A program made the translations under genes and the position numbers. Of a stretch of 64,000 nucleotides of DNA, positions 1 through 64,000 are shown piece after piece. The notes beneath the pieces are model-generated. The model did not search any database. It was not told the origin of the DNA and saw only the letters and a list, made by a program, of their open reading frames with translations. This DNA is from Dictyostelium discoideum. Its lineage: Eukaryota. The stretch's first letter is position 1. Each line of letters starts with the position of its first letter. The stretch is taken from NCBI GenBank assembly GCA_000004695.1, contig CM000153.2, forward strand, positions 1,792,001 through 1,856,000. The letters run 5' to 3'.

Positions 1-426
1 TAAAAAATAATTTTTTTATTTTTTTTTTTTATTTTTTTTTTTTTCTAAACATATTAATTTATACAAATATTACAATTAATAATTTTTTAAAAATAATAGT
101 AAACACACTCATTGTATTTTTTTTTTTTTTTTATTTTATTTTTTTTTTTTTTTTTATTTTATTTAGAAAAAAAAAAAAAAAAAATTTCCTAATTTAAAAG
201 GTTATTTCACAAAAACCACATATACAAATTATAGCAAACATGTAATTAAGATAATCTATATCAAAAAAAAGGTATTGGGTAAATCATTTTTATTTATTAT
301 TCCCAAAAAAAAAAAAAAAACCTTTTAAAAAAAAAAAAACTTTTAAAAAAAAAAAGAAAAAAAAGTATTGGTTTATATAAAAAAAAAAATAAAAAAGATA
401 ATTTTTATTTTTAAATATATCAAAAA

Positions 427-983
427 ATGAGAGTATTAAATTTATTATTACCAATATTATTAATAATAGGAATTGTATCCTGCTCAAGTAATGTTTATTA
501 TTGTAATTCCAATGACCCAAATAATTGTAAATATAATATTATATATTTTTTTTATTTTTTTTTTTTTCAATAAATGTAAAATTTAAATTTATAAGAAATG
601 AATATTTATATATTTTTTTTTTCATTATTTTAAAAATAATTATAATAATATTAAATTTAGATTGCAAAGATGTTATTATTACACAAAAGGAAATTGGGAA
701 TTGGAACCAAGGAAATAGAGGTGGTGCAGAATATACTCAATGGGAAGTAACATTAGAAAATAAATTAGATTTTAGTTTAACACAATTTTACATTTTAAGA
801 GATTATACACTAAAAATTAGAGATAGAAAATCAATTTGGAATGTACAAGAAATTGAAAGTACCAATAATTTAATTTTACCAACTTATCAAAATTCAATTG
901 GTTCAAAAAGTAATTGGATTTTTGGTTTCATTTTACAAGATTCTGAACCTGCTAATTTAACATTAGAAGCAATATCATTTTGA
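427..983 (+). CDS. Small secreted protein with a CBM49-type (Dictyostelium cellulose-binding) domain; 2 exons, about 427..526 and 661..983
   Basis: ATG at 427 starts a hydrophobic signal peptide (MRVLNLLLPILLIIGIVSCSS). The donor is AATAATT|gtaaat near 526 and the acceptor aaatttag| at 660. Exon 2 encodes ...YCKDVIITQKEIGNWNQGNRGGAEYTQWEVTLENK...NLILPTYQ...WIFGFILQDSEPANLTLEAISF*. This matches the W..G..YtQ..v.itN / lP / FGfI pattern of CBM49 domains. Stop TGA is at 981-983. Confidence 0.5.
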
Positions 984-1616
984 ATGAAGAATATATATAA
1001 AAAATAAAATTCAAATTAAAAGATATATAATCTCATTTTCAAATAATTATTTATTTATTTTTTATTTATTATAATTTAATATTAAATTTATTACTTGCAC
1101 ATAATTAAGAAACAATTCGTATATTGTTATTGTTTCAATATAAATTTTACACTCCCTACTTGGGGTTTTTTTTTTTTTTTTTTTTTTTTCATTTTTCATT
1201 TAATATGATTTTTTTAAATGATTAAAGAATTCGAAAAATATGTATTAAATAGTAAAAACATTAAAAAAATGTTTTTTTTTTTGACGACAACAGTTTTTAA
1301 AATATTAACTTTTAAAACAATTATAAGAATGAGGTCAAAATATCTAATATCTTTTTAAAAATTATATTTTTTTTTTTTTTTTTTTTTCCAAAAATTTTTA
1401 AGACAAATAAAAAAAAAAAAAACAATGAAATAAAATTCTTATAAATATTCAGTATTATTTTATTTCATTTTTCAAGAAAAACAAAAAACCAAAAACAAAT
1501 TAGAAATAAAAACGCACATAAACAAAAAAAATACATATTATAATACTATATTTTATTTATTTAATAATAATTAATTTTTTATAAATTTCAATTTTAATTT
1601 TTAAAAAAAAACAAAA

Positions 1617-1848
1617 ATGGAGTACAAAGAAAAAGAGATCAATACATCATCACCTTCATCACCAAGTAAAACCCAAATTTCAAATATTGAAAATGATTCA
1701 ATTTCTGAAAAAGCACAAGAACCAATTTCTGAAAAAGTACAAGACCCAATTTCCGAAAAAGCACAAGAATCAATTTCTGAAAAAGAACATATTGAATCAA
1801 ATAATGTTAGTGAAATTATTGATTTAATTAAAAGTGGTGATCAGCATC

Positions 1849-1909
<61 letters not shown>

Positions 1910-3080
1910 AGAAGAGAATCAAGAAATCAATTATAATGACAACCAATTATCAAATGAAGAAATAGTTGAAGATGTTAAAAATTCAAATATTAATAATAAT
2001 AATACAATTGAAAAAGGAAATTCAAGTCAAAATAATAATAAAAATAATAATAATAATTATCATACTGAAAAATGTGATTATTGTTTAATTTGTAAATGTT
2101 ATGATTATGGTGAAATTACACATAATATTGTTGAAGATTCAGAAATTTTAAAACAATCAATTAGATACTCATATGTTGATGATACATCAATTAATTCAAT
2201 ATTGGCACATAGAAATTATGCAGAAAAAGAAGCAATAATGAAGAAATTTAATGATAAATATAATAAGAGTTTAGAAACAGAATTAGCAAGTCACACTCAT
2301 CAAAAATATAGACGTACTTTAATTTCAATTTTAACAGAACCAAGTATATATGATACATTAAATATTGAAAATTCAATTAAAACAAAGAATTCAAATACAT
2401 TATTGGAAATTTTATTAACAAGAACCAATGAACAAAAAGAATTAATTAAAAGAATTTATTTAGTTAAGTATGGTAAAAACATTGAACATGATATAATTGC
2501 TAAATTTTCAAATGGTGCAAATGTGAATGGTAACATGATGAAACAATTATTAATTTCAATGTTAAATAATGACCGTGATTCAAATTCAAATCAATCATTG
2601 GATATGAATTTAATAAACACTGATTCCAATAGACTATATCAAGCTGGTGAACATAAAAAAGGAACAGATCATGAAGTTTTCATTGAAATTTTAAGCAAAC
2701 GTTCTTTTTCACATTTAAGTGAACTGGATCGTGTTTATGAAAATTCAAATCCAAAAGGACATTCATTAAGAAAAGCAATTGAATTAGAATTTGGTGTATC
2801 GAAATCAATTAAACAAGTTAAAATTTCGTTATTAGATATATTATTATTTTCAAAAGAACCTTCAAAATATTGGGCTGAACAATTTAATCGTGCATTAACA
2901 AGTGGTTCTTGGGGAATTAATGAAATTGATTTAACTCGTTTAACAATAACTCAACAACATCAAGCTAGTAAAATTAAACAAGCTTATATCTCTCATTATG
3001 ATAATAGTTTAATAAATGAAGTTTCTTCAAAAACTTCATTTAGATATAAGAAAATCATTTTATCAATGTTAACAGTTTGA
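1617..3080 (+). CDS. Annexin-family protein (S/N/E-rich N-terminal region followed by four annexin repeats)
   Basis: Single 487-aa ORF. The C-terminal 320 aa carry annexin-repeat signatures: LLEILLTRTNEQKELIKRIY..., RLYQAGEHKKGTDHEVFIEILSKRSFSHLSELDRVYEN, and LTRLTITQQHQASKIKQAY. The N-terminus has PISEKAQE/PISEKVQD repeats and an N20 tract encoded by (AAT)n. Confidence 0.75.
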
Positions 3081-3281
3081 AATTTCTTCAAATTACTTTA
3101 TAAATAAATTAATTTTTTAACTTTTTATAGAATATTCTATTTTATTTATTTATCATTTTTTAAATTAATAATTATAATAATGTTTTTGAAAAGAATACTT
3201 TAATTGATTTTTTTTTTTTTTTTCATATATATTACTTTTTTTAAAATTGTAATATTACAAACTTTTTTTTTTTTTAAAATT

Positions 3282-5504
<2,223 letters not shown>

Positions 5505-6252
5505 TTTTCTTTGATTTTTATTTGATTATTAATTCATTAATGAATCAATAAATAAAAAAATAAAAAATAAAAAAAATAAAAAAAAAGTGGAAAATGAGAA
5601 ATGAAAATTTAAATATATAAATATAGGTAAATGAATGAAAATGATTTTTTTTTTTTTTTTATGAAAATAAAAAATTAAAAACATTTCAAAAAAAAATTAA
5701 AAAAAAAAAAAAAAAAAATTAAAAAAAAGACCGCCAAAAATACAAGTAAATTATTTTTTTTCTTTTTTATTTTTTACAATATTAAACAGTTTATTTAAAC
5801 AATAAAAAATAAAAAATAAAAAATAAAATTTTACCACCTCTAAAATAATTTGTTTTTTTAAGGATTTTCTTTAAAACAATCTATTAAATAAGGTAATTTT
5901 TATAAAAAAAAAAAAAATGAATAAAAAATAAATAACAAATAAAATAAAACAACCTTTTTAAAAAAAATTATTATTTTATTACTACAATTAATCAAAGAAA
6001 TCAACAATTCTAAAAATAAAATAAACAAATGTTTTTTATTTTTATTTTTATTTTTTTTATAATTTAATTTATTTTTATTTTTTTTTATTTTTATTTTTTT
6101 ACTTTTTTCAAACTACCACCGACTTCATTAAAAAAAAAAAAAAAAAAAAAAAATTTTTCCTTTTTTTTAAAATAAATAAAAAAAAAAAAATGAAAAATTT
6201 TTTTTCATTTTCAAAATTAACACCACATCTTAAAAACATATACCACAGAAAC

Positions 6253-7209
6253 ATGACATACACAACTAAACAAGTAGGAGAAACTGGTTCACTTGAATAC
6301 CGTCTTTTCTTTTGTATGTATAATTTATTATTTTCTTGATCAAAAAAAAAAAAAAAAAAAAAAAAAAATATTTTACTAATCGTTTTTATTTTATTTTTTT
6401 TTTCACATTTTTACACTTTTATTTTTTAATTTTAAAATTTAAAATTTAAAATTTAAAATTTAAAAATATAAAATTTATTTTATAAATATATAGTAAAAGA
6501 TAATAAACCAGTATCATCATTCCATGATGTTCCATTATGGGTTAATAAAGAGAAACAAATTGTTAATATGTTAGTTGAAATTCCAAGAGGTACCAATGCC
6601 AAATTAGAGATTGCCACCAAAGAATATATGAATCCAATTAAACAAGATGTTAAAGATGGTAAATTAAGATTTGTTCACGACAAATACCCATTCAACTATG
6701 GTGCATTACCACAAACTTGGGAAAGTCCAGAACACACTCACCCATCAACCGGTGCTAAAGGTGATAATGATCCATTAGACGCTTGTGAAATTGGTTCTGG
6801 TCAAGGTGTAACTGGTGAATTCAAACAAGTTAAAGTTCTTGGTGTTTTCGCTATGATTGATGCCGGTGAAACCGATTGGAAGATCCTTTGCATTGACGTT
6901 AACGATCCAATTGCTTCACAAATCAACTCTCAAGAAGATATTGAAAAACATTTACCAGGTAAAATTAATGAAGTCTACACCTTTTTAAGAGATTACAAAA
7001 TCCCAGATGGTAAAGGTCCAAATCAATTCGCTTTTGATGGTAAATTACAATCAATTGATTTCTCCATGAAAATCATTGAGGAAACTGAAGCTGAATGGAA
7101 AGATTTAGTTGGTGGTAAAACAAAATCATCACTCTCTGTTGTAAACACAACTTTAAATGATTCAAATACTGTTACCGCTGATGTTGCTGCTCAAAAACTT
7201 AACTTTTGA
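6253..7209 (+). CDS. ppa1: Inorganic pyrophosphatase; 2 exons, 6253..6313 and 6494..7209
   Basis: Exon 1 is MTYTTKQVGETGSLEYRLFF with donor gtatgt. Exon 2 after acceptor atatatag gives LKDNKPVSSFHDVPLWVNKEKQIVNMLVEIPRGTNAKLEI...DPLDACEIG...KVLGVFAMIDAGETDWKIL. These are the canonical family I soluble PPase motifs (EYRvF, SpfHDiPl, D-x-D-P-x-D). An in-frame upstream ATG at about 6191 would add a 20-aa extension; which start is used is unresolved. Confidence 0.85.
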
Positions 7210-7440
7210 CTCAATAATAATAATAATAAAATAATTTCAAAACTATAGAAAATAAATAATGTTTTGGTTTAATGTAAAAAAAAAAAAAAAAAAAAGATCT
7301 TAATTTGTATTAAGATATTAATATTTTTTAAAATTTTTTTCATTTTTTTTTATTTTTTTTTTTTTTTTTTATATCTTAAAATTATATTTTAATTTAATTT
7401 TAAAATTTTAGATCTTTTTTTTTTTTTTTTAAATATATAT

Positions 7441-7476
<36 letters not shown>

Positions 7477-7492
7477 CTTTTATTATTATTAT

Positions 7493-9319
7493 TTATAATT
7501 CGGATTGAAGTTTTCTTAATTCTTCTAAAAACTTTTGTTCATTATTTATTTTTTCAATTGCAGTTGGTGGAATAAATTCTCCAGAATTTAATTTTTCTTT
7601 TAATACTTCAACCTCTTTGAGTTTTCTTTCAACATTTCTAATTTTCTTTTCAATTGGTGTTAGTTCTCTCTTTGGTTCATCTGCAGCTGGTTTTGTTGTG
7701 GTGGTGGTAGTATTGTTTGTTGTTGTTGTTGATGATGGTTTTTGTTTTGGTTTAAAAGTTGATGATGATTTGGCAGAAGCTAAATAAACTTTAAAACCAC
7801 TTGGAAGTGGAGCACCCATTGCAGGTGGTGAAGTTACAACTGGTGGAGCAGCTTGCATATTTCTAAGTGATGGTGGTGTATATTTTTGTGGTTGTGGTGA
7901 AGATTCTTTTTGTTGTTGTATACTTGGATAGACGATTCTTTCATTTGGGAAGACGAGTGGATTTAAAGGTCTCCAAGAGGCTTGATAAAGTTCAGGTATG
8001 TTTTCTTGATAGACGATAGTGTTATCGTATTTGATGATTTTAACACCATTGTCAACACGAATACGTGGTGAAAGGACAGCGGTCATAAAGTGAACGGAAT
8101 CAGCAGACCATTCAGTGTAAATGGCACAATGAGATTGAGTGCCACAAATTCTCTTGTAACGTGTTAAATCCCAAAAGTCCATATCACCTTGAAGATTACC
8201 AAAACCACCCAAACATAACAATTGACCATTTGGAGAGAAACGAATGGTGTTTCTTGGATTGAGACCAAAATCGACCAATGGTTCACCCTTTAAATTGAAA
8301 AGTGTAGTTTGTGATGGCATATTACCATAGCAAACCATGAATTGATCCAAAGTTGGGCTCCATTGAACGTCGTGAATTGGTCCTTTGATGTTGAGATTGA
8401 AACTACTACCATCTTGTGAGAGGAACCAAAGACCGGTTTCACCATAGTATGATTTACCCGATTTATCAGTGTCGGTGAATGTGTGGACAAGGATTGCGTT
8501 ACCCTTTTTATTCCACAATACCTTTGCTTCTGAAGCCTTGAAAAACTTCAAATGAGAGCAATATTCGTTGACAGTTGGATATGAGTAGATACGTGCTGAA
8601 CCTGGGGTGCTACCTTTCTCTGGTACAAAGGTTGCGATTTTGTATGGACCACCATTGGTAGCTGGTGCAAACTCGAATGAGGAGATGTCTTGTAATTTGA
8701 TCTTCTTTGCCAATACACCAATTGAACGACCATTGAAAAAGTGTACCTCGTTTGAGATCAATTTACCTGCCAATACTTCATCATCGGTCCACTTGATGAG
8801 TGGCCAATTCTCTTGGTTACAATATTTCTGTGAGGTTTTATAGAGGATGGAGGCCTGTTTGATATCCCACACAATGAGGTTGTTTTCATTGTTATTGTAT
8901 TCTGACATTCTCTCCCATGTTAAGAGGAAACTGTTTTGTGGTGAAAATGATATCATTCCAACATTTGGTCTATTGATTACAGAGTGAACTGATCCACCAT
9001 CACTATTGCAAATTACAATCTCATTCAAATTAACATATGCAATCAATGTACCATCCTTACTGTATTCAACATGACGACAATCTCCATTACTATATGATGG
9101 TAAATTTAAATTCTTTCCATATTGTTGCCCAATCTCTTGATATGCATTGGTTTTTGATCTAACTACAAATTGTAATTTTGGTGTAGTTAATGTTTCTGTT
9201 GTTGTTGTTGTTGTACTATTTGATGCTACTGATGTTAATGTTGGTGAGCTTTGTGATGGTGATGGTGATGTTGTAGTTGTAGTAGTAGTATTATTATTAT
9301 TATTATTTGGGGCACTCAT
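7493..9319 (-). CDS. Eukaryotic translation initiation factor 2A (eIF2A, 65-kDa beta-propeller protein)
   Basis: Single 608-aa ORF. NEVHFFNGRSIGVLAKKIKLQDISSFEFAPATNGGPYKIATFVPEKGSTPGSARIYSYP aligns closely with the human EIF2A motif NEVHFFENNNF...KINDFVLSPGPQPYKVAVYVPGSKGAPSFVRLYQYP. The C-terminal KKIRNVERKLKEVEVLKEKL...LEELRKLQ also matches the EIF2A tail. The N-terminus is poly-N/T/S. Confidence 0.8.
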   Translation of the reverse strand: MSAPNNNNNNTTTTTTTSPSPSQSSPTLTSVASNSTTTTTTETLTTPKLQFVVRSKTNAYQEIGQQYGKNLNLPSYSNGDCRHVEYSKDGTLIAYVNLNEIVICNSDGGSVHSVINRPNVGMISFSPQNSFLLTWERMSEYNNNENNLIVWDIKQASILYKTSQKYCNQENWPLIKWTDDEVLAGKLISNEVHFFNGRSIGVLAKKIKLQDISSFEFAPATNGGPYKIATFVPEKGSTPGSARIYSYPTVNEYCSHLKFFKASEAKVLWNKKGNAILVHTFTDTDKSGKSYYGETGLWFLSQDGSSFNLNIKGPIHDVQWSPTLDQFMVCYGNMPSQTTLFNLKGEPLVDFGLNPRNTIRFSPNGQLLCLGGFGNLQGDMDFWDLTRYKRICGTQSHCAIYTEWSADSVHFMTAVLSPRIRVDNGVKIIKYDNTIVYQENIPELYQASWRPLNPLVFPNERIVYPSIQQQKESSPQPQKYTPPSLRNMQAAPPVVTSPPAMGAPLPSGFKVYLASAKSSSTFKPKQKPSSTTTTNNTTTTTTKPAADEPKRELTPIEKKIRNVERKLKEVEVLKEKLNSGEFIPPTAIEKINNEQKFLEELRKLQSEL

Positions 9320-9382
9320 TTCTTTTTATTATTATTAATTATTAATTATTATTATTTATTATTTAAAAATAGAAAAATTTAT

Positions 9383-9421
<39 letters not shown>

Positions 9422-10330
9422 ATGTTTATTTGTATGTATTTATTTAAAATATAGTATTATTTTAAAATTGTTATTATTGTTGTTATTATTAATATTATTA
9501 TTATAAAATTAATTCTTTTTTTATTTTTCAAATATATGTAGAAATTATTACTATTTAAAATATTATTATTATTTTATTATTAGTTATTTATTATTTTATT
9601 ATTAGTTATTTATTATTTATTAATACTATGTGCGCTCTTACTACTCTCTCTCCTGTCTCACTCTTTATCGTTTTTCTATAACTGTGATCCCCTTTTGTGG
9701 TTTGCGATTTCACATATAAAAATTTAAAAAAAACTTTTTTTTTCAAAAAAAAAAATTTAAAAAAAAAAAAAAAAATAAAAAAAAATAAAAAAAATTTCAC
9801 AAAAAAAAAAAAATAAAAATAAAAATAAATAAATAAAAATAAAATAAATTAAAAAAAATTAAAATAAAATAATAAATTTAATTAAAATCACAGTGCTAAA
9901 ATAAAAACAATAAAGTGACGAATAGATTTGTCAAATAAAAATTTAATTTAATTAAAAATAATTTCCAAAAAAAAAAAAAAAAAAAAAATATTCAAGTGAT
10001 CGGTATTAAACAAGAAAAAAAAAAAAAATAAAAAAAAAATAATAATATTAAATTTAAATCTTGTTTTCTTTTAATTTTTTTTTTTTAGAAATCATAAAAA
10101 ATCCAATGTTTCTATTAATATTGAGATTGAAAATCATAATATATTCCAAGAGTGTCCAGTTTGTACCATTTGTTAAAGAGAATCAAATAGGAAAGTTTTT
10201 CATCTTCAGACAGTTCTTCATTGATCCAACAAATATTATGAATTTTTGATGTCATTATGTTCTATATGCGCATAATGGCATTTAAAGTTCTGAATAGTCA
10301 TATTTTCACATTTGATTAGAGACTGAATGA

Positions 10331-10341
10331 GAATCGAACCT
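10331..10341 (-). promoter_or_regulatory. External B box (exB), an extra Pol III B-box copy about 33-43 bp downstream of the tRNA 3' end
   Basis: The minus strand reads GGTTCGATTCTC, which matches the B-box consensus GGTTCGAATCC. Dictyostelium tRNA genes frequently carry such an exB box 20-40 bp downstream; this is established knowledge. Confidence 0.5.
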
Positions 10342-10372
10342 CCGACGATATATGGGTAGGCGAAAAAAATTT

Positions 10373-10445
10373 CGCCCAAAGGGGGGCTCGAACCCCCGAC
10401 CACAAGGTTAAAAGCCTTGCGCTCTACCGACTGAGCTATCTGGGC
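10373..10445 (-). tRNA. tRNA-Lys (anticodon UUU), 73 nt
   Basis: Reverse complement of 10373-10445 is GCCCAGATAGCTCAGTCGGTAGAGCGCAAGGCTTTTAACCTTGTGGTCGGGGGTTCGAGCCCCCCTTTGGGCG. The acceptor stem has 7 bp with one G-U pair. The D stem is GCTC/GAGC. The anticodon stem is CAAGG/CCTTG with loop CTTTTAA. The T arm is GGGGG-TTCGAGC-CCCCC. The ORF track's minus-strand ORF 10236..10502 is the tRNA being translated. Confidence 0.85.
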
Positions 10446-10477
10446 ATTTTTGAATTTTAAATTAAAAATAAACCCAA

Positions 10478-10499
10478 TAAAGAATAATTTTAACCAATT

Positions 10500-10533
<34 letters not shown>

Positions 10534-10581
10534 AAGAATAATTTTAAAAATTATAACAATAATAATAATAATAATAATAAT

Positions 10582-10614
<33 letters not shown>

Positions 10615-10627
10615 TAAGAATAACAAG

Positions 10628-10666
<39 letters not shown>

Positions 10667-11120
10667 AAACTCTCCTAGAACACACTCAAATTGAGTGATG
10701 TTATTAAAAAAAAAAAAAAAAGAATAATTTTAAACTACACTCTAACTTAGTGTGGACACACTTGGAATGTGGAGATTTTAAACCATCTACAAATTGCACT
10801 AATATCCAATTTAATAGCTATCATATTCGAAAAAATATGGCAAAAAAGAAACAAACTGATTCACGATGAAAAAGAAATAATAATTCATCATACGTGAACT
10901 AATTAAAACACAAAGAGCTGCATGGGACAGGACACAAGCGGTGATAAACAAAACATTAAGAATCAAATCAAAGCAACGACCAGAAGAATTAGACTCATTA
11001 ATCTCGCTAAAGCTATTACAATTTAGCAGACAATGGAACTCACCTCTTCACGCAATAGCACTTCCTAAACATCTCAAAAAATACAACAATTCACTCAGTA
11101 CTTTCTATAAATAAAAAAAA

Positions 11121-11171
<51 letters not shown>

Positions 11172-11625
11172 AAAAAAAAAAAAACCTGGGGACCCAAGTT
11201 AATCAGAAAATTTCCAGATTTATAACTTTTTAAAGTAAAATAAAAAAAATAGAAAGAAAACAAGTTGAAAATTACAAACAACACCACAAATATTAAGCAA
11301 CATAAATGCCTACATAAAATAAGCGAAATTGTGGATAAAACTCATATAAAAAAAAAACAATTCAAATATGTCATCAACATCAATCACGAACCAGACGATA
11401 AAATAAAAAAAGATTTAGAAAAATGTTTGGACAAAAAATATGTTTTAATCAAAAGTTATAATACAATTCAAAATTCGAAACAAAAAAAAAAAAAAAAAAA
11501 AAAAGTAAACTAACCCCTCTTTTAGAGACCCTGTAAAAAAACTAAAATAAAATGAGATCTAGCATCTCAAGGAGAAGCAACCAATAATTGCGTTATCCAA
11601 TTCAAAAAAAAAAGAATAATTTTAA
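10478..11625 (+). mobile_element. Nest of three 5'-truncated, poly(A)-terminated non-LTR retroelement (TRE5-like) insertions bounded by four copies of the target-site duplication (T)AAAGAATAATTTTAA, beginning about 33-47 bp upstream of the tRNA-Lys gene
   Basis: Direct repeats sit at 10478-10493, 10532-10547, 10719-10733 and 11611-11625. Unit 1 (10494-10531) is ccaattc plus A30. Unit 2 (10548-10718) is AT-rich sequence ...gagtgatgttatt plus poly(A). Unit 3 (10734-11610) is an 875-bp moderately GC-rich body with internal A75 and A27 tracts, ending ...gcgttatccaattc plus A10. The ccaattc-poly(A) terminus is shared by units 1 and 3. Orientation is poly(A) distal to the tRNA. The family assignment (TRE5-A/B/C) is inference from the position only. 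Confidence 0.5.
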
Positions 11626-11928
11626 AAAGAAAATGAATTTTTTATTTTAAAAAAACATTTTAAAAAACAAACTTTAATAAATTTAAGAATTTTCTTTACA
11701 AATTTTAATTTTAATGGAAAATTCTAAAAGACATTTTTTGGATTGGTTTCACCAAAAAAAAAACTGTTTTTGTTAGAGTTATCCTATTTTTAAATGGTCC
11801 GACTTATTCAAGAGAATACATTAGTCGAAATTAAGATATTTTTATTATATAAAAATAAAATAATTTTTTTTTTTTTTTTCCCATTCACTTTTTTATTTTT
11901 AATTTTTACTTTTATTATTTTCCTATAA

Positions 11929-12736
11929 ATGAATAAATTCTATAATTGTATTATATTTTTAATTATATATAAATTTATTTTTATAAGGTGTGTAGATGCA
12001 CAAACATCTACTTTGAAACAAACAGAATTTGATTGTATGGTTGCATTCCTAAATGTTTTTTCAAATGGAGTAACACCAGATTTAAATAGTACTGGTTTTT
12101 ATAATTTAAATAGAACTTCTACAATGGGTGTAAGAGCAAGTGAAATAAGGAATTTTGGAGTTTATCAATTGTAAGAAAATTATAATAAATATATATATTT
12201 AAATTTATAATTTTAATTAATTTCTTTCTCAAATTAATTTTAGGTTCATTAATCAAAACAACTACCCCAATTGATCTATCAATTTTCTCATGTTTAAAAT
12301 CTGCTATTTCAGTTTCATTTTATAATCTACACCTAGATTCAATTGGATCTGTGATTTCTTCATCTTCATTACCATCAACATTAATAATTCATTCTAATTC
12401 TGAATATGGTGTAACATTTGGAAAGATTAAACCTGGAATTTAAACTTTTTCTTTATATATAAGCAACAACCAACAGATCTTAATATTAATTTTTCGATGA
12501 TAAATACCACAACTACTTTGTAAGTTTTTTTTTTTTTTTTTTTTCATTTTTTTTTTTTTCTTTATTAATTATAGAAATCCCACTTTTGATTAATGATAAT
12601 AATTTTAAAATACACTTGTATAATGATCTTGGAAAAAATTGGTCACCAACTACTTGACAAATAGATACTTTTACTTCCCAAGGTTTAAAATGGTTAATAA
12701 ATTCTCCAAATCTTGAAATTAATTTGGTAAACCAGT

Positions 12737-12772
<36 letters not shown>

Positions 12773-14290
12773 ATTTATTATTATTCAAACTATTTTTTTA
12801 TTTTTCTTTTAAATAGGTAATTCCATCAATTCAATATTTAATGATAACATGGTTCACTTAAATGATTTTTTAAATTTTAATAATCCGCCCCCATGTAGTA
12901 AGTTAAAATTAAAAATAATAATTATTGTAATTTAATTATTTTTTACTAATTTTAAAAATTTTTTTAATTAATAGAAACGGTTGTTGCAAATATTATTAGA
13001 GAAGAAATAGATGCAAATAATTGGATGTTTTATATTTTTGGAGAAGATTTAGGTGGATCATTTGGCGGTGCAAGGATTTTACCAGATATAAATTATCCAA
13101 GTTTTTCAGTATCACTATCAATAAAAAATTTTAGTCTATATTCATTTAGAGTTTCTAAAACTGTAGATGTACCAGATATATTAATTTTAAATTATCCATA
13201 TAATAGCATTGGTAACTTTTCATTGTCATGGGAGACTATTAATCCACAAATTAATATTGTTGATTGGGTTGGTGATAATTTGGTATTTAGTGGTAGTTAT
13301 TTTGGATATAATACTACAATTATTGATATTGAAATTGATGGTAAGAAATGTTTAATTTCAAAATCAACATTTTATCAAATCAATTGTACAATAGCAAAAA
13401 ATTCATTACCATCAAATTCAGGTCATGTAACTCTTGTAACAGTTGGTGATTTATCAACTCAAATCACTTTAGTTTATTATCAAGTTAATGCAATTATTGA
13501 ATGTCCAAATGGTAGTAGTTGTAACTAAGAATATGGTAATGGTTATTGTGATACTAGTAAAGGTGTATGTTTATGTAATTTAGATTGGCAATCAAGTGAT
13601 TGTAGTATTCCATATAGAATTTGCCCATTAGGTTCAAGTGTAGATTCTTCAATAATCAAAAAACAAGTTATCAAATTTTAATTTATTCATTAGTTGAAAT
13701 TGATTATTATGGCAATCTAGTAATTAATTATTCATTAGAAAGTAATTGGGAAAAACCAATTGAAATAAATCAATCAATTTATCAATTCACTCAAACTATT
13801 CAAAATCAACAATGTACTATAAAATATACAATAGAAGAAGTTAAAGATTGGTTGTAATGATGAAAATACAGAAATTGATACAATTGGTGATGATGATAAC
13901 TCTTTAAATTATATTTCAATTAAAAAAGATTCAAAAGTTTTATATGGTAGATTCATTGATAGATTAATTCAGATGATAGATCCACATATATGTCATCAAT
14001 AATTAAATCAAAAAATAATGAATCAATAATTGTGGCTATGAATTTACCACATTTCATTAGATTATGTAAGATTGATCCTGATTTCTCTGTATTATTATCA
14101 ACAAACTTCAAATCATCATGTCCATCTGATAATGATGGTGATAAAAGATCTTAGTTAATTTCAGTGGCTGTAACTGTTCCAATTGTTTCTTGTAGTGCTT
14201 TAGCTGGTCTTTCAATTTTTATTTATAGAAAAAAAATGATTGAAGCACCTTTTTTAAAAAAAATGAAAAAACTTTCCAAACAATAAATCA
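11929..14290 (+). pseudogene. Decayed tgr-like (IPT/TIG domain + EGF-like + single TM) cell-surface protein gene
   Basis: Collinear pieces on the + strand: a signal-peptide exon (MNKFYNCIIFLIIYKFIFIRCVDAQT..., donor gtaaga at about 12172); a TIG/IPT-like block (13025-13528: ...NLVFSGSYFGYNTTIIDIEIDGKKCLISKSTFYQINCTI...GHVTLVTVGDLS...ECPNGSSCN); an EGF-like continuation (EYGNGYCDTSKGVCLCNLDWQSSDCS) cut by an in-frame TAA at 13526; and a TM plus short cytoplasmic tail (14160-14290: VAVTVPIVSCSALAGLSIFIYRKKM...). There are multiple in-frame stops and phase-incompatible exon junctions. Confidence 0.4.
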
Positions 14291-14366
14291 TTTTTTTTTT
14301 TTTTTTTTTTTTTTTCTAAAATCTTGATAGAAATAATTTTTAGTTTACTTTTTTTTTAAAAATAAT

Positions 14367-14398
<32 letters not shown>

Positions 14399-14644
14399 TT
14401 TTTATTTTTAGAATTTAATTAATTATCATTCATTTTTTATATATAAAAAAAAAAAAAAAAATTTTTTTTGATTGGGTTGTGCAATTTTTTTCTAATAATA
14501 AAATTGAATTATAAAAAAAAAACTAATAAAAAATAAAGAATAAAAAAAAAAAAAGGAAAATCTTTATTGCTTTTTTTTTTTTTATATTTTTTTTTATATT
14601 TTTTTTTTTTTAATATTTTTTTTTCATTCGTCCCACAAAAACAA

Positions 14645-14676
<32 letters not shown>

Positions 14677-14776
14677 CATTATAGCATTTATTATAAAATA
14701 TAAATTATATATATTTATATATTATATATTTGTATAATATATATATATTTATATATTTATATATTTATTATATAAA

Positions 14777-15566
14777 ATGTTTTTTAATAAACTCTTTGGT
14801 GGTAATAGTACACCAACAGAAAACACCAACACACAAACAACAACAACAACAAATGTAAATAATGGTAATAATAACAATAACAACAATAGTGGTGAAAGTA
14901 GTAGATTCTCTTCATTTGGGTTTAATAAAATAACAGTGTCTGCTGAATCATTTAAAAAATTTGGATGTAAGTATACTTTATAGTTTTCAAAATAAAAAAA
15001 AAAATAAAAAAATAAAATAAAATAAAAGATTTTTAATTATATGATTGATTTATTTAGCATCAGTTCAATCATTTGCAAGTAACGTTTATCAAAAGATTGA
15101 AGAAGAAACCAAAAAACTTGTTGAAGAAGGACCAAATACATATTCAGATTGTTCAATGATGCCACCATGGATGGATTTTCAATTAGAGGATAAATCAAAA
15201 CAAACTGAGATTAGAGAGAAACTATTAGATGTAAAAATGAGTAGATCAACATTTTTACAATCACCACCAATTGATGCTGATTATTTTCAAGAGTTTGATG
15301 ATTATTTGGTTAAAATTGCAACTGTTTCTTTAAAATATGATCCAATTTTACAAAAGATTAGATTTCATTTCGTACCTAAATTGTATGTTTCAAAAAAAAA
15401 TACAAAAAAATACACTTAAAATACTAATTTATTAAATTTATTAAATTTAGGATATCAGAAGAACAATTCTGGAAGAATTGGTATTACAGGATTACTTTAC
15501 TTAAAAAACAATATAATATAACAACAAGTACAAATGATATAAAACCAAATAAAGATGAAAAAGAAG

Positions 15567-15614
<48 letters not shown>

Positions 15615-16148
15615 GTAACAACAGCAGCAATAATAATAATAGTAATAATAGTACTAATAAAGAATCATCACCATCACAAGATGAAACTGATATTGGTAAA
15701 TGGGAAAAAGAATTACAATCTGAATTAGACAATTTCGATATAAATGATGTTGTTGATGATGAAGGTAATATTGACTTCTCTTTAAATAATCATTTATTAA
15801 ATGATAATGATGATGATGAAGATTGGGAATCAAAAATAAATTTAGAATTACAACAACAACAGCAACAACAACCATCATCATTAATACAAAAACAAATATC
15901 AAAACAATCATCAACTACATTTTCATCACCAACGATTTCAACAACATTTTCATCACCAGTAACTGATAGTGATGTAGATTTAGAAATTGAAAAAGAATTA
16001 CAAAGAATGTCACAATCAAATATCGTTGATAAAAGTACAACTGATGAATTAATTGAAGAGATTGAAAGTGAAATTCAATTAGCTCAAAAAGATGGTTTAA
16101 TTTTAAATAATATTTTAGATGAAAATTATAGTAACAATAATAATAATG

Positions 16149-16187
<39 letters not shown>

Positions 16188-16384
16188 TTCAGGTATCTGA
16201 AAATGTTTTAGATGATGATGATATAAACAATTGTAGTAATATTGAAATTAATAATAGTAGTATAGAAATTAATGATGATTATAATAACCAAAATAAAATA
16301 ATTAACAATAATGGTGAAGGTGATATTGGTGGTTTAGAGGAAGAAATGGATCAAGTGAGTGGAAATAATTACGAATCTATCTAA
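14777..16384 (+). CDS. BSD-domain protein; 3 exons, about 14777..14966, 15057..15383, 15451..16384
   Basis: Exon 1 MFFNKLFGG...SAESFKKFG has donor gtaagt. Exon 2 is SSVQSFASNVYQKIEEETKKLVEEG...IRFHFVPKL with donor gtatgt. Exon 3 begins LISEEQFWKNWYYRITLLKKQYN, the diagnostic BSD motif (EE.FW.nYfyR). It continues in an open frame through poly-N and acidic tracts to ...GNNYESI*, and the frame is continuous with ORF 16007..16384. Confidence 0.65.
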
Positions 16385-17448
16385 TAAGAGATTTTAAAAC
16401 CATCTTAATTGGTAATCATAAAAAAAAAAATCATGATGATAATAATAACACCAACAATATAAATAGTAATTAAATGTATAAATAAAACAAAAAGGGGTCA
16501 TTTTTGGCCTTAAAGTGCTAAGAAGAAGGGGGTGTGTTGTTCTTTTTTTAGATCAAATGTTATTTTTAAAAAAAAAAAAAATAAAAAATAAAAAATAAAA
16601 AATAAAAAATAAAAAAAAAAAATAATAATCACACACATACACACACACATTCATTTTTTTTAATTTTTTAATTTTTTTATTTTTTTATTTTTTTATTTTT
16701 TTATTTTTTTATTTTATTTTTTATTTTTTTCTATTTTTAAATATACATTATCAAAATATTAATAAAATTATAATTTTTTTTTTTTTTTTTCTTTTCTTGA
16801 TCGTTTAACAAAATAATCTTTTTTTTTTTTTTTTTACCCTAATTAATATTATTTCTTTTTATTCAATTCTAGTTTATATTATTATTATTATTTTTTTTTT
16901 CAATTCTTTATCTAAATATAAAATTAATGTTATTTTGTGTTAATTCATCTGTGTGTTTTTTGTGTACGTGTGTTAATAAAAGATTTAATACATACCTTTT
17001 TTAATTAAATTTTTTCAATTAATTATTTTTTAAAAAAATATTTTATATAAAAAGAATTGTGCAGTTATTTTACTTTTTAAAATTATTTTAATTACATTTT
17101 TACATATATAAACATATTTATACATTTTCATACATTTTTTGGTTTTTTAATATAAAAATAAAATAAATTAAAAAAAAAAAAAATAAAAAAAATAAAAAAA
17201 AAAAAAAAAAAAAAAGTTTAACAAATAATTATTTTAAATATAAATTTTTTTTTTTTTTTTTAATAGTAATATTTCACCCATAATCAAAAATTATTTATCA
17301 ACATATTTTAAAAAAATAATTATATCTTATATAAATATTTAAAACATATAAAATAAATAAATAAATAAATTTGAATATATATATATACATATATATAAAA
17401 CTATATAAATATATATTTATATAGTTGACATATCTTAATATATAAATA

Positions 17449-18192
17449 ATGGGGGAATTTTCAAAATCAATTAATAATGGTAGTTCTTGGATAAGTTTCT
17501 TAAATGAAATTAAACCTGAAGATGATGAAAAATCAATTCAAAATCAAAATATAATTGATGAAAATGAAAACTATAATTATTATTTAAAAAATACAAATAG
17601 TAATCATAGTAATGGTTATAGAGATATTAGAAATAGTTTTATTTTTAAAGATTTCCCAGATTCAACAATATTTAATGAAGAAGAAAGATGTACTATATTA
17701 AAGTCTATTCAAGCTAATCAAACCAATACACCAACACTTGAAGGAATAAAGAGTGCAGAGAATAATTATGTTCGTAGACTAGCTTTAAAAAAGAATAGAT
17801 TCAGTTTAGATAATCAAGATTATAAAGGTTCTTTAAAATTAAAAATGGCTTCTGAAGAAATTGATAAATTAATATTTTCTTTAAATACTCCAAGAGTTAA
17901 TAATAGTGATGATAATGATAATAAAAATAATAGTGAAAATAATGAAAATAATGATAGTATTTTAGAACTTCAAAAACCAACAATAAATTCAATTTTGGAA
18001 GAGGAGGAGGAAGAAGAAGGAGGAGTAGAATTAGAACCTATATTTATCAAACCAAATGAAATTGAAACAATTCCAAAGAAAAGTTTATCATTTATGGAAG
18101 ATGATTTTCTTAAAAATCTTGATTTAATAAATTGTAGAATGTTAATGAATAATACATTTAAAGAGGATATAAAACATGATGAAGATGATTTA

Positions 18193-18252
<60 letters not shown>

Positions 18253-18664
18253 GAGAAATTAGATAAAATCATTGAAGAAGAAGAAGAGGTAGAATTAGAG
18301 AATGTTAAAGAATTTGTATTAAATAATCAAAAAGAGGATAAAAAAGAAGAAACTGAAGAGTTTCTTGAAATTAAAGAGACTTTTATGAAATTAGGAGAAA
18401 TAATACCAGCAAAAAATGAAATAAAGATGGATCATCTCATTGAATTATCAATAGAATGTGAAATGTTGGAAGAATGTCCAATATGTTTAAATGAAATCGA
18501 TTCAATAAATGTATTCAAATTTAGTCCTTGTTCACATAGATATTGTGTGGACTGTGTAAGAAAATATTTCACTGATTTAATTTTTAGACAAACTGAAATC
18601 GTCTGTCCACATCCGAAATGTGATAGTGTTGTCCATGATTTTAAAATTGTAATTATAATTATTA

Positions 18665-18758
<94 letters not shown>

Positions 18759-19827
18759 ATTATTATTATTATTATATACCCTTTATTAATTTTTTTTTTT
18801 TTTATAAATTTAAAATTTTCTAGAAAGAAGTAGTTGGATTAACAATATTTAAAAAGTTTGAAATGTATAAACATTTGAAAAATTTAAAGAGTGATAATAT
18901 AATATATTGTAGAAGTTGTCAAAATCCAATTCCATATAAAGCAGTAGTGGCTCTTAATTGTAGCATTAGTGCAAATGGAGGTACAAGTAGTAGTAGTGGA
19001 AGTAGTGGTATTAATAGTAATGATGGAGCAACGGATAATAAAAATGGTAGTATTAATGGAATGAGTGTAGTTGTATGCGATTCAAATGGATGTGGTACAA
19101 AACATTGTATTGAATGTTTATCACTTGAACATCCAGATAGAACTTGTAAAGAGAATCAAAAAATTATTCACGATGCATTATCACCAGAGGAATTGAAAAC
19201 TTTGAAATATTTAGAATTAAATCAAATTAAACAATGTCCAAAATGTGGTGTATTATGTTCAAAAGCTGATGGTTGTGAATACGTTATGTGTTTAACTTGT
19301 AATTATCAATTGTAAGTAAAAAAAAAAAAAAACATTTAAATATATCTATTCTTATTTTTTTTATTTTATTTTTAATTAACTTTTTTTTTTTTTTTAATAA
19401 TAATAATTAAAGTTGTTTTTTATGTTTAGAAGTACATGATCATAATCTTGCAAATCATGTTCATGGTCCGAAATATCAAGAAGAGATTATTACATCAGAC
19501 AATCTTTATGGAAATTATTATAATAGAGGTTATCAAAATGGTAATAAACATAAGAAATTGAAAAAGATTTGTAAAAATATTTTAATTGGTGCTGGAATTG
19601 TAATCGCAACTCCAATTGCCGTATCAGTAGTTGCTGTGGCTGCAATACCTTATGGGGTCTATTATCTCGCTAAAAAGAATGAAGAAAGAAAAAAGAAAAA
19701 GAAAACTAAAAAATTTGAGAGATGGGCCAATGGTGAATATAAAAGAAGAAAAGAAATGGGTGTTGATGTTAGTCCATATATCGAATTTGCTGCCAATAAC
19801 TATGCTGTAAATCACAAAGCAAAATAA
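17449..19827 (+). CDS. RBR (RING-IBR-RING, ariadne-type) E3 ubiquitin ligase with a C-terminal transmembrane segment; 3 exons, 17449..18648, 18824..19311, 19413..19827
   Basis: RING1 is CPICLNEIDSINVFKFSPCSHRYCVDCVRKYFTDLIFRQTEIVCPHPKC. Exon 2 holds the IBR (YCRSCQNPIPYKA...CIECLSLEHPDRTC) and the start of RING2 (CPKCGVLCSKADGCEYVMCLTCNYQ). Exon 3 completes RING2 (FCFLCLEVHDHNLANH) and then a TM helix (ILIGAGIVIATPIAVSVVAVAAIPYGVYYL) with a basic tail. Intron 1 contains (ATT)40 and the ORF track reads it as poly-I/L. Confidence 0.75.
18651..18775. repeat. (ATT)n microsatellite, about 40 units, within intron 1 of the RBR ligase gene
   Basis: Perfect att tandem run. Confidence 0.9.
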
Positions 19828-20015
19828 ATAAAAAGAATTATTTTTTAAATTTAAAAAAAAAAAAAAAACAAAAAAAAAACATATATATATAAATAAAATA
19901 AAAAGAAATTAAAAATTGTTAAGATAATTAATTTAAAAAAATGAGAAAAAAAAAAGGAATAATAATAATAATTATTATAATTATATACTATATGTAAATA
20001 TTATTACTATTATTA

Positions 20016-20050
<35 letters not shown>

Positions 20051-20051
20051 T

Positions 20052-20089
<38 letters not shown>

Positions 20090-20259
20090 CATTCCACAAA
20101 AAAAATACAAAAAATAATAACAACACACCAATTTGTTTTTAATAATTTGATAGGAAAAGTGGGTGAGGGGTACTGAAAAAAGAAATTTTTGCTGTTTGCC
20201 TATCATTTTTTTATATTTCAAAAAGTAATCTTGTGGTAGAACAAAATACTTTATCAAAT

Positions 20260-20300
<41 letters not shown>

Positions 20301-20404
20301 TAATGTTATTTTCAAAAATTATTTATGTAAATTACAAACATATAATTTTTTTTTTTTTTTTTTATTATTATTATTATTTTTTTATTTATTAACTGATCAT
20401 CAAA

Positions 20405-21706
20405 ATGTTGAGCCATATAAACATTATTTATATTATTTGGATTTTGTTATTTTTTTTTACATGTTTAATTAGCTTTTTTTTAGTAAATAGACATTTAGTT
20501 AATTACTCCTCTCCAAATGTTCAAAAAAATGTTGTAAGAATTGTAATGTTTCTCCCATTAAATTCCGGTCTCAGTATTTTATCATCTATCTTCCCAGGAA
20601 TAGCTATTTTCAATAGCCTTGTTAGAAATTGGTATGATAAAAATGAAAATTTTAATTTTTTGGTAAATTAAAATTGAAATTAATTTTTTTTTTATTTTTC
20701 AAGCTACATGGCTTTTACAGCTCATTGCTTTTTCTCAATGATGACAAATTCAATTGGAGAAAAAAATATGCTAGATTTGTTTGAATCCCAAGGAAAAATG
20801 AAATTTTTGTGTTGCAAAGTAATGAAGCTAAATAGGTTAGTAAAAAAAATTTTAATTATTATCACTATATTTATTTTTATTTTTTAAATACCTAAAACTA
20901 ATATAATGTTTTTTTTATTTAATTTTTAAAAGAAAATTATTTAATACTTTAAGATTTGGATCAATCCAATTTTTTATTGTAAAAATTTTTTGCTCCATTG
21001 CAACAATTACCTGCATTTCAATCAGTGAAGAAGTTCATTCTATTTTAAATGTTCAATCCTTTGCTCCATATGAATTTTTAATTTCTTTGGTTGCCTCAAT
21101 TTTCTGTACTATCTCATTATCAATATTCCTTGCCATTAGTAAAGAAAAATTAAGTCAGTATTGGCCAATGACCAAGTATAGAATTATGATATTCATTTTC
21201 TTTATTGAACAATTTGAATATCTTTTCTTTGCACTTATTTTCTTGAGAGGTCCTTTTTTTTTAGGTTTTAAAAACTCCTTTGATCAAACTATTTTTATAC
21301 TTGTAAGTATTATTAAATATATAAACCAAATATTATTTGTATTAATATTTTTCTTTTTTTTATTGAAAAAAAAAAAAAAAAAAAAAAGCACTTTACAGTT
21401 GTTGTTACAATGTTTTTGTTCTCAATTGTTTATCTTTTCATTTACTCTTATAAAAACTATAGAAATAAAGCTTCAAATGAACCTTTAGTTGGAAGAAATT
21501 TTAAAGACTCCTTTGGTTTATTAAATTATTTGGATGTATTAAATCCAAAAGATTTGTTTATTGACTTTGCTAGCATTTTCAAAACAAATAATAACAAATT
21601 TAAAGAGTTGGTTGAAGAAAATGGTGATAAAAAACCAAAGAAAAATATTGAAGATCAAAACCAAGAAAATAGTAATGACCAACCACTATCAATCCAAATG
21701 GCTTAG
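20405..21706 (+). CDS. TMEM184/DUF300 (Ost-alpha-like) multi-pass membrane protein; 4 exons, about 20405..20631, 20704..20835, 20933..21302, 21390..21706
   Basis: Exon 1 is MLSHINIIYIIWILLFFFTC...VRIVMFLPLNSGLSILSSIFPGIAIFNSLVRN. Exon 2 is CYMAFTAHCFFSMMTNSIGEKNMLDLFESQGKMKFLCCKVMKLN. The junction RNC-YMAF reproduces the TMEM184 motif C.E.YEA, and ...FLCCK is the conserved PFCC motif. Exons 3-4 add further TM helices and a C-terminal tail. The donors are gtatga, gttagt and gtaagt. Confidence 0.6.
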
Positions 21707-21904
21707 TTGGATTTCAAAGGAATCAAAAATTTTGAATCTTCAAATTGAAACCAAATATTTTTATTGGTTATATAAAAAATGGAAATAAATAAATAAATAA
21801 ATTAATAAATAAATAAATAAATAAATAAAAAAAAAAAAAAAAAAAGAATTAATTTTTTTAATAAATACAAATTATCAATTTATTTAAACCTTTTTATTGA
21901 ACTT

Positions 21905-27220
<5,316 letters not shown>

Positions 27221-27487
27221 TACTGATGGTGGTGATGGGTATTTTTTATCAATATTATGACATGTATTACCTGTTTTTCCTATAATTTATTATTATTATT
27301 ATTTTATTTATTTAAAAAATAAATAAATAAAAAATATGTGTTTTTAGTTTTTTAATTATTTGATTTGTTTTTTTTTTTTTTTTTTTTTTTTATATATTAA
27401 AATTATATTCCTTACCTTTTCCCCATGTATATAAAACTTTCATTTATATATTATATATATTTGACCCCTCTCCTTATGAGTGGATGG

Positions 27488-27530
<43 letters not shown>

Positions 27531-28135
27531 CAAAAATAGAATTTATTATTATAGGTATGTATATATATTTATTAGGTTTTTTTTTTTTTGTTTTTTTAAT
27601 TACTATTATTATTATTATTTAAAAAAAGATATAGTTTTTTATTTTATTTTATTAATACAATGAAAATAAATAATTATGGTACAATAATGTGACTGAATAA
27701 ATATTTTTTTTATATAAAAAAAAAAATTGTCACGAGATAAAATGTTTGTCAAAAAATAAAAATAAAAAAAAAATAAAAGACTATTATTTCATAAGGTAAT
27801 TATGAATGTGTTTGTGAGTTTATGAATAACAAAACAAAAAACCACAAATATCAAAAAAAAAAAAAAAGAAAAAAAATAAAAAAAAGTGTTTGTTGTGTGT
27901 ATATGTGTGTACACAAAAGATCGAAATATAAAAAAAAAAAGAGAGTTAAAAGGATAAATAGCGTGTTTTTTAGTTTTTTTTTTTCTGTGCACGATTTGAA
28001 TTTTTTTTTTTTTTTTTTATTTTTTCAGTTTTTTTTTTTTTTTTATTTTTTTTTAAAATTTTGTGAAACATTTGGATGGATTTGCACTCGCATTTGCAAA
28101 TATTGAAATTATACCAAAAAAAAAAAAAAAAAAAT

Positions 28136-28166
<31 letters not shown>

Positions 28167-28422
28167 TTGGTTTCAAACAATTATTATAATAATTTTATAT
28201 ACAATTAAAATATGGACCAACCTAACACTTTTTTTTTTTTTGTTCAGATTCAATTATTTTTTTTATTTTTAATTTAATTTTTAATTTTTAATTTTTAATT
28301 TTTAATTTTTTTTTTTTTTTTTTTTTTATATTCAAATTAAAAACCGTTTACAATTGGATTAAAAAAAGTTGTATGGGTTCAAATCTCAAGATTAAAAAAA
28401 ATAATAAAAAAATAAAAAAACA

Positions 28423-28530
28423 ATGTCAGATATCGATGATTTTGAGTCAGATGGTGAGGGTGGAAAAATTTACAAAAAGTTTGTTATTGACCATAAAAAA
28501 AGAAAACAACACCAGTTAAAAACAAAATTA

Positions 28531-28594
<64 letters not shown>

Positions 28595-29487
28595 TTAATA
28601 ACAATTCATCATCTTTAAAAGCCAAACAATTAAAATCTACGATTACCACAACTACAACAACAACATCAAAAAAAAAGCAGCGACCAATTATCTCACTCGA
28701 GAGTGATAGTGATGAAACAGAAGATGAAATTGGCTATATAAAAAAAAAAACCACCACAACCACTTTAAAACCCAAATACCCAACAACAACCACTTCAACA
28801 TCAACATCAACAAGTAATAGACCTAAAAATGACCTAATATTTGATGATGAGGTTGATGAAGATAATAATAATAATAATAATTTAGATGAAGATAGGCCAA
28901 TTTTCAAACCCAATAAAAAGAAAAGAGCATCTATTAATGATGAAATTGAAAATGATGATAATGATGAAGATAATAGTACTGTTAGCAATTATGATAAATA
29001 TAAAACATTTGATGAATTGGATGGAAATGACAAATTCAATAATAATAATAATAGTAATAAACCAACAAAAAAGAAAACAACAACAACAACAACAACAACA
29101 AATAAAATTGATAAATTTGATAGTAATACAATTGATAAAATTAAACAATCACTTCATTATTCAGTAATTAAAGTATCAGAAGAACAAGCAAATAAATTTA
29201 ATGTTGGTATTACAAAGGAAACAATGTCATCTTTGTCGGAATTAATTTTCAACGTTACAAAAGATTTAGTTTCAAAAGATTTAGTTTCGTTCGCTCAACA
29301 TGCAAAAAGACCAACAAAGATAACTGTCGATGATGTTAAACTTTTAGCTCGTAGAAATGATTCCCTTTTAAATTCTTTACTTTTAAAAGAAACTGAAAGA
29401 GAAAGAGAATTAGAACTACAAGAAGTAGTAAATAAATCAAGTAAAAAGAAAGACAATAATAATAATATTATTCAATTTGATGATTAA
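28423..29487 (+). CDS. CENP-S / MHF1 (FAAP16, APITD1) histone-fold protein with a long N/T/D-rich N-terminal extension
   Basis: The C-terminal region SLHYSVIKVSEEQANKFNVGITKETMSSLSELIFNVTKDLVSKDLVSFAQHAKRPTKITVDDVKLLARRNDSLLNSLL matches the CENP-S histone fold (VHYTVG..EE.A......fS.q.iaaisEl.f.......kDLE.FA.HAKR.Ti...DVKLLARR). The N-terminus has N32 and T-runs. Confidence 0.7.
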
Positions 29488-29555
29488 AAACAAATAAAGA
29501 TATAATTTATATTTATTTTATTTTATTTTAATTTTAATTTTAATTTTGTTTTATC

Positions 29556-30490
29556 TTATTTTTCTAAAACAACATTTGAATTAAATTCTCTTTGAGAAGT
29601 AACTTGATCTTGTAAATCTTTAATTTTACGATCAACACCAATGAATGTTTCTTTTGGACCAATGAATAAATTATATGGGAGTTCTTGTTGATTAGCATAA
29701 TGATTTACAACTAAATCTGCTAATTTTTTAACATCACCTTGAGTTAATATTTTCATGAATGGGGTAATCATTTTGGACCAGAAATTTTGAGTATCATATT
29801 CTGGAATCATGTTGGAAACTAAAGCATTTTCAGAAACTACATGGTTTTGGAAATTGGTCATAAAATGACCTAGAACAAGACATGTTACTTTAATATTGAA
29901 TGGTTTAACATCAGCACCCAAACCTTGACTAATACTATTAAGTGCTGATTTAGCACTTGCATAAGCACCATAACGAGGGTGAGCATTAATACCAGCAATT
30001 GAACCTACATTAAAAATGTATCCAAATTTTTTTGAACGCATATGTGGGAGAACTGATCTAATGACTCGAAGTGGATAGAAAACTAAGGATTCAAAGAGAT
30101 CTTGGTAATCTTGTTCAGTACCTTCTTCAATTGCACCAACGACAGCATATCCGGCACAATTCACAACATGAGTTAGGTCACCAAAATGTTTAATTGTTTT
30201 TTCAACAGAATCCTTAATGTTTTGTTCATTCTTAATATCAATTTCCAAACCAAGGAAATTTGGGTTATTGGCAAAACTTAATTTTTCAATTTTTTTAATA
30301 TCACGTGATGTACCTGCAACTTTACAATTTGGATTTGCAAAAATCTTTTCAATTAATGCTTGTGCAACCCCACTAGTACATCCTAAATAATATATAAATA
30401 TTAATATTAATTTTTAAAAACTTTTTTTTTTTTTTTTCAATACTTACCTGTTATATACCAAACACGATTATCTTGAGTTCCTGAATCCAT
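29556..30490 (-). CDS. Short-chain dehydrogenase/reductase (SDR); 2 exons, 30490..30448 and 30382..29556
   Basis: Exon 1 is MDSGTQDNRVWYIT with donor gtaagt. Exon 2 is GCTSGVAQALIEKIFANPNCKVAGTSRDIKKIEKL...NCAGYAVVGAIEEGTEQDY...GSIAGINAHPRYGAYASAKSALNSISQGL. It has the TGxxxGxG cofactor motif, NCAG, and the YxxxK catalytic motif (YASAK). Confidence 0.75.
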
Positions 30491-30785
30491 AGTTTTATTT
30501 ACTTATAGTTTTTAAAATGAATCAAAAAAAAAAAAAAAAAAAAAATTTTCTATTTGTATAAATTTTTTTTCTTTTGTTTTTCTTTTTTTTTTTTTTTTTT
30601 TTGTATGAAATCATATTACTATAATTATGATGTTATTTTCATTGACTCCTTTTCCAAAAATAATTATTTGCTGTAAATAAAAATTTTTGGTATAAAGGAT
30701 AGTTTCTGAGATTTTTCACAAAAATCCGGTAAAAGTTTTATTTTATTGGTTAAATGAGAAACTGAAAAATCTTAAAAATTAAAAA

Positions 30786-30821
<36 letters not shown>

Positions 30822-30956
30822 ATTATTAACTAAATTATTTTATTTAACTTTTTTGGAAATGTTTTAACAAAACATTTAATTTTTAGATTATTAACCTTTT
30901 GAAATTTCAACAATAGAATAAACATTAATAATTATTTTAGCAGATCTTTTTACAAT

Positions 30957-31078
30957 AACCAATCGATTGTTTCTTTATCTTTAATTGTAACAATCATATC
31001 ATTATCAATTAGATTTGAGGTAATTTCTTTCCATTTCTATGATGATTCATTACGTAAAATTGAATGTAATTGTTTTAG
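30957..31078 (-). repeat. Degenerate duplicate (about 92% identical, 120 bp) of an internal coding segment (32648-32770) of the adjacent 1068-aa gene, abutting that gene's stop codon
   Basis: Plus strand 30957-31078 accaatcgattgtttctttatctttaattgtaacaatcatatcattatcaattagatttgaggtaatttctttccatttctatgatgatt... aligns with 32648-32770 gccaatcgattgtttctttatctttaattgtaacaatcatatcattatcaattagatttgaagtaatttctttccatttcgatgatgatt.... The internal copy encodes SSSKWKEITSNLIDNDMIVTIKDKETIDWLS; the downstream copy carries an in-frame TAG (TCG to TAG). Confidence 0.6.
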
Positions 31079-34000
31079 TTACAGATCAATATTTTTTGGT
31101 TTTGATTTATAGAACATTATAAATGGTTCCAATTGGTGTTTATATTTTTTAAATAAGTAATCTATAATATCTTGCTTATCTGAAAAATTTTTGTATATAA
31201 TTATACCAAACCATTCAACCATATTAGATGATAATGGTTTATCCGAATAACAATTCTCTAATTCGTTTAAAACCCTGTTGTTATTCGAACCCTCTTGTTC
31301 ATCATTACCATTATGACTCTCAAATAAAGTATCTAATATAATAAATGATTCTAAATCAAATGTTTTAATTATTAATTTCAATACATTATATTCTAAAAAT
31401 GGTTTTTTTAAACGATTTTCCTTTCTGAATTTTAATTCATTTTCGAAATAATGTAAAAATAAATTAATTCTTGGATTATTATGATCCAAAAGTATTTTAG
31501 AAAATGTTTTTATATTAAGTCTAACTTTACCAATATCAATCACTGTTGAAATTATAAATTGGTATAAATCGTTATTATTTCTACTTGTAAATATGTATTC
31601 GAACGTATATACTGATGTATTTAAATTATAATAAAGTAATGGTCTTTTATCATCGCCACTCTTAGGATCTCTAAAAATGGTAATATATGATGCAATAATT
31701 GGAGATAATATTTTTAAATAATAGTATGAAATGTGAGCTGAACGATCTATTTCAATATAGTTTGATATTAATTGATGAGCTGTTTTGATTTGATCAATTG
31801 TTAAATTATTGACTCTAATTAACTTTAAATATAAGAAATTTAATATTAATGATAGATTTGGTAATGATAATTGACAATCTTTAAATTTATTAATTAAAAA
31901 TAGAATCATATCAATTAAATCTTTATATAAATATTTGGATGTATAGATTCTATCATGATTATGATCTTTAAATGCTTTTTCATTTAATATTAAATCTTTA
32001 TCAATTAAATTATCAAGAATAAATTGAACACCTTCAAAATTTAAAAGTTCGATAAATGTTTGCAATAAAAAAGAGGTTTCATTTGGAAAGTTATTGAAAT
32101 TGACTTTAATTTTAGAGAGATTGATTATTTGACATGTTTGTTGAGTTGGTATTTTGTATTCTTGGAATTTTTCATTTTCATGATAACCTGCTGAATAGTC
32201 CCAATTCTCTCCTTGATCGAGGTATGAGTTAATATAAAGCCTTCTTAAATTGTAATTTAAAGTTTTAATTACTAAAGTACCCCAACCAGTATAGTCCACC
32301 AATAACTCGTCTATAGAATCACAAATAAATCTTAGGTATTTCATTGAATTTCTTGAACCAAATTGAATTACTTGAATCATATAATACTTAAATAAATCTT
32401 TATTGTCATTAAAGTTTGATTGGTTTAAACCATTGATTAATGATTCAATATCATCATGAGTACGTAAAATGTGAATATTACACAACTGTTTATTTGAATC
32501 TAAAATTGGTAGTACTTGCTTAAATTTGATTCTTGCATAATCTAATAATTCCGATGTACTAAAATCAAGTTTCATTTGTTTTAATTTTGAATGTAAAGCA
32601 TTTCTTATATTTAAAATACTACAACCACCTGTTTCTATATCTGATAGCCAATCGATTGTTTCTTTATCTTTAATTGTAACAATCATATCATTATCAATTA
32701 GATTTGAAGTAATTTCTTTCCATTTCGATGATGATTTATAACCTAAAATTGAACGTACTTGTTTATTACCCAAATCATTAAGTTTCTTTGTTGATATTAC
32801 ATCATTTAGTGGCTTTTCATCAAAATATTCTATAATGATTGATTTTTGTGATGTGTAGATTTTGTAGAACATAAAAATATCGTTTATATTAATATGATTA
32901 TTTTTGAATAAAATATCGAAATATGATTCACAAATATATTTTGAATCTAATTTTCCAACATTGATTTTTAAATTTTTTTTCAATAGATACTTTAATATAT
33001 TGGTGTTATAGGTTTTTGTCATGTAATATATTAATAATAATTGAACTTCTTCATTGAGTTGAATGGTATCAATTGGTTCATTATATTTTTTTAAATAAAA
33101 TGCATATAAAATAATTGATTTTGATTCAATGATTAATAATTGAAATAATTGTTTAATTGATTGAGATATTGTACAACGTCTATGTTTACCATTTTCAATT
33201 ATTAAATCAATTTGAGTTTGAATTGATGCTGGTATACTTTTTGAATTACTATAATAATCATTGTTGCAATAATACAATTTAAAATATAATAAAACTGAAT
33301 TGATAGATAAAGAGATACACTCAAAATTTCCTTTAACATGTTTTATGTAGTTATAAATAGCATAATCAAATTCAAAACAAAGACTAGAAAGCATATTTAA
33401 ATGAATTATTCTATAAACAGAACGCCCAATATTTTCATTTCCCAGCTTATCAATAGAGAAAAAATCCCATGAAATTCCATTAGAGAGACTAAATCTTGTT
33501 TGAATATTCTTAAATCCAAAAGGTATTGATTTTTGATATTTTAGATAACAAGCTACATCCGCACCTCTATATATACCTGAAAATATTTTTTTGGAATCTT
33601 GAAATATTGAAGATGGCGATATTGGAATACTCGATATTATTTTCATCTTTTCTTTAAAATCTTCACTACTGATTCCATATTCACAATAATATAAACATTG
33701 ATTAATGAGATAATTTCTTTCATTTTTGGTTAAAGTAAATGGTTTATTATGATTGATGGACTCTTCAAAAAATTTTAAAACCCTTTTTATTAATTTTGGA
33801 TGATTTTTTTCGAAGATTGAGTCTATATGTGTTGTAATATTAAAGGTTTGCAATTCTTCTGGCCTATATTTTATATATATATCAAATAAACCCACTGATT
33901 TGATACCCCAAATCTCTCTGAATAAAATCTCTGGATCCTCTCTAGTATATAGATAACCCTTAAAAAGTAATAATGAATATACCTCTTTGAATACTTCTAT

Positions 34001-34285
34001 ATCTTCTATTTTATTAATGATTTCATTATATCTATCATCATTATCATAAGGATTGAAATCAACATTTCTTTCTATTCTCTTAAAAATTAAATTTTCATCT
34101 GCTTTTAATTTACATATCAAGAGTTGGTATTGTTTATGTTTTATCATTGAACCTATGGATGTAATTGTTTTAAATTTTTTACTTTTATGACAACATTTAT
34201 TTTTTAAAATATAACTTAATAAATATTTATTTTTAAAAACTTTCCAAAATAATAATTCATTATATTCATTATTCATTATTAACAT
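31079..34285 (-). CDS. Hypothetical 1068-aa protein (N/I/L/K-rich), no recognisable domain
   Basis: Single long open frame in very AT-rich DNA; the length argues it is real. Ends ...FYKSKPKNIDL*. I recognise no conserved motif. Confidence 0.55.
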   Translation of the reverse strand: MLIMNNEYNELLFWKVFKNKYLLSYILKNKCCHKSKKFKTITSIGSMIKHKQYQLLICKLKADENLIFKRIERNVDFNPYDNDDRYNEIINKIEDIEVFKEVYSLLLFKGYLYTREDPEILFREIWGIKSVGLFDIYIKYRPEELQTFNITTHIDSIFEKNHPKLIKRVLKFFEESINHNKPFTLTKNERNYLINQCLYYCEYGISSEDFKEKMKIISSIPISPSSIFQDSKKIFSGIYRGADVACYLKYQKSIPFGFKNIQTRFSLSNGISWDFFSIDKLGNENIGRSVYRIIHLNMLSSLCFEFDYAIYNYIKHVKGNFECISLSINSVLLYFKLYYCNNDYYSNSKSIPASIQTQIDLIIENGKHRRCTISQSIKQLFQLLIIESKSIILYAFYLKKYNEPIDTIQLNEEVQLLLIYYMTKTYNTNILKYLLKKNLKINVGKLDSKYICESYFDILFKNNHININDIFMFYKIYTSQKSIIIEYFDEKPLNDVISTKKLNDLGNKQVRSILGYKSSSKWKEITSNLIDNDMIVTIKDKETIDWLSDIETGGCSILNIRNALHSKLKQMKLDFSTSELLDYARIKFKQVLPILDSNKQLCNIHILRTHDDIESLINGLNQSNFNDNKDLFKYYMIQVIQFGSRNSMKYLRFICDSIDELLVDYTGWGTLVIKTLNYNLRRLYINSYLDQGENWDYSAGYHENEKFQEYKIPTQQTCQIINLSKIKVNFNNFPNETSFLLQTFIELLNFEGVQFILDNLIDKDLILNEKAFKDHNHDRIYTSKYLYKDLIDMILFLINKFKDCQLSLPNLSLILNFLYLKLIRVNNLTIDQIKTAHQLISNYIEIDRSAHISYYYLKILSPIIASYITIFRDPKSGDDKRPLLYYNLNTSVYTFEYIFTSRNNNDLYQFIISTVIDIGKVRLNIKTFSKILLDHNNPRINLFLHYFENELKFRKENRLKKPFLEYNVLKLIIKTFDLESFIILDTLFESHNGNDEQEGSNNNRVLNELENCYSDKPLSSNMVEWFGIIIYKNFSDKQDIIDYLFKKYKHQLEPFIMFYKSKPKNIDL

Positions 34286-35184
34286 TTATTATTATTAATA
34301 TTTTGAATATTTAAATATTGATTATTATTATTTTTATTTTTGTTTGGGTGAAAAAAAAAAAAAAAAAAAAAAAAAAGAAAAAAATGGAAAAAATGGGAAA
34401 TTGAAAAGAAAAAAATGAAAAAAAGAAAAAAAAAAAATTTTGTCTTAGATGCAAATAAATCTTTTTTTTTCTTTTTATCTTCAAAATTCATTTCAATGAT
34501 CAATTAAATTTGAATGAAAAATCTTTGATATATAAATTGAAATTTTATTTTATTATTAGAAAATAAAAAAAAAATAAAAAAAAAAGCTCTAAATTTAAAT
34601 CTTTTTTAACAAATAAAGATTTTTTTTTTTGACAATTAAATAAAATCTTTTTTTTTTTGACAATTAAATAAAATCTTTTTTTTTTTTTGTTTTTTATTTT
34701 ATTTAATATTATTATTATTATTTAATAAATTATCTCTTAAATGATTTTTAATTCATTTCGGTTATTATTATTTTATTATTTTTATTATTTTTTTTTCATT
34801 GGTATTATTTTATTAAATTAACAAATATCATTTATTTTATATTTATATTTACTATGTGGTAAAATTTATATCGATAAATATCTTTTTTTTTTTTTTAATG
34901 TTGTAAATTATTTAATAAATTTTTTTGTGAATGATTAAAAAAAAAGAAAAAAAAACAAATAATAAAATTAAAAAATAACAAAAAAAAAAAAATTATTACT
35001 CTATATTACTATTATTTTTTAATTGTTTTTTTTAATTATTTTTTTTTTTTTTTTTTTTGTTTTAATTATTTTATTTGGTCAGTCTTTAAATAAAAGTAAG
35101 AAAAATAAAAGGAGTTTTTTTTTTTTTTAAAATTTATTTATTTTCTGATTTTAATTACACATATTTTTAGTTTAATAAACAAAG

Positions 35185-36798
35185 TTAACTTATTGCTTCG
35201 AAAACATAAGGTTCGTGTGTTTGTCTTATGATTACTATGATTGCAATTAAAATAAATACCAAAAATCCAAAGATTGAGAAAGCAACTTCCACAGAATTGA
35301 ATAAACGTCTTGAAAAGCTAGTTGGTTTTGTTAATATTAAATCATCGTCATCATTACTACTACTATTGCTATTGCTATTATTATTATTAGATGATTGATA
35401 CTGTTTTAAAGCCTCGGTAATTTGTGATAAATTGCTGTAAGAGTTTACTAACAACATGTTTTTATCTTCCATATCACTAAGTTTATTATTTTTATTTTGT
35501 AGTAAAAGTTTTAGTGATTTATTTTGCTCTAAAACTGTTAAAAGTTGTAATTGATTTGAAGATGTTGTATTTTTATCATTATTATTATTATTATTATCAT
35601 TATCGTTATCATTGTTACTATTATTATTATTATTATTTTTATTATTATTATCTTTTTCATTATTTACTAAAGTTTGTTGATGTAATTGTAAAGTTTGTTG
35701 AGTTTGAGCTAATTCGATTTGTAGTTTTTGTAATTTTGAATTTAATTTCGTAATGATATTATTTTGATCATTATTTTCTTCGGATAGTGATTTATTACTT
35801 TCAACTTGTGTCTTATTAAATGCTTGAAGATTAACGATTTCAGCTTCTAACATTTCAATCTTTTGAATTAATTCCATATGATGTTGATCATTTGTAACTG
35901 TTGATTGAGTTAAATTATTATGTGCCATTATTTTTGATTGTAATCCAAATGTTGATTCTCCTAATTGATTATTATTATTATTATTATTATTATTTGATTG
36001 AAGTTGTGAAACATTTAAAATATTTTTAGATTGATTTAAAGAATTTGGTTGGGATGAAGTAAGTGGTGGTGTATTTTGTTGTTGTTGTTGTTGTTCTTGT
36101 TGTAGTAATAATTGTTTTTGTTTTTCATTTTCCATATTTATAATTTGATTAAAATATTCTTCAGATTTTTGTGATAAATTATTAAATTTATTTGTTATTG
36201 ATTTTAAATTCTTTTCAATTTCTAAATTTTTTATAATTAATTCTTCTTTTTCTTTTTCAACCAATAAAACTTTTTGTTTTTCTTCTTTATTATTATTTCT
36301 CAATGTAGATAATTGTTTTTTACATTCTTCTACCTGTTTAGCTAAATCATTTTCTTTTTTCTTATATTCTTCTAATTCAGTTGCCATTTGATAATCTCTT
36401 TTCTTTTTTTCTGAATCTTTTAAATTTGATAATTCTTTTTTATTCTTTGTATTCTCTTCTTGAATAGTTTTAATTTCTAAGCAAAGTTTTGCTTGTTCCT
36501 CTTCTAATCTTTTATTTTTTATTTTAATTTCTCTATCATTCTAATGAGAATTATTAATTATTAGTAATATATTAAATACATATGTAAAAGTTAAATAAAA
36601 AAAAATTAAATTAATATGAATATTTACATCTTTATAGTTTTGTAATTCCCTTTTTGTTTGGTATAATTCTTCTTGAAGTTTTTGAATTTGCTCAGGTTGA
36701 TAATAACTCTCACCAAATGAACCACTTACACCTTCAAATTCACCTGAATTACCATAAATTGATGTTGAAAAATAAGCAGGCTTTTGTTGTGGTTGTGG

Positions 36799-36874
<76 letters not shown>

Positions 36875-37946
36875 GGTTGTGGATGTGGTTGTTGTAATTG
36901 AAGTGGTGAATGAGTTAAATTGTTATTACCTTCATTATTGGTATTGTTATTATTACTATTATTGTTGTTGTTGTTGTTGTTGTTACTATTATTAGTATTA
37001 TTATTGATTGAATTTTTCCCATCTTTATAATCACCTAAATTATTAATTGGGTGATTTTGAAAGTCATCAACCTCTAAACTATCATTTAATGATTGTTTAT
37101 CTTGTTTTTCCATTAAACTAATGATAACACTATTTGATACGTAACCATCATCAAATGGAATTCTAAGTAACATCTCTTGAAGCATATCTTCTTCTATATC
37201 TGGAAAAAGATCGAATAGAATATACTTTAATTCAGTTTCTGACGTTTTATTATCTGGATTATCTAAAATGTATTGGAATTTCAATTCTGATGATTGATTC
37301 ATCTCTGATTGTTGCTGTTGTTGTTGACTGTCGAAATAATAATTTTGAGGTGTTTGAACAAAACTTGATGGTTTTGCTGGTGTATTTGACGGGAACATAA
37401 TTTGACTATTATGATTCTTTTTAACTGTATAATGTGGTGAAGGTGGTACTATATTATTATTATTATTATTATTATTTACATTATTATTATTTGTTGTGGT
37501 TGTTGTTGTTGTTGATGATGTTGTTACTGTTGATGATGATGATGATGAGTTGCTACTAAAAATTGAAGATTTAAGAGCAGATGAAGGTTTTTTTACACTA
37601 TTTGCCATATTCTCACTAAATGTTCTAATTAAAATATTTTTTGAAGGTGATTCATATGGTGATCTTAAAAGTGAGGAAGAACCCGAATAGTTGGTTGGGT
37701 GTAATTGTAAAGAAGCTCTTTTGTTTGATGAACCACTGTTTCCCTCTAAATCGCCTAACTTTAACTCCTTTGAATCAAAACTATCACTGTTTCTCTTTGA
37801 TTTCATTGTTGACGACGAAGATGAAGTTGTTGCTGTAGTTGCTGAGGATGTTGATGTAACAAATACTTGTTTATCTAAATCTAAAAATTCATTTTCATTA
37901 TATTTTACAAATTTATTTTTATATGTTTCAATGTTATCATTATTAA

Positions 37947-37977
<31 letters not shown>

Positions 37978-38211
37978 GTTTTCATTATTTGTATTATATA
38001 AAGGAATAGAGGTTGAGTTAGAATTTGTAGATGGTGATGATGAATTTAAATCTATTATAGTTTCATCGTTATTTGAATTTGTAGTTATACTTTTTAGATA
38101 GAAGTCGCTAGTACTATTGTTTGTGTTGTTATTTGAGCTCATTATGTTTATGTTATTATTATTTTCGTTTGGAGTTGTAGGTGTTGAATCTGTTTGTGAT
38201 ATTATATCCAT
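35185..38211 (-). CDS. Tail-anchored coiled-coil protein (golgin-like architecture) of about 979 aa; 2 exons, 38211..36628 and 36540..35185, joined by an 87-nt intron
   Basis: ORFs 36541..38211 and 35185..36387 share one reading frame and are separated by a single TAG. The upstream ORF's tail (VNIHINLIFFYLTFTYVFNILLIINNSH) is intron read-through: donor GAT|gtaaat at about 36627 and acceptor tctcattag| at 36541. The splice gives ...ELQNYKD-NDREIKIKNKRLEEEQAKLCLEIKTIQEEN..., a continuous heptad-rich coiled coil. The C-terminus FSIFGFLVFILIAIIVIIRQTHEPYVFEAIS* is a tail-anchor TM. The N-terminal half is low-complexity (poly-N, Q37, S/T). Confidence 0.65.
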
Positions 38212-38669
38212 TATTTGTATATATTTATATATGTATATTTTATATGATTATAGTTTATATTTTTTTCTCGACCCCTCTTTACCACTTATTATATTATTAT
38301 ATTATTACTATACAATTGATAGATAGAAATATATTTATTATTTGTTTATAAAATGTATGAAAAACAATTTAAAAGCTTACGCGCTCTTTTTTTATTATTA
38401 TTTTATTTTTTTATTTATTTGTTTATTTATTTATTTATTTATTTATCTATTTGTTTTTTTATTTATTTATTTATTTATTTATGCGGGTGTGTTGCTTTTA
38501 TTATAATAATACACAAAAAAAAAAAAAATTTTATTTTGGCAAAATAAAAAAATAAAAAAAAAATGAAAAAATTTAAAAAAATAAAATTAAAATGTGTAAA
38601 AGAGGTGTTTTAATTAATTGATAATGCCAAAGATAGGTAAAGACACTAAAATAGAAACAAATGCAATTT

Positions 38670-38705
<36 letters not shown>

Positions 38706-39880
38706 CAAAATTCTTTTTTTTTTTTTTTTTTTTTTTTGGGTCCAAACATGACCCCCTTTTTAGGGCCCCAAAAATTTTTTTTTTTTTTTTTTTTTGAAAC
38801 CCACATTTTATACTTTTTTTAATTTTATTTTTAAAAAAACCTTTTAAAAATTTTTTTTTTTTTTTTTCCTTTTTTCCTTTTTTTTTTTTTTTAAAAAACC
38901 ATTTTTACTTAGTAACTATATTTTAAATTTGGACATTCAACAATTTCCTAAAAAAAACATTGGTTTTTGGTAATAAAAAAAAAAAAAAAAAAAAAAAAAA
39001 AATAAAAAATAAAAGAGAGTGGGGAGAATTGTAAACTTAATTTTTTTTTTTTTTTTTTTTTTTAATTAAAATTAATTAGAGTAGCGTAATGCATATGTTC
39101 TTATAATAGATTTAAAATAAAAATCTTAAACACTATTTCTTTTTCAAAATGTTTTTTAAAAAAATTAAAACTATAAATACTCATTTTTAATAATCATTTC
39201 AAAACAATATTTATTAATTGTACCATTAAAAATGTTATTCAGTATCATTTCTATTTTGTTTACTACTTTATTTGAATTTATAAAAAAAATGATTGAATAA
39301 ATTATTTAAGTAATAAAAAAAATTAAAAATAGTTATAAAAAGAAATAAAAAATTTATATAATTTAAATGGTAAACTTTTTTTTGTTTTGGGAATTTATTA
39401 GTAAAAAAAAAAGAAAAAAAAAATTCTCCATGGATCTGTGTTTAATTTTGTTTTAAATATTGTGTGTTTGATGTTTTTGAAATTTGCAAATTTTACAAAA
39501 CAAACAGATTTTGACATTTAGTATTAATTAAAAAAAAAAAAAAAAAAAAAAGTGACCATTTTTTCTTTTTTTTTCTCCCCCCCCCCTAATAATAATTTTG
39601 AATATAACTTAATTAAAGATCATTAATATAATTTAATGTTTTTTTTTTTTTTGTTTAAAAAAATAATATCTTTTAAAAATTAATGTTTAAAAAAAAAAAA
39701 ATTTAAACAATTAAAATTAAATAAAACTTATTTAATTTTGTAAAACTAAAAAAAAACAAAAAATTTTATTAAGTTTTTAAATAAAATAACAATATTAATT
39801 TTTTAAAAAAATAAAACAGGTAACTTTTAAAATTAATATTAATAAAATTTAAAAAAAAGTGAATAAAAAAAAAAAAATTT

Positions 39881-40080
39881 AATGTTATTTTTGAATCCAT
39901 TCAATCAATTGTCAAAATCATCATCAAACTCTAAAGCGATGCCAACCTAAATTGAAAATCTCAAACTATGAATATGTTATTTAATTATTGGATAATGCCA
40001 AAGTTTTGAATGGCAACAAAGGAAACAAAAATCAACATTTTGGGTGAGAATCTCCATGATGCCAATTAAATAAATCACTC
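39881..40080 (+). pseudogene. Frameshifted degenerate paralog of the small MLF... gene at 40487-40739
   Basis: ATGTTATTTTTGAATCC... encodes MLFLNPFNQLSKSSSNSKAMPT*. A shifted frame then gives KVLNGNKGNKNQHFG, compare [17 protein letters not shown] in the intact copy. The motif ggataatgccaaag recurs at 38624 and 39981, and an ATGTTATTCAGTA start recurs at 39231. Confidence 0.3.
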
Positions 40081-40325
40081 ACTTTTTTAAAATAAAAATT
40101 TAAATAAATTATTTTATTAAAATTTAATTGTAAACAATTTTTTTAATTATTTTTTTTTTAAAAAAATTATTTATAACCAAACATTGTTTTTTTATTTAAG
40201 TAGTTCATTAAAATGATCCTGGTTAAATTTTTTTTCTGTTTTGACAATTTTATTTTATTATAAGATTTCAAACAAATTATGTTTTCTCTCTCGAGAACAT
40301 TTAAATCTAATATTTTATAGATTTA

Positions 40326-40367
<42 letters not shown>

Positions 40368-40486
40368 GAAATTTTATTTAATTATATAATTGTTTTTTTT
40401 TTAAAAATTAAAAAAAAAAGTGTATAAAAACCAAAAAAAAAAATGAAATAATAATCCAATACTTTATTTAATTAAAACTAAAAAAA

Positions 40487-40739
40487 ATGTTATTCAGTAA
40501 GTTTTAAAAAAAATATATGAAATAATAATGAAAAACCTCTCTAATACTGTTTTTTTATAATAGAATCATTACAATTAATTTCATTGAAATCATCATCATC
40601 AAACTCAAATACTACATTTGGAAATGTTTTATTAAATGGACAATATCAAAGTATCAACAACGTTACATTCTTAGATCATACCAAGGCTTTAGCAGATAGC
40701 GCAAAAAATAAACTCAATGCTGCAATGCATAATCTATAA
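40487..40739 (+). CDS. Small (62 aa) S/N-rich protein of an unrecognised paralogous family; 2 exons, 40487..40496 and 40564..40739
   Basis: ATGTTATTCA|gtaagt with acceptor tttataatag| gives [61 protein letters not shown]. The splice signals are canonical. Degenerate copies nearby support a gene family, but the function is unknown. Confidence 0.4.
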
Positions 40740-41607
40740 AAAATAAATAAAATTTATTCATTTATAAACCATTCCTATTGGTGGATCCATGCCATCTGAA
40801 CCAAAATCATTCCAATTTAATAATAACAGTTAAATTAAAATATTTTTACTAATTATTAAATAATTTATCATTTAGATGTAAGATTTATCCTTAGATGTAA
40901 GTTTCTTGGTTCATCAATATCTTTTTAACCAAGTTCATTTTTACCCTCGAAGAATTATTATTTTGATTATTTTGATTATTTGGATCTCTCTTTATTTACT
41001 ATTTGATTTTGACTATCACCTTTTTTTTTTTTTTTTTTTTTTGAATTGGATATTGCAATCGTTAATATAATTTTTAAAAAATTTTCATAATAAAAATAAT
41101 AAAAAATAAATGTATAAAGAAATATGTGAATGAGTAAAATAAAAAAAAAAAAAAAAAAATATAAAATTTCTTTTTATTTCATTTTTTTTTTTTTTCGAAT
41201 TTCAAAACCCGTAAAATTTCAACGTTTTAAAACAATTAAATTAACCTTGGGTTTCAAAATAAAAATAAATAAAAAACCCCCCCCTGTAAAAATTATTAAA
41301 AAAAAAAATAAAATCAAAATTAAATAGGGCACCAAATGAAAAAATAGTAGTTACTAGGATTTTAAAAAAATAAAAGAAAAAAAAAAAAAAAAAAAAAAAA
41401 AAAATAAAAAATTAATTATTCACTTTTTTTCACAATTAACATCAATAAAGGCCGAAAATACAATGAATACCCACTACTACAACTACTACTCAACCAATTC
41501 CATTTGATTATGAAGAAAGAAGAAGAATATTATTTATTGATCCATATGATAAAGAAAGAATTGATGGCTATAACAAAGAACTTCGAAATTTATATAAATT
41601 TCAATTA

Positions 41608-41907
41608 TTGGAAAGAGTTGCTTACTTGGCAGTTCAAGAACCATATTATGTAGATATGTTCTCAAAATTAAATTACAAAGGTACATGTATAAACTGTAAA
41701 ACAAGTGCAAAGTATGTTATTGAAAAGTTCATTTGCAACAAATGTCAAAGATTAGTAAATAAAAAGAGAACTGAAGAAATAAATGCAAAAGACAAAGAAT
41801 ACTTTAGGATCTTGACTCAAAAGAAATCTCGTGAGCTTAGAAGAGCTGCAGAGGCAGAAGCAGAAGCAGAAGCACTCAAGAATCAATATAATCAAATTCA
41901 AAAATAA
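41608..41907 (+). CDS. Small protein with a C-x2-C...C-x2-C zinc-ribbon-like motif and a basic/EA-repeat tail; first ATG at 41608, open frame extends 49 codons upstream
   Basis: MERVAYLAVQEPYYVDMFSKLNYKGTCINCKTSAKYVIEKFICNKCQRLVNKKR...AEAEAEAEALKNQYNQIQK*. The same frame is open upstream from a TGA at 41464-66 and reads IPTTTTTTQPIPFDYEERRRILFIDPYDKERIDGYNKELRNLYKFQLL, which looks protein-like. An ATG at 41463 sits in a different frame. Confidence 0.4.
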   Translation: MERVAYLAVQEPYYVDMFSKLNYKGTCINCKTSAKYVIEKFICNKCQRLVNKKRTEEINAKDKEYFRILTQKKSRELRRAAEAEAEAEALKNQYNQIQK

Positions 41908-42113
41908 CTTCATTCAAATTTTAAAAAAAAAAAAACAAAAAAAAAAACAAAACAAAAACCCTCCCCTCCCACTGTATTCACCATCTCTTTACTCTTTATA
42001 AAGGAAAATAAAAAATAAATTATTAACATCTTTATTGTTTTTTTTTTTTTTAAATTAATAAAGTTATTTTCATTAAACGATTGTTTTATTAAATATTTAA
42101 TTTTGAAATATTA

Positions 42114-42675
42114 TTAAAATCTTATACTTTTAATAATTATTGGTGGTAGATTACTATTTTTTAAAATAAATCCAAAAGTGTATGGGTCTTCTATCGGTAG
42201 GATACCATCAGCAAAATCAGGAACAGTAATTTCTTCAAACTCTTTTGAATAACGAGCATTCCAAATTGCTGATGATTTTAACATTGCAAACTTTTGAACA
42301 CCTAAAACAATTTTTTTAATTCTAACACCACAAATATTTGTAATTGTTCCTTTAAATTGTGCAGAGTCTGGCCATGCACCTTCATTTGTAATATTTACTT
42401 GAATAATTGTATATGCTTGTGCTATTATTATTATTATTATTATTTTTATTATTTTTAAAATCAAATATATTAAATTAAATTAAATTATAAATCAAAATAA
42501 CTCTCTATATATATTTATTTTACTTACCTTCTGGTCTACAAACTGCTGTTGTTTGAAGTGAAACACAAAATGAACCATTTTTGCAACTTCTTGGTCCACA
42601 TAATTCTAATGAAAATGTGTAATTTATAAATAATAAAGAGAATATTAAAAATAATCCGAAAGCTGTTAGTTTCAT
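42114..42675 (-). CDS. Small secreted CBM49-type cellulose-binding domain protein; 2 exons, 42675..42528 and 42421..42114
   Basis: Exon 1 is MKLTAFGLFLIFSLLFINYTFSLELCGPRSCKNGSFCVSLQTTAVCRPE with donor gtaagt. Exon 2 is AQAYTIIQVNITNEGAWPDSAQFKGTITNICGVRIKKIVLGVQKFAMLKSSAIWNARY...DPYTFGFILKNSNLPP.... It shows the CBM49 hallmarks (ItN.g, lP, FGfI). This is a paralog of the gene at 427-983. Confidence 0.6.
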
Positions 42676-42744
42676 TTTAAATTAATAATATTTTAAAAAA
42701 ACTCTTTAGTTTTAGATAAAGATTTATTAAAATTAAAAAAATAG

Positions 42745-42777
<33 letters not shown>

Positions 42778-43617
42778 AAAACAAGTGAGATTTTATAATT
42801 AAATAAATAAAATTTAAAATCAAATAATTTTATTTTATTTTTATTTTTTTTATTTTTTTTTTTCATCAATTAAAAATGTTGAATAATTCTTTTTTTAACT
42901 TAACAACATCTTTATAATTTTAAAAAAAAAATTATCTCTTAAAAATTTTATAAAATTATTACCTTTTTTTTTTAATATTTTTTACCAAAAAAACACCCCA
43001 ACATAATCATTTTTAAAAAAAAAAATATAAAATAATAAATTTGTTTTTTTTATTTTGTAAAAAGAAAATATTTCAATAAAAACATATATACATTAACCTA
43101 TTTATAAATATAATTTGGTTATTAAAAAAAATTTTAAACCATAATTCCTTTTTAGGTTTTTACAAATACAAAATCAGAAAAAAAAAAAACCTAATTTTAA
43201 AAATACATAATGTTTTTCTATTTAATAATTATTTTTTTATTTTATTCTTTTTTTTTTTTTCTTTTTTTTTTTATGATTTTTTTTTTTTTATGACTTTTTT
43301 TTTTTTTTTGGGGGTTTGGGACTTTTTTTTTTTTTTTTTTTTTTTTGGGAAGGATATCCACAGATAGTTGTAAAAAAAAAAAAAAAAAAAAAAGAAAATG
43401 GTGGTTTGGGGGTACATATATACGATGCGAGTTTGTTTATACAATAAAAATTAAGTTGGCAATAGCTATAAAGTTAACGTCTAGTTTTAAAAATAAGATT
43501 GTAATCTTCCATAATCTCATTTTCTTTAAGACTATAAACAATGGATGGCGCTAAATTTAAAATAATTGTTAGTTACTGATTCCAATGAACAAAGTGTTTT
43601 TTTTTTTTTTTTTTTTT

Positions 43618-44471
43618 TTATTTTAAAAAAAAAGAAAAATAATAATAATAATAATAAAATAACATACGATTTTGTTTTTTCTTTACAGATACAGGTTGTT
43701 GTTGAGTGTTTGGTTGTTGAGTTCTTCTTCTTGTTCTTGTTGTTATTCTTGATTCATTGTCGACCATTCTCATTGATTCTTTTTCTTCTGAAATTCTCTT
43801 TTGTCTCTCTGATAGGGTAGTAACCATTTTCTCTCTGAGATGAGTTGCCTCTTCTTGATGTTCATCTTCGTATTGTTGTCTTTCGGCTTCATACATATTC
43901 ATAATACTTTGAATTTGATAATTTTTCCAATTCTCTGCGATCATTAATTTTTTATCTTTTTTATTCTCTAATTCTCTTATTCTTTCTTGAAAACTAATAT
44001 GTTCACCTATTTTTTGAAAAAAAGAAATAATAAGTATATAAAATAAAACTACTAAAATCTATATTATATAATATATTTACCTAATTTTATCTCGTCAATT
44101 TCTTTTTTTAATTGAGTTAATTTATCATTAAAGAATTTTTCTTTTAAATCGGTAAACTCTTTTTCTAATTTTTCCATATTTCCCAAACACTCTAAACGTT
44201 TCTTTGTTTCTAAATCAGCTTCTTTGTTTGCACTATAACTACTCTTTGCGATTGAAACCTCTTGATTCCTATCTTTTGCGAAAACAGATTCATACTCTTC
44301 TTCCATATCATCGTCATCATCGGTTACACTATTAGTTACACCATTTGATCCTACATTTTTCGGTGATGTTACCACTATATTATCTGACATTGTCTGTCTC
44401 TTTTTCTCTAATTCTTCTTCAATCTTTGATTTATCAACTTCTTCATATGATTCTCCTCCATTTTGTTTTTC

Positions 44472-44504
<33 letters not shown>

Positions 44505-44773
44505 GTTGGTAGTTGTATTCGAATTATTTGGAGGCGTTGAAGGAGATGGAGCTGTTTTTTCTTTATTCTTTAAATCTATATTACTATTTGATTCTATATT
44601 AATTGGTGAATCCCTTCCTTTTTCTTGTGTACCATTTGTATTATTATTATTGTTATTATTGTTATTATTATTATTAGTATCAGTTTTTGTTGATACTGAT
44701 TCATCTATAACCATCTCCTCTTTATCATCATTTATTATATTTTCAAGTTTTTTATTTTTATCATTGTCATTAC

Positions 44774-44845
<72 letters not shown>

Positions 44846-45830
44846 TACTATTATTACTATCTACATTTTTATTTTCTTTTTCATTATTATTATTATTATC
44901 ACTACTATCTATTATTGGTGGTGATGATTCTTTACTTAATTCTTCTTTACCATTAATATTTTTTACATTTTCTTCTTGTTTCTTTTCTTTATCTACATTT
45001 TCAAAGTTTTTGTTATCTTTTTCTTCTAATTTTTCTTCAGGCTTTTCTTGAGGTTTATCTTGAGGTTTTTCTTGAGGTTTTTCTTCTGACTTTTCTTCCT
45101 TTTCTTTTTCTTTATCCATTTCCTTTTCTTTTTCCTTTTCTACCTCTTTTGTTTCATTTTCTACTTTTTTTGTTTCCTTTTCTACCTCTCCTATTTCCTT
45201 TTCGACTTGTTTTGTTTCTATTTCTTTTTCTACTTCTTTTTCTTTTTCTTTTTCCTTTTCTTTTTCTTTTTCTTTTTCTTTTTCTTTTTCTTTTTCTTTT
45301 TCTTTTTCTTTTTCTTTTTCTTTTTCTTTTTCTTTCTCTACTTCTTTTTCTTTTTCTACTTCTTTATCTTTATCTTGTTGGTCTTTCATTACCTCATCCT
45401 CTTTTTCCTTTTTATCTTGTTCTTTTTTCTCATCTTTTTTTTCTTCAACTTTTTCCTCAATTTGTTGTTTTGGTTTTTCCTCAACATTAGTTTCATCTTT
45501 TTTCTCCTCTACTTTTTTTTCTGTTTCTTTCTTTTCTTCTTTAGATTCACCTTTTTCATCGGTTTTTTCTTTTTCATCTTTACCATTAACAGAGGTGTTG
45601 TTATCGTTTGTTTGATTTTCTTGTTTACTATCATCTTTTTTTACATCTGTTGTTGCTGTATCATCACTCCCACTACTCTCTTTTTTATTTTCTAAATCTG
45701 CAGTTGTTGAATCAGATGCTGTGGCATCTTTTTTTGGTTCATCAACTTCCATTTTTTGTTCTTTTTCGCCATTTAATATCTCTTTACTACTATCTTTTAA
45801 TTCTTTTGATTTCTCTTCATCTGATTTCAT
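43618..45830 (-). CDS. Sds3/BRMS1-like (Sin3-HDAC corepressor subunit family) protein with a highly charged (EK)n-rich N-terminal half; 2 exons, 45830..44081 and 44006..about 43618
   Basis: The exon A tail is ...KKRLECLGNMEKLEKEFTDLKEKFFNDKLTQLKKEIDEIKL with donor G|gtaaat. Exon B after acceptor caaaaaatag| is GEHISFQERIRELENKKDKKLMIAENWKNYQIQSIMNMYEAERQQYEDEHQEEATHLREKMVTTLSERQKRISEEKESM. Together they form the Sds3-like domain (ECL..mE.LEkEF..lKe..f..kl..L..E...I..G.H..F.E....LE......Y.aE). The N-terminus has (EKEK)n encoded by (CTTTTT)n on the plus strand. The 3' end is uncertain because the final 20 codons run into a poly-Y tract. Confidence 0.65.
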
Positions 45831-46118
45831 TTTTTTTTTTTTTTTTTTTTTTTTATTTTCTGTTTATTTTTTTTTTTTTTTTTTTTTTGACAATAAATTA
45901 TTTTTATATTTTTTTATAATATTTATTAATAATTATTTAATTATTGTTATTATTATTATTATTATTATTTATAAAAAAAGAATGAATAGATTGCGATGAA
46001 CTTCATTCGCATGTGTTTTATGAAAAAATATATTAAATGAAAAAAAAATTAAAAAATTAAAAAAATTAAAAAAAAAAATTAAAAAAATAAAAAAAAAAAA
46101 TAAAAATAAAAATAAAAA

Positions 46119-46156
<38 letters not shown>

Positions 46157-47036
46157 GAAATACAAAGATAGTTAAAAAAACATCTAACTGTTATTTAATT
46201 ATTTTTCCTTATTTCTTTTATATTTTTGATGTAATTTTTTTTTTTTTTCTTAATACATTTATTTTATTTATTGTTTTTTTCATCCCATTTCATTTCTTTT
46301 TTTTTTTTTTTTTTTTTTTTTAATTTTTTTTTGAAATTAACGGTATTGAAAATACACAAAAATAGTTTTAAAGAAAACTAATTAAAGCAATTAAATATCT
46401 TACATTAAATCTTTAAACTATTATTGTTGTTACTATGTACTATTTCTATTATTATTATTATTATTATTTATTATTTATTATTAAAATGTTGGTTGTGTTT
46501 TTGTGATGTTATTTTATTGGTGGGTGTTGCGTTTTTGTTATTATTTTTATTCTTTATTACTATTACTTATATAATATATTTTTAAATCAGTTCTGTAGTA
46601 TTGTTAATTTTGTTTAAAAATATCTCTTTTGATTATTTGTATATCAGTTTTATTATATTTTGTTTTTTTTTACTTTCATATAATCTTTTTTTAATTGTTT
46701 TTAGTTTCTCTACCTAAATCATCACTCATCACTAATATCTGATCTTCTTTTTTAAAAAAAATATATTGTTACTCTATTTTATTTGATTCTTTTTTTTTAA
46801 AAAATTAAATAAATATTGCTTTGGTTGTTGATGTTTGGTGAATATTTTTTTTTTTTTAAATTTTATTTTTTTAATTTTTTATTTTTTTATTTTCATTTTT
46901 TTTTTTTTTTAAAATTTTTTTTTTTTTATTTTTTTTTTTTTTTTTCTTTTTTCATATTTTTTTTTTTTTTTTTTAAATACCCAAAAAAAAAAAAAAAAAA
47001 ATCTTAAATATAAATGGAAATAACAAAAAATAAAAT

Positions 47037-47499
47037 TTAAAATTCATCATCAATTGAATTATTTTTATTACTTTTTTGGGAATTTGTATGTGAAGAAATT
47101 TGTTTTGGAACAGTAAAGAAGCCACCTTGGACATTATTTGAATGATCTAAAATATGTTCATGGTCTTGATTTACTGTTGTTTGTTCAAAGTGTAATGTTA
47201 ATTGTGTATCCTCTAAAATTGAATGAAGTGGTCTAACATTCTCTGTATTTACTGATTGAATTGATTCAACAGAATTTAAAAATCCACCTAAATCATCACA
47301 ATATTGTTCAACTTTATCTTCAGGTATGGACAACATTGCCAAATTTGATAGTTTTTTTAATCTATCTTTACTAATTACTGATGATTCATCATTATCCTTA
47401 TTTTTTAATAATAATTCCTTAACTGACCAACTGTCATCCCATCTCTAATTCCAAGTAAGAAAATAAAAAAAATAAAAAAAATAATAAAATTAAATTCAA

Positions 47500-47535
<36 letters not shown>

Positions 47536-47767
47536 AGAAAAAAAAAAAAATGATTAAAATAAAATTCAAAATCAATATATTAATAAAATTATTATAATAA
47601 TAATATTACTATTATTATTAAATACAAATAAAAAAAATAAAATAAAAAATTTTAAAAAAAATAATTACAATGTTTGATGAAAAATATCTTGAATTTTGGA
47701 AAATATTATTAATATTTATTTTATTTTTTCGTACAAAATTGGTTGACAATAAATATCTTGAGCACAT
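47037..47767 (-). CDS. Glutamyl-tRNA(Gln) amidotransferase subunit C (GatC), mitochondrial-type with presequence; 2 exons, 47767..47669 and 47444..47037
   Basis: Exon 1 is MCSRYLLSTNFVRKNKINININNIFQNSRYFSSNI; it is R/S-rich with no acidic residues, as expected of a presequence, and has donor gtaatt. Exon 2 after acceptor gaattag| is RWDDSWSVKELLLKNKDNDESSVISKDRLKKLSNLAMLSIPEDKVEQYCDDLGGFLNSVESIQSVNTENVRPLHSILEDTQLTLHFEQT.... This fits the GatC pattern (i..e.v.kLA.LArl.l.e.e.e.....l..il..ve.l..vdt..V.P). The 224-nt intron contains (AAAT)n. Confidence 0.55.
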
Positions 47768-47888
47768 GATTTATTTTTTTTTTTTTTTATTTTATTTTTA
47801 TTTTTTTTTAATTTTTTTTTTTTCATTGACACAGAAAAGTGAAAAAAAGTGGAAAAAAAACAAAATAATCAAAAAAAAAAAAAATGAT

Positions 47889-47925
<37 letters not shown>

Positions 47926-48027
47926 ATAAAATTAAATAAAAAAAATAAAAAAAATAAAAAATTTCGTACAATCTAACGAGTTATTGTTATCATTTAATTT
48001 AAGTTAATAATATCCTTTATTTCAATT

Positions 48028-48069
<42 letters not shown>

Positions 48070-48170
48070 CAATTTGAAGGTGTTATTATTTCTATTGTTT
48101 CTATAATTTTGGTTTAAAAAAAAAAAAAACAAAAAAAAATATAAATATAAATTATTTTTTAATTTTTATA

Positions 48171-48203
<33 letters not shown>

Positions 48204-49130
48204 CCGGTTATTTTCAAAAGGGGGTTTGATTTGAATTAAATTATAATAACCCGTTTAATTTTTTTTTTTTTTTTTTTTTTTCTTTTTATTTTTTTTTTTT
48301 TTTTTCAAAAAATCTATATCCAAAGACAAAATTGTGGTTTTAAAAACAGTAACATAGGATTTTTTAATTTTATTTTTTTTTTTTTTTTTTAATTTTTTTT
48401 TTAGCAATTAATAAAAAAAAAAATTTTAAAAAAATACGAAATTGAGGCGCTTGCACCATATAATCCAAAAAAAAAATTAAAAAAAAAACAAAATAAAATT
48501 AAAAAAAATAAATTAAATTAAAAACGTATTTTAAAAAAAAAAAAAGCTATAATGATATCTGGTTTTTTATGCCATTTTTCGTTTTTTTTAAATTAAATTT
48601 TTTTCTTTTTTTTTTATTTTTTTTTTTTTAATTTTTGATTAATTATATTAAAAAAAAAAAAAAAAAAAAAAAATTATATTTAAAATTTCATTTGTCACAT
48701 TAGCAAAAATTTATTAATATATCTAGTCGAATAAAAAAAAAAAAAAATATATATATATAAATATATATATAAATATTTTTTTTTCCATATTAATATTTAT
48801 TTCTAAACAATTCTATTTTTTTTAAAAAAAAAAAAAATCAATCTTTAAATTAAATACCTATTATTTTTAATATAAAAAAATTCGCCTAATTTAAAAAAAA
48901 AAAATTAATTTAAAAATTATAGAAAAAAAAAAAATATAAAAAATTATTATTTTTTTTAATCAATACCAAATTAAAATTATTACAATAAAAAATAGCCTTT
49001 TTTTCTTTTTATAATAATTAATTAATAATTAATAATTAAAAAAAAAAAAAAAAAAAAAAAATAATATTTTCCCAATAAAATAAAATTAATAAATTAAAAA
49101 CCGAAATTTTTAATATTAAAAAAAAAAAAT

Positions 49131-49161
<31 letters not shown>

Positions 49162-49188
49162 TAAATAAAAAAAATAAATAAATAAAAA

Positions 49189-50791
49189 ATGCAAGAAATA
49201 ATAACAAATAATATACCAACATTTAAATTACAAAATGATGTTGATATGGTTGAAGAAACTCAACCAACCACACCAACTACCCAACCAACCACACCAACCA
49301 CAAATACTATTTCCACTACCACTAATACTATCACATCAACATTAAATACAAATAATATTTCACCAATTTTGGAAGAAAGTGAAGAAGAGGATTCAAATGA
49401 ATTAATAATTGAAACTGATGAAAATAATACATCTGTTTCTGCTACTGGTACCACTCCAACATCATCATCATCATCATCATCATCATCACCAACAAACACA
49501 ACTACCACCACCACCACAACAACAACAGCCACAACTGCCAATAATGATTTTAAAAATATAACCAGTAATAATATTAATAAAACAAATTCAAATGTAAATA
49601 CAAATTCTGAAATTAAAAATATTGACAACTCAATTATGAATAGTTTGAATAGATATAATAATATTACAACCGCTTCACCAAGTAATAGTACAATGATTAC
49701 AATGAAATCAGCAATTTCCTCATTGGACGAAATTGTAAAAAATACAATGAAAGCTCAAAGAGAAAGTTTTATTGCCAATGAAGATAAAGAGTCACTTCCA
49801 GAACCTCAAACAAATTCCAATGTTAATGGAAACGAAGAAGCAAAAGACGAAAAGTATGTATTTTTTTTTTTTTATTATTACTTCAATATCTTTTTTTTTT
49901 TTTTTTTTTTTTTTTCCAACCCCAAACCGTAACTTTTTTTCGTTTTTTTAATATGTGGAAAAAAAAAAAAAAAAAAAAAAAAATTCCAACCCAAAATTAA
50001 TTTTTAATTTTTCTAATCATTTTTTTGAAATTTTTTCAATTTTTTTTTTTTTTTCCAAAAAAAAGGGAAATTCATTTATTAGCTAAAATCTTATTAAATT
50101 TTTCATCCAATGGAATTGCTGTACCAAATTTATCAGAAAGTTCACCAGCAGTATTGAATACTAAATTAAAGGATAGCTCAAACTTGGTTCCATACGGTGG
50201 AGATTTAAATACCAGTGTAAATGGAGTTGTTGGTAATTCCAGTGGTATGGTCGACCTTAGTGCTAGTACTGGCGATTTATTAGGTTCGTTAAATGCTGCC
50301 AATAAAAAGAAAAGACAAAGAACTAGTCCAGAACAATTGGCCATTTTAGAACAAATTTTTGAAACTGATAAAATGCCAAGCCAACAAATTAGAGTAAGAT
50401 TAGCCAATCAATTGGGTATGTCATCTAGAAGAGTTCAAATTTGGTTCCAAAATAAACGTGCTAAAGTAAAGAGAGGTGGTCCATTTGGAAAAGGTGATGA
50501 CAATGATGATTTATTCGCTGAGGGTGAAGATATAATTGATGAAGATGAAGATGAAGATTCATCTTTAACAATTGATGAAAGTGGTAATAATAATAACAAT
50601 AGTGGCAACAACAACAACAACAATAATAATGGAATCATGGGAGGCCATGGTATGTTATCATCATCTCCAACCAATTTAAACACATCATCTGATAATATTG
50701 TACCATCAATTTCACCAATGTTAACTTCAATTAATATAAATTCATCATCATCAACACCAACTTTACAATCTGTAAATTTATTAAATAATAC

Positions 50792-50861
<70 letters not shown>

Positions 50862-51317
50862 CATACTACTACCACAACTACAACTACTACTACAACTACA
50901 ACTTCATCATCACCACCATTAACTTCATTTAATTTCCAATTAAATCAATCATTAAATAAATTAACATCACCACCATCACCACCATCAATAGTACCATCAC
51001 CAAATAAAAAAACCAAACAAATGGGTGGCTTCAGTTTAAATTCAACTGCTTCTTCTTTACCATCATTCCCACAAATTAAATTAAATTCAAGTTCAAAACA
51101 TATTCCAACTGATAAACAAAATAATTCAGATTTTTCAAATTTTAATAATAATAATAATAATAACAATAATAATAACAATAATAATAATAACAATAATAAT
51201 ATTAATAATAATGGTAATAATAATAGTAATAATAACGATAGTAATAATAATAATAACAAATCCAATTTTTCCGATTATCAACCTTTAAAATTTCATAATA
51301 GTATTGTAAAAAATTAA
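49189..51317 (+). CDS. Homeobox transcription factor (TALE-less typical 60-aa homeodomain); 2 exons, 49189..49853 and 50066..51317
   Basis: Exon 1 is T/P/S-rich and ends ...EEAKDEK (GACGAAAA|gtatgt). Exon 2 after acceptor ccaaaaaaaag| is EIHLLAKILLNF...NKKKRQRTSPEQLAILEQIFETDKMPSQQIRVRLANQLGMSSRRVQIWFQNKRAKVKR. This is a canonical homeodomain with the WFQNRR-type recognition helix. It is followed by poly-N, poly-T and poly-S tracts. Confidence 0.75.
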
Positions 51318-52274
51318 AAAAAAAAAATATTGTAATTTTATAAATATATATTTTTTTTTTTTAAAAAATTAATATTGTAATGATTTTTTAAAAAGTAGTA
51401 ATAGTAGTAATAGATATATAGCTGTAATAGTCAATGCGTGACTAAGAGAATCCTCCACCACAAATTTTTTCAAATATTTTTTTCAACTCCCGCCTTTATT
51501 TTCCTCAACATTTTCCTTATGATTCCATTTCAAATTTTTACATTTTTACCATCAACAACCAAAAAAAAAACAAAAACACCAAACACTCAAAAACCAAAAA
51601 ATCAAAAAAAAAAAAAATTTATATATAATAATATAAAAAAAGTGTAATGATAAATTATTGTAAAATTTTTTTTTATATGGAACATTCACCAAATTTCTCA
51701 TTTTTTTCTAAACATTTCTCTTCATATCTCTTTTATAAATCTCAATAAAAAGAATTATTTAATATTTTATTTTTAAAAATTTTTTTCATTTTTTTTTTAT
51801 TTTTTTTATTTTTTTATTTTTTTATTTTTATTTTATCTTTATAAATCTCAAAGGTCATTTTTAAAATAAAGGCAGGTTTTTTTTTTTTTTTTTTGAAACT
51901 AGCCAACTTAAAAAAAATATATTTTCCATACAGTTTTTTTTTTTTTTATTTTGGATATTATTGGTCAAAAAGAGTATGATTGATTTTTTTTTAATATTTT
52001 TAAATCGTTAGTGAAACTATGTAGATATTTAAAATTTTTTTTATATTTTTTTTATATTTTTTTTATATTTTTTTTATATTTTTTTTATATTTTTTTATAT
52101 TTTTTTTATAATAAATAGGAATTATTTTTTTTATTTTTTTTTTTTAAAAAAAAAACATTTATTTTAAAGATTAAAGTAATATATAATATATTTAATATAT
52201 TAATATTTATACTTTTATAAATATATTAACTTTTTTATATTATTGTTTAATTTTTTATTTTTTTATTTTACAGA

Positions 52275-53881
<1,607 letters not shown>

Positions 53882-53960
53882 ATTCTTATGTTTTAATATT
53901 GTCAAATTATCATTATTCGACTCTCAAAAAATAAACTATATATTATTTATTATAATTTTG

Positions 53961-54095
<135 letters not shown>

Positions 54096-54283
54096 AATAA
54101 TATTATTATTTTTTCTTTTAAAGTTTTTAATTTTAATTTTAATTTTAAATTAAAATTAATTAATAATATTTTATTAAAGAAATAAATAATTTTACAAAGG
54201 TTTAAATTTAAATTTTTTATTATTTTAATATTACTTATTTATTTTATTTTATTTTATTATACTATTTTATTTTTTAATTATCA

Positions 54284-54999
54284 TTATTATCAAAATTATG
54301 ACGACGATGATGACTATGATGGGTTGATGGTTTATACATATAGAGAGCAACCAATAAAAAGGTTATCATGAATATAATCAATAGAATAGTTTGATTTTCT
54401 AAAAAAAAAAAAAAAAAAAAGGAATATAGGTTAATAAATAATTTAATTTTTTTTTTAAAAATAAAATAAAATTAAAAATTAAAAAAACTTACTTGATTTC
54501 TTTTTTAAATTTTTTAATTTTGATTCATAGGTAATTAATTTTAATTTCATTTCATCCATTTGTTTTGAAAGTTCTTGAGTTGCACCAATTGTTTCCATTA
54601 CTAAAGCTTCATTTTTAATTACTAAAAGATTTTCAATTTCTTGGCCATTTACATTCTTATTACCAATGGTACGTACTGCATTTGGTAAAATTCTTTGAAG
54701 ATCTTGGGCGATAACACCTCTATCACAATTATCTAAATATGGATCCCTACCATTCATATGAGTCCATTGTGGATTATATTTATAGTCGTAAAGTTTCATT
54801 CTATTTACATTGTCAAGATTTGATTTTGAGTCGATCGATTTCAAATCATATTTTATTCTTAAATCTGATGGATGATAAACACCTTCAGATGCATAGATTG
54901 TACCTTGAACTGAAAGTGCATATGCTGGATTCTCTACATTAATACCAACTTTACCATTATATACAATTGATTTTTCTGTGTCACCTGAATTCCAATGAC

Positions 55000-55033
<34 letters not shown>

Positions 55034-55242
55034 TTGATTATTATGTTGATTATTAATATTATGATGATTATTATTATTATTATGTTGATTATTATTGTTA
55101 TGTTGATTATTATTATTATTATTTATATTATTATTAAAACAATTTATTCTACCATTTAATAAACTACTACTTGTTAACATATTACTATTATTATTATTTA
55201 TATTACCTAAACTATTATTATTACTATTATTATTATTATTTA

Positions 55243-55320
<78 letters not shown>

Positions 55321-56115
55321 GATTTTGAGTTAAACGTAAAATATTTGTTTGACCTTGACTAGTTAATTGTGATAAAGGACGTGGTGAAGTTGGTGAATGA
55401 CCAGGTGATACTATATTCATTGTTGAAAAATCTATATTTGATATAGTTGGACCAAAACAATTCATATTATTACTACCACCACCATTGTTACTACTTGTAC
55501 CAGCATAATCAGGGGTATGAACAGGTGATAGATCACCAGGTGGTGTTACTTGAGTTGCTGTACGAACAATGAGAGCAGGTGAAACGTAACTTACGATACA
55601 ATATTCTTGACCCATACAACGACCATACAATGATACAACCAATTGATTGAATTCTTGATGTGGATTTGGTTGACCATGTCTTCTGGCATTGTTAAGTGTT
55701 GCCTTTCTAAAATGTAATCTTTGTATACTAACCAATGAACCGAATTGAATTGCCACTGGTTTTGGTGCATGTTCACCTTGTTTCTCACGTTTTGAATTGG
55801 TTTGGAATAATTCCACCTCACTCTCTTGTTGTGACATATCAGCACGATTCTTTATACCTTTAATGGTAAGAGTTAAACCATTGATTGGTGTTTTCACACC
55901 ACTAATTAACATATAGGATGGTGTTTGAGTTGGATCGACTGATGATGAACTATTTGACAATGTAACTCCATTATGTCCATATTGTGTCTCTTGAAAAAGT
56001 TTTGGATAAACTGCTGTAATATCCAATTGAAAATGATTTCTTCTACAATAAATCCATTGTCCACCAATATATGAAAAACCTTTTGATGCCATAATATTTA
56101 AAAGTGGTACTGGCC

Positions 56116-56175
<60 letters not shown>

Positions 56176-57159
56176 ATAAAATGAGTTAATTATATATGTA
56201 TAAAAAAATAAAAAACATTAAAAAAAGATAAATAATTAATAACTTACATTTCATCACCATTTGTATTAAAAGTAGTATACCATGGTTCAGATTTATAATC
56301 GGTCCAAGTAAAAGGTGGATTTTCATTATATTGTGTCATTGGTGAAGGTGGATCAGAATTTTCATTCTCTGATCCAATCATTAAATAGTTATCAGTTGGT
56401 AAATGTGGTGATTGAATTGGTGAATTAGTTGGTGAAAGATTTGGTGATGGATTTGGTGATATACTACGTGGTGTATAACCTGATTGAGTATTTGTAATTG
56501 AAATTTGAGGTATTATACCTGGATATAATGATGATGATGATAATTGACTTGGTGTATTATTTGCATTAATTGTTAATCCATTATTTGTAGTTGTAGTTGT
56601 AGTTGTTTGAAGATGATTATGATTATTATTATTATTATTATTATTATAATTATTGTTATTATTTATATTATTATTATTTATATTATTATTATTGTTGTTG
56701 TTGTTATTATTATTATTATTTATATTATTATTACTATTGTTATTATTTATATTATTATTACTATTGTTATTATTATTTATATTATTATTATTATTGTTAT
56801 TATTATTAACTTGACTTGAATTTAAAGAAAAAGAAGGACTATTTACAGAACTATTAAATTGAGCTATTTGTTGTTGTTGATCTTGTAATTGTTGTTGAAG
56901 CATTAAAAAACTACTATCTAAACCACCATTACTACCAACCAATGAATTTGGAGAATAAGGGATCTCTGAATATGTACCGTCTTCATTCTTAATCTTTCTC
57001 TTTTTTAAATTTGAATCATCAGCTGATAATGGTGTAAATGTTGAGAATGAATTTGATCCTTGTATATTGATTGGTAAAGATGCTGATTGTTGGAGCATTG
57101 TTCCAAATCCGCCATTACTAATACCCAATAATTGATTATTTGAACCATTCATTGGTTGC

Positions 57160-57204
<45 letters not shown>

Positions 57205-57299
57205 GGGCTATGTAAAATACCACCCGATGAACCTAGATTCATTTGGTGTTGTTGTTGTTGTTGTTGTTGTTGCTGTTGCTGTTGGTTATACCCATCCAT
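54284..57299 (-). CDS. mrfA: Myelin-regulatory-factor-like membrane-tethered transcription factor (Ndt80/PhoG DNA-binding domain + peptidase S74/ICA autoproteolytic domain + TM); 3 exons, 57299..56248, 56114..54493, 54398..54284
   Basis: Exon 1 is a Q/N-rich activation-like region ending ...TWTDYKSEPWYTTFNTNGDE-AT with donor gtaagt. Exon 2 after acceptor taatag| starts G giving M, then PVPLLNIMASKGFSYIGGQWIYCRRNHFQLDI.... This is the Ndt80-type DBD; compare the MYRF motif F.CQKKNHFQ. Further on is ...NGKVGINVENPAYALSVQGTIYASEGVYHPSDLRIKYDLKSIDSKSNLDNVNRMKLYDYKYNP, the intramolecular chaperone/S74 domain. Donor TCAA|gtaagt at about 54493 and acceptor ttttttag| at 54399 add a micro-exon encoding KNQTILLIIFMITFLLVALYMYKPSTHHSHHRRHNFDNNDN*, the TM anchor. 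Intron 1 contains (ATT)n. Confidence 0.7.
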
Positions 57300-57404
57300 T
57301 TTTGTTTAGTTTGTTTGTTTGTTTGTTTGTTTTTTTTTTTTAATCTTTTACTAAAAAATTTTTAAAAAAAATTTTTTTTTCCCTTCTCCTTAAAATAATA
57401 ACGA

Positions 57405-57442
<38 letters not shown>

Positions 57443-57584
57443 CTTGAGATTTTTTTTTTTTTTTTCCAAGAGATAAATGTTAATACAAGTACTCTATATT
57501 TAGCTAAATTTTGTCTTTTAATTAATTGTTTTTGTTGTTAGTATTTAATTTTTTTTTTTTTTTGTGTTATTGGGTTTGTTGTGG

Positions 57585-57652
<68 letters not shown>

Positions 57653-57658
57653 CCCCCC

Positions 57659-57731
<73 letters not shown>

Positions 57732-57956
57732 AGTATTAAAATTACCAAATAACTGTATTATTTCAAAATTAATATTGTAAAATAGTGATTGTGTTGAAAA
57801 AAAAAAAAAAAAAGTAATAACAATTAAAAATAGGATGTATTTTTATTTTTATTTTTTATTTTTTTTTTTTTTTATTTTTTTTTTTTTTATTTTTTTTTTT
57901 TTTTATTTTTCTATTGGTGTATGTGAGTGGAATCTGGTATATCAAAGATTTTGAAA

Positions 57957-57995
<39 letters not shown>

Positions 57996-58130
57996 ATAGT
58001 TAAATTAAAAACTGAATAAAAAAAAAAAATAACATTAAAGTAAAAATAGAAACAAGAATAAGAAAAAAACTGACAAAATATTTAAAAAAAAAAATAATAA
58101 TTAAAAAAAAAAAAAATAATAAATAATAAA

Positions 58131-58165
<35 letters not shown>

Positions 58166-58444
58166 TTAAAAAAATAAAAAATTAACTGTTGGGGGGCACC
58201 ATTTTTGTTTTAAATTAAATTCTTTAAAAAAATAATTAATTACAACAACAAAATATAAATAATTATTAAGTATATTTATAAATAGCAATTACACACACCA
58301 GAACACACACCAAACTCTAACCTCTCACCAACTCAACAAATCACACTCCCACCACCCTCAAAAAATAAAAATAAAAAAAATTTATATTATTATTATTATT
58401 TTTTATTATTTTTTCCATCATTTTTTTTTTTTTTTTAAGTTTGC

Positions 58445-58486
<42 letters not shown>

Positions 58487-58730
58487 AAATTTTTTTTTTT
58501 TTTTTTCTTCAAATGGGTCATGAATCAAGATGACGAATGTGGTAAATTGAGCGAGGTTGTGTGTGATTGAGCGAATAGGTGTTTTTATTTCTTTAAAAAA
58601 CAAAACAAAATAAAAAAAAAATATTCTTACATCCGATAAAAAAAAAAAAATAAAAAAAATAAAAAAAAAGGTGTATTTGAACTAACTGTTATTATTTTTT
58701 TTATGAAAAAGATCATAGCCTTTAATAAAC

Positions 58731-58763
<33 letters not shown>

Positions 58764-59043
58764 GCAATTATTTGGGAATCCAAATGGTGGTGACAATATG
58801 TTTAAATTAATAAAAATTTTTACTTTTTTTTCTTTTTTTTTTATATGTATATGAAAAAAACAATATAAAATATAATTTAAATTTAGACTATAAATGTAGA
58901 TTTGTTATAAATATATAAATATATATAAATATAAATATAAATTTAATGTAAATATCTTTTATTAACTATAAAAATACAAATTGTACTGATATTGACAACG
59001 AATATGAATAAAGAAAAGAAAAAAAAAAGTTTTTTTTATTTTT

Positions 59044-59080
<37 letters not shown>

Positions 59081-59675
59081 TGCTTGAAAATTAAAATTAA
59101 AAAATTAAAAAAACTTTTTTATACGGTCACTTGATTTTGAAAAATATCTTCAAAAATCTTTGCATTTTTCATATAAAAATTTTCTTGCCAACTGCTAAAT
59201 CTCTTTTTATACTTTCATGGCTTAAAGAAAATTTTTTTTTTTTTTTCAGTTGCACTTCCATTTTCTATTTCTTTTCATAAAGGCATAATACCAAATAAAT
59301 AAATAAATAAATAAATAAAAAAAAAATAAAAAATAATAAAAAAAATAAAAATAGAAAGCATTTGCAATAAAAAAAAAATAAATTAATATTTTAAAAATAA
59401 CTTTTTCTTCTTTAATTATTAAATTTATTTATTTAACCAGATTCGGGAGTCCCTAAATTTTATTGGTTTTCATTTTATTTTATTTTATTTTATTTTTTTA
59501 TTTTTATTTTGGTGACAAGCCATTGAGAAAATTAAAAAAAATAAAAAAAAATATTTTTTTTTATTTTTATTTTTTTTAACAAAAATACTTTTTTTTAAAT
59601 TTTTTTTTTTTTTTAAAAGAAACAAATAAAATCATATTTTTTTTAAAAAAAAAAAAAAACCCCACCACCACAAAA

Positions 59676-62468
59676 ATGAAATCCTCAAATGGTGTCGGTT
59701 GTACCGATTCTGTAAGTGTGTCTAATCTATTCAATTAATATAAATCTATAACTATTTCTAACTCTTATTTTATATATTTTTTTTATACATTTATTTTATA
59801 CATTTATTTTCGTATATCATAAATTTTATTAATTTAGATACAAGGATATTTATTTAAAAAAGGAAATTCATCTCTATTATCTTCATCATCAACATTATGG
59901 AAGAAGAGATGGTTTTCTTTAGAAAATGGTAGTACAACATTAAAATATTTTAAAAATTCAAGCGATGAATCACCAAAAGGTTCAATTAATATTCAATTAA
60001 TTGAATCAATTGATATTTTAACAACAACTACCACCACCACCACAACCACCACTACATTTGGAAATAAAGATAATACTAATAACAACAACAACAACAACAA
60101 CAACAATAATAATAGTAAATATTATTTCGATTTAAAAATTAAATCAAGAGTTTATCATTTATATTCTGAAACTGAAAGAGAAAGAGATTATTGGAATGTA
60201 AATTTAAATTTATCAATTTTAAAATCAAAAGAACCCTCACCCTCACTCTCACCACAATCACAAGTAAGACCAAGATCATACACTTTACCATCACCAACAC
60301 CAACAATTGTATTAGCAGAACCATCACCATCACCATCACCAACACCACTTCCACCACTACCAATACCACCAAATAATAAAACTAAACCTCCTCTTCCGCC
60401 AAAACCAATTTCACAACAACAACAACAGCCTGTACAACAACAACAACACCAACAACAACAACAACAACACCCAACAACAAATACTAATACCAATGGTAAT
60501 AGTAATAATAATAATGTAATTTTAAATAAAAAACAACAACAACAACAACAACAACCTGTAAAACAAAAAGAAATTGAAAATGAAGAAAATTTCGAATATG
60601 AAGATGATGATATTAGTTTATGTGGAGCAAAAAGAAAAGATTTTATAAAGAATCATTCTAGTGGATATATTACAAGTATGGTAGGAGTTACAAGATCAAA
60701 GATATGGTGTGGAGATTCTCAAGGTAATATTTGCACTTTCACATTGAGTAGAAATGGAAGTGGTGCTAATGGAATAACGGATAAAGTTAAGAAAGGATCA
60801 CAATGGAAAGAACATACTCTTATGGTAACCTCATTGGTTTATGTACCATCTCAAAAATTAGTTTACAGTTCATCATTAGATGGTAAAATTTGTGCTTGGG
60901 ATAGAACTGATTATAGTTTACTATTCTCTCATTCAAGTAAATTCCCAATTTATGATATGTTATTTAGTAAAAATGATTTATTAGTTTATTGTGGTGGTAT
61001 TTCATCATCACAACAACAACAACAACAACAACAACAAAATCAAAATCTACAAAATCAAAATCAAAATTTATCATTATTTGATACAGTTACAAAAGAAGAG
61101 ACAGAAATACCATTTCAATCATTTTTACCAAATTTATATAACAATGGTAATAGTGGGAATAAAAAAAGAAAATTTATAAAAATGGTAAAATTTGATGAAA
61201 AAATTATAATTTGTACAGATAGATGTGAAATTATAGTTTGGAGTCCATGGGATAATGAAATTTGTAAATATGTTAAAATTAATAATTCATATGATATTAC
61301 TGCAATGAATGTTGTTGGTGAGAATCTATGGATATGTACAACATCAGATACGAATGGTAATATATTTTCAACAACGAATCCGTGTTTGGTGATAGTGTTA
61401 TCAATTAAAACAGCATTGAAAAGGGTTAAAAGTTTTGAGTGTAGACATCCAATATCGCAATTTACATTGGTCAATGGTTACGTTTGGGCAATCACTCGTG
61501 ATTACATAACAGTTTATGAACAGAATACAGCTCAATTAGCCTATGAAACAATTATACTTAAAGAAGATATGAACTTTAAATTATTATATAATTTTAATAC
61601 TGTTTGGGTTGGTGGTACTTGGTTATTTAGATTTCAAATATTTAATAATTGGATTAGAGATAATTTAGAATATACAACTAACTCATCATCATCACCGGAT
61701 AAATCAGCAGCATCATCATCAGCAATTTCAATTAATATTCAACCAATTTCAGATTATTCAGATTTTGATAATGTTTTAAATGTTTTAGAATTAATTAAAG
61801 AGAGATTACAATATGATCATTGTAATCAACTTTATGATATTCTATTGGGTATTTGTGAGAATGATCAATTGAATTTAACAGATTTTAAAATATTAACATC
61901 AAAAAGTTTTAGATGGTTTGGTAGAAATCAATGTTCTTCAGTTATGCGTGAGTCAATTGTATCTGATAATAATAGAGTTTATAGAATTTCAAGAGTTTTA
62001 TCAAACTATTTACAACAATCAAATATTAAAGACTATTATATAAATATTAGAGAAAGTAGTAATAATATTACAATTAATGGTAGTGGTAGTGGTAATGGTA
62101 GTATTAATAGTAGTAATGGTAGTATAAATAATAGTGGTGGTAGTAATAGTAGTGGTTATAATAGTAATGTCATATTCATTTATGAAACATTAAAAACTGT
62201 TGAATATTTAGTTTCAAATTTTGATAAATTTTCAAAACAATTTCAAATTCAACAACAATTCATTGAAACTATTATTAAATTTACAACTCTATCATTACCT
62301 TCAAATAGATTAATCGTTTCAATTTCATTAATAATTTTATATCATTTATTAAATTCAAATGGTAATAATTTATTAAATATTTCATCCTCATCATCATCAC
62401 CCTCATCATCACCAAATCTATCAATAAATGATGGTTTAATAACTACTACTCCAACTTCAACTAATAAT

Positions 62469-62511
<43 letters not shown>

Positions 62512-63620
62512 ATAATTCAAGTTCAAGTGTAACAAAAAAAATTAAAGAAAATTTTAAAGTTAATAAAAATAAAGATAAAGATAAAGAAAGTAAAGGAAAT
62601 AAAGAAATTAATAACAATAGTAAAGATAATATAAAAGAGAATACTATAAAAGATATTGGTGGTAATAGTTTATATAATAATTTAAAAGATAAAGTAAAGT
62701 TATATCTATCAGTATTCTTTGATCAATCAATTGATGATAAAACTAAAATATCAATAATTAATGTTCTTTCAAGATTTCCAACAGAATTAAAAGAACAATT
62801 TAAAAAAGAGCTTTATTTAAATTCAACTTTTCAATTATTAAATCAAGGTATATCATTGGTTTGTAATGATTTAATTATAATCATGAATCAAATTTTAATT
62901 GATTCACCAAAAATTAAAGATCAAATTATAAAATATGTACCAAATTTATTAAATTTATTAGATCAAAAACAACAACAACAACCAATTAATGATAGAATTA
63001 GAATTTTTCAAATTATGTCAAATCCAACATTTATTCAAAGATCATATAATAATAATAGTATTGGTAATAATAATAATGATAATAAAAAATTAAAGAATAG
63101 AAAAGTTATAATTTCAAGTAATTTTAAATCACCAATTGAAAGTATTTTATTCACTATAAATTCAATTTTACATTCATTAAAGAGTACATCATTTAGGGGT
63201 TTAAAAATTACGATTTTAGATATAATTGTACCAAAAGAATTTAATCAAGATTTATTATCATCAATTAATGGTTCGATAATAAATTTAAATTTCATTTTAC
63301 CAAATCAAAGCTTTGTTTCAACAATTAAATTTAAATTTAATCCAAAGGATTTAGCAATTAAAGTGGCTTTTCAATTGGGTGTATCGGTTGGTGAGACCAC
63401 AATTTCAAATTTCTCAATCACTGGTGATCTTCAATTAGGTTTCACTCTAGGTACTGCTAAACCTGAATATATCTCTTTCTTGGAGGATCCAATCATTAAC
63501 TTTGATTTCGATTCAACTGGTGTTATCAATTTAATTGATAAATTTGTTAAACCAATCTTAAAAAAATCAATTAGAAAGAGATTAGTTCATCCAAATAGAT
63601 TTTATTTACCAAGTTCTTAA
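59676..63620 (+). CDS. Large (about 1272 aa) PH-domain + WD40-like repeat protein with an N/S-rich middle and a conserved-looking C-terminal beta-rich domain; 2 exons, 59676..59711 and 59838..63620
   Basis: Exon 1 is MKSSNGVGCTDS with donor gtaagt. Exon 2 after acceptor taatttag| is IQGYLFKKGNSSLLSSSSTLWKKRWFSLENGSTTLKYFKNSSDESPKGSINIQLIESIDIL...YYFDLKIKSRVYHLYSETERERDYWNVNLNL, a PH domain with the characteristic W in its C-terminal helix. The frame stays open for 840 nt into ORF 60678..63620 (WD-like: ICAWDRTDYSLLFSHSSKFPIYDMLFSKNDLLVYCGG). A TAG sits exactly at the acceptor. Confidence 0.65.
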
Positions 63621-63899
63621 TAGGAAGAAAAAAAATAAAAAAAAAAAATAAAAAAAAAAATAAAAAAATAAAGAGTTAAAAAGAAAAAAACAATTATTAT
63701 TTAAAAAGAGTTGACGGTTGAAATTCTCAGAGTTTTTTTGATTTTTACCAAAAAAAAAAAAAAAAAAAAAAAAAAATATCTAGATATTTTGAAGTTTTTT
63801 TTTTTTTTTTTTTTTGAATTTTATTTCAAAAATTTTGATCAAAATTTATTTATTTTTTTTTTTTTTTTTGGATTTTATGTTTTTTTAGTTTATTAAAAA

Positions 63900-64000
63900 A
63901 TGAAATCAATTTCTTTTATTTGTTTATTAATTATTGGATTTTTATTAATTGGAAATAGTTTTGCTAACGATTCAATTAAATCAGATGAAATCACATGTAA
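63900..64000 (+). CDS. 5' end of a secreted-protein gene (signal peptide); runs off the window
   Basis: ATG at 63900: MKSISFICLLIIGFLLIGNSFANDSIKSDEITC... Confidence 0.3.
   Translation, partial: MKSISFICLLIIGFLLIGNSFANDSIKSDEITC

Follow-up and report, generated by a model that had tools for sequence, protein, structure and literature searches.

A single tRNA-Lys(UUU) gene of Dictyostelium discoideum has very probably been used three times as a landmark by TRE5-type non-LTR retrotransposons, which would have integrated upstream of it by target-primed reverse transcription. The resulting arrangement, found in the 64 kb stretch of AX4-type DNA that was analysed here (the window), would consist of three layers that two element families left at the same nucleotide position, and it can be regarded as a compact natural record of position-specific retrotransposons reusing a 'safe' site in a gene-dense genome.

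The tRNA-Lys(UUU) gene and its promoter elements

As the first-pass annotation had proposed, the window contains a genuine tRNA-Lys(UUU) gene accompanied by an external B box. ARAGORN called the gene at 10372-10446 on the minus strand, and Infernal with the Rfam model RF00005 placed it at 10373-10445 with a score far above threshold (72.6 bits versus a gathering score of 29, E=6e-14); the external B box was located by a pattern scan. The gene and its surroundings comprise the following features:

10373-10445, minus strand: tRNA-Lys(UUU) gene with internal A and B boxes (ARAGORN, Rfam/Infernal, B-box scan)
10385-10393, minus strand: internal B box GTTCGAGCC of the tRNA gene (B-box scan)
10363-10369, minus strand: Pol III terminator, T7 on the tRNA strand, 3 nt past the tRNA end (sequence reading)
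10329-10340, minus strand: external B box GGTTCGATTCTC, downstream of the tRNA (pattern scan)
10331-10339, minus strand: core of the external B box, GTTCGATTC, which fits GTTCRAnYC (pattern scan)
10446-10478, no strand: original spacer of 33 bp between tRNA +1 and the duplicated target (sequence; aligns with the empty site of the L003 ortholog)

The cloverleaf, the A and B boxes, the T-run, and the GTTCRAnYC motif about 30-40 bp downstream together mark those D. discoideum tRNA genes that carry an external B box, and all of them are present here; in this species, 66% of the tRNA genes have such a box ~41 bp downstream (PMC3159450). The box itself had been assigned to 10331-10341, which is corrected here to the positions listed above, and a B-box-like motif occupies the corresponding position in the orthologs L003, L004, L005, and L006. 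Downstream of the tRNA gene, a TRE3 remnant was sought at 9940-10330, where no evidence for one was obtained; positions 9940-10141 are intergenic DNA conserved across all orthologs, and 10142-10303 has no match to any element within the loci compared.

Four copies of one target sequence delimit three poly(A)-ended units

The sequence AAAGAATAATTTTAA occurs exactly four times in the window, always on the plus strand (at 10479, 10533, 10719, and 11611), compared with an expected count of 0.07, and none of 100 shuffles gave four copies. When two mismatches were permitted, the count was at chance level, so that only the exact copies are meaningful.

10479-10493, plus strand: target-site duplication copy 1, nearest to the tRNA, at -34 to -48 (exact-match scan)
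10533-10547, plus strand: target-site duplication copy 2 (exact-match scan)
10719-10733, plus strand: target-site duplication copy 3 (exact-match scan)
11611-11625, plus strand: target-site duplication copy 4, presumably the oldest, running into the original right flank (exact-match scan)

As the first-pass annotation had suggested, the four repeats delimit three units, each of which finishes in an A-run immediately adjoining the next repeat copy; they are numbered outward from the tRNA gene. The last base of copy 1 (10493) lies 48 bp from tRNA +1 (10445), in agreement with the proposed TRE5 distance of ~48 bp, although the repeat had been put at 33-47 bp upstream instead of at -34 to -48; position -33 is reached with the extra T at 10478. 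Together with the AAT at 10476-10478, copy 1 has up to 18 nt in common with copy 2. For units 2 and 3 the duplication is 12-15 nt long, and for unit 1 it extends to 16-18 nt, with some ambiguity as to where it meets the poly(A). The right flank past copy 4 aligns with L003 and L005. All three inserts are on the plus strand, with their 5' ends toward the tRNA 5' end and their poly(A) distal to the tRNA.

TRE5-A was reported to integrate 47+/-3 bp upstream of tRNA genes (PMC5391098), in a strict orientation relative to the tRNA gene (PMC3159450, PMC5391098), and with duplications of 10-16 bp (PMC9012585), and the stack in the window agrees with TRE5-A in distance, in orientation, and in a target-site duplication of about 10-16 bp. 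Other TRE5-A copies are flanked by different duplications (GGTAATTTTTTTA in L008, ATCGAATTCATGAAA in L001, and ATATAGGTTTTTT in L007), and AAAGAATAATTTTAA is therefore target DNA and not element DNA.

It may be asked whether the repeats and the DNA between them stem from a local tandem or satellite expansion, or represent an assembly artefact of A-rich sequence. Long A-runs dominate the region and confuse repeat finders (repeat finding and unmasked BLAST were swamped by them here, and masking was needed), and A-tract lengths vary between assemblies. Nevertheless, this explanation is hardly conceivable, as the three bracketed units are wholly unlike one another in length and sequence and each of them has relatives elsewhere in the genome, in keeping with the earlier view that the repeats do not form a tandem satellite. 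Moreover, locus L002 of a second assembly, GCA_054883475.1, shows no mismatch to the window across 13.8 kb of colinear sequence and carries the same four repeat copies in the same order; since the stack is reproduced there, its architecture is not an assembly artefact. Inside the feature, L002 differs from the window only by A-tracts that are shorter by 4, 7, and 19 A, the 19-A difference being located in the unit 3 tract between the ORF2 end and the B-module. A-tract lengths are uncertain or polymorphic, and the gradient in tail length described below is soft evidence.

Unit 3, a probable 5'-truncated TRE5-A

The outermost insert probably derives from an ORF2-containing TRE5-A that was truncated at its 5' end and is now dead and degenerate; the family name rests on the published architecture and on genomic copies. 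It can be divided into four parts:

10734-11610, plus strand: unit 3, putative 5'-truncated TRE5-A of 877 bp, with ORF2 3' end, A-tract, B-module, and C-module
10734-11114, plus strand: part 1, degenerate TRE5-A ORF2 3' end of about 125 codons (translation)
11115-11184, plus strand: part 2, A-rich tract from the ORF2 end to the 3' B-module (also in the L001, L007, and L008 copies)
11185-11476, plus strand: part 3, 3' B-module of about 291 bp (comparison with the L001 copy)
11477-11610, plus strand: part 4, C-module of about 134 nt including an internal A23 and a terminal A7, ending in gcgttatccaattc(A)n (aligns with the L001, L007, and L008 C-modules)

The ORF2 tail is broken by one frameshift and one in-frame stop and also has small deletions; its stop codon is located at 11112-11114. 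TRE5-A ORF2 is of the APE/RT/zinc-finger type, and with the RT and APE domains missing from the truncated copy, the C-terminal tail alone is left to compare; it shares 86% amino-acid identity with DDB_G0276495 and other D. discoideum ORF2 tails, and the D. discoideum ORF2 C-terminal fragments that match it have a CxxC...H...C motif just upstream. At the nucleotide level, part 1 is 93-95% identical to the independent TRE5-A copies in L001, L007, and L008, so the anticipated similarity of unit 3 to TRE elements was indeed observed. The number of private substitutions is 16 in unit 3, compared with 8-10 in other copies.

The B-module of unit 3 matches the 5' B-module with the ORF1 start of a TRE5-A.2 copy (L001 3173-3497) at 93.6% identity and contains the ORF1 start region MKITNNTT..., with TTG at 11265 replacing the ORF1 ATG that is found in the 5' B-module of other copies; nothing fundamental differs from TRE5-A. 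In the literature, the B-module is described as 290 bp long and duplicated into the 3' UTR in TRE5-A only, and the C-module as 134 bp long and forming the 3' end of TRE5-A (PMC3159450).

Unit 3 had been suggested to be a modular non-autonomous element, a view that has to be given up in favour of a truncated ORF2-containing TRE5-A, as 372 nt of the ORF2 3' end are kept, of which the first ~317 nt are missing in the TRE5-A.2 deletion derivative in L001. The unit is poly(A)-ended as described, but its length is 877 and not 875 bp, the internal tract reported as A75 reads A8-C-A49-C-A13 (11113-11184), and the one reported as A27 is the A23 of the C-module (11482-11504).

Unit 2, a TRE5-B-like 3' end

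The middle insert had been recognized as a retroelement 3' end whose family was left unnamed, and clear relatives in the loci L010 and L009 corroborate this.

10548-10718, plus strand: unit 2, putative 5'-truncated 3' UTR of a TRE5-B-like element, 171 bp (alignment with L010 and L009)
Layout of unit 2, plus strand: AAT-rich stretch, A32 (10628-10659), 46-nt unique tail (10660-10705), A13 tail
10679-10702: hairpin in the unique tail of unit 2

Both loci were found by a full HMMER scan with the TRE5-A ORF2 tail and led to the identity of unit 2; no relatives of its tail were detected in the window, in the loci L001-L008, in Rfam at permissive thresholds, or in JGI metagenome contigs. Over its whole length, including the internal A-tract, unit 2 aligns with the 3' UTR of a TSD-flanked element of ~6.1 kb in L010, which is located 46 bp upstream of a tRNA-Thr in TRE5 orientation and carries the duplication GCAATTTTTTA, and a related 3' end is located upstream of a tRNA-Arg in L009. 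The tail matches L010 at 43 of 45 positions, and the two differences are compensatory within the hairpin; kept in this way by compensatory changes, the TRE5-B-like hairpin could be a recognition signal for the cognate reverse transcriptase. The alternative that unit 2 consists of two separate insertions, or is a processed mRNA 3' end with AATAAA, was rejected because the L010 3' UTR has the same internal A-tract and AAT-rich architecture. Internal A-tracts are normal parts of both element families and not extra insertion tails.

Unit 2 and the L010 and L009 elements all lie ~46-50 bp upstream of tRNA genes, in TRE5 orientation and with poly(A) ends. C-module similarity was sought in the three tails (...gtgatgttatt(A)n or ...gaggtcatt(A)n) and was found in none of them; among the TRE5 families, the C-module is absent from TRE5-B only (PMC3159450). 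Assigned by elimination, the family of unit 2 would thus be TRE5-B-like, TRE5-B being the second TRE5 family of D. discoideum, and different from that of unit 3, in which case the stack was built by two element families. The ORF2 C-terminus of the unit 2 relatives is ~39-40% identical to that of TRE5-A. Within the fragmented ORF1 of L010, one fragment is 38% identical to TRE5-A ORF1 over 132 aa, the rest being unalignable, compared with a literature value of 25% identity between the TRE5-B and TRE5-A ORF1 over the whole protein; a search for the ORF1 N-terminus yielded short fragments only and no full ORF1.

Unit 1, a 7-nt insertion

10494-10531, plus strand: unit 1, presumably the youngest, ccaattc + A31 (last 7 nt of the TRE5-A/TRE5-C C-module and poly(A) tail)

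Judged from these few nucleotides, the insert nearest to the tRNA is probably an extreme 5' truncation of TRE5-A or TRE5-C. The 7 nt before the tail are significant in context and fit both elements alike, and the C-module terminus is common to TRE5-A and TRE5-C (PMC3159450). The same ccaattc(A)n end is found in unit 3 and in independent TRE5-A copies (L001 6233-6260 and L008 10680-10704), in line with the earlier observation that two units end identically and with the suggestion, raised there as a point to check, that this end might match a TRE5 C-module terminus. Extreme truncation to 7 nt had also been proposed, with a tail of A30 that is in fact A31 in the window and A27 in L002.

Alternatively, unit 1 could be what is left of a longer TRE5-A (or TRE5-C) insertion after an internal deletion down to 7 nt and the tail, which would give an identical final structure; deletions are frequent in AT-rich, repeat-rich DNA, and they accompany TRE5-A integration (PMC3159450). 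However, such a deletion would need to begin exactly at the first base past the duplication, and no microhomology favours it (...TTTTAA vs ...GTTAT/CCAATTC). In addition, the A-tail of unit 1 is the longest and purest of the three, as expected of the youngest event, and TRE5-A copies usually become 5'-truncated as they are reverse-transcribed. An internal deletion is thus rather improbable, and extreme 5' truncation is the preferred reading.

Occupied and unoccupied orthologous sites

In isolate L003, the orthologous tRNA gene is unoccupied, and the locus aligns continuously across the reconstructed empty site, which includes the 15-mer TTTTTTATTTTAAAA at an almost unchanged distance from the tRNA. 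As this lineage is divergent (98% amino-acid identity in eIF2A, and a flank that is ~65% identical outside the tRNA), its empty site supports the reconstruction, but it cannot time the events. Across related isolates and species, what accompanies this tRNA gene varies: there is no element in ACTFIW and a DGLT-A-like LTR element in ACTFIR, and D. cf. discoideum and D. citrinum have independent TRE5 copies. None of the seven orthologous loci compared showed an intermediate stage of the stack, with either unit 3 by itself or units 2 and 3 together. The same stacking logic is evident in L001, where the duplication of a newer TRE5-A.2 directly adjoins a truncated, older TRE5-A at its 5' end.

Proposed history of the stack

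We infer an order of events and a mechanism in which TFIIIB/TFIIIC would act as described in published TRE5-A work. The first to integrate would have been a TRE5-A RNA whose ORF2 3' region was intact; it would have yielded the 877-bp 5'-truncated unit 3, with duplication of the target AAAGAATAATTTTAA at -34 to -48. As the site is set by the distance from the tRNA, the proximal duplication copy stays at -34 to -48 and is reusable; a second hit there would have inserted the 171-bp TRE5-B-like 3' UTR fragment (unit 2). In the third event, a TRE5-A (or TRE5-C) RNA would have been copied only 7 nt beyond the poly(A) before the insertion was sealed (unit 1). Each integration would re-duplicate the same target and displace the older inserts outward, leaving the newest nearest to the tRNA. 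The top-strand break would have been at -48/-49 in all three events, and the bottom-strand nick, which provides the primer end, would have been slightly variable, giving duplications of 12-15 nt (units 2 and 3) or 16-18 nt (unit 1). The poly(A) tail lengths fall outward (31, 13-16, and 7-10), which, like the highest number of private substitutions in unit 3, fits the proposed order. That successive integrations into the same site pushed older copies outward had been proposed before, and the target copy between the units, the 48 bp distance, and the TRE5 orientation all argue for it.

LINE-type elements are known to give chimeric inserts through template switching, and two families stand side by side here, so the whole stack might conceivably derive from one complex event in which the reverse transcriptase switched among several RNAs. 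However, template switching would join units directly, without target DNA, and a full target copy is present between all of them. The duplication of unit 1 (16-18 nt versus at most 15 nt for units 2 and 3) also indicates separate nicking events. A single complex event is accordingly very improbable compared with three successive integrations.

Implications and comparison with known systems

Published work already describes TRE-TRE tandems and also the integration distance, orientation, and duplication size seen here; the locus is a clean example and no new kind of element, and known TRE5 biology is unchanged by it. It is useful for teaching and for calibrating annotation pipelines, by which units 1 and 2 would probably be overlooked. 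More speculatively, the 7-nt + A31 unit may hint that TRE5 often aborts reverse transcription almost at once, and the same -48/-49 top-strand break in three events from two families, with a variable primer nick, that host TFIIIB/TFIIIC and local sequence, not the element, position second-strand cleavage. These readings are possible but less likely than not. If the first were true, duplication-flanked poly(A) 'scars' would exist ~48 bp upstream of tRNA genes, where repeat annotation would miss them, and TRE5 integration frequency would be understated.

Units 3 and 1 match TRE5-A (formerly DRE) in the ~48 bp position, orientation, short duplications, and frequent 5' truncation, and also in the 3' architecture (ORF2 - A-tract - B-module - A-tract - C-module - oligo(A)) with the terminal gcgttatccaattc(A)n, although the copies that are usually catalogued are much longer than unit 1. 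TREs are known to form TRE-TRE tandems, never inserting into one another, and a de novo TRE5-A insertion was reported 46 bp upstream of LysCUU-2, ahead of a resident TRE5-A.1 (PMC5391098, PMC9012585). In addition, de novo insertions of TRE5-A(bsr) were recorded at each of the two LysUUU genes of chromosome 4 (Table S2 of PMC5391098). In these tandems the newcomer stands between the tRNA gene and an intact resident, and the window offers a three-layer natural example; regeneration of the same duplication with each layer is not spelled out in these two papers, nor are 7-nt layers reported there.

Double insertion at one site is also seen in Drosophila R1 arrays and in P element and jockey dimers (McGurk and Barbash, bioRxiv 10.1101/158386). 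As in the window, every junction of these tandem dimers contains a TSD copy and the 5' truncation points of neighbours differ, a combination that is diagnostic of repeated insertion and not of duplication. In the window, by contrast, the site is set by the distance from a Pol III gene and not by a sequence motif, and two families appear to have contributed.

A repeat-delimited stack upstream of tRNA-Lys(UUU)

The stack lies in a 2.6-kb intergenic region of the AT-rich window (GC ~16-30%), flanked by the eIF2A gene, a 608-aa ORF (7493-9319, minus strand) identical to Dictyostelium discoideum AX4 eIF2A XP_638688.1, and by a ComC-like gene starting at ~11929. The eIF2A identity marks the window as AX4-type DNA. 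The features of the stack are as follows.

10373-10445, minus strand: tRNA-Lys(UUU) (+1 at 10445), with a T7 terminator after it
32 nt downstream of the tRNA gene: external B box GGTTCGATTCTC
10479-10493, plus strand: repeat copy 1, proximal to the tRNA gene
10494-10531: unit 1
10533-10547, plus strand: repeat copy 2
10548-10718: unit 2
10719-10733, plus strand: repeat copy 3
10734-11610: unit 3
11611-11625, plus strand: repeat copy 4

The tRNA gene with an external B box, proposed in the first-pass annotation, was borne out by ARAGORN, by Infernal (72.6 bits) and by a B-box core that matches the consensus GTTCRAnYC; such boxes occur ~41 bp downstream in 66% of D. discoideum tRNA genes (PMC3159450). 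Between the B box and a conserved intergenic block, ~160 bp (10142-10303) enclosing a 46-codon minus-strand ORF had no counterpart in the orthologous loci and no element match among the fetched loci.

The repeat AAAGAATAATTTTAA occurs in four exact copies in 64 kb, on the plus strand only (expected 0.07). The proximal copy ends 48 bp from the tRNA +1, and every interval between copies is closed by an A-run directly adjoining the next copy. Coordinates and tract lengths in the first-pass annotation deviate by no more than a few bases.

Over 13.8 kb, a second assembly (GCA_054883475.1) runs colinear with the window, shows 0 substitutions and has the same four repeat copies. All 8 differences are homopolymer runs that are shorter in GCA_054883475.1, three of them inside the feature (10501-10531, 10628-10659 and 11122-11170) and the remaining five between 4525 and 14653. 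Either long A/T tracts vary in length during culture, or one of the two sequencing methods resolves them poorly.

The repeats as target DNA

The duplications of other TRE copies differ (GGTAATTTTTTTA in L008, ATCGAATTCATGAAA in L001, ATATAGGTTTTTT in L007 and GCAATTTTTTA in L010, all fetched comparison loci), which argues that the window repeats are target DNA. Joining the two flanks with a single repeat copy between them gave a reconstructed empty site, which aligned without a break to the orthologous tRNA-Lys locus that is unoccupied in isolate ACTFIW (L003). The alignment takes in a rare 15-mer, TTTTTTATTTTAAAA (3 per 128 kb, both strands counted), at a nearly equal distance from the tRNA gene. 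As the L003 lineage is divergent (eIF2A 98% identical), the match is supporting evidence, short of proof, for reading the repeats as target DNA.

Identity of the three units

Read through one stop and one frameshift, the first 380 nt of unit 3 give a peptide that shares 86% identity with C-terminal fragments of D. discoideum ORF2 carrying the annotation reverse-transcriptase zinc-binding protein. The loci encoding these fragments were fetched as further genomic TRE5-A copies. In L001, a tRNA-Thr gene is accompanied by a TRE5-A.2-like element made up of an A-module, a B-module carrying the ORF1 ATG, a 444-aa ORF1, a deleted ORF2 and then B and C; a 5'-truncated copy lies behind it. More truncated copies lie at tRNA-Leu (L007) and tRNA-Ile (L008). 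Full-length alignment of unit 3 with the copies in these loci gave 93-95% identity, counted over ungapped columns. For its B-module segment (11185-11476), the 5' B-module plus ORF1 start of the L001 element matched at 93.6% identity. Its order, namely ORF2 end, A-tract, B-module, A-tract, C-module and oligo(A), is that published for TRE5-A, to which a 3' B-module is specific (PMC3159450). The first ~317 nt are absent from the L001 TRE5-A.2 derivative, so the template RNA of unit 3 had an ORF2-containing 3' region. Module order and template together identify unit 3, judged by sequence, as a dead 5'-truncated TRE5-A whose internal A-tracts are normal module junctions. It is not the modular non-autonomous element suggested in the first-pass annotation. 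Besides, the 3' B-module of unit 3 carries TTG (11265-11267) where 5' B-modules of other copies show the ORF1 start ATG, which is retained in the other 3' B-modules (L001 5002, L007 10678).

Unit 1 consists of ccaattc followed by A31. The same seven bases close the C-module in unit 3, L001 (6233-6260) and L008 (10680-10704). Since a given 7-mer with three C's is expected only ~3 times per 100,000 positions at the base composition of the window, the most plausible reading of unit 1 is a TRE5-A (or TRE5-C) insertion that copied just 7 nt past the tail. Elsewhere in the window, gattgcaatatccaattc(A)22 (41035-41057, minus strand) resembles the C-module terminus, matching that of AX4 at 17/22 positions, and its tgcaatatcc core matches the C-module variant of D. 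citrinum (L011 ~4858-4880). Its surroundings showed no tRNA gene, B box or target duplication; either an off-target micro-insertion or a chance resemblance may account for it.

The 46-nt unique tail of unit 2 had no relative in the window, the first eight loci, Rfam or metagenome contigs. A full HMMER scan with the TRE5-A ORF2 tail returned ~39-40% identical families in D. discoideum isolates. One of their loci, L010, has a ~6.1-kb element flanked by the duplication GCAATTTTTTA and placed 46 bp upstream of tRNA-Thr in TRE5 orientation; its 5' modules resemble A and B, its ORF1 is different and its ORF2 is of RVT_1 type. Its 3' UTR (A-tract, AAT/AAC-rich stretch, second A-tract, then ctaaataaactctcctagaacacacCcaaattgGgtgatgttatt(A)17) aligns with unit 2 throughout, and a related 3' end was found at tRNA-Arg in L009. 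Because the C-module terminates TRE5-A and TRE5-C, not TRE5-B (PMC3159450), unit 2 is by elimination probably TRE5-B-like. The two differences between unit 2 and the L010 tail are compensatory in a predicted hairpin just before the poly(A) (window 10679-10702, L010 6598-6622, L009 ~4917-4944). RNAalifold on the three sequences gave 11 predicted pairs, two of them kept via two-sided changes, e.g., CACTCAAATTGAGTG vs CACCCAAATTGGGTG.

Probable order of insertion

In published work, TRE5-A lands 47+/-3 bp upstream of tRNA genes, its 5' end pointing toward the tRNA; the TFIIIC/TFIIIB complex guides it, and its target duplications measure 10-16 bp. When a TRE reaches a tRNA gene that already has one, the two form a tandem and neither is interrupted, as with the de novo insertion found 46 bp upstream of LysCUU-2, ahead of a resident TRE5-A.1 (PMC5391098, PMC3159450, PMC9012585). 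Provided that the site is set by distance from the tRNA, the duplication copy nearest the gene would remain at the target position after each event and be re-duplicated at the next, giving exactly the pattern observed. L001 shares this stacking logic, with the newer element's duplication adjoining the 5' end of the older element. Under target-primed reverse transcription, the primer nick would fall at the edge of the duplication nearest the tRNA gene. This edge varied (an extra T, possibly AAT, in copy 2), and the top-strand break (-48/-49) was unchanged across all three events.

As the proximal copy would be re-used each time, the geometry suggests that unit 3 was inserted first, then unit 2, then unit 1. 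Tail lengths (7-10, 13-16 and 31, respectively) and the more numerous private substitutions of unit 3 are consistent with this order. For Drosophila R1, P and jockey tandems, double insertion was deduced from the same pair of signs, a target duplication at every junction together with differing 5' truncation points (bioRxiv 10.1101/158386).

The stacked insertions are real and their first-pass interpretation is essentially correct. The principles behind them are all published, and the locus belongs to the reference strain, where TRE copies have been surveyed. Three small leads are the 7-nt micro-insertion, the nucleotide-exact triple site reuse by two families and the conserved TRE5-B-like 3' hairpin (predicted).

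Occupancy in other isolates

The orthologous tRNA-Lys(UUU) has served repeatedly as a landing site.

L003, D. discoideum ACTFIW: unoccupied upstream of the tRNA gene
L004 1-4790, D. discoideum ACTFIR, GCA_054859385.1: DGLT-A-like LTR retrotransposon upstream of the tRNA gene, TRE5 stack absent
L005 3898-4414, D. cf. discoideum ACTFIY: independent ORF-less TRE5-A-like element (partial A, B, C) with its own duplication
L006, D. cf. discoideum ACTFIZ: without TRE5 upstream of the tRNA gene
L011 4850-5095, D. citrinum: independent ~230-bp C-module-ended fragment, duplication GCCAAAA(A)TT

The LTR edge in L004 lies ~12-13 bp upstream of the tRNA gene. Since its gag-pol ORF is uninterrupted (at least 1499 aa), while full-length DGLT-A is absent from AX4 (PMC5006619), wild isolates may still have an active DGLT-A family. 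L005 also contains a ~60-nt near-perfect hairpin (~3430-3500).

L001 and L010 represent one genomic locus, tRNA-Thr(AGU) beside the profilin gene, taken from two D. discoideum assemblies. It is occupied by TRE5-A.2 plus a truncated TRE5-A in L001 and by the ~6.1-kb TRE5-B-like element in L010, so the TREs present at tRNA genes are highly polymorphic from isolate to isolate.

Follow-up and report, generated by a model that had tools for sequence, protein, structure and literature searches.

The repeat beyond the stop codon of Dictyostelium discoideum DDB_G0284279 as a very probable relic of a second module

Directly downstream of a 1068-aa gene on the minus strand of the Dictyostelium discoideum DNA analysed here (64,000 nt, "the window", to which all positions refer) lies a segment closely resembling part of that gene's own coding sequence. 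How did a piece of the gene come to stand beyond its own stop codon? The sequence-only reading reported a repeat of ~92% identity between 30957-31078 and 32648-32770. The repeat itself held, but its coordinates were ~2-3 nt out of register: a blastn comparison of 30800-31200 with the window matched 30955-31075 to 32644-32764 at 113 of 121 bases (93.4%, no gaps, E 1.5e-48), and a repeat search extended the pair at lower identity (86%) to 152 nt, 30955-31106 against 32644-32795. The two copies are spaced by exactly 1689 nt, or 563 codons, and are in frame with the ORF at 31079..34285 (minus strand). In 30-nt windows, the identity reaches 0.83-1.00 solely at this offset; the null has a mean of 0.33 and goes no higher than 0.70. 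The internal copy (32644..32795, minus strand, with its high-identity core at 32644-32764) encodes SSSKWKEITSNLIDNDMIVTIKDKETIDWLS inside the ORF, as had been described, and it is here that the C-terminal module of the gene begins (NKQVRSILGYKSSSKWKEITSNLIDNDMIVTIKDKETIDWL). The TCG to TAG change ascribed to the downstream copy could likewise be confirmed, at 31039-31037. That copy does not, however, start just past the stop as first thought, since the weaker similarity crosses the stop codon and covers the ~9 terminal codons of the ORF, as far as 31106.

The ORF is identical at 1068 of 1068 residues to DDB_G0284279 of D. discoideum AX4 (Q54PU8), and consists of an N-terminal half and one C-terminal module of ~560 aa. 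With 31 homologs at E<=1e-205 (47-100% identity), the protein is, by homology over its full length, a member of an uncharacterised DDB_G0284279 / DDB_G0276559 family. The family is confined to the D. discoideum complex: a profile search of 1.84 billion representative proteins gave 21 matches and no homologs outside the complex, except for two D. purpureum fragments of 76 aa each that match only the N-terminal ~60 aa. A D. purpureum ortholog, sought as a comparison, was not found, and the SDR locus of that species has different neighbours and no family gene. Pfam searching of the protein returned no domain, only a sub-threshold DUF3850 hit (E 0.024), and none of the family homologs carries a precomputed Pfam domain. 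The AF2 model is all-helical but too poor for a fold search (pLDDT 55, pTM 0.37). In the literature, neither DDB_G0284279 nor DDB_G0276559 is named in any paper that our search retrieved, and a general search gave no relevant result. Comparison of the N-half with the C-half of the protein detected no significant internal repeat; a weak 29% match of the C-terminal 41 aa to aa 455-495 was discarded as merely the flank of the module junction.

Family members occur as N-C, N-C-C' and N-C-C'-C'' forms, with numerous fragments besides, and a member that is intact in one strain may be broken in another. Their main tandem cluster is found on the 8.48-Mb chromosome, whereas DDB_G0284279 stands alone on the 5.45-Mb chromosome. 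The motif KWKEI.SNLID.D.I.TIKDKETIDWLS, which marks the start of the C-terminal module, is invariant in 20 aligned family proteins, and the downstream copy in the window (hereafter the stub; 30955..31078, minus strand) codes for the same motif with one stop in it. In the gene frame, the stub reads LKQLHSILRNESS, a stop, then KWKEITSNLIDNDMIVTIKDKETIDWL.

The counterpart of the stub is found in the longer members of the family. When the long proteins were split before protein comparison, in order to expose their modules, DDB_G0276559 (AX4, 1615 aa) and other long members proved to carry the C-terminal ~560-aa module twice. The modules of one such protein, P0002, are 64% identical over 575 aa, and module-to-module identity in the long forms is 64-69%. 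The long paralogs DDB_G0276559, P0003 and P0005 run through HQLEPYIIYYKLK.NNKSIT..QLHSIL...SSSKWKEITSNLI...KDKETIDWLSDIETGGC into a second full C-terminal module, and some long paralogs reach a second or third module past the equivalent junction. These long forms, namely DDB_G0276559 and its strain equivalents ACTFIT_004386, ACTFIR_006386 and ACTFIZ_010145, are also the closest paralogs of the window gene, with 69-73% identity as against 58-68% for single-module members. The C-half of the window gene is 76% identical to module 1 of DDB_G0276559 and 60% identical to module 2.

The correspondence extends to the DNA. A single blastn HSP of 3554 columns (84.0%) joins 34491..30955 of the window (minus strand) to 9851..13250 of L006, which is the DDB_G0276559 equivalent from the same genome as the L005 locus discussed below; AX4 DDB_G0276559 itself was represented here by this near-identical strain's 1615-aa protein, which falls in its 90%-identity cluster. 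This HSP spans ~200 nt of 5' flank, the ORF, the stop codon and the stub, and its end coincides with the final base of the stub. The part of the 5' flank still homologous to that of the long paralog (34286..34491, minus strand) would mark the upstream end of a duplicated block, whose boundaries are set by paralog homology alone. The 156 nt made up of the gene end and the stub can be aligned over their whole length, at 81-85%, with each of the two module junctions in the long gene of ACTFIR. At the other limit, 30954..30955, identity with the long paralog continues as far as GATTGGTTAT and unrelated sequence follows: the window reads GATTGGTTAT / TGTAAAAAGATC, where every intact copy reads GATTGGTTAT / CAGATATAGAAACAGG. 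The window block and the first 3.4 kb of the ACTFIT equivalent are thus colinear (84% in DNA, 73% in protein), and the linker and module-2 start of the long genes correspond to the gene end and the stub. The long genes, however, extend ~530 codons further, through a full second module and, in ACTFIR, a partial third, whereas the window retains just ~125 nt of the second module, disabled by a TAA and a TAG.

We consider it very probable that the stub is the pseudogenised first ~125 nt (the linker and ~30 codons) of a second C-terminal module, left in a truncated partial duplicate of a long-form gene. The sequence-only reading had raised truncation of an ancestral longer gene as one possibility, and this has been borne out: the long paralogs read through the junction, the window is colinear with them, and homology stops where the stub ends. 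Some members of the cluster (DDB_G0276559 and its equivalents) owe their N-C-C' architecture to an old tandem duplication of the ~560-aa module within the gene. In the proposed history, the window locus would have been founded by a ~3.5-kb partial copy of such a long-form gene at the DNA level, which begins ~200 nt before the ATG and breaks off abruptly 125 nt into module C'. Copying probably went from the cluster to the lone locus, as cluster membership and the truncation suggest, and was probably DNA-mediated.

The first stop made by the truncation can be read directly from the sequence (ETIDWLL and a stop, 30950..30952, minus strand), and it is there that the truncated ORF would have ended before stops arose upstream. 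Two of these then cut the leftover from the protein. The present TAA (31079..31081, minus strand) lies in the inter-module linker within a TAACT motif; this motif occurs in the long paralogs too, where it is read in a different frame as ATA ACT (Ile-Thr), a frame detail that depends on the alignment. The TAG (31037..31039, minus strand) stands where all functional copies have a Ser codon (TCG, TCA or TCT) and predates the split of the sampled lineages. The first coding-strand AATAAA after the stop, 235 nt downstream at 30839..30844 (minus strand), is a candidate poly(A) signal, and the stub probably sits within the 3' UTR, presumably as inert sequence that is eroding through different deletions in each lineage.

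This erosion can be followed in other strains. The syntenic loci of ACTFIW and ACTFIR share the same 3' junction but keep only the last ~25 nt of the stub, having lost 102 nt and 5 nt in two deletions; the window's junction, GTTAT/TGTAA, stands unchanged in L001 and L002. At the syntenic locus of ACTFIY ("cf. discoideum"), where the gene copy has been shattered by multiple deletions and an inversion, only the first ~57 nt of the stub are left, the TAG included. Because ACTFIY keeps the 5' part with the TAG while ACTFIW and ACTFIR keep the 3' end, the full stub with its TAG is ancestral to the sampled lineages. An allele with an empty site was looked for and not found, ACTFIY holding the shattered copy. 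The sequence-only reading had proposed that orthologs ending at the same position, with no similarity downstream, would count against it. Orthologs in two strains do end there, with only ~25 nt of downstream similarity, yet that rule would have misled, because their short state results from the secondary 102-nt deletion.

The alternative that survives best is a variant of the same history, in which the copy at the lone locus had both modules in full to begin with, and the rest of module 2 was deleted afterwards together with the original 3' flank. Deletions are frequent at this locus, as the strains just described demonstrate. In addition, private changes in the core of the stub number just 3 over 121 nt, which is somewhat few for non-coding sequence since a duplication now 16% diverged and would fit a spell inside a longer ORF; the stub may have remained coding for a time, or undergone gene conversion. 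Against a later deletion, the window holds no further remnant of module 2, the flank beyond the stub matches orthologous loci only and bears no similarity to the 3' flank of the long gene, and the breakpoint is common to, or compatible with, all four sampled lineages. Truncation at the time of duplication and truncation by later deletion predict identical present-day sequence, and we regard the later deletion as possible, though on the doubtful side.

Ectopic conversion would be a different matter. Here a long-form paralog would have overwritten the 3' end of a single-module gene, spilling ~125 nt of module-2 sequence beyond it. Similar paralogs are numerous, the segment from KWKEIT to ETIDW is nearly invariant in DNA, and stretches of this kind lend themselves well to conversion; the low number of private changes in the stub is also compatible with it. 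However, homology to the long paralog is uniform (84%) along the whole 3.5 kb, from the 5' flank through the ORF to the stub, the 3' end contains no younger tract, and the C-half of the gene resembles module 1 throughout. A conversion tract must also be bracketed by homologous sequence, which the 3' flank does not provide. This explanation is therefore improbable.

Selection on the stub as a functional element, either a regulatory sequence of the 3' UTR or a C-terminal extension reached by readthrough, might likewise be suggested by the scarcity of private substitutions and by the lack of any frameshift relative to the ORF. Two in-frame stops nevertheless precede the end of the stub. Most of the stub has been deleted in ACTFIW, where the ORF is intact, and in ACTFIR, and a different part has been deleted in ACTFIY; these complementary losses across lineages argue against constraint, and we find a selected role very unlikely.

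The plain reading of the observation is a recent local event, such as replication slippage, template switching or templated break repair, that copied ~120 nt from 1.7 kb upstream to a site past the stop. High identity, the same strand, the in-frame offset and the proximity of the copies all favour it. The distribution of substitutions does not. The stub and the internal copy of its gene differ at 8 sites of the core. At 5 of them the internal copy has a derived base, found in its orthologs in two other strains as well, so that these changes predate the strain split, and at all 5 the stub has the family consensus; the changes at the remaining 3 are private to the stub. No derived state is exclusive to the stub and the internal copy, and the stub core is nearer to the copies of other paralogs (95.0%) than to its own gene. 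The 5' part of the stub and the gene end before it are colinear with the module junctions of the long forms rather than with the internal context, and the stub is older than the split from ACTFIY. The 93% identity of the repeat mostly reflects family-wide conservation of the motif, and the duplication is old, belonging to the two-module architecture of the parent and not to a recent copying of the gene's own segment. The relic resembled a local self-duplication because the parent gene had itself undergone an internal tandem duplication of the module, and we give a local origin very little credence.

A processed retrocopy was considered and rejected. Like a retropseudogene, the window gene lies dispersed, on a chromosome other than that of its parent, and shows no introns; the parent is itself a single ORF, so that intron loss cannot be scored. 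The ~200 nt of 5' flank were duplicated with the gene, the copy ends inside the coding region, and no poly(A) tract follows the breakpoint (TGTAAAAAGATCTGC...). A tRNA scan for the context of a retrotransposon target found one distant tRNA-Lys only. Finally, although AT-rich, repetitive Dictyostelium DNA is generally hard to assemble, nothing specific was found in favour of an assembly artefact, which can practically be dismissed: 8 of the 121 positions distinguish the two copies, partial remnants lie at the same place in three more assemblies (L001, L002 and L007), and L005, which was assembled independently from a near-identical strain, has every base of the stub while departing from the window at other places (by 1 mismatch and by 5 gap positions over 7.2 kb).

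The stub thus falls into the general class of relic pseudogene fragments at the boundary of a duplication or deletion, here in a truncated (partial) dispersed gene duplicate. It shares with such duplicates the abrupt end of homology, the disabling mutations, the lineage-specific erosion and the orthologous position in related strains, and differs from the typical case in that the relic repeats a segment of the same gene. What the locus displays is ordinary gene-family decay, and it reveals no new mechanism or functional element. One could speculate that the family, young, fast-evolving (dN/dS 0.5 overall, ~1.2 in one region), variable in copy number and modular, is one in which the most conserved ~100 nt of DNA, at the module start, favour rearrangement, module gain and loss, or ectopic exchange, as is often seen in genes shaped by conflict or diversifying selection, such as those for allorecognition or defence. 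Breakpoints cluster round this segment only because the examination was centred there, and we hold the suggestion to be improbable.

For annotation and for the history of the gene family, the odd self-repeat at the 3' end of DDB_G0284279 is explained, very probably, by the gene being a dispersed, truncated copy of a DDB_G0276559-type gene with two modules. The analysis also documents a previously undescribed family of the D. discoideum complex, in which a ~560-aa module is gained and lost and whose decay varies from one wild strain to another.

The sequence-only reading had noticed a repeat immediately after the stop codon of the gene at 31079..34285 (minus strand), and this repeat is real. 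By blastn, 30955-31075 matches 32644-32764 at 113 of 121 positions without a gap (E 1.5e-48), and a repeat search stretches the pair to 152 nt at 86% identity (30955-31106 and 32644-32795). The location first given for it stood, although the register was off by 2-3 nt, and the placement just past the stop holds for the strong match only, with weak similarity reaching across the stop to the ORF's final codons. The TCG to TAG change in the downstream copy and the peptide encoded by the internal copy (32644..32795, minus strand) had been read correctly. Compared in 30-nt windows, the two copies reach an identity of 0.83-1.00 when offset by exactly 1689 nt, and this drops to background at each neighbouring offset (~0.33; maximum 0.70 among 20,000 random pairs). 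Since 1689 nt equals 563 codons, the downstream copy, here called the stub (30955..31078, minus strand), lies in the frame of the gene. That frame reads ...KSKPKNIDL-stop-LKQLHSILRNESS-stop-KWKEITSNLIDNDMIVTIKDKETIDWLL-stop, the stops being the gene's own TAA (31081-31079), a TAG within the stub (31039-31037) and a TAA past it (30952-30950), all on the minus strand.

The ORF is identical at 1068 of 1068 residues to D. discoideum AX4 DDB_G0284279 (Q54PU8), on the 5.45-Mb chromosome. The 31 proteins recovered by a homolog search all come from assemblies of D. discoideum or "Dictyostelium cf. discoideum"; no Pfam domain was found in these 31, and a Pfam search of the window protein gave no match above threshold. 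A profile search of 1.84 billion representative proteins yielded only 21 matches, and those whose source was looked up belong to the same species complex, except for two 76-aa D. purpureum fragments that match the N-terminal ~60 residues only. The AF2 model of the protein is almost wholly helical, at low confidence (pLDDT 55, pTM 0.37), and a literature search found no mention of DDB_G0284279 or DDB_G0276559. Most AX4 members are on the 8.48-Mb chromosome (DDB_G0276401, DDB_G0276403, DDB_G0276409, DDB_G0276487, DDB_G0276501, DDB_G0276547, DDB_G0276559, DDB_G0271218 and DDB_G0271262), making the window gene a lone copy elsewhere. The family's N-terminal ~60 aa (window 34100-34285, minus strand) carry the motif LFWKVFKNKYLL...KSKKF...HKQYQLL, which weakly matches (E ~1e-5) the short DDB_G0273369/DDB_G0273683 and two partial D. 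purpureum proteins, and which may be more widespread than the family.

A typical member has 1020-1100 aa and ends soon past ...KHQLEPY..YYKLKLLNQK... Four longer members, P0002 (AX4 DDB_G0276559, 1615 aa), P0003 (1630 aa), P0005 (1483 aa) and P0019, have the KWKEI/ETIDW motif two or three times. Their junction, ...HQLEPYIIYYKLK(I/L)NNK(S/T)IT(NN/DK/DE)QLHSIL...SSSKWKEITSNLI...KDKETIDWLSDIETGGC..., continues unbroken into a second C-terminal module of ~560 aa; the two modules of P0002, at aa 485-1032 and 1042-1613, share 64% identity. The window sequence KSKPKNIDL-stop-LKQLHSILRNESS-stop-KWKEIT... matches this junction in length and order. Module number differs between strains and paralogs. For example, P0003 (ACTFIR_006386, L003 10001-14980) has three module starts, with KWKEI at aa 511, 966 and 1468 and internal deletions in modules 2 and 3, and P0019 (ACTFIY_003939) has two.

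Over its full length, the 156-nt stretch of gene end plus stub aligns with each of the two module junctions in the ACTFIR long gene (81-85%). In a single colinear blastn HSP (3554 columns, 84.0%), the window minus strand from 34491 to 30955 matches 9851-13250 of L006, the locus equivalent to DDB_G0276559 in the genome that also provides L005. It begins ~200 nt before the ATG and, after crossing the ORF, its stop and the stub, breaks off at the final stub base. At this sharp breakpoint, the pairwise alignment has the common ...GATTGGTTAT followed by TGTAAAAAGATC in the window versus CAGATATAGAAACAGG in the long gene, with no similarity to the long gene beyond. We could not find further pieces of module 2 across the window, and the sequence on the far side of the stub has matches only at orthologous loci in other strains. 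The closest paralogs of the window gene are the long forms (69-73%, versus 58-68% for single-module members), and its C-terminal half is 76% identical to module 1 of P0002 and 60% to module 2. Long paralogs that continue past the junction and are colinear with the window up to the breakpoint support one of the alternatives offered earlier, namely that a longer ancestral gene was truncated. Ectopic conversion of the locus by a long paralog is unlikely, given that divergence is uniform over the 3.5-kb block and that the far side of the stub is without homology. The ~200 nt upstream of the ATG (window 34286-34491, minus strand), alignable with the long-paralog 5' flank (L006 9851-10000), contain ATGAATTTTGAAGATAAAAAGAAAAAAA..., the start of a small ORF; this flank could be a shared promoter, 5' UTR or upstream ORF.

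At the syntenic ACTFIW (L001) and ACTFIR (L002) loci, both with the same SDR gene downstream, the gene ends in ...KSKPKNIDK-stop and the 3' junction GTTAT/TGTAA is unchanged, with ~25 nt of the stub left by a 102-nt and a 5-nt deletion. At the syntenic ACTFIY locus (cf. discoideum, L007) the gene is shattered into pieces corresponding to window 32091-31910 (inverted), 31882-31442 and 31216-31124; the stub's 5' ~57 nt are retained (window 31076-31021, 91% identity), with ATCATAGAAATGGA including the TAG, and its remainder is gone through a different deletion. Erosion is thus lineage-specific, and the complementary remnants across the three loci place the full stub and its TAG in the common ancestor, the shorter states being secondary. 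These deletions in other lineages, together with the two disabling in-frame stops, make it unlikely that the stub is a functional element. What remains of the family gene at L007 6883-7617 is fragments, flanked by the SDR gene and, upstream, a 993-aa gene; the ACTFIY lineage is losing its lone copy. In D. purpureum (GL871151.1), the SDR ortholog is 76% identical, but its neighbours are a cysteine dioxygenase gene and a Roco-type kinase gene and there is no family gene at the locus, so synteny is not conserved there.

Three things contradict recent slippage or templated copying of the gene's own segment: diagnostic sites, the stub's age and the existence of closer paralogs elsewhere. Across the family, the DNA of the 121-nt core hardly varies. 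Two sequences match the stub at 95.0%, the module-2 start in the ACTFIZ long gene and the long paralog's first-module copy in the same genome, against 93.4% for the internal copy of the stub's own gene. Five of the eight differences from that copy are changes in the internal copy, common to its ACTFIW and ACTFIR orthologs (CAAGTACGT for CAATTACAT, TTATAA for TAATGA, GGCTAT for GGTTAT). The other three, TAG included, are private to the stub, and among the core differences compared no state is common to these two copies alone. The high identity of the repeat points neither to a recent copy nor to conversion from 1.7 kb upstream; it is best explained by motif conservation, probably aided by strong AT-biased codon usage, and by only modest decay. 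An assembly artefact is excluded, since an independently assembled near-identical strain (L005), which over 7.2 kb departs from the window by 1 mismatch and 5 gap positions, carries the same stub base for base, and remnants occur at the syntenic ACTFIW, ACTFIR and ACTFIY loci.

We infer that a partial duplication carried a long-form gene from the cluster to the window locus; the co-copied 5' flank, the lack of a poly(A) tract and the end inside the coding region point to a DNA-mediated copy. Either the duplication itself cut the copy 125 nt into module 2, or trimming to that point followed soon after. At first the truncated ORF would have run to ...ETIDWLL-stop at 30952-30950, and the linker TAA would then have cut it back to the present ...PKNIDL-stop. 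Within window 31076-31095 (minus strand), this TAA sits in a TAACT motif, which long-form linkers have out of frame (ATA ACT). In the alignment, on which this reading depends, the window seems to have 2 more bases before TAACT and 2 fewer after it, indels that would return the stub to its original frame. The first coding-strand AATAAA past the stop is 235 nt downstream (30844-30839), so the stub is probably in the 3' UTR.

In the window, L005 and ACTFIW the ORF is intact; that of ACTFIR falls into at least four frame segments, and in ACTFIY it is fragmentary. The longest open stretches of the ACTFIR ortholog (L002 6001-9177) are 387, 351 and 325 codons, and its annotated 1009-aa product requires "introns" to join frame segments; it is probably a strain-specific pseudogene, or else the assembly has homopolymer errors. 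Between the window (31082-34285, minus strand) and ACTFIW (L001 6001-9171), dN/dS is 0.53 overall, 1.18 in codons 200-400 and 0.20 in codons 400-600, around the conserved motif, which indicates weak or uneven constraint. With dS at 0.094 and 3' intergenic identity to L001 at 94.8%, these "D. discoideum" strains differ considerably at the locus. The only tRNA in the window is tRNA-Lys(UUU), at 10372-10446 (minus strand).

L006 6030-6462 and L004 9309-9512 are unannotated family-gene fragments, found between annotated genes beside long paralogs, and correspond to residues 126-274 and 989-1056 of the window protein; the family cluster is littered with relics. In a fast-turnover family of the D. 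discoideum complex, a partial gene duplicate has left the stub as an ordinary relic. The family is hitherto undescribed, and the relic is a fresh example of a familiar kind of thing.

Follow-up and report, generated by a model that had tools for sequence, protein, structure and literature searches.

A late-induced, prestalk-enriched micro-gene of Dictyostelium discoideum and the probable remnants of its tandem duplicates

The gene DDB_G0284283 of Dictyostelium discoideum is a live, lineage-restricted micro-gene. It belongs to a unit of roughly 600–700 bp, and the DNA upstream of it probably holds three degenerate remnants of that unit in the same orientation, produced by tandem duplication and since decayed. 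The window, by which we mean the whole 64-kb stretch of DNA analysed, comes from D. discoideum AX4. The spliced product read from positions 40487–40739 is 100% identical to DDB_G0284283, which is annotated in NCBI and UniRef as a hypothetical protein. The parts of the live unit, which we refer to as unit D, are as follows.

40420..40432, + strand: TATA-like element GTGTATAAAAACC, putative core promoter, 55–67 nt upstream of the ATG
40487..40496, + strand: coding part of exon 1, ATGTTATTCA, specifying Met-Leu-Phe and the first base of Lys4; the spliced product is DDB_G0284283
40497..40563, + strand: phase-1 intron of 67 nt, GTAAGT...AATAG, 16% GC
40564..40739, + strand: coding part of exon 2, 176 nt including the TAA stop, 27.8% GC; expression data exist for this gene model
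40742..40751, + strand: two overlapping AATAAA hexamers directly past the stop, putative poly(A) signals

The coding sequence is 186 nt and the product 61 residues. An earlier, sequence-only reading had placed a gene with a GTAAGT...TAG intron at these coordinates, and this stands, but it had counted 62 residues and had set the intron after codon 4, when in fact the intron splits codon 4 after nucleotide 10, in phase 1. If the intron is retained, the frame meets a stop after 6 codons. The GC content falls from 27.8% in exon 2 to 16% in the intron and 11–12% in the surrounding spacers, and the exon 2 codons end in A or T, as is typical of the host. Within the window, the layout of a mini-exon 1 and a short intron is unique to this gene. 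Its neighbours are a minus-strand gene with its start at 38211 and a plus-strand gene at about 41460.

Published RNA-seq tables reveal that DDB_G0284283 is silent in growth, is induced rapidly at 14–16 h and is expressed about 35-fold more strongly in prestalk than in prespore cells. In supplementary file 5 of Kin et al. 2018 (PMC6198379), which is restricted to conservatively called cell-type-specific genes, the values are 0 from hr00 to hr08, 10 at hr12, 787 at hr16, 438 at hr20 and 127 at hr24. Prestalk cells score 1183 and prespore cells 33; in the fruiting body, the stalk has 15.4, the cup 0.09 and spores 0, with 0 also in vegetative cells. The gene is listed under the filter_UP class 'Hr14_rapid' in supplementary file 7 of Rosengarten et al. 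2015 (PMC4403905). The developmental RNA-seq check proposed with the sequence-only reading is thus answered by strong and specific transcription. The supplements searched of a 2026 life-cycle proteome have no entry for DDB_G0284283 and so give no evidence of translation; the supplements of Gloeckner et al. 2016 likewise have no entry, and a full-text literature search with the identifier gave no match. We conclude that this is a real, already annotated gene: the reading of its 61 codons as a chance ORF falls because the gene is annotated and is strongly and specifically transcribed.

Upstream of the live unit, blocks resembling parts of it recur in the same orientation, and we assign them to three relics, A, B and C.

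38596..38673, + strand: relic A, candidate mid-gene fragment containing GATAATGCCAAAG, 27% GC; reciprocal best match with relic C at 39960–40070 (shuffle p≤0.003)
39188..39244, + strand: relic B, candidate 5' fragment with a 5'UTR-like block TAATAATC...ATTAA, exon 1 with its ATG at 39232, and the opening three bases of the splice donor; reciprocal best match with 40440–40510 (shuffle p<0.001)
39420..39440, + strand: possible 3' remnant of relic B, AATTCTCCATGGATCTG, weakly resembling relic C at 40043–40066 and the live 3' flank at 40779–40800
39851..40075, + strand: relic C, candidate disabled, intron-less copy; reciprocal best match with live unit D across the whole window (shuffle p<0.001)

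For relic C, the best reading is a duplicate of DDB_G0284283 that has been disabled. It consists of a TATA-like block at 39851–39877, an ATG at 39882 and a 22-codon ORF ending at 39950, followed by frameshifted remnants, and the MLF...KSSSNS reading is retained in recognisable though frameshifted form. The blocks are collinear with those of the live gene on the same strand, from the TATA-like box through the 3' part; the upstream block, AAAAAAAAGTG[T/A]ATAAAAA, is near-identical to the live TATA-like element. The relic forms an island of 28.5% GC over 193 nt, compared with 27.8% in the live exon 2 and 11% in the spacers. Relic B shares with the live gene a 15-nt exact repeat, AAATGTTATTCAGTA, which is ATGTTATTCAGTA plus two bases, and its possible 3' remnant has the 8-mer TCTCCATG in common with a partner at an offset of 626 nt. 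The 13-mer GATAATGCCAAAG links relic A to relic C, occurring at 38620 and 39991 with a different base before it. ATGTTATTCAGTA and GATAATGCCAAAG each have exactly two occurrences in the 64 kb, all of them in the spacer region and on the same strand. The ATG-to-ATG spacing of the units is 650 and 605 nt. Only from this collinearity and spacing do we infer that B and A, which contain no ORF at all, may once have been genes, and a direct comparison of relic A with the live gene gave no significant match (p about 0.09, shuffle test).

Most of these repeats had been noticed in the sequence-only reading, and small corrections are needed. The copy beginning ATGTTATTTTTG... is present, its frame breaks and KVLNGNKGNKNQHFG appears in another frame, as described, but it starts at 39882 instead of 39881 and the break comes after 22 codons. 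The recurrence of ATGTTATTCAGTA is exact but lies at 39232, one base from the position given (39231), and the motif shared by relics A and C recurs as 13 nt at 38620 and 39991 and not as 14 nt at 38624 and 39981. The description of the region as otherwise gene-free is borne out, with no other credible ORF, Rfam match or tRNA: between 38212 and 40486 there is no ORF of at least 60 residues apart from low-complexity artefacts, Rfam (E≤1) returned no match and ARAGORN no tRNA, and a non-coding RNA or tRNA-linked element was rejected on these grounds. A transposon origin for the repeats, which would have told against a gene family, finds no support either, since the 38212–40486 interval holds no transposon-type ORFs and the best matches of the unit are all local, with none elsewhere in the window searched.

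The case for duplication rests on composition-weighted chain alignments over approximately 1270 windows on both strands, in which C with D, the 5' part of B with the 5' part of D, and A with the middle of C are reciprocal best matches. By these matches and by the shuffle tests (p≤0.003), the copies, which are collinear, run in the same direction and lie about one unit apart, show similarity above the genomic background. The relic alignments beat the next-best window narrowly, for example, by 72 to 59 and by 31.8 to 29.9. DDB_G0284283 could instead be a single gene without a family, the recurrence of ATGTTATTCAGTA, GATAATGCCAAAG and ATCATCATCAAACTC in very AT-rich, low-complexity spacer being due to chance or to short regulatory words in common. 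Several results are of the kind that such an account would predict: isolated 13-mer repeats within 2.5 kb of each other arise at roughly one per 5 kb of the window by a rough count; a comb test for periodicity of the units was not significant (p=0.066); tblastn of the 61-residue protein against the window found no copy above noise; and relic C, marginally the top match in plain local DNA alignment, is within the top 2% of windows when gap penalties are stiff. The 2.3-kb spacer itself has three such 13-mer repeats. We regard this account as unlikely. It must accommodate three independent reciprocal-best pairs falling in one 2.3-kb interval, on the same strand and collinear, when the chance of a single best match landing there is very roughly 2%, since about that share of the searched windows lies in the spacer on that strand. 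It must also accommodate the shuffle results and the GC island of relic C, which matches the live coding sequence in length as well as composition.

Two further accounts concern the coding status of the units. If a non-coding tandem repeat came first and its 3'-most copy alone gained an ORF, an intron and a prestalk promoter, then A, B and C would never have been coding, which is in keeping with the orphan status of the protein (no homologue was found in another organism or species), with the lack of protein evidence and with the lack of any ORF in relics B and A. We think this improbable, given that relic C has 28.5% GC against about 11–15% for non-coding DNA of this genome and keeps its ATG with the frameshifted MLF...KSSSNS reading, and that relic B preserves exon 1 exactly together with the first three donor bases. 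The exon–intron structure is taken to be older than the duplication because these features of relic B would otherwise be hard to explain. A non-coding transcript under developmental control, whose 61-codon ORF is incidental, seems to us very improbable. Proteomic detection and conserved homologues are both absent, and spurious ORFs of at least 60 residues do occur elsewhere in the window; against this, a canonical intron places the only available ATG in frame with an exon-wide ORF, exon 2 has a coding-type GC content and host-typical A/T-ending codons, and Rfam gave no match.

On the preferred reading of tandem duplication and decay, the DDB_G0284283 unit would have been amplified locally, plausibly through slippage or unequal exchange between long A/T runs, which lie on both sides of each unit, and indels and drift towards AT would then have inactivated every copy except the 3'-most. 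In relic C, an imprecise deletion may have removed the intron, and the frame is broken by premature stops and two or more frameshifts; since coding-like GC is still present there, this copy would be the most recent to have died. Relic B would have been reduced to the 5'UTR, exon 1 and donor, and relic A to a mid-gene block. The locus resembles generic birth-and-death tandem arrays in having one live copy with co-oriented, progressively decayed copies at about unit spacing, marked by indels and frameshifts, and differs from them in that the unit is unusually small, about 0.6–0.7 kb with a coding sequence of 186 nt. That only fragments are left is attributed to decay, which quickly erases copies in spacer of 15% GC. 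The sequence-only reading had proposed a small tandem family in birth and death; the decay is supported, with C best read as a disabled duplicate, but birth is not demonstrated.

The protein matched itself alone in a word-indexed search of 5.8 billion proteins, and phmmer against 1.84 billion representatives returned it and two long, low-complexity proteins judged to be spurious, with the qualification that E-values scaled to billion-sequence libraries are blind to a 60-residue paralogue at 30% identity. Pfam hmmscan at E≤10 gave 0 families, and a metagenome contig scan yielded 600 pattern matches, of which 0 were confirmed. No homologue was found in other species. The chain has a Ser-rich N-terminus, contains 2 Gly and no Cys, and lacks a Gly-rich segment of hydrophobic character. 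A single-sequence AlphaFold2 model of low confidence (mean pLDDT 64) has a helix at residues 36–59 with pLDDT of about 80. The Ser/Asn-rich N-terminal half is probably disordered, and the C-terminal part is predicted to be an amphipathic Ala/Leu helix of some 24 residues.

The gene invites comparison with the sigN, or HssA/2C/7E, family (PF05710). Of the 96 sigN genes, 89 combine a 13-nt coding exon 1 with an intron of 66–128 nt and a second exon, and in three (sigN132, sigN176 and sigN183) exon 1 is 10 nt. The products are shorter than 120 residues; Ser, Gly and Cys are abundant in them, some cysteines are conserved, and one hydrophobic segment is rich in Gly. Prestalk expression and tandem clustering are seen in the tested genes of Groups 1 and 2 (Vicente et al. 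2008, PMC2257962). DDB_G0284283 is similar in its 10-nt exon 1, phase-1 position, 67-nt intron and 176-nt exon 2; in its product of fewer than 120 residues with a Ser-rich N-terminal part; in its prestalk-enriched induction during multicellular development; and in its probable local tandem organisation, as in the closest (Group 1/2) members. It differs in having no Cys, 2 Gly and an amphipathic Ala/Leu helix where the family has a hydrophobic C-terminal half rich in Gly and Cys, and in being induced at 14–16 h and not at 10 h. The PF05710 'Coiled' profile found no match in the protein, whereas in the same run the D. purpureum HssA/2C/7E protein P0005 scored 73.9 bits (E=1.9e-20). An hhalign comparison with two PF05710 proteins, a thin profile drawn from searches with an HssA-like sequence and a D. 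dimigraforme member, gave a probability of 0.2% and E=0.26 over 11 columns. In the list of 96 genes of Vicente et al. 2008, which uses old DDB IDs and was matched by structure, no row combines chromosome 4, a 10-nt exon 1, a 67-nt intron and 61 residues. The nearest is sigN176 (chromosome 4, 10-nt exon 1, 93-nt intron, 62 residues), and identity with it was rejected, as a 93-nt intron requires AG at 40588–40589, where the sequence is AA. The sequence-only reading had not recognised the protein and had overlooked the match in architecture to sigN/HssA-type small prestalk genes.

A speculative reading, and a rather doubtful one, is that DDB_G0284283 is a radically diverged sigN/HssA offshoot that kept the mini-exon 1 (M-x-hydrophobic), phase-1 intron, prestalk promoter and tandem amplification, while exon 2 was replaced or re-invented to encode a Cys- and Gly-free amphipathic-helix peptide. 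In a related alternative, the ORF may have arisen outright de novo from repeated spacer. If the offshoot reading were true, the upstream relics would record a recent, failed local expansion and the locus would be a snapshot of Dictyostelium generating new small developmental proteins.

By description, the gene is also like the class of SRCP1 in being small, developmentally regulated and prestalk-expressed. SRCP1, of 88 residues, is described as a member of a large class of small developmentally regulated proteins of D. discoideum (Santarriaga et al. 2018, as cited by Wu et al. 2021, PMC8554618). Preferential prestalk expression was seen for five of six members tested, and single knock-outs of six members had no developmental phenotype (Wu et al. 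2021), which fits a redundant, fast-evolving class. The parallel does not extend to polyglutamine aggregation, on which SRCP1 is reported to act. By analogy, the DDB_G0284283 product would most likely have an accessory role in prestalk and stalk cells, as a small protein that evolves fast and can be dispensed with. It would act in the manner supposed for sigN/HssA-type small prestalk proteins, and its predicted C-terminal helix may serve in partner binding or self-association.

The significance of these findings is largely confined to Dictyostelium biology, and the process is probably one of ordinary local gene duplication and decay. An uncharacterised 61-residue orphan gains a clear expression phenotype, late and prestalk/stalk-specific with a very high peak, and its architecture connects it with the small prestalk proteins of the large sigN/HssA class. 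The gene might supply a compact promoter or a marker for prestalk cells, and it could provide a test case for the origin of orphan micro-proteins in an extremely AT-rich genome. The unannotated relics, if correctly read, document the turnover of this class through local duplication and rapid decay.

The flagged spacer (38212-40486; 2,275 bp) has a GC content of 15% in a window that is itself very AT-rich (~22%). It is bounded by the minus-strand ORF 36541..38211 (ATG at 38211) and by a plus-strand mini-gene at 40487, and within it an ORF scan gave no credible ORF, Rfam at E<=1 gave no match and a tRNA search found none. The mini-gene is laid out as ATGTTATTCA / GTAAGT...AATAG / AATCATTACAA...TAA, and reading of the sequence gives the following features.

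40487-40496 (+), exon 1
40497-40563 (+), intron, 67 nt, phase 1 (within codon 4)
40564-40739 (+), exon 2
55-67 nt upstream of the ATG (+), TATA-like GTGTATAAAAACC
after the stop (+), two AATAAA hexamers

Splicing yields a coding sequence of 186 nt, 61 codons and a stop. Without splicing the frame ends after six codons, and the first ATG of exon 2 is only at residue 58; the 61-aa product therefore needs the 40496/40564 splice. It matches 'hypothetical protein DDB_G0284283 [Dictyostelium discoideum AX4]' at 100% identity. The GC content of exon 2 (27.8%, versus 26.9% in neighbouring coding sequence, 16% in the intron and 11% in the spacers) agrees with that of a coding exon. The intact mini-gene with a gtaagt...tag intron proposed in a sequence-only reading is borne out in these two exons; its length of 62 aa had included the stop, and its intron 'after codon 4' lies within that codon.

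DDB_G0284283 is demonstrably a real, already annotated and expressed gene. It appears in supplementary file 5 of Kin et al. 2018 (PMC6198379), which is restricted to conservatively defined cell-type-specific genes. Its values there at 0, 4, 8, 12, 16, 20 and 24 h, from the data of Parikh et al. 2010, are 0, 0, 0, 10, 787, 438 and 127, so that the RNA-seq check across development proposed earlier finds the gene transcribed, with its peak at 16 h. The same file gives prestalk 1183 versus prespore 33.5, and TPM values of 15.4 for stalk, 0.09 for cup and 0 for both spore and vegetative; from these values and the adjacent rows, we infer that the row belongs to the 'Stalk' sheet. In a second, independent study (Rosengarten et al. 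2015, PMC4403905, supplementary file 7), the gene is present in the filter_UP sheet, by count in column 24, 'UP_Hr14_rapid'. As regards translation, its identifier was not found in the supplements of a 2026 life-cycle proteome.

Decayed copies of the live unit are the best-supported explanation of three upstream sequences, and we hold it, as the sequence-only reading did, here with moderate confidence.

39851-40075 (+), relic C, probably a pseudogene
39188-39244 (+), relic B, probably a 5' fragment
38596-38673 (+), relic A, possibly a fragment

Because A/T runs overwhelm plain alignments of the spacer, similarity was scored as log-odds weighted by local base composition, each query being run against all windows of the 64 kb, on either strand. 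With the spliced live unit (40400-40760) as query and cheap gap extension, the best non-self match was 39701-40200, with a score of 72 (next locus 59, 99th percentile 54, n=1264), and the reverse query, 39840-40080, returned the live gene. A CDS-only query ranked the relic C region first under three scoring schemes, by a narrow margin, and stiff-gap alignments placed it only in the top 2%. Two further pairs are reciprocal best hits: 40440-40510 (5'UTR, exon 1, donor) with 39180-39250 (27.7 versus 24.7 and 22.3), and 39960-40070 with 38596-38670 (33.7 versus 27.3 and 33.1 versus 26.3), the relic margins over the next locus being small. In dinucleotide and block shuffles, p was <0.001 for relic C with the live unit, <0.001 for the 5' part of relic B with the live 5' region and <=0.003 for relic A with relic C; 38590-38800 against the live gene was not significant (p ~0.09). 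All matches are collinear and share one strand, and start codons at 39232, 39882 and 40487 follow one another at intervals of 650 and 605 nt; a periodicity comb test gave p=0.066. The tblastn search of the window with the 61-aa protein found no protein-level copy. ATGTTATTCAGTA occurs exactly twice in the 64 kb (39232 and 40487), as does GATAATGCCAAAG (38620 and 39991); both recurrences had been noticed earlier, at coordinates off by 1-10 nt and with the second motif counted as 14 nt where it has 13. Isolated 13-mer repeats are not rare within the window.

With 28.5% GC over 193 nt, relic C forms an island between spacers of 11% GC, equal to the live coding sequence in length and composition, and it bears AAAAAAAAGTGAATAAAAA, a match to the TATA-like block. 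At 39882 (39881 in the earlier reading, which had likewise seen the frame break) it reads MLFLNPFNQLSKSSSNSKAMPT*, with KVLNGNKGNKNQHFG in a different frame. It is without the intron, ATGTTATT being followed by TTTG and then AATCCATTCAATCAATT (live exon 2 has AATCATTACAATTAATT), and it contains early stops and at least two frameshifts. Relic B retains 15 exact nt spanning exon 1 with its ATG and the donor's initial three bases, together with the TAATAATC...ATTAA block of the 5'UTR; beyond these its reading meets stop codons. Relic A keeps a mid-gene block only.

Near its 3' end, each unit has one GC-rich motif conforming to GGTG(A)GA(A)TC(TC)CATG(AT)GCC (40779-40800, 40043-40066, 39420-39440 and 38734-38760), which in the live gene sits ~40 nt past the stop. 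The recurrence may be due to chance, or the motif may serve the unit as a conserved 3' or terminator element. In what is presumed to be the 3' part of relic B, ~1 kb ahead of the live gene, the G-box-like TGTGTGTTTG (39463-39475) may act as a cis-element in development. Long T runs broken by GGGTCC, GGGCCCC and ACCCAC islands (38660-38900) and a long C run from 39577 (39577-39586) are unusual for a spacer of 15% GC and might derive from relic A or reflect poor assembly.

A unit of ~0.6-0.7 kb would have been duplicated in tandem, with the long homopolymer tracts bracketing each unit as plausible partners in unequal exchange or slippage, and all copies except the 3'-most would then have been inactivated. 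Since relic B has the exon 1 and donor start of the live gene, the intron would be older than the duplications, and relic C would therefore have lost it secondarily. An origin of the ORF de novo from a non-coding repeat is a less likely alternative, as the coding-like GC of relic C and the exon-intron boundary conserved in relic B both suit it less than they suit duplication and decay.

Elsewhere in the window, a near-exact direct repeat of ~80 nt (30959-31037 and 32648-32726, 1689 nt apart) has one copy within the minus-strand 1068-aa ORF 31079..34285 and the other just past its stop, and looks like a duplicated gene fragment. CCCAATTGACCATAC... recurs at 26399-26420, 26631-26650 and 26831-26845 (spacings 231 and 201 nt), in units conserved at the DNA level, within the minus-strand 1771-aa ORF 21905..27220, which by eye looks like RCC1-type repeats with an inositol-5-phosphatase-like domain. 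The sole tRNA gene is tRNA-Lys(UUU) at 10372-10446 (-). A 588-aa ORF, 44064-45830 (-), which contains Asn runs and an extended (EK)n / KEKE repeat, falls in the windows where GC and AT skew peak.

The first 35 residues of the DDB_G0284283 protein are S/N-rich, and a single-sequence AlphaFold2 model (mean pLDDT 64) has one confident element, a predicted helix at 36-59 (pLDDT ~80) that appears from a hand-drawn helical wheel to have an Ala/Leu face. Inspection by eye showed nothing resembling a signal peptide or a transmembrane segment, in line with the earlier description of an S/N-rich protein with a helical C-terminus and no signal peptide. A Pfam scan gave no family. A word-indexed search of 5.8 billion proteins returned the self-match only, and exhaustive phmmer against 1.84 billion representatives added two long low-complexity proteins only, with E-values scaled to such huge libraries that a 30%-identical 60-aa paralogue would escape them; among metagenome contigs, no relative was confirmed.

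The 96 sigN-related genes (HssA/2C/7E, Pfam PF05710 'Coiled') encode proteins of <120 aa, and in 89 of them a single short intron of 66-128 nt separates a 13-nt coding exon 1 from exon 2; exon 1 is 10 nt in sigN132, sigN183 and sigN176 (Vicente et al. 2008, PMC2257962). On chromosome 2 the closest members lie in two tandem clusters, and these Group 1 and Group 2 genes show induction at 10 h and prestalk expression (PMC2257962); single knock-outs of six genes of the sigN-type class were without developmental phenotype (PMC8554618). DDB_G0284283 resembles these genes in architecture, intron phase, size class, prestalk specificity and local amplification, but is without the family's Cys/Gly-rich C-terminal half. 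The PF05710 profile does not match it (a true family member scores 1.9e-20), hhalign against an alignment of two PF05710 proteins gave a probability of 0.2%, and the published 96-gene list (PMC2257962) contains no row with its structure. Identity with sigN176 (chromosome 4, 62 aa, 93-nt intron; PMC2257962) was rejected, as the sequence has no AG where a 93-nt intron would need its acceptor. DDB_G0284283 is sigN-like in workings and looks, yet is not classed as a member of the family. On the reading preferred here, the locus holds a prestalk gene, small and lineage-specific, accompanied by pseudogene relics, ordinary birth-and-death in a gene class known for it.

Follow-up and report, generated by a model that had tools for sequence, protein, structure and literature searches.

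The minus strand of the 64-kb window (the whole stretch of Dictyostelium discoideum DNA analysed here) almost certainly carries the gene mrfA, in three exons that together encode the 932-aa MYRF orthologue MrfA. Both the gene and its biology are already known from work published in 2012-2013 (Senoo et al., 2012, Int J Dev Biol 56:325; Senoo et al., 2013, J Cell Sci 126:5247, PMC3828593). The original prediction called the product 'MrfA-like', which was correct as to family and understated as a label: published primers, residue numbering and fragment masses all identify the gene as mrfA itself.

The gene is assembled from two large minus-strand ORFs, 57299..56244 (351 aa, Q/N-rich) and 56092..54479 (537 aa), and a 35-aa ORF that lies downstream of both and ends at 54274, joined via two introns, 133 and 94 nt long, that begin with GTAAGT and end with AG (Table 1). 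Rebuilt base by base, the spliced coding sequence is 2799 nt long and in frame, with one stop codon in terminal position, and encodes a protein of 932 aa and 104.3 kDa. The first exon contains the Q/N-rich N-terminal region, the basic motif KKRKIK and the start of the MYRF-type DNA-binding domain (DBD; from about residue 327 on), while the second carries the DBD, a poly-N linker, a putative beta-helical stalk and the ICA domain.

At the first junction our reconstruction agrees with what had been proposed: the two large ORFs are separated by an (ATT)n-containing intron, the repeat being an uninterrupted 59-nt trinucleotide array (56116..56174; period 3, 100% matches), and the AT/G join restores the Met codon in NGDE-M-PVPLL. 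The second proposed intron, spliced from TCAA to AA and adding an exon that encodes a transmembrane (TM) helix, was likewise recovered; the in-frame join TCA A/AA leads to the protein end ...KKKSKNQTILLIIFMITFLLVALYMYKPSTHHSHHRRHNFDNNDN, followed by the stop codon. The extent given for this last exon needs correction. It had been described as 115 nt long and ending at 54284, a 10-nt coordinate error that leaves out the stop codon and the three codons before it; the coding part extends to 54274 and measures 125 nt. 'Micro-exon' is also a misnomer for what is the last exon of the gene, whose sequence continues as 3'UTR, with AATAAA motifs from 54271 on.

Several properties of the sequence set this splice model apart from a chance arrangement. 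The window as a whole is extremely A+T-rich (22% G+C), and within mrfA the G+C content is 6-7% in both introns vs 26-27% in the exons. The hexamer GTAAGT occurs 17 times on the two strands of the window (~0.13 per kb per strand) and three times on the coding strand across mrfA, two of these three overlapping the stop codons that end the large ORFs. Given these positions, the low intron G+C and the single strong hydrophobic peak in the product, we consider the model to be more than coincidence. The third GTAAGT (55594) was ruled out as a donor because it falls within CIVSYVSP, a DBD motif that is invariant.

Table 1. Positions in the window of the parts of mrfA, of the domains of its product and of the adjacent GH9 cellulase gene.
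Feature	Position	Strand	Details
mrfA exon 1	57299..56248	-	1052 nt; CDS nt 1-1052; residues 1-350 and first two bases of Met351
mrfA intron 1	56247..56115	-	133 nt; GTAAGT...AATAG; phase 2; 6% G+C
mrfA exon 2	56114..54493	-	1622 nt; residues 351-891 and first base of codon 892
mrfA intron 2	54492..54399	-	94 nt; GTAAGT...T20AG; phase 1; 7% G+C
mrfA exon 3, coding part	54398..54274	-	125 nt including TAA at 54274..54276
KKRKIK basic motif	56988..57005	-	residues 99-104
NDT80/PhoG-type DNA-binding domain	55553..56059	-	residues 370-538; PF05224, E 3.5e-33, 115.8 bits (cut-off 27)
ICA / Peptidase_S74 self-cleaving domain	54542..54868	-	residues 767-875; PF13884, PF13887, 7dc3
TM helix	54334..54390	-	residues 895-913; in exon 3
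His-rich tail	54277..54333	-	residues 914-932 (19 aa); in exon 3
GH9 exons	~52275..53342, 53433..53670, 53745..53881	+	three ORF pieces
GH9 introns	53343..53432, 53671..53744	+	short; GTAAGT..TAG

The identification with mrfA draws first on the oligonucleotides printed by Senoo et al. (2013; PMC3828593), who used a pair of 'entire ORF' primers on mrfA cDNA. The 5' primer of this pair matches the window exactly at 57273..57302, covering AAA+ATG, and the 3' primer matches exactly at 54277..54302, on the codons that immediately precede the exon 3 TAA. The sense primers for the S767A and K772A substitutions are also exact, at 54858..54880 and 54836..54865, except at the mutated codons, where the window has the wild-type TCA (Ser) and AAA (Lys). 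The comparison covers four printed primers, ~110 nt in total; each substitution is represented by its sense primer, of which the antisense primer is the complement.

The encoded protein agrees with the published one in the same way. In the stretch SDLRIKYDLK of our model, S, D and K are residues 767, 768 and 772, equal to the published numbers, and the peptide DLRIKYDLK obtained by mass spectrometry is present (PMC3828593). Computed masses for the precursor, the N-terminal fragment and the C-terminal fragment are 104.3, 84.8 and 19.5 kDa, vs published values of 104, 85 and 19 kDa (PMC3828593). The published deltaTM construct lacks the last 38 codons, or 4.6 kDa (PMC3828593), and the last 38 residues of the model, T895-N932, come to 4.62 kDa. 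Printed primers, numbering, peptide and masses are what the identity rests on; for every feature that could be compared with the published D. discoideum MrfA we found agreement, and no difference was detected.

The second splice junction is pinned indirectly, since the sequences printed in PMC3828593 do not span it. It is supported by where the published ORF ends, by the extent of the deltaTM deletion (38 codons), by the sizes of the fragments and by conservation among orthologues. Other GT..AG pairs at this junction were rejected: they lose the conserved GATQELSKQ region, enter poly-isoleucine encoded by the downstream (TTA)46 array or give a non-hydrophobic tail, and at both junctions the alternative pairs also have weak donors or conflict with the published numbering or ORF end.

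Where intron 2 stays in the message, translation would run into its start and end with SKFF at a stop codon. Retention could conceivably act as a natural switch, giving rise to a minor soluble 895-aa MrfA (...SSKFF) that bypasses ER tethering; we regard this as very unlikely, and nothing in the sequence speaks for or against such a minor isoform. Were it real, the isoform would be active and its release from the membrane independent of cleavage, because the deltaTM form is still processed and rescues the null mutant (PMC3828593). Less probable again, and in our view very improbable, is the stronger proposal that intron 2 always or sometimes stays in, making the main product a soluble protein of 895 aa that ends ...KKKSSKFF and has no membrane anchor. 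The read-through ORF for such a protein does exist, and the behaviour of deltaTM implies that a soluble form is functional in principle, but the published 19-kDa C-terminal fragment fits residues 767-932 (19.5 kDa) and not 767-895 (15.0 kDa), uncleavable full-length forms co-purify with microsomes and are resident in the ER (PMC3828593), a TM helix lies at the same place in 7/7 dictyostelid relatives, and the intron itself has a perfect GTAAGT donor and a T20AG acceptor. A cDNA ending at the KFF stop, the outcome against which the original prediction had staked its last exon, is contradicted by the published cDNA ORF, which ends ...HNFDNNDN and was amplified with a 3' primer situated inside exon 3 (PMC3828593). 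We thus retain the three-exon model with its membrane-anchored product.

A homology search with the full protein, scored over the 8000 candidates with most words in common, listed nine matches, one from an insect, one from a metagenome and the rest from dictyostelids other than D. discoideum. Other dictyostelids have two MRF-like genes each (P0001-P0007): an MrfA orthologue group, 53-63% identical and with a short tail, and a paralogue group, 30-34% identical, in which the coiled coil ahead of the TM helix is longer and the luminal tail is long and S/T-rich. All seven of these relatives have, at the alignment position of the MrfA TM helix, a hydrophobic helix preceded by a basic stretch. A second search, with residues 724-932 only, listed no match at E<=1e-10; this looks like a limit of the search itself, as MrfA and P0001-P0003 have long identical stretches in common in that segment (e.g. 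YHPSDLRIKYD and GATQELSKQ). The basic motif is kept in the same three orthologues as KKRK(I/V)KNEDG.

By exact look-up, neither the 932-aa model nor its 895-aa KFF version was found in a collection of 15 billion proteins, and no D. discoideum entry was among the homology matches listed for the full-protein query. These absences are what one might expect if the window came from a very close relative or a divergent strain, with the locus an orthologue to which the published data apply by homology only. We hold this to be highly unlikely. The nearest other-species orthologues listed are only 53-63% identical and very different in length, while the window carries ~110 nt of published primer sequence without mismatch; moreover, residues 767-772 and the total mass agree with the published values despite more than 150 upstream residues of fast-evolving poly-N/Q, a filler described as translated AAC repeats (PMC3828593). 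The locus is best taken, then, as mrfA of D. discoideum.

The first junction is the more tightly constrained of the two by alignment. Enumeration gave four frame-preserving GT..AG pairs, among which only the one with the GTAAGT donor retains the conserved WYTTFNTNGDEMPVPLL; the corresponding stretch reads ...TNGEEM(P/I)TPQL... in three dictyostelid orthologues and aligns without gaps to ...YDANYKELPMLTY... of human MYRF. The junction is also fixed by the published S767 numbering, since this residue is downstream of intron 1. Splicing from a donor at 56280 or 56257, or to an acceptor at 56110 or 56080, can be dismissed with near certainty: the three further pairs do leave the frame open, but all of them remove residues of WYTTFNTNGDEMPVPLL that the orthologues and human MYRF have kept, rely on donors that are poor (GTATAC, GTGATG) and move Ser767 off its published number.

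The domains of the encoded protein confirm the layout that had been read from the ORFs. The Ndt80-type DBD is recognized by PF05224 (Table 1), and human MYRF DBD structures (5yhu, E 1e-17; 5h5p; 5zhu) match with E values from 1e-17 to 2e-15, from residue 327, the 5yhu alignment being unbroken across junction 1. Given that the similarity to the MYRF DBD begins at residue 327, the domain straddles intron 1. A linker of ~185 residues, mostly poly-N, leads from the DBD to the putative stalk. The self-cleaving S74/ICA domain is likewise borne out: PF13884 (Peptidase_S74) matches residues 767-832 over its full profile (1-58; E 8.8e-12, 45.6 bits, cut-off 22), and PF13887 (MYRF_ICA) scores 19.7 bits at residues 848-875, under its gathering cut-off of 24.1. 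Human MYRF accounts for all of the best solved-structure matches. In 7dc3, which comprises its stalk and ICA domain, similarity extends over residues 724-882 (E 2.5e-26), the alignment starting 43 residues before the cleavage serine. The codons of Ser767 (54866..54868, minus strand) and Lys772 (54851..54853) encode a dyad that is invariant in the aligned relatives, as are D768 and R770, in all eight aligned sequences. By homology to 7dc3, MrfA is assumed to trimerise via the beta-helical stalk and the ICA domain.

The single TM helix that had been predicted is also clear, with residues 895-913 (TILLIIFMITFLLVALYMY) reaching a 19-residue Kyte-Doolittle mean of 2.55 vs 1.11 for the runner-up in the whole protein. 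Weak Pfam matches to ThrE and FixQ merely reflect this hydrophobic helix, and a PDB match to NDC1 (9hcj, E 9e-4) was dismissed as falling in the poly-N tract. No match to PF13888 (MRF_C2) was found at E<=0.1 when the 932-aa protein was searched with Pfam profiles. Two further roles assigned from the outset remain suggestions, namely that the Q/N-rich N-terminus may act as an activation region and that the 19-residue His-rich tail would be luminal.

MrfA can be placed alongside three known systems. It has the same order of parts as the metazoan MYRF/MYRFL proteins (Bujalka et al., 2013, PMC3742440; Li et al., 2013, PMC3742443), i.e. an N-terminal region, an Ndt80-type DBD, a beta-helical stalk (putative in MrfA), a Peptidase_S74/ICA domain with its Ser-Lys dyad and a single TM helix. 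Similarity to metazoan MYRF is significant in the conserved domains, and only these align. The N-terminus is Q/N-rich in MrfA and proline-rich in metazoan MYRF, the long poly-N linker between DBD and stalk is a feature of MrfA, and the post-TM part of MrfA is a 19-residue tail with no MRF_C2 luminal domain. The lack of MRF_C2 sets MrfA apart from animal MYRF, yet MrfA is inside the wider MYRF/MrfA family.

The self-cleaving Ser-Lys dyad module is shared with the ICA domains of phage tailspikes and endosialidases (endoNF CIMCD, Peptidase_S74), and a cut before the serine has been published for MrfA and the phage module alike (PMC3828593). The fates of the fragments differ: the phage module is released as a folding chaperone of the virion fibre, whereas that of MrfA stays behind on the membrane side after a cut that sets a transcription factor free. 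With yeast Ndt80 and the fungal PhoG/VIB-1 proteins MrfA shares the Ig-fold, p53-like DBD family (PF05224); unlike MrfA, those fungal proteins are soluble and have neither an ICA domain nor a TM anchor.

How MrfA works has been shown experimentally for mrfA itself, with data on cleavage, ER residence and complementation (PMC3828593). The precursor of 104 kDa is tethered to the ER membrane via its C-terminal TM helix, which comes from exon 3. The phage-tailspike-type ICA domain then cuts on the N-terminal side of Ser767 by means of the Ser767-Lys772 dyad, setting free an 85-kDa N-terminal fragment with the Ndt80-type DBD, and regulated nuclear entry of this fragment drives prestalk (pstA) gene expression (PMC3828593). 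The S767A and K772A mutants are not cleaved, co-purify with microsomes, do not accumulate in the nucleus and do not rescue the null, and nuclear accumulation of the 85-kDa fragment is seen in particular prestalk cells (PMC3828593).

The surroundings of mrfA contain further genes and repeats. A GH9 cellulase gene in three ORF pieces (52275..53881, plus strand; Table 1) is convergent with mrfA, with Pfam Glyco_hydro_9 matching its first and second pieces at E 5e-99 and 2e-20. The two genes have their stop codons 392 bp apart, and in between lies a (TTA)46 array (53971..54110, 97% matches), which reads as poly-isoleucine in one frame and could mislead ORF- or TM-based scans. On the other side, some 300-430 nt ahead of the mrfA ATG, ~140 nt of near-pure homopolymer (57592..57732; A on the plus strand, T on the mrfA strand) is interrupted by a C7/G7 run and contains a 72-nt unit repeated 1.9 times. 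A homeodomain ORF at 50025..51317 (plus strand; Pfam Homeodomain, E 1.4e-19) probably represents exon 2 of a gene (49189..51317) that starts with an S/T/N-rich ORF at 49189..49932. Farther along, an uninterrupted 980-aa ORF (60678..63620, plus strand) has weak, sub-threshold WD40/beta-propeller matches near its N-terminus.

Recovering the correct three-exon model from raw sequence has value as a quality check, and here the outcome hinges on a short last exon, upon which the biology of mrfA depends: a view based on ORFs only misses this exon and mislabels a membrane-tethered factor as soluble. What the complete gene encodes has been known since 2012-2013, an ER-anchored Ndt80-type factor freed by a phage-derived self-cleaving domain, and MrfA is the Dictyostelium counterpart of the MYRF pathway in animal myelination.
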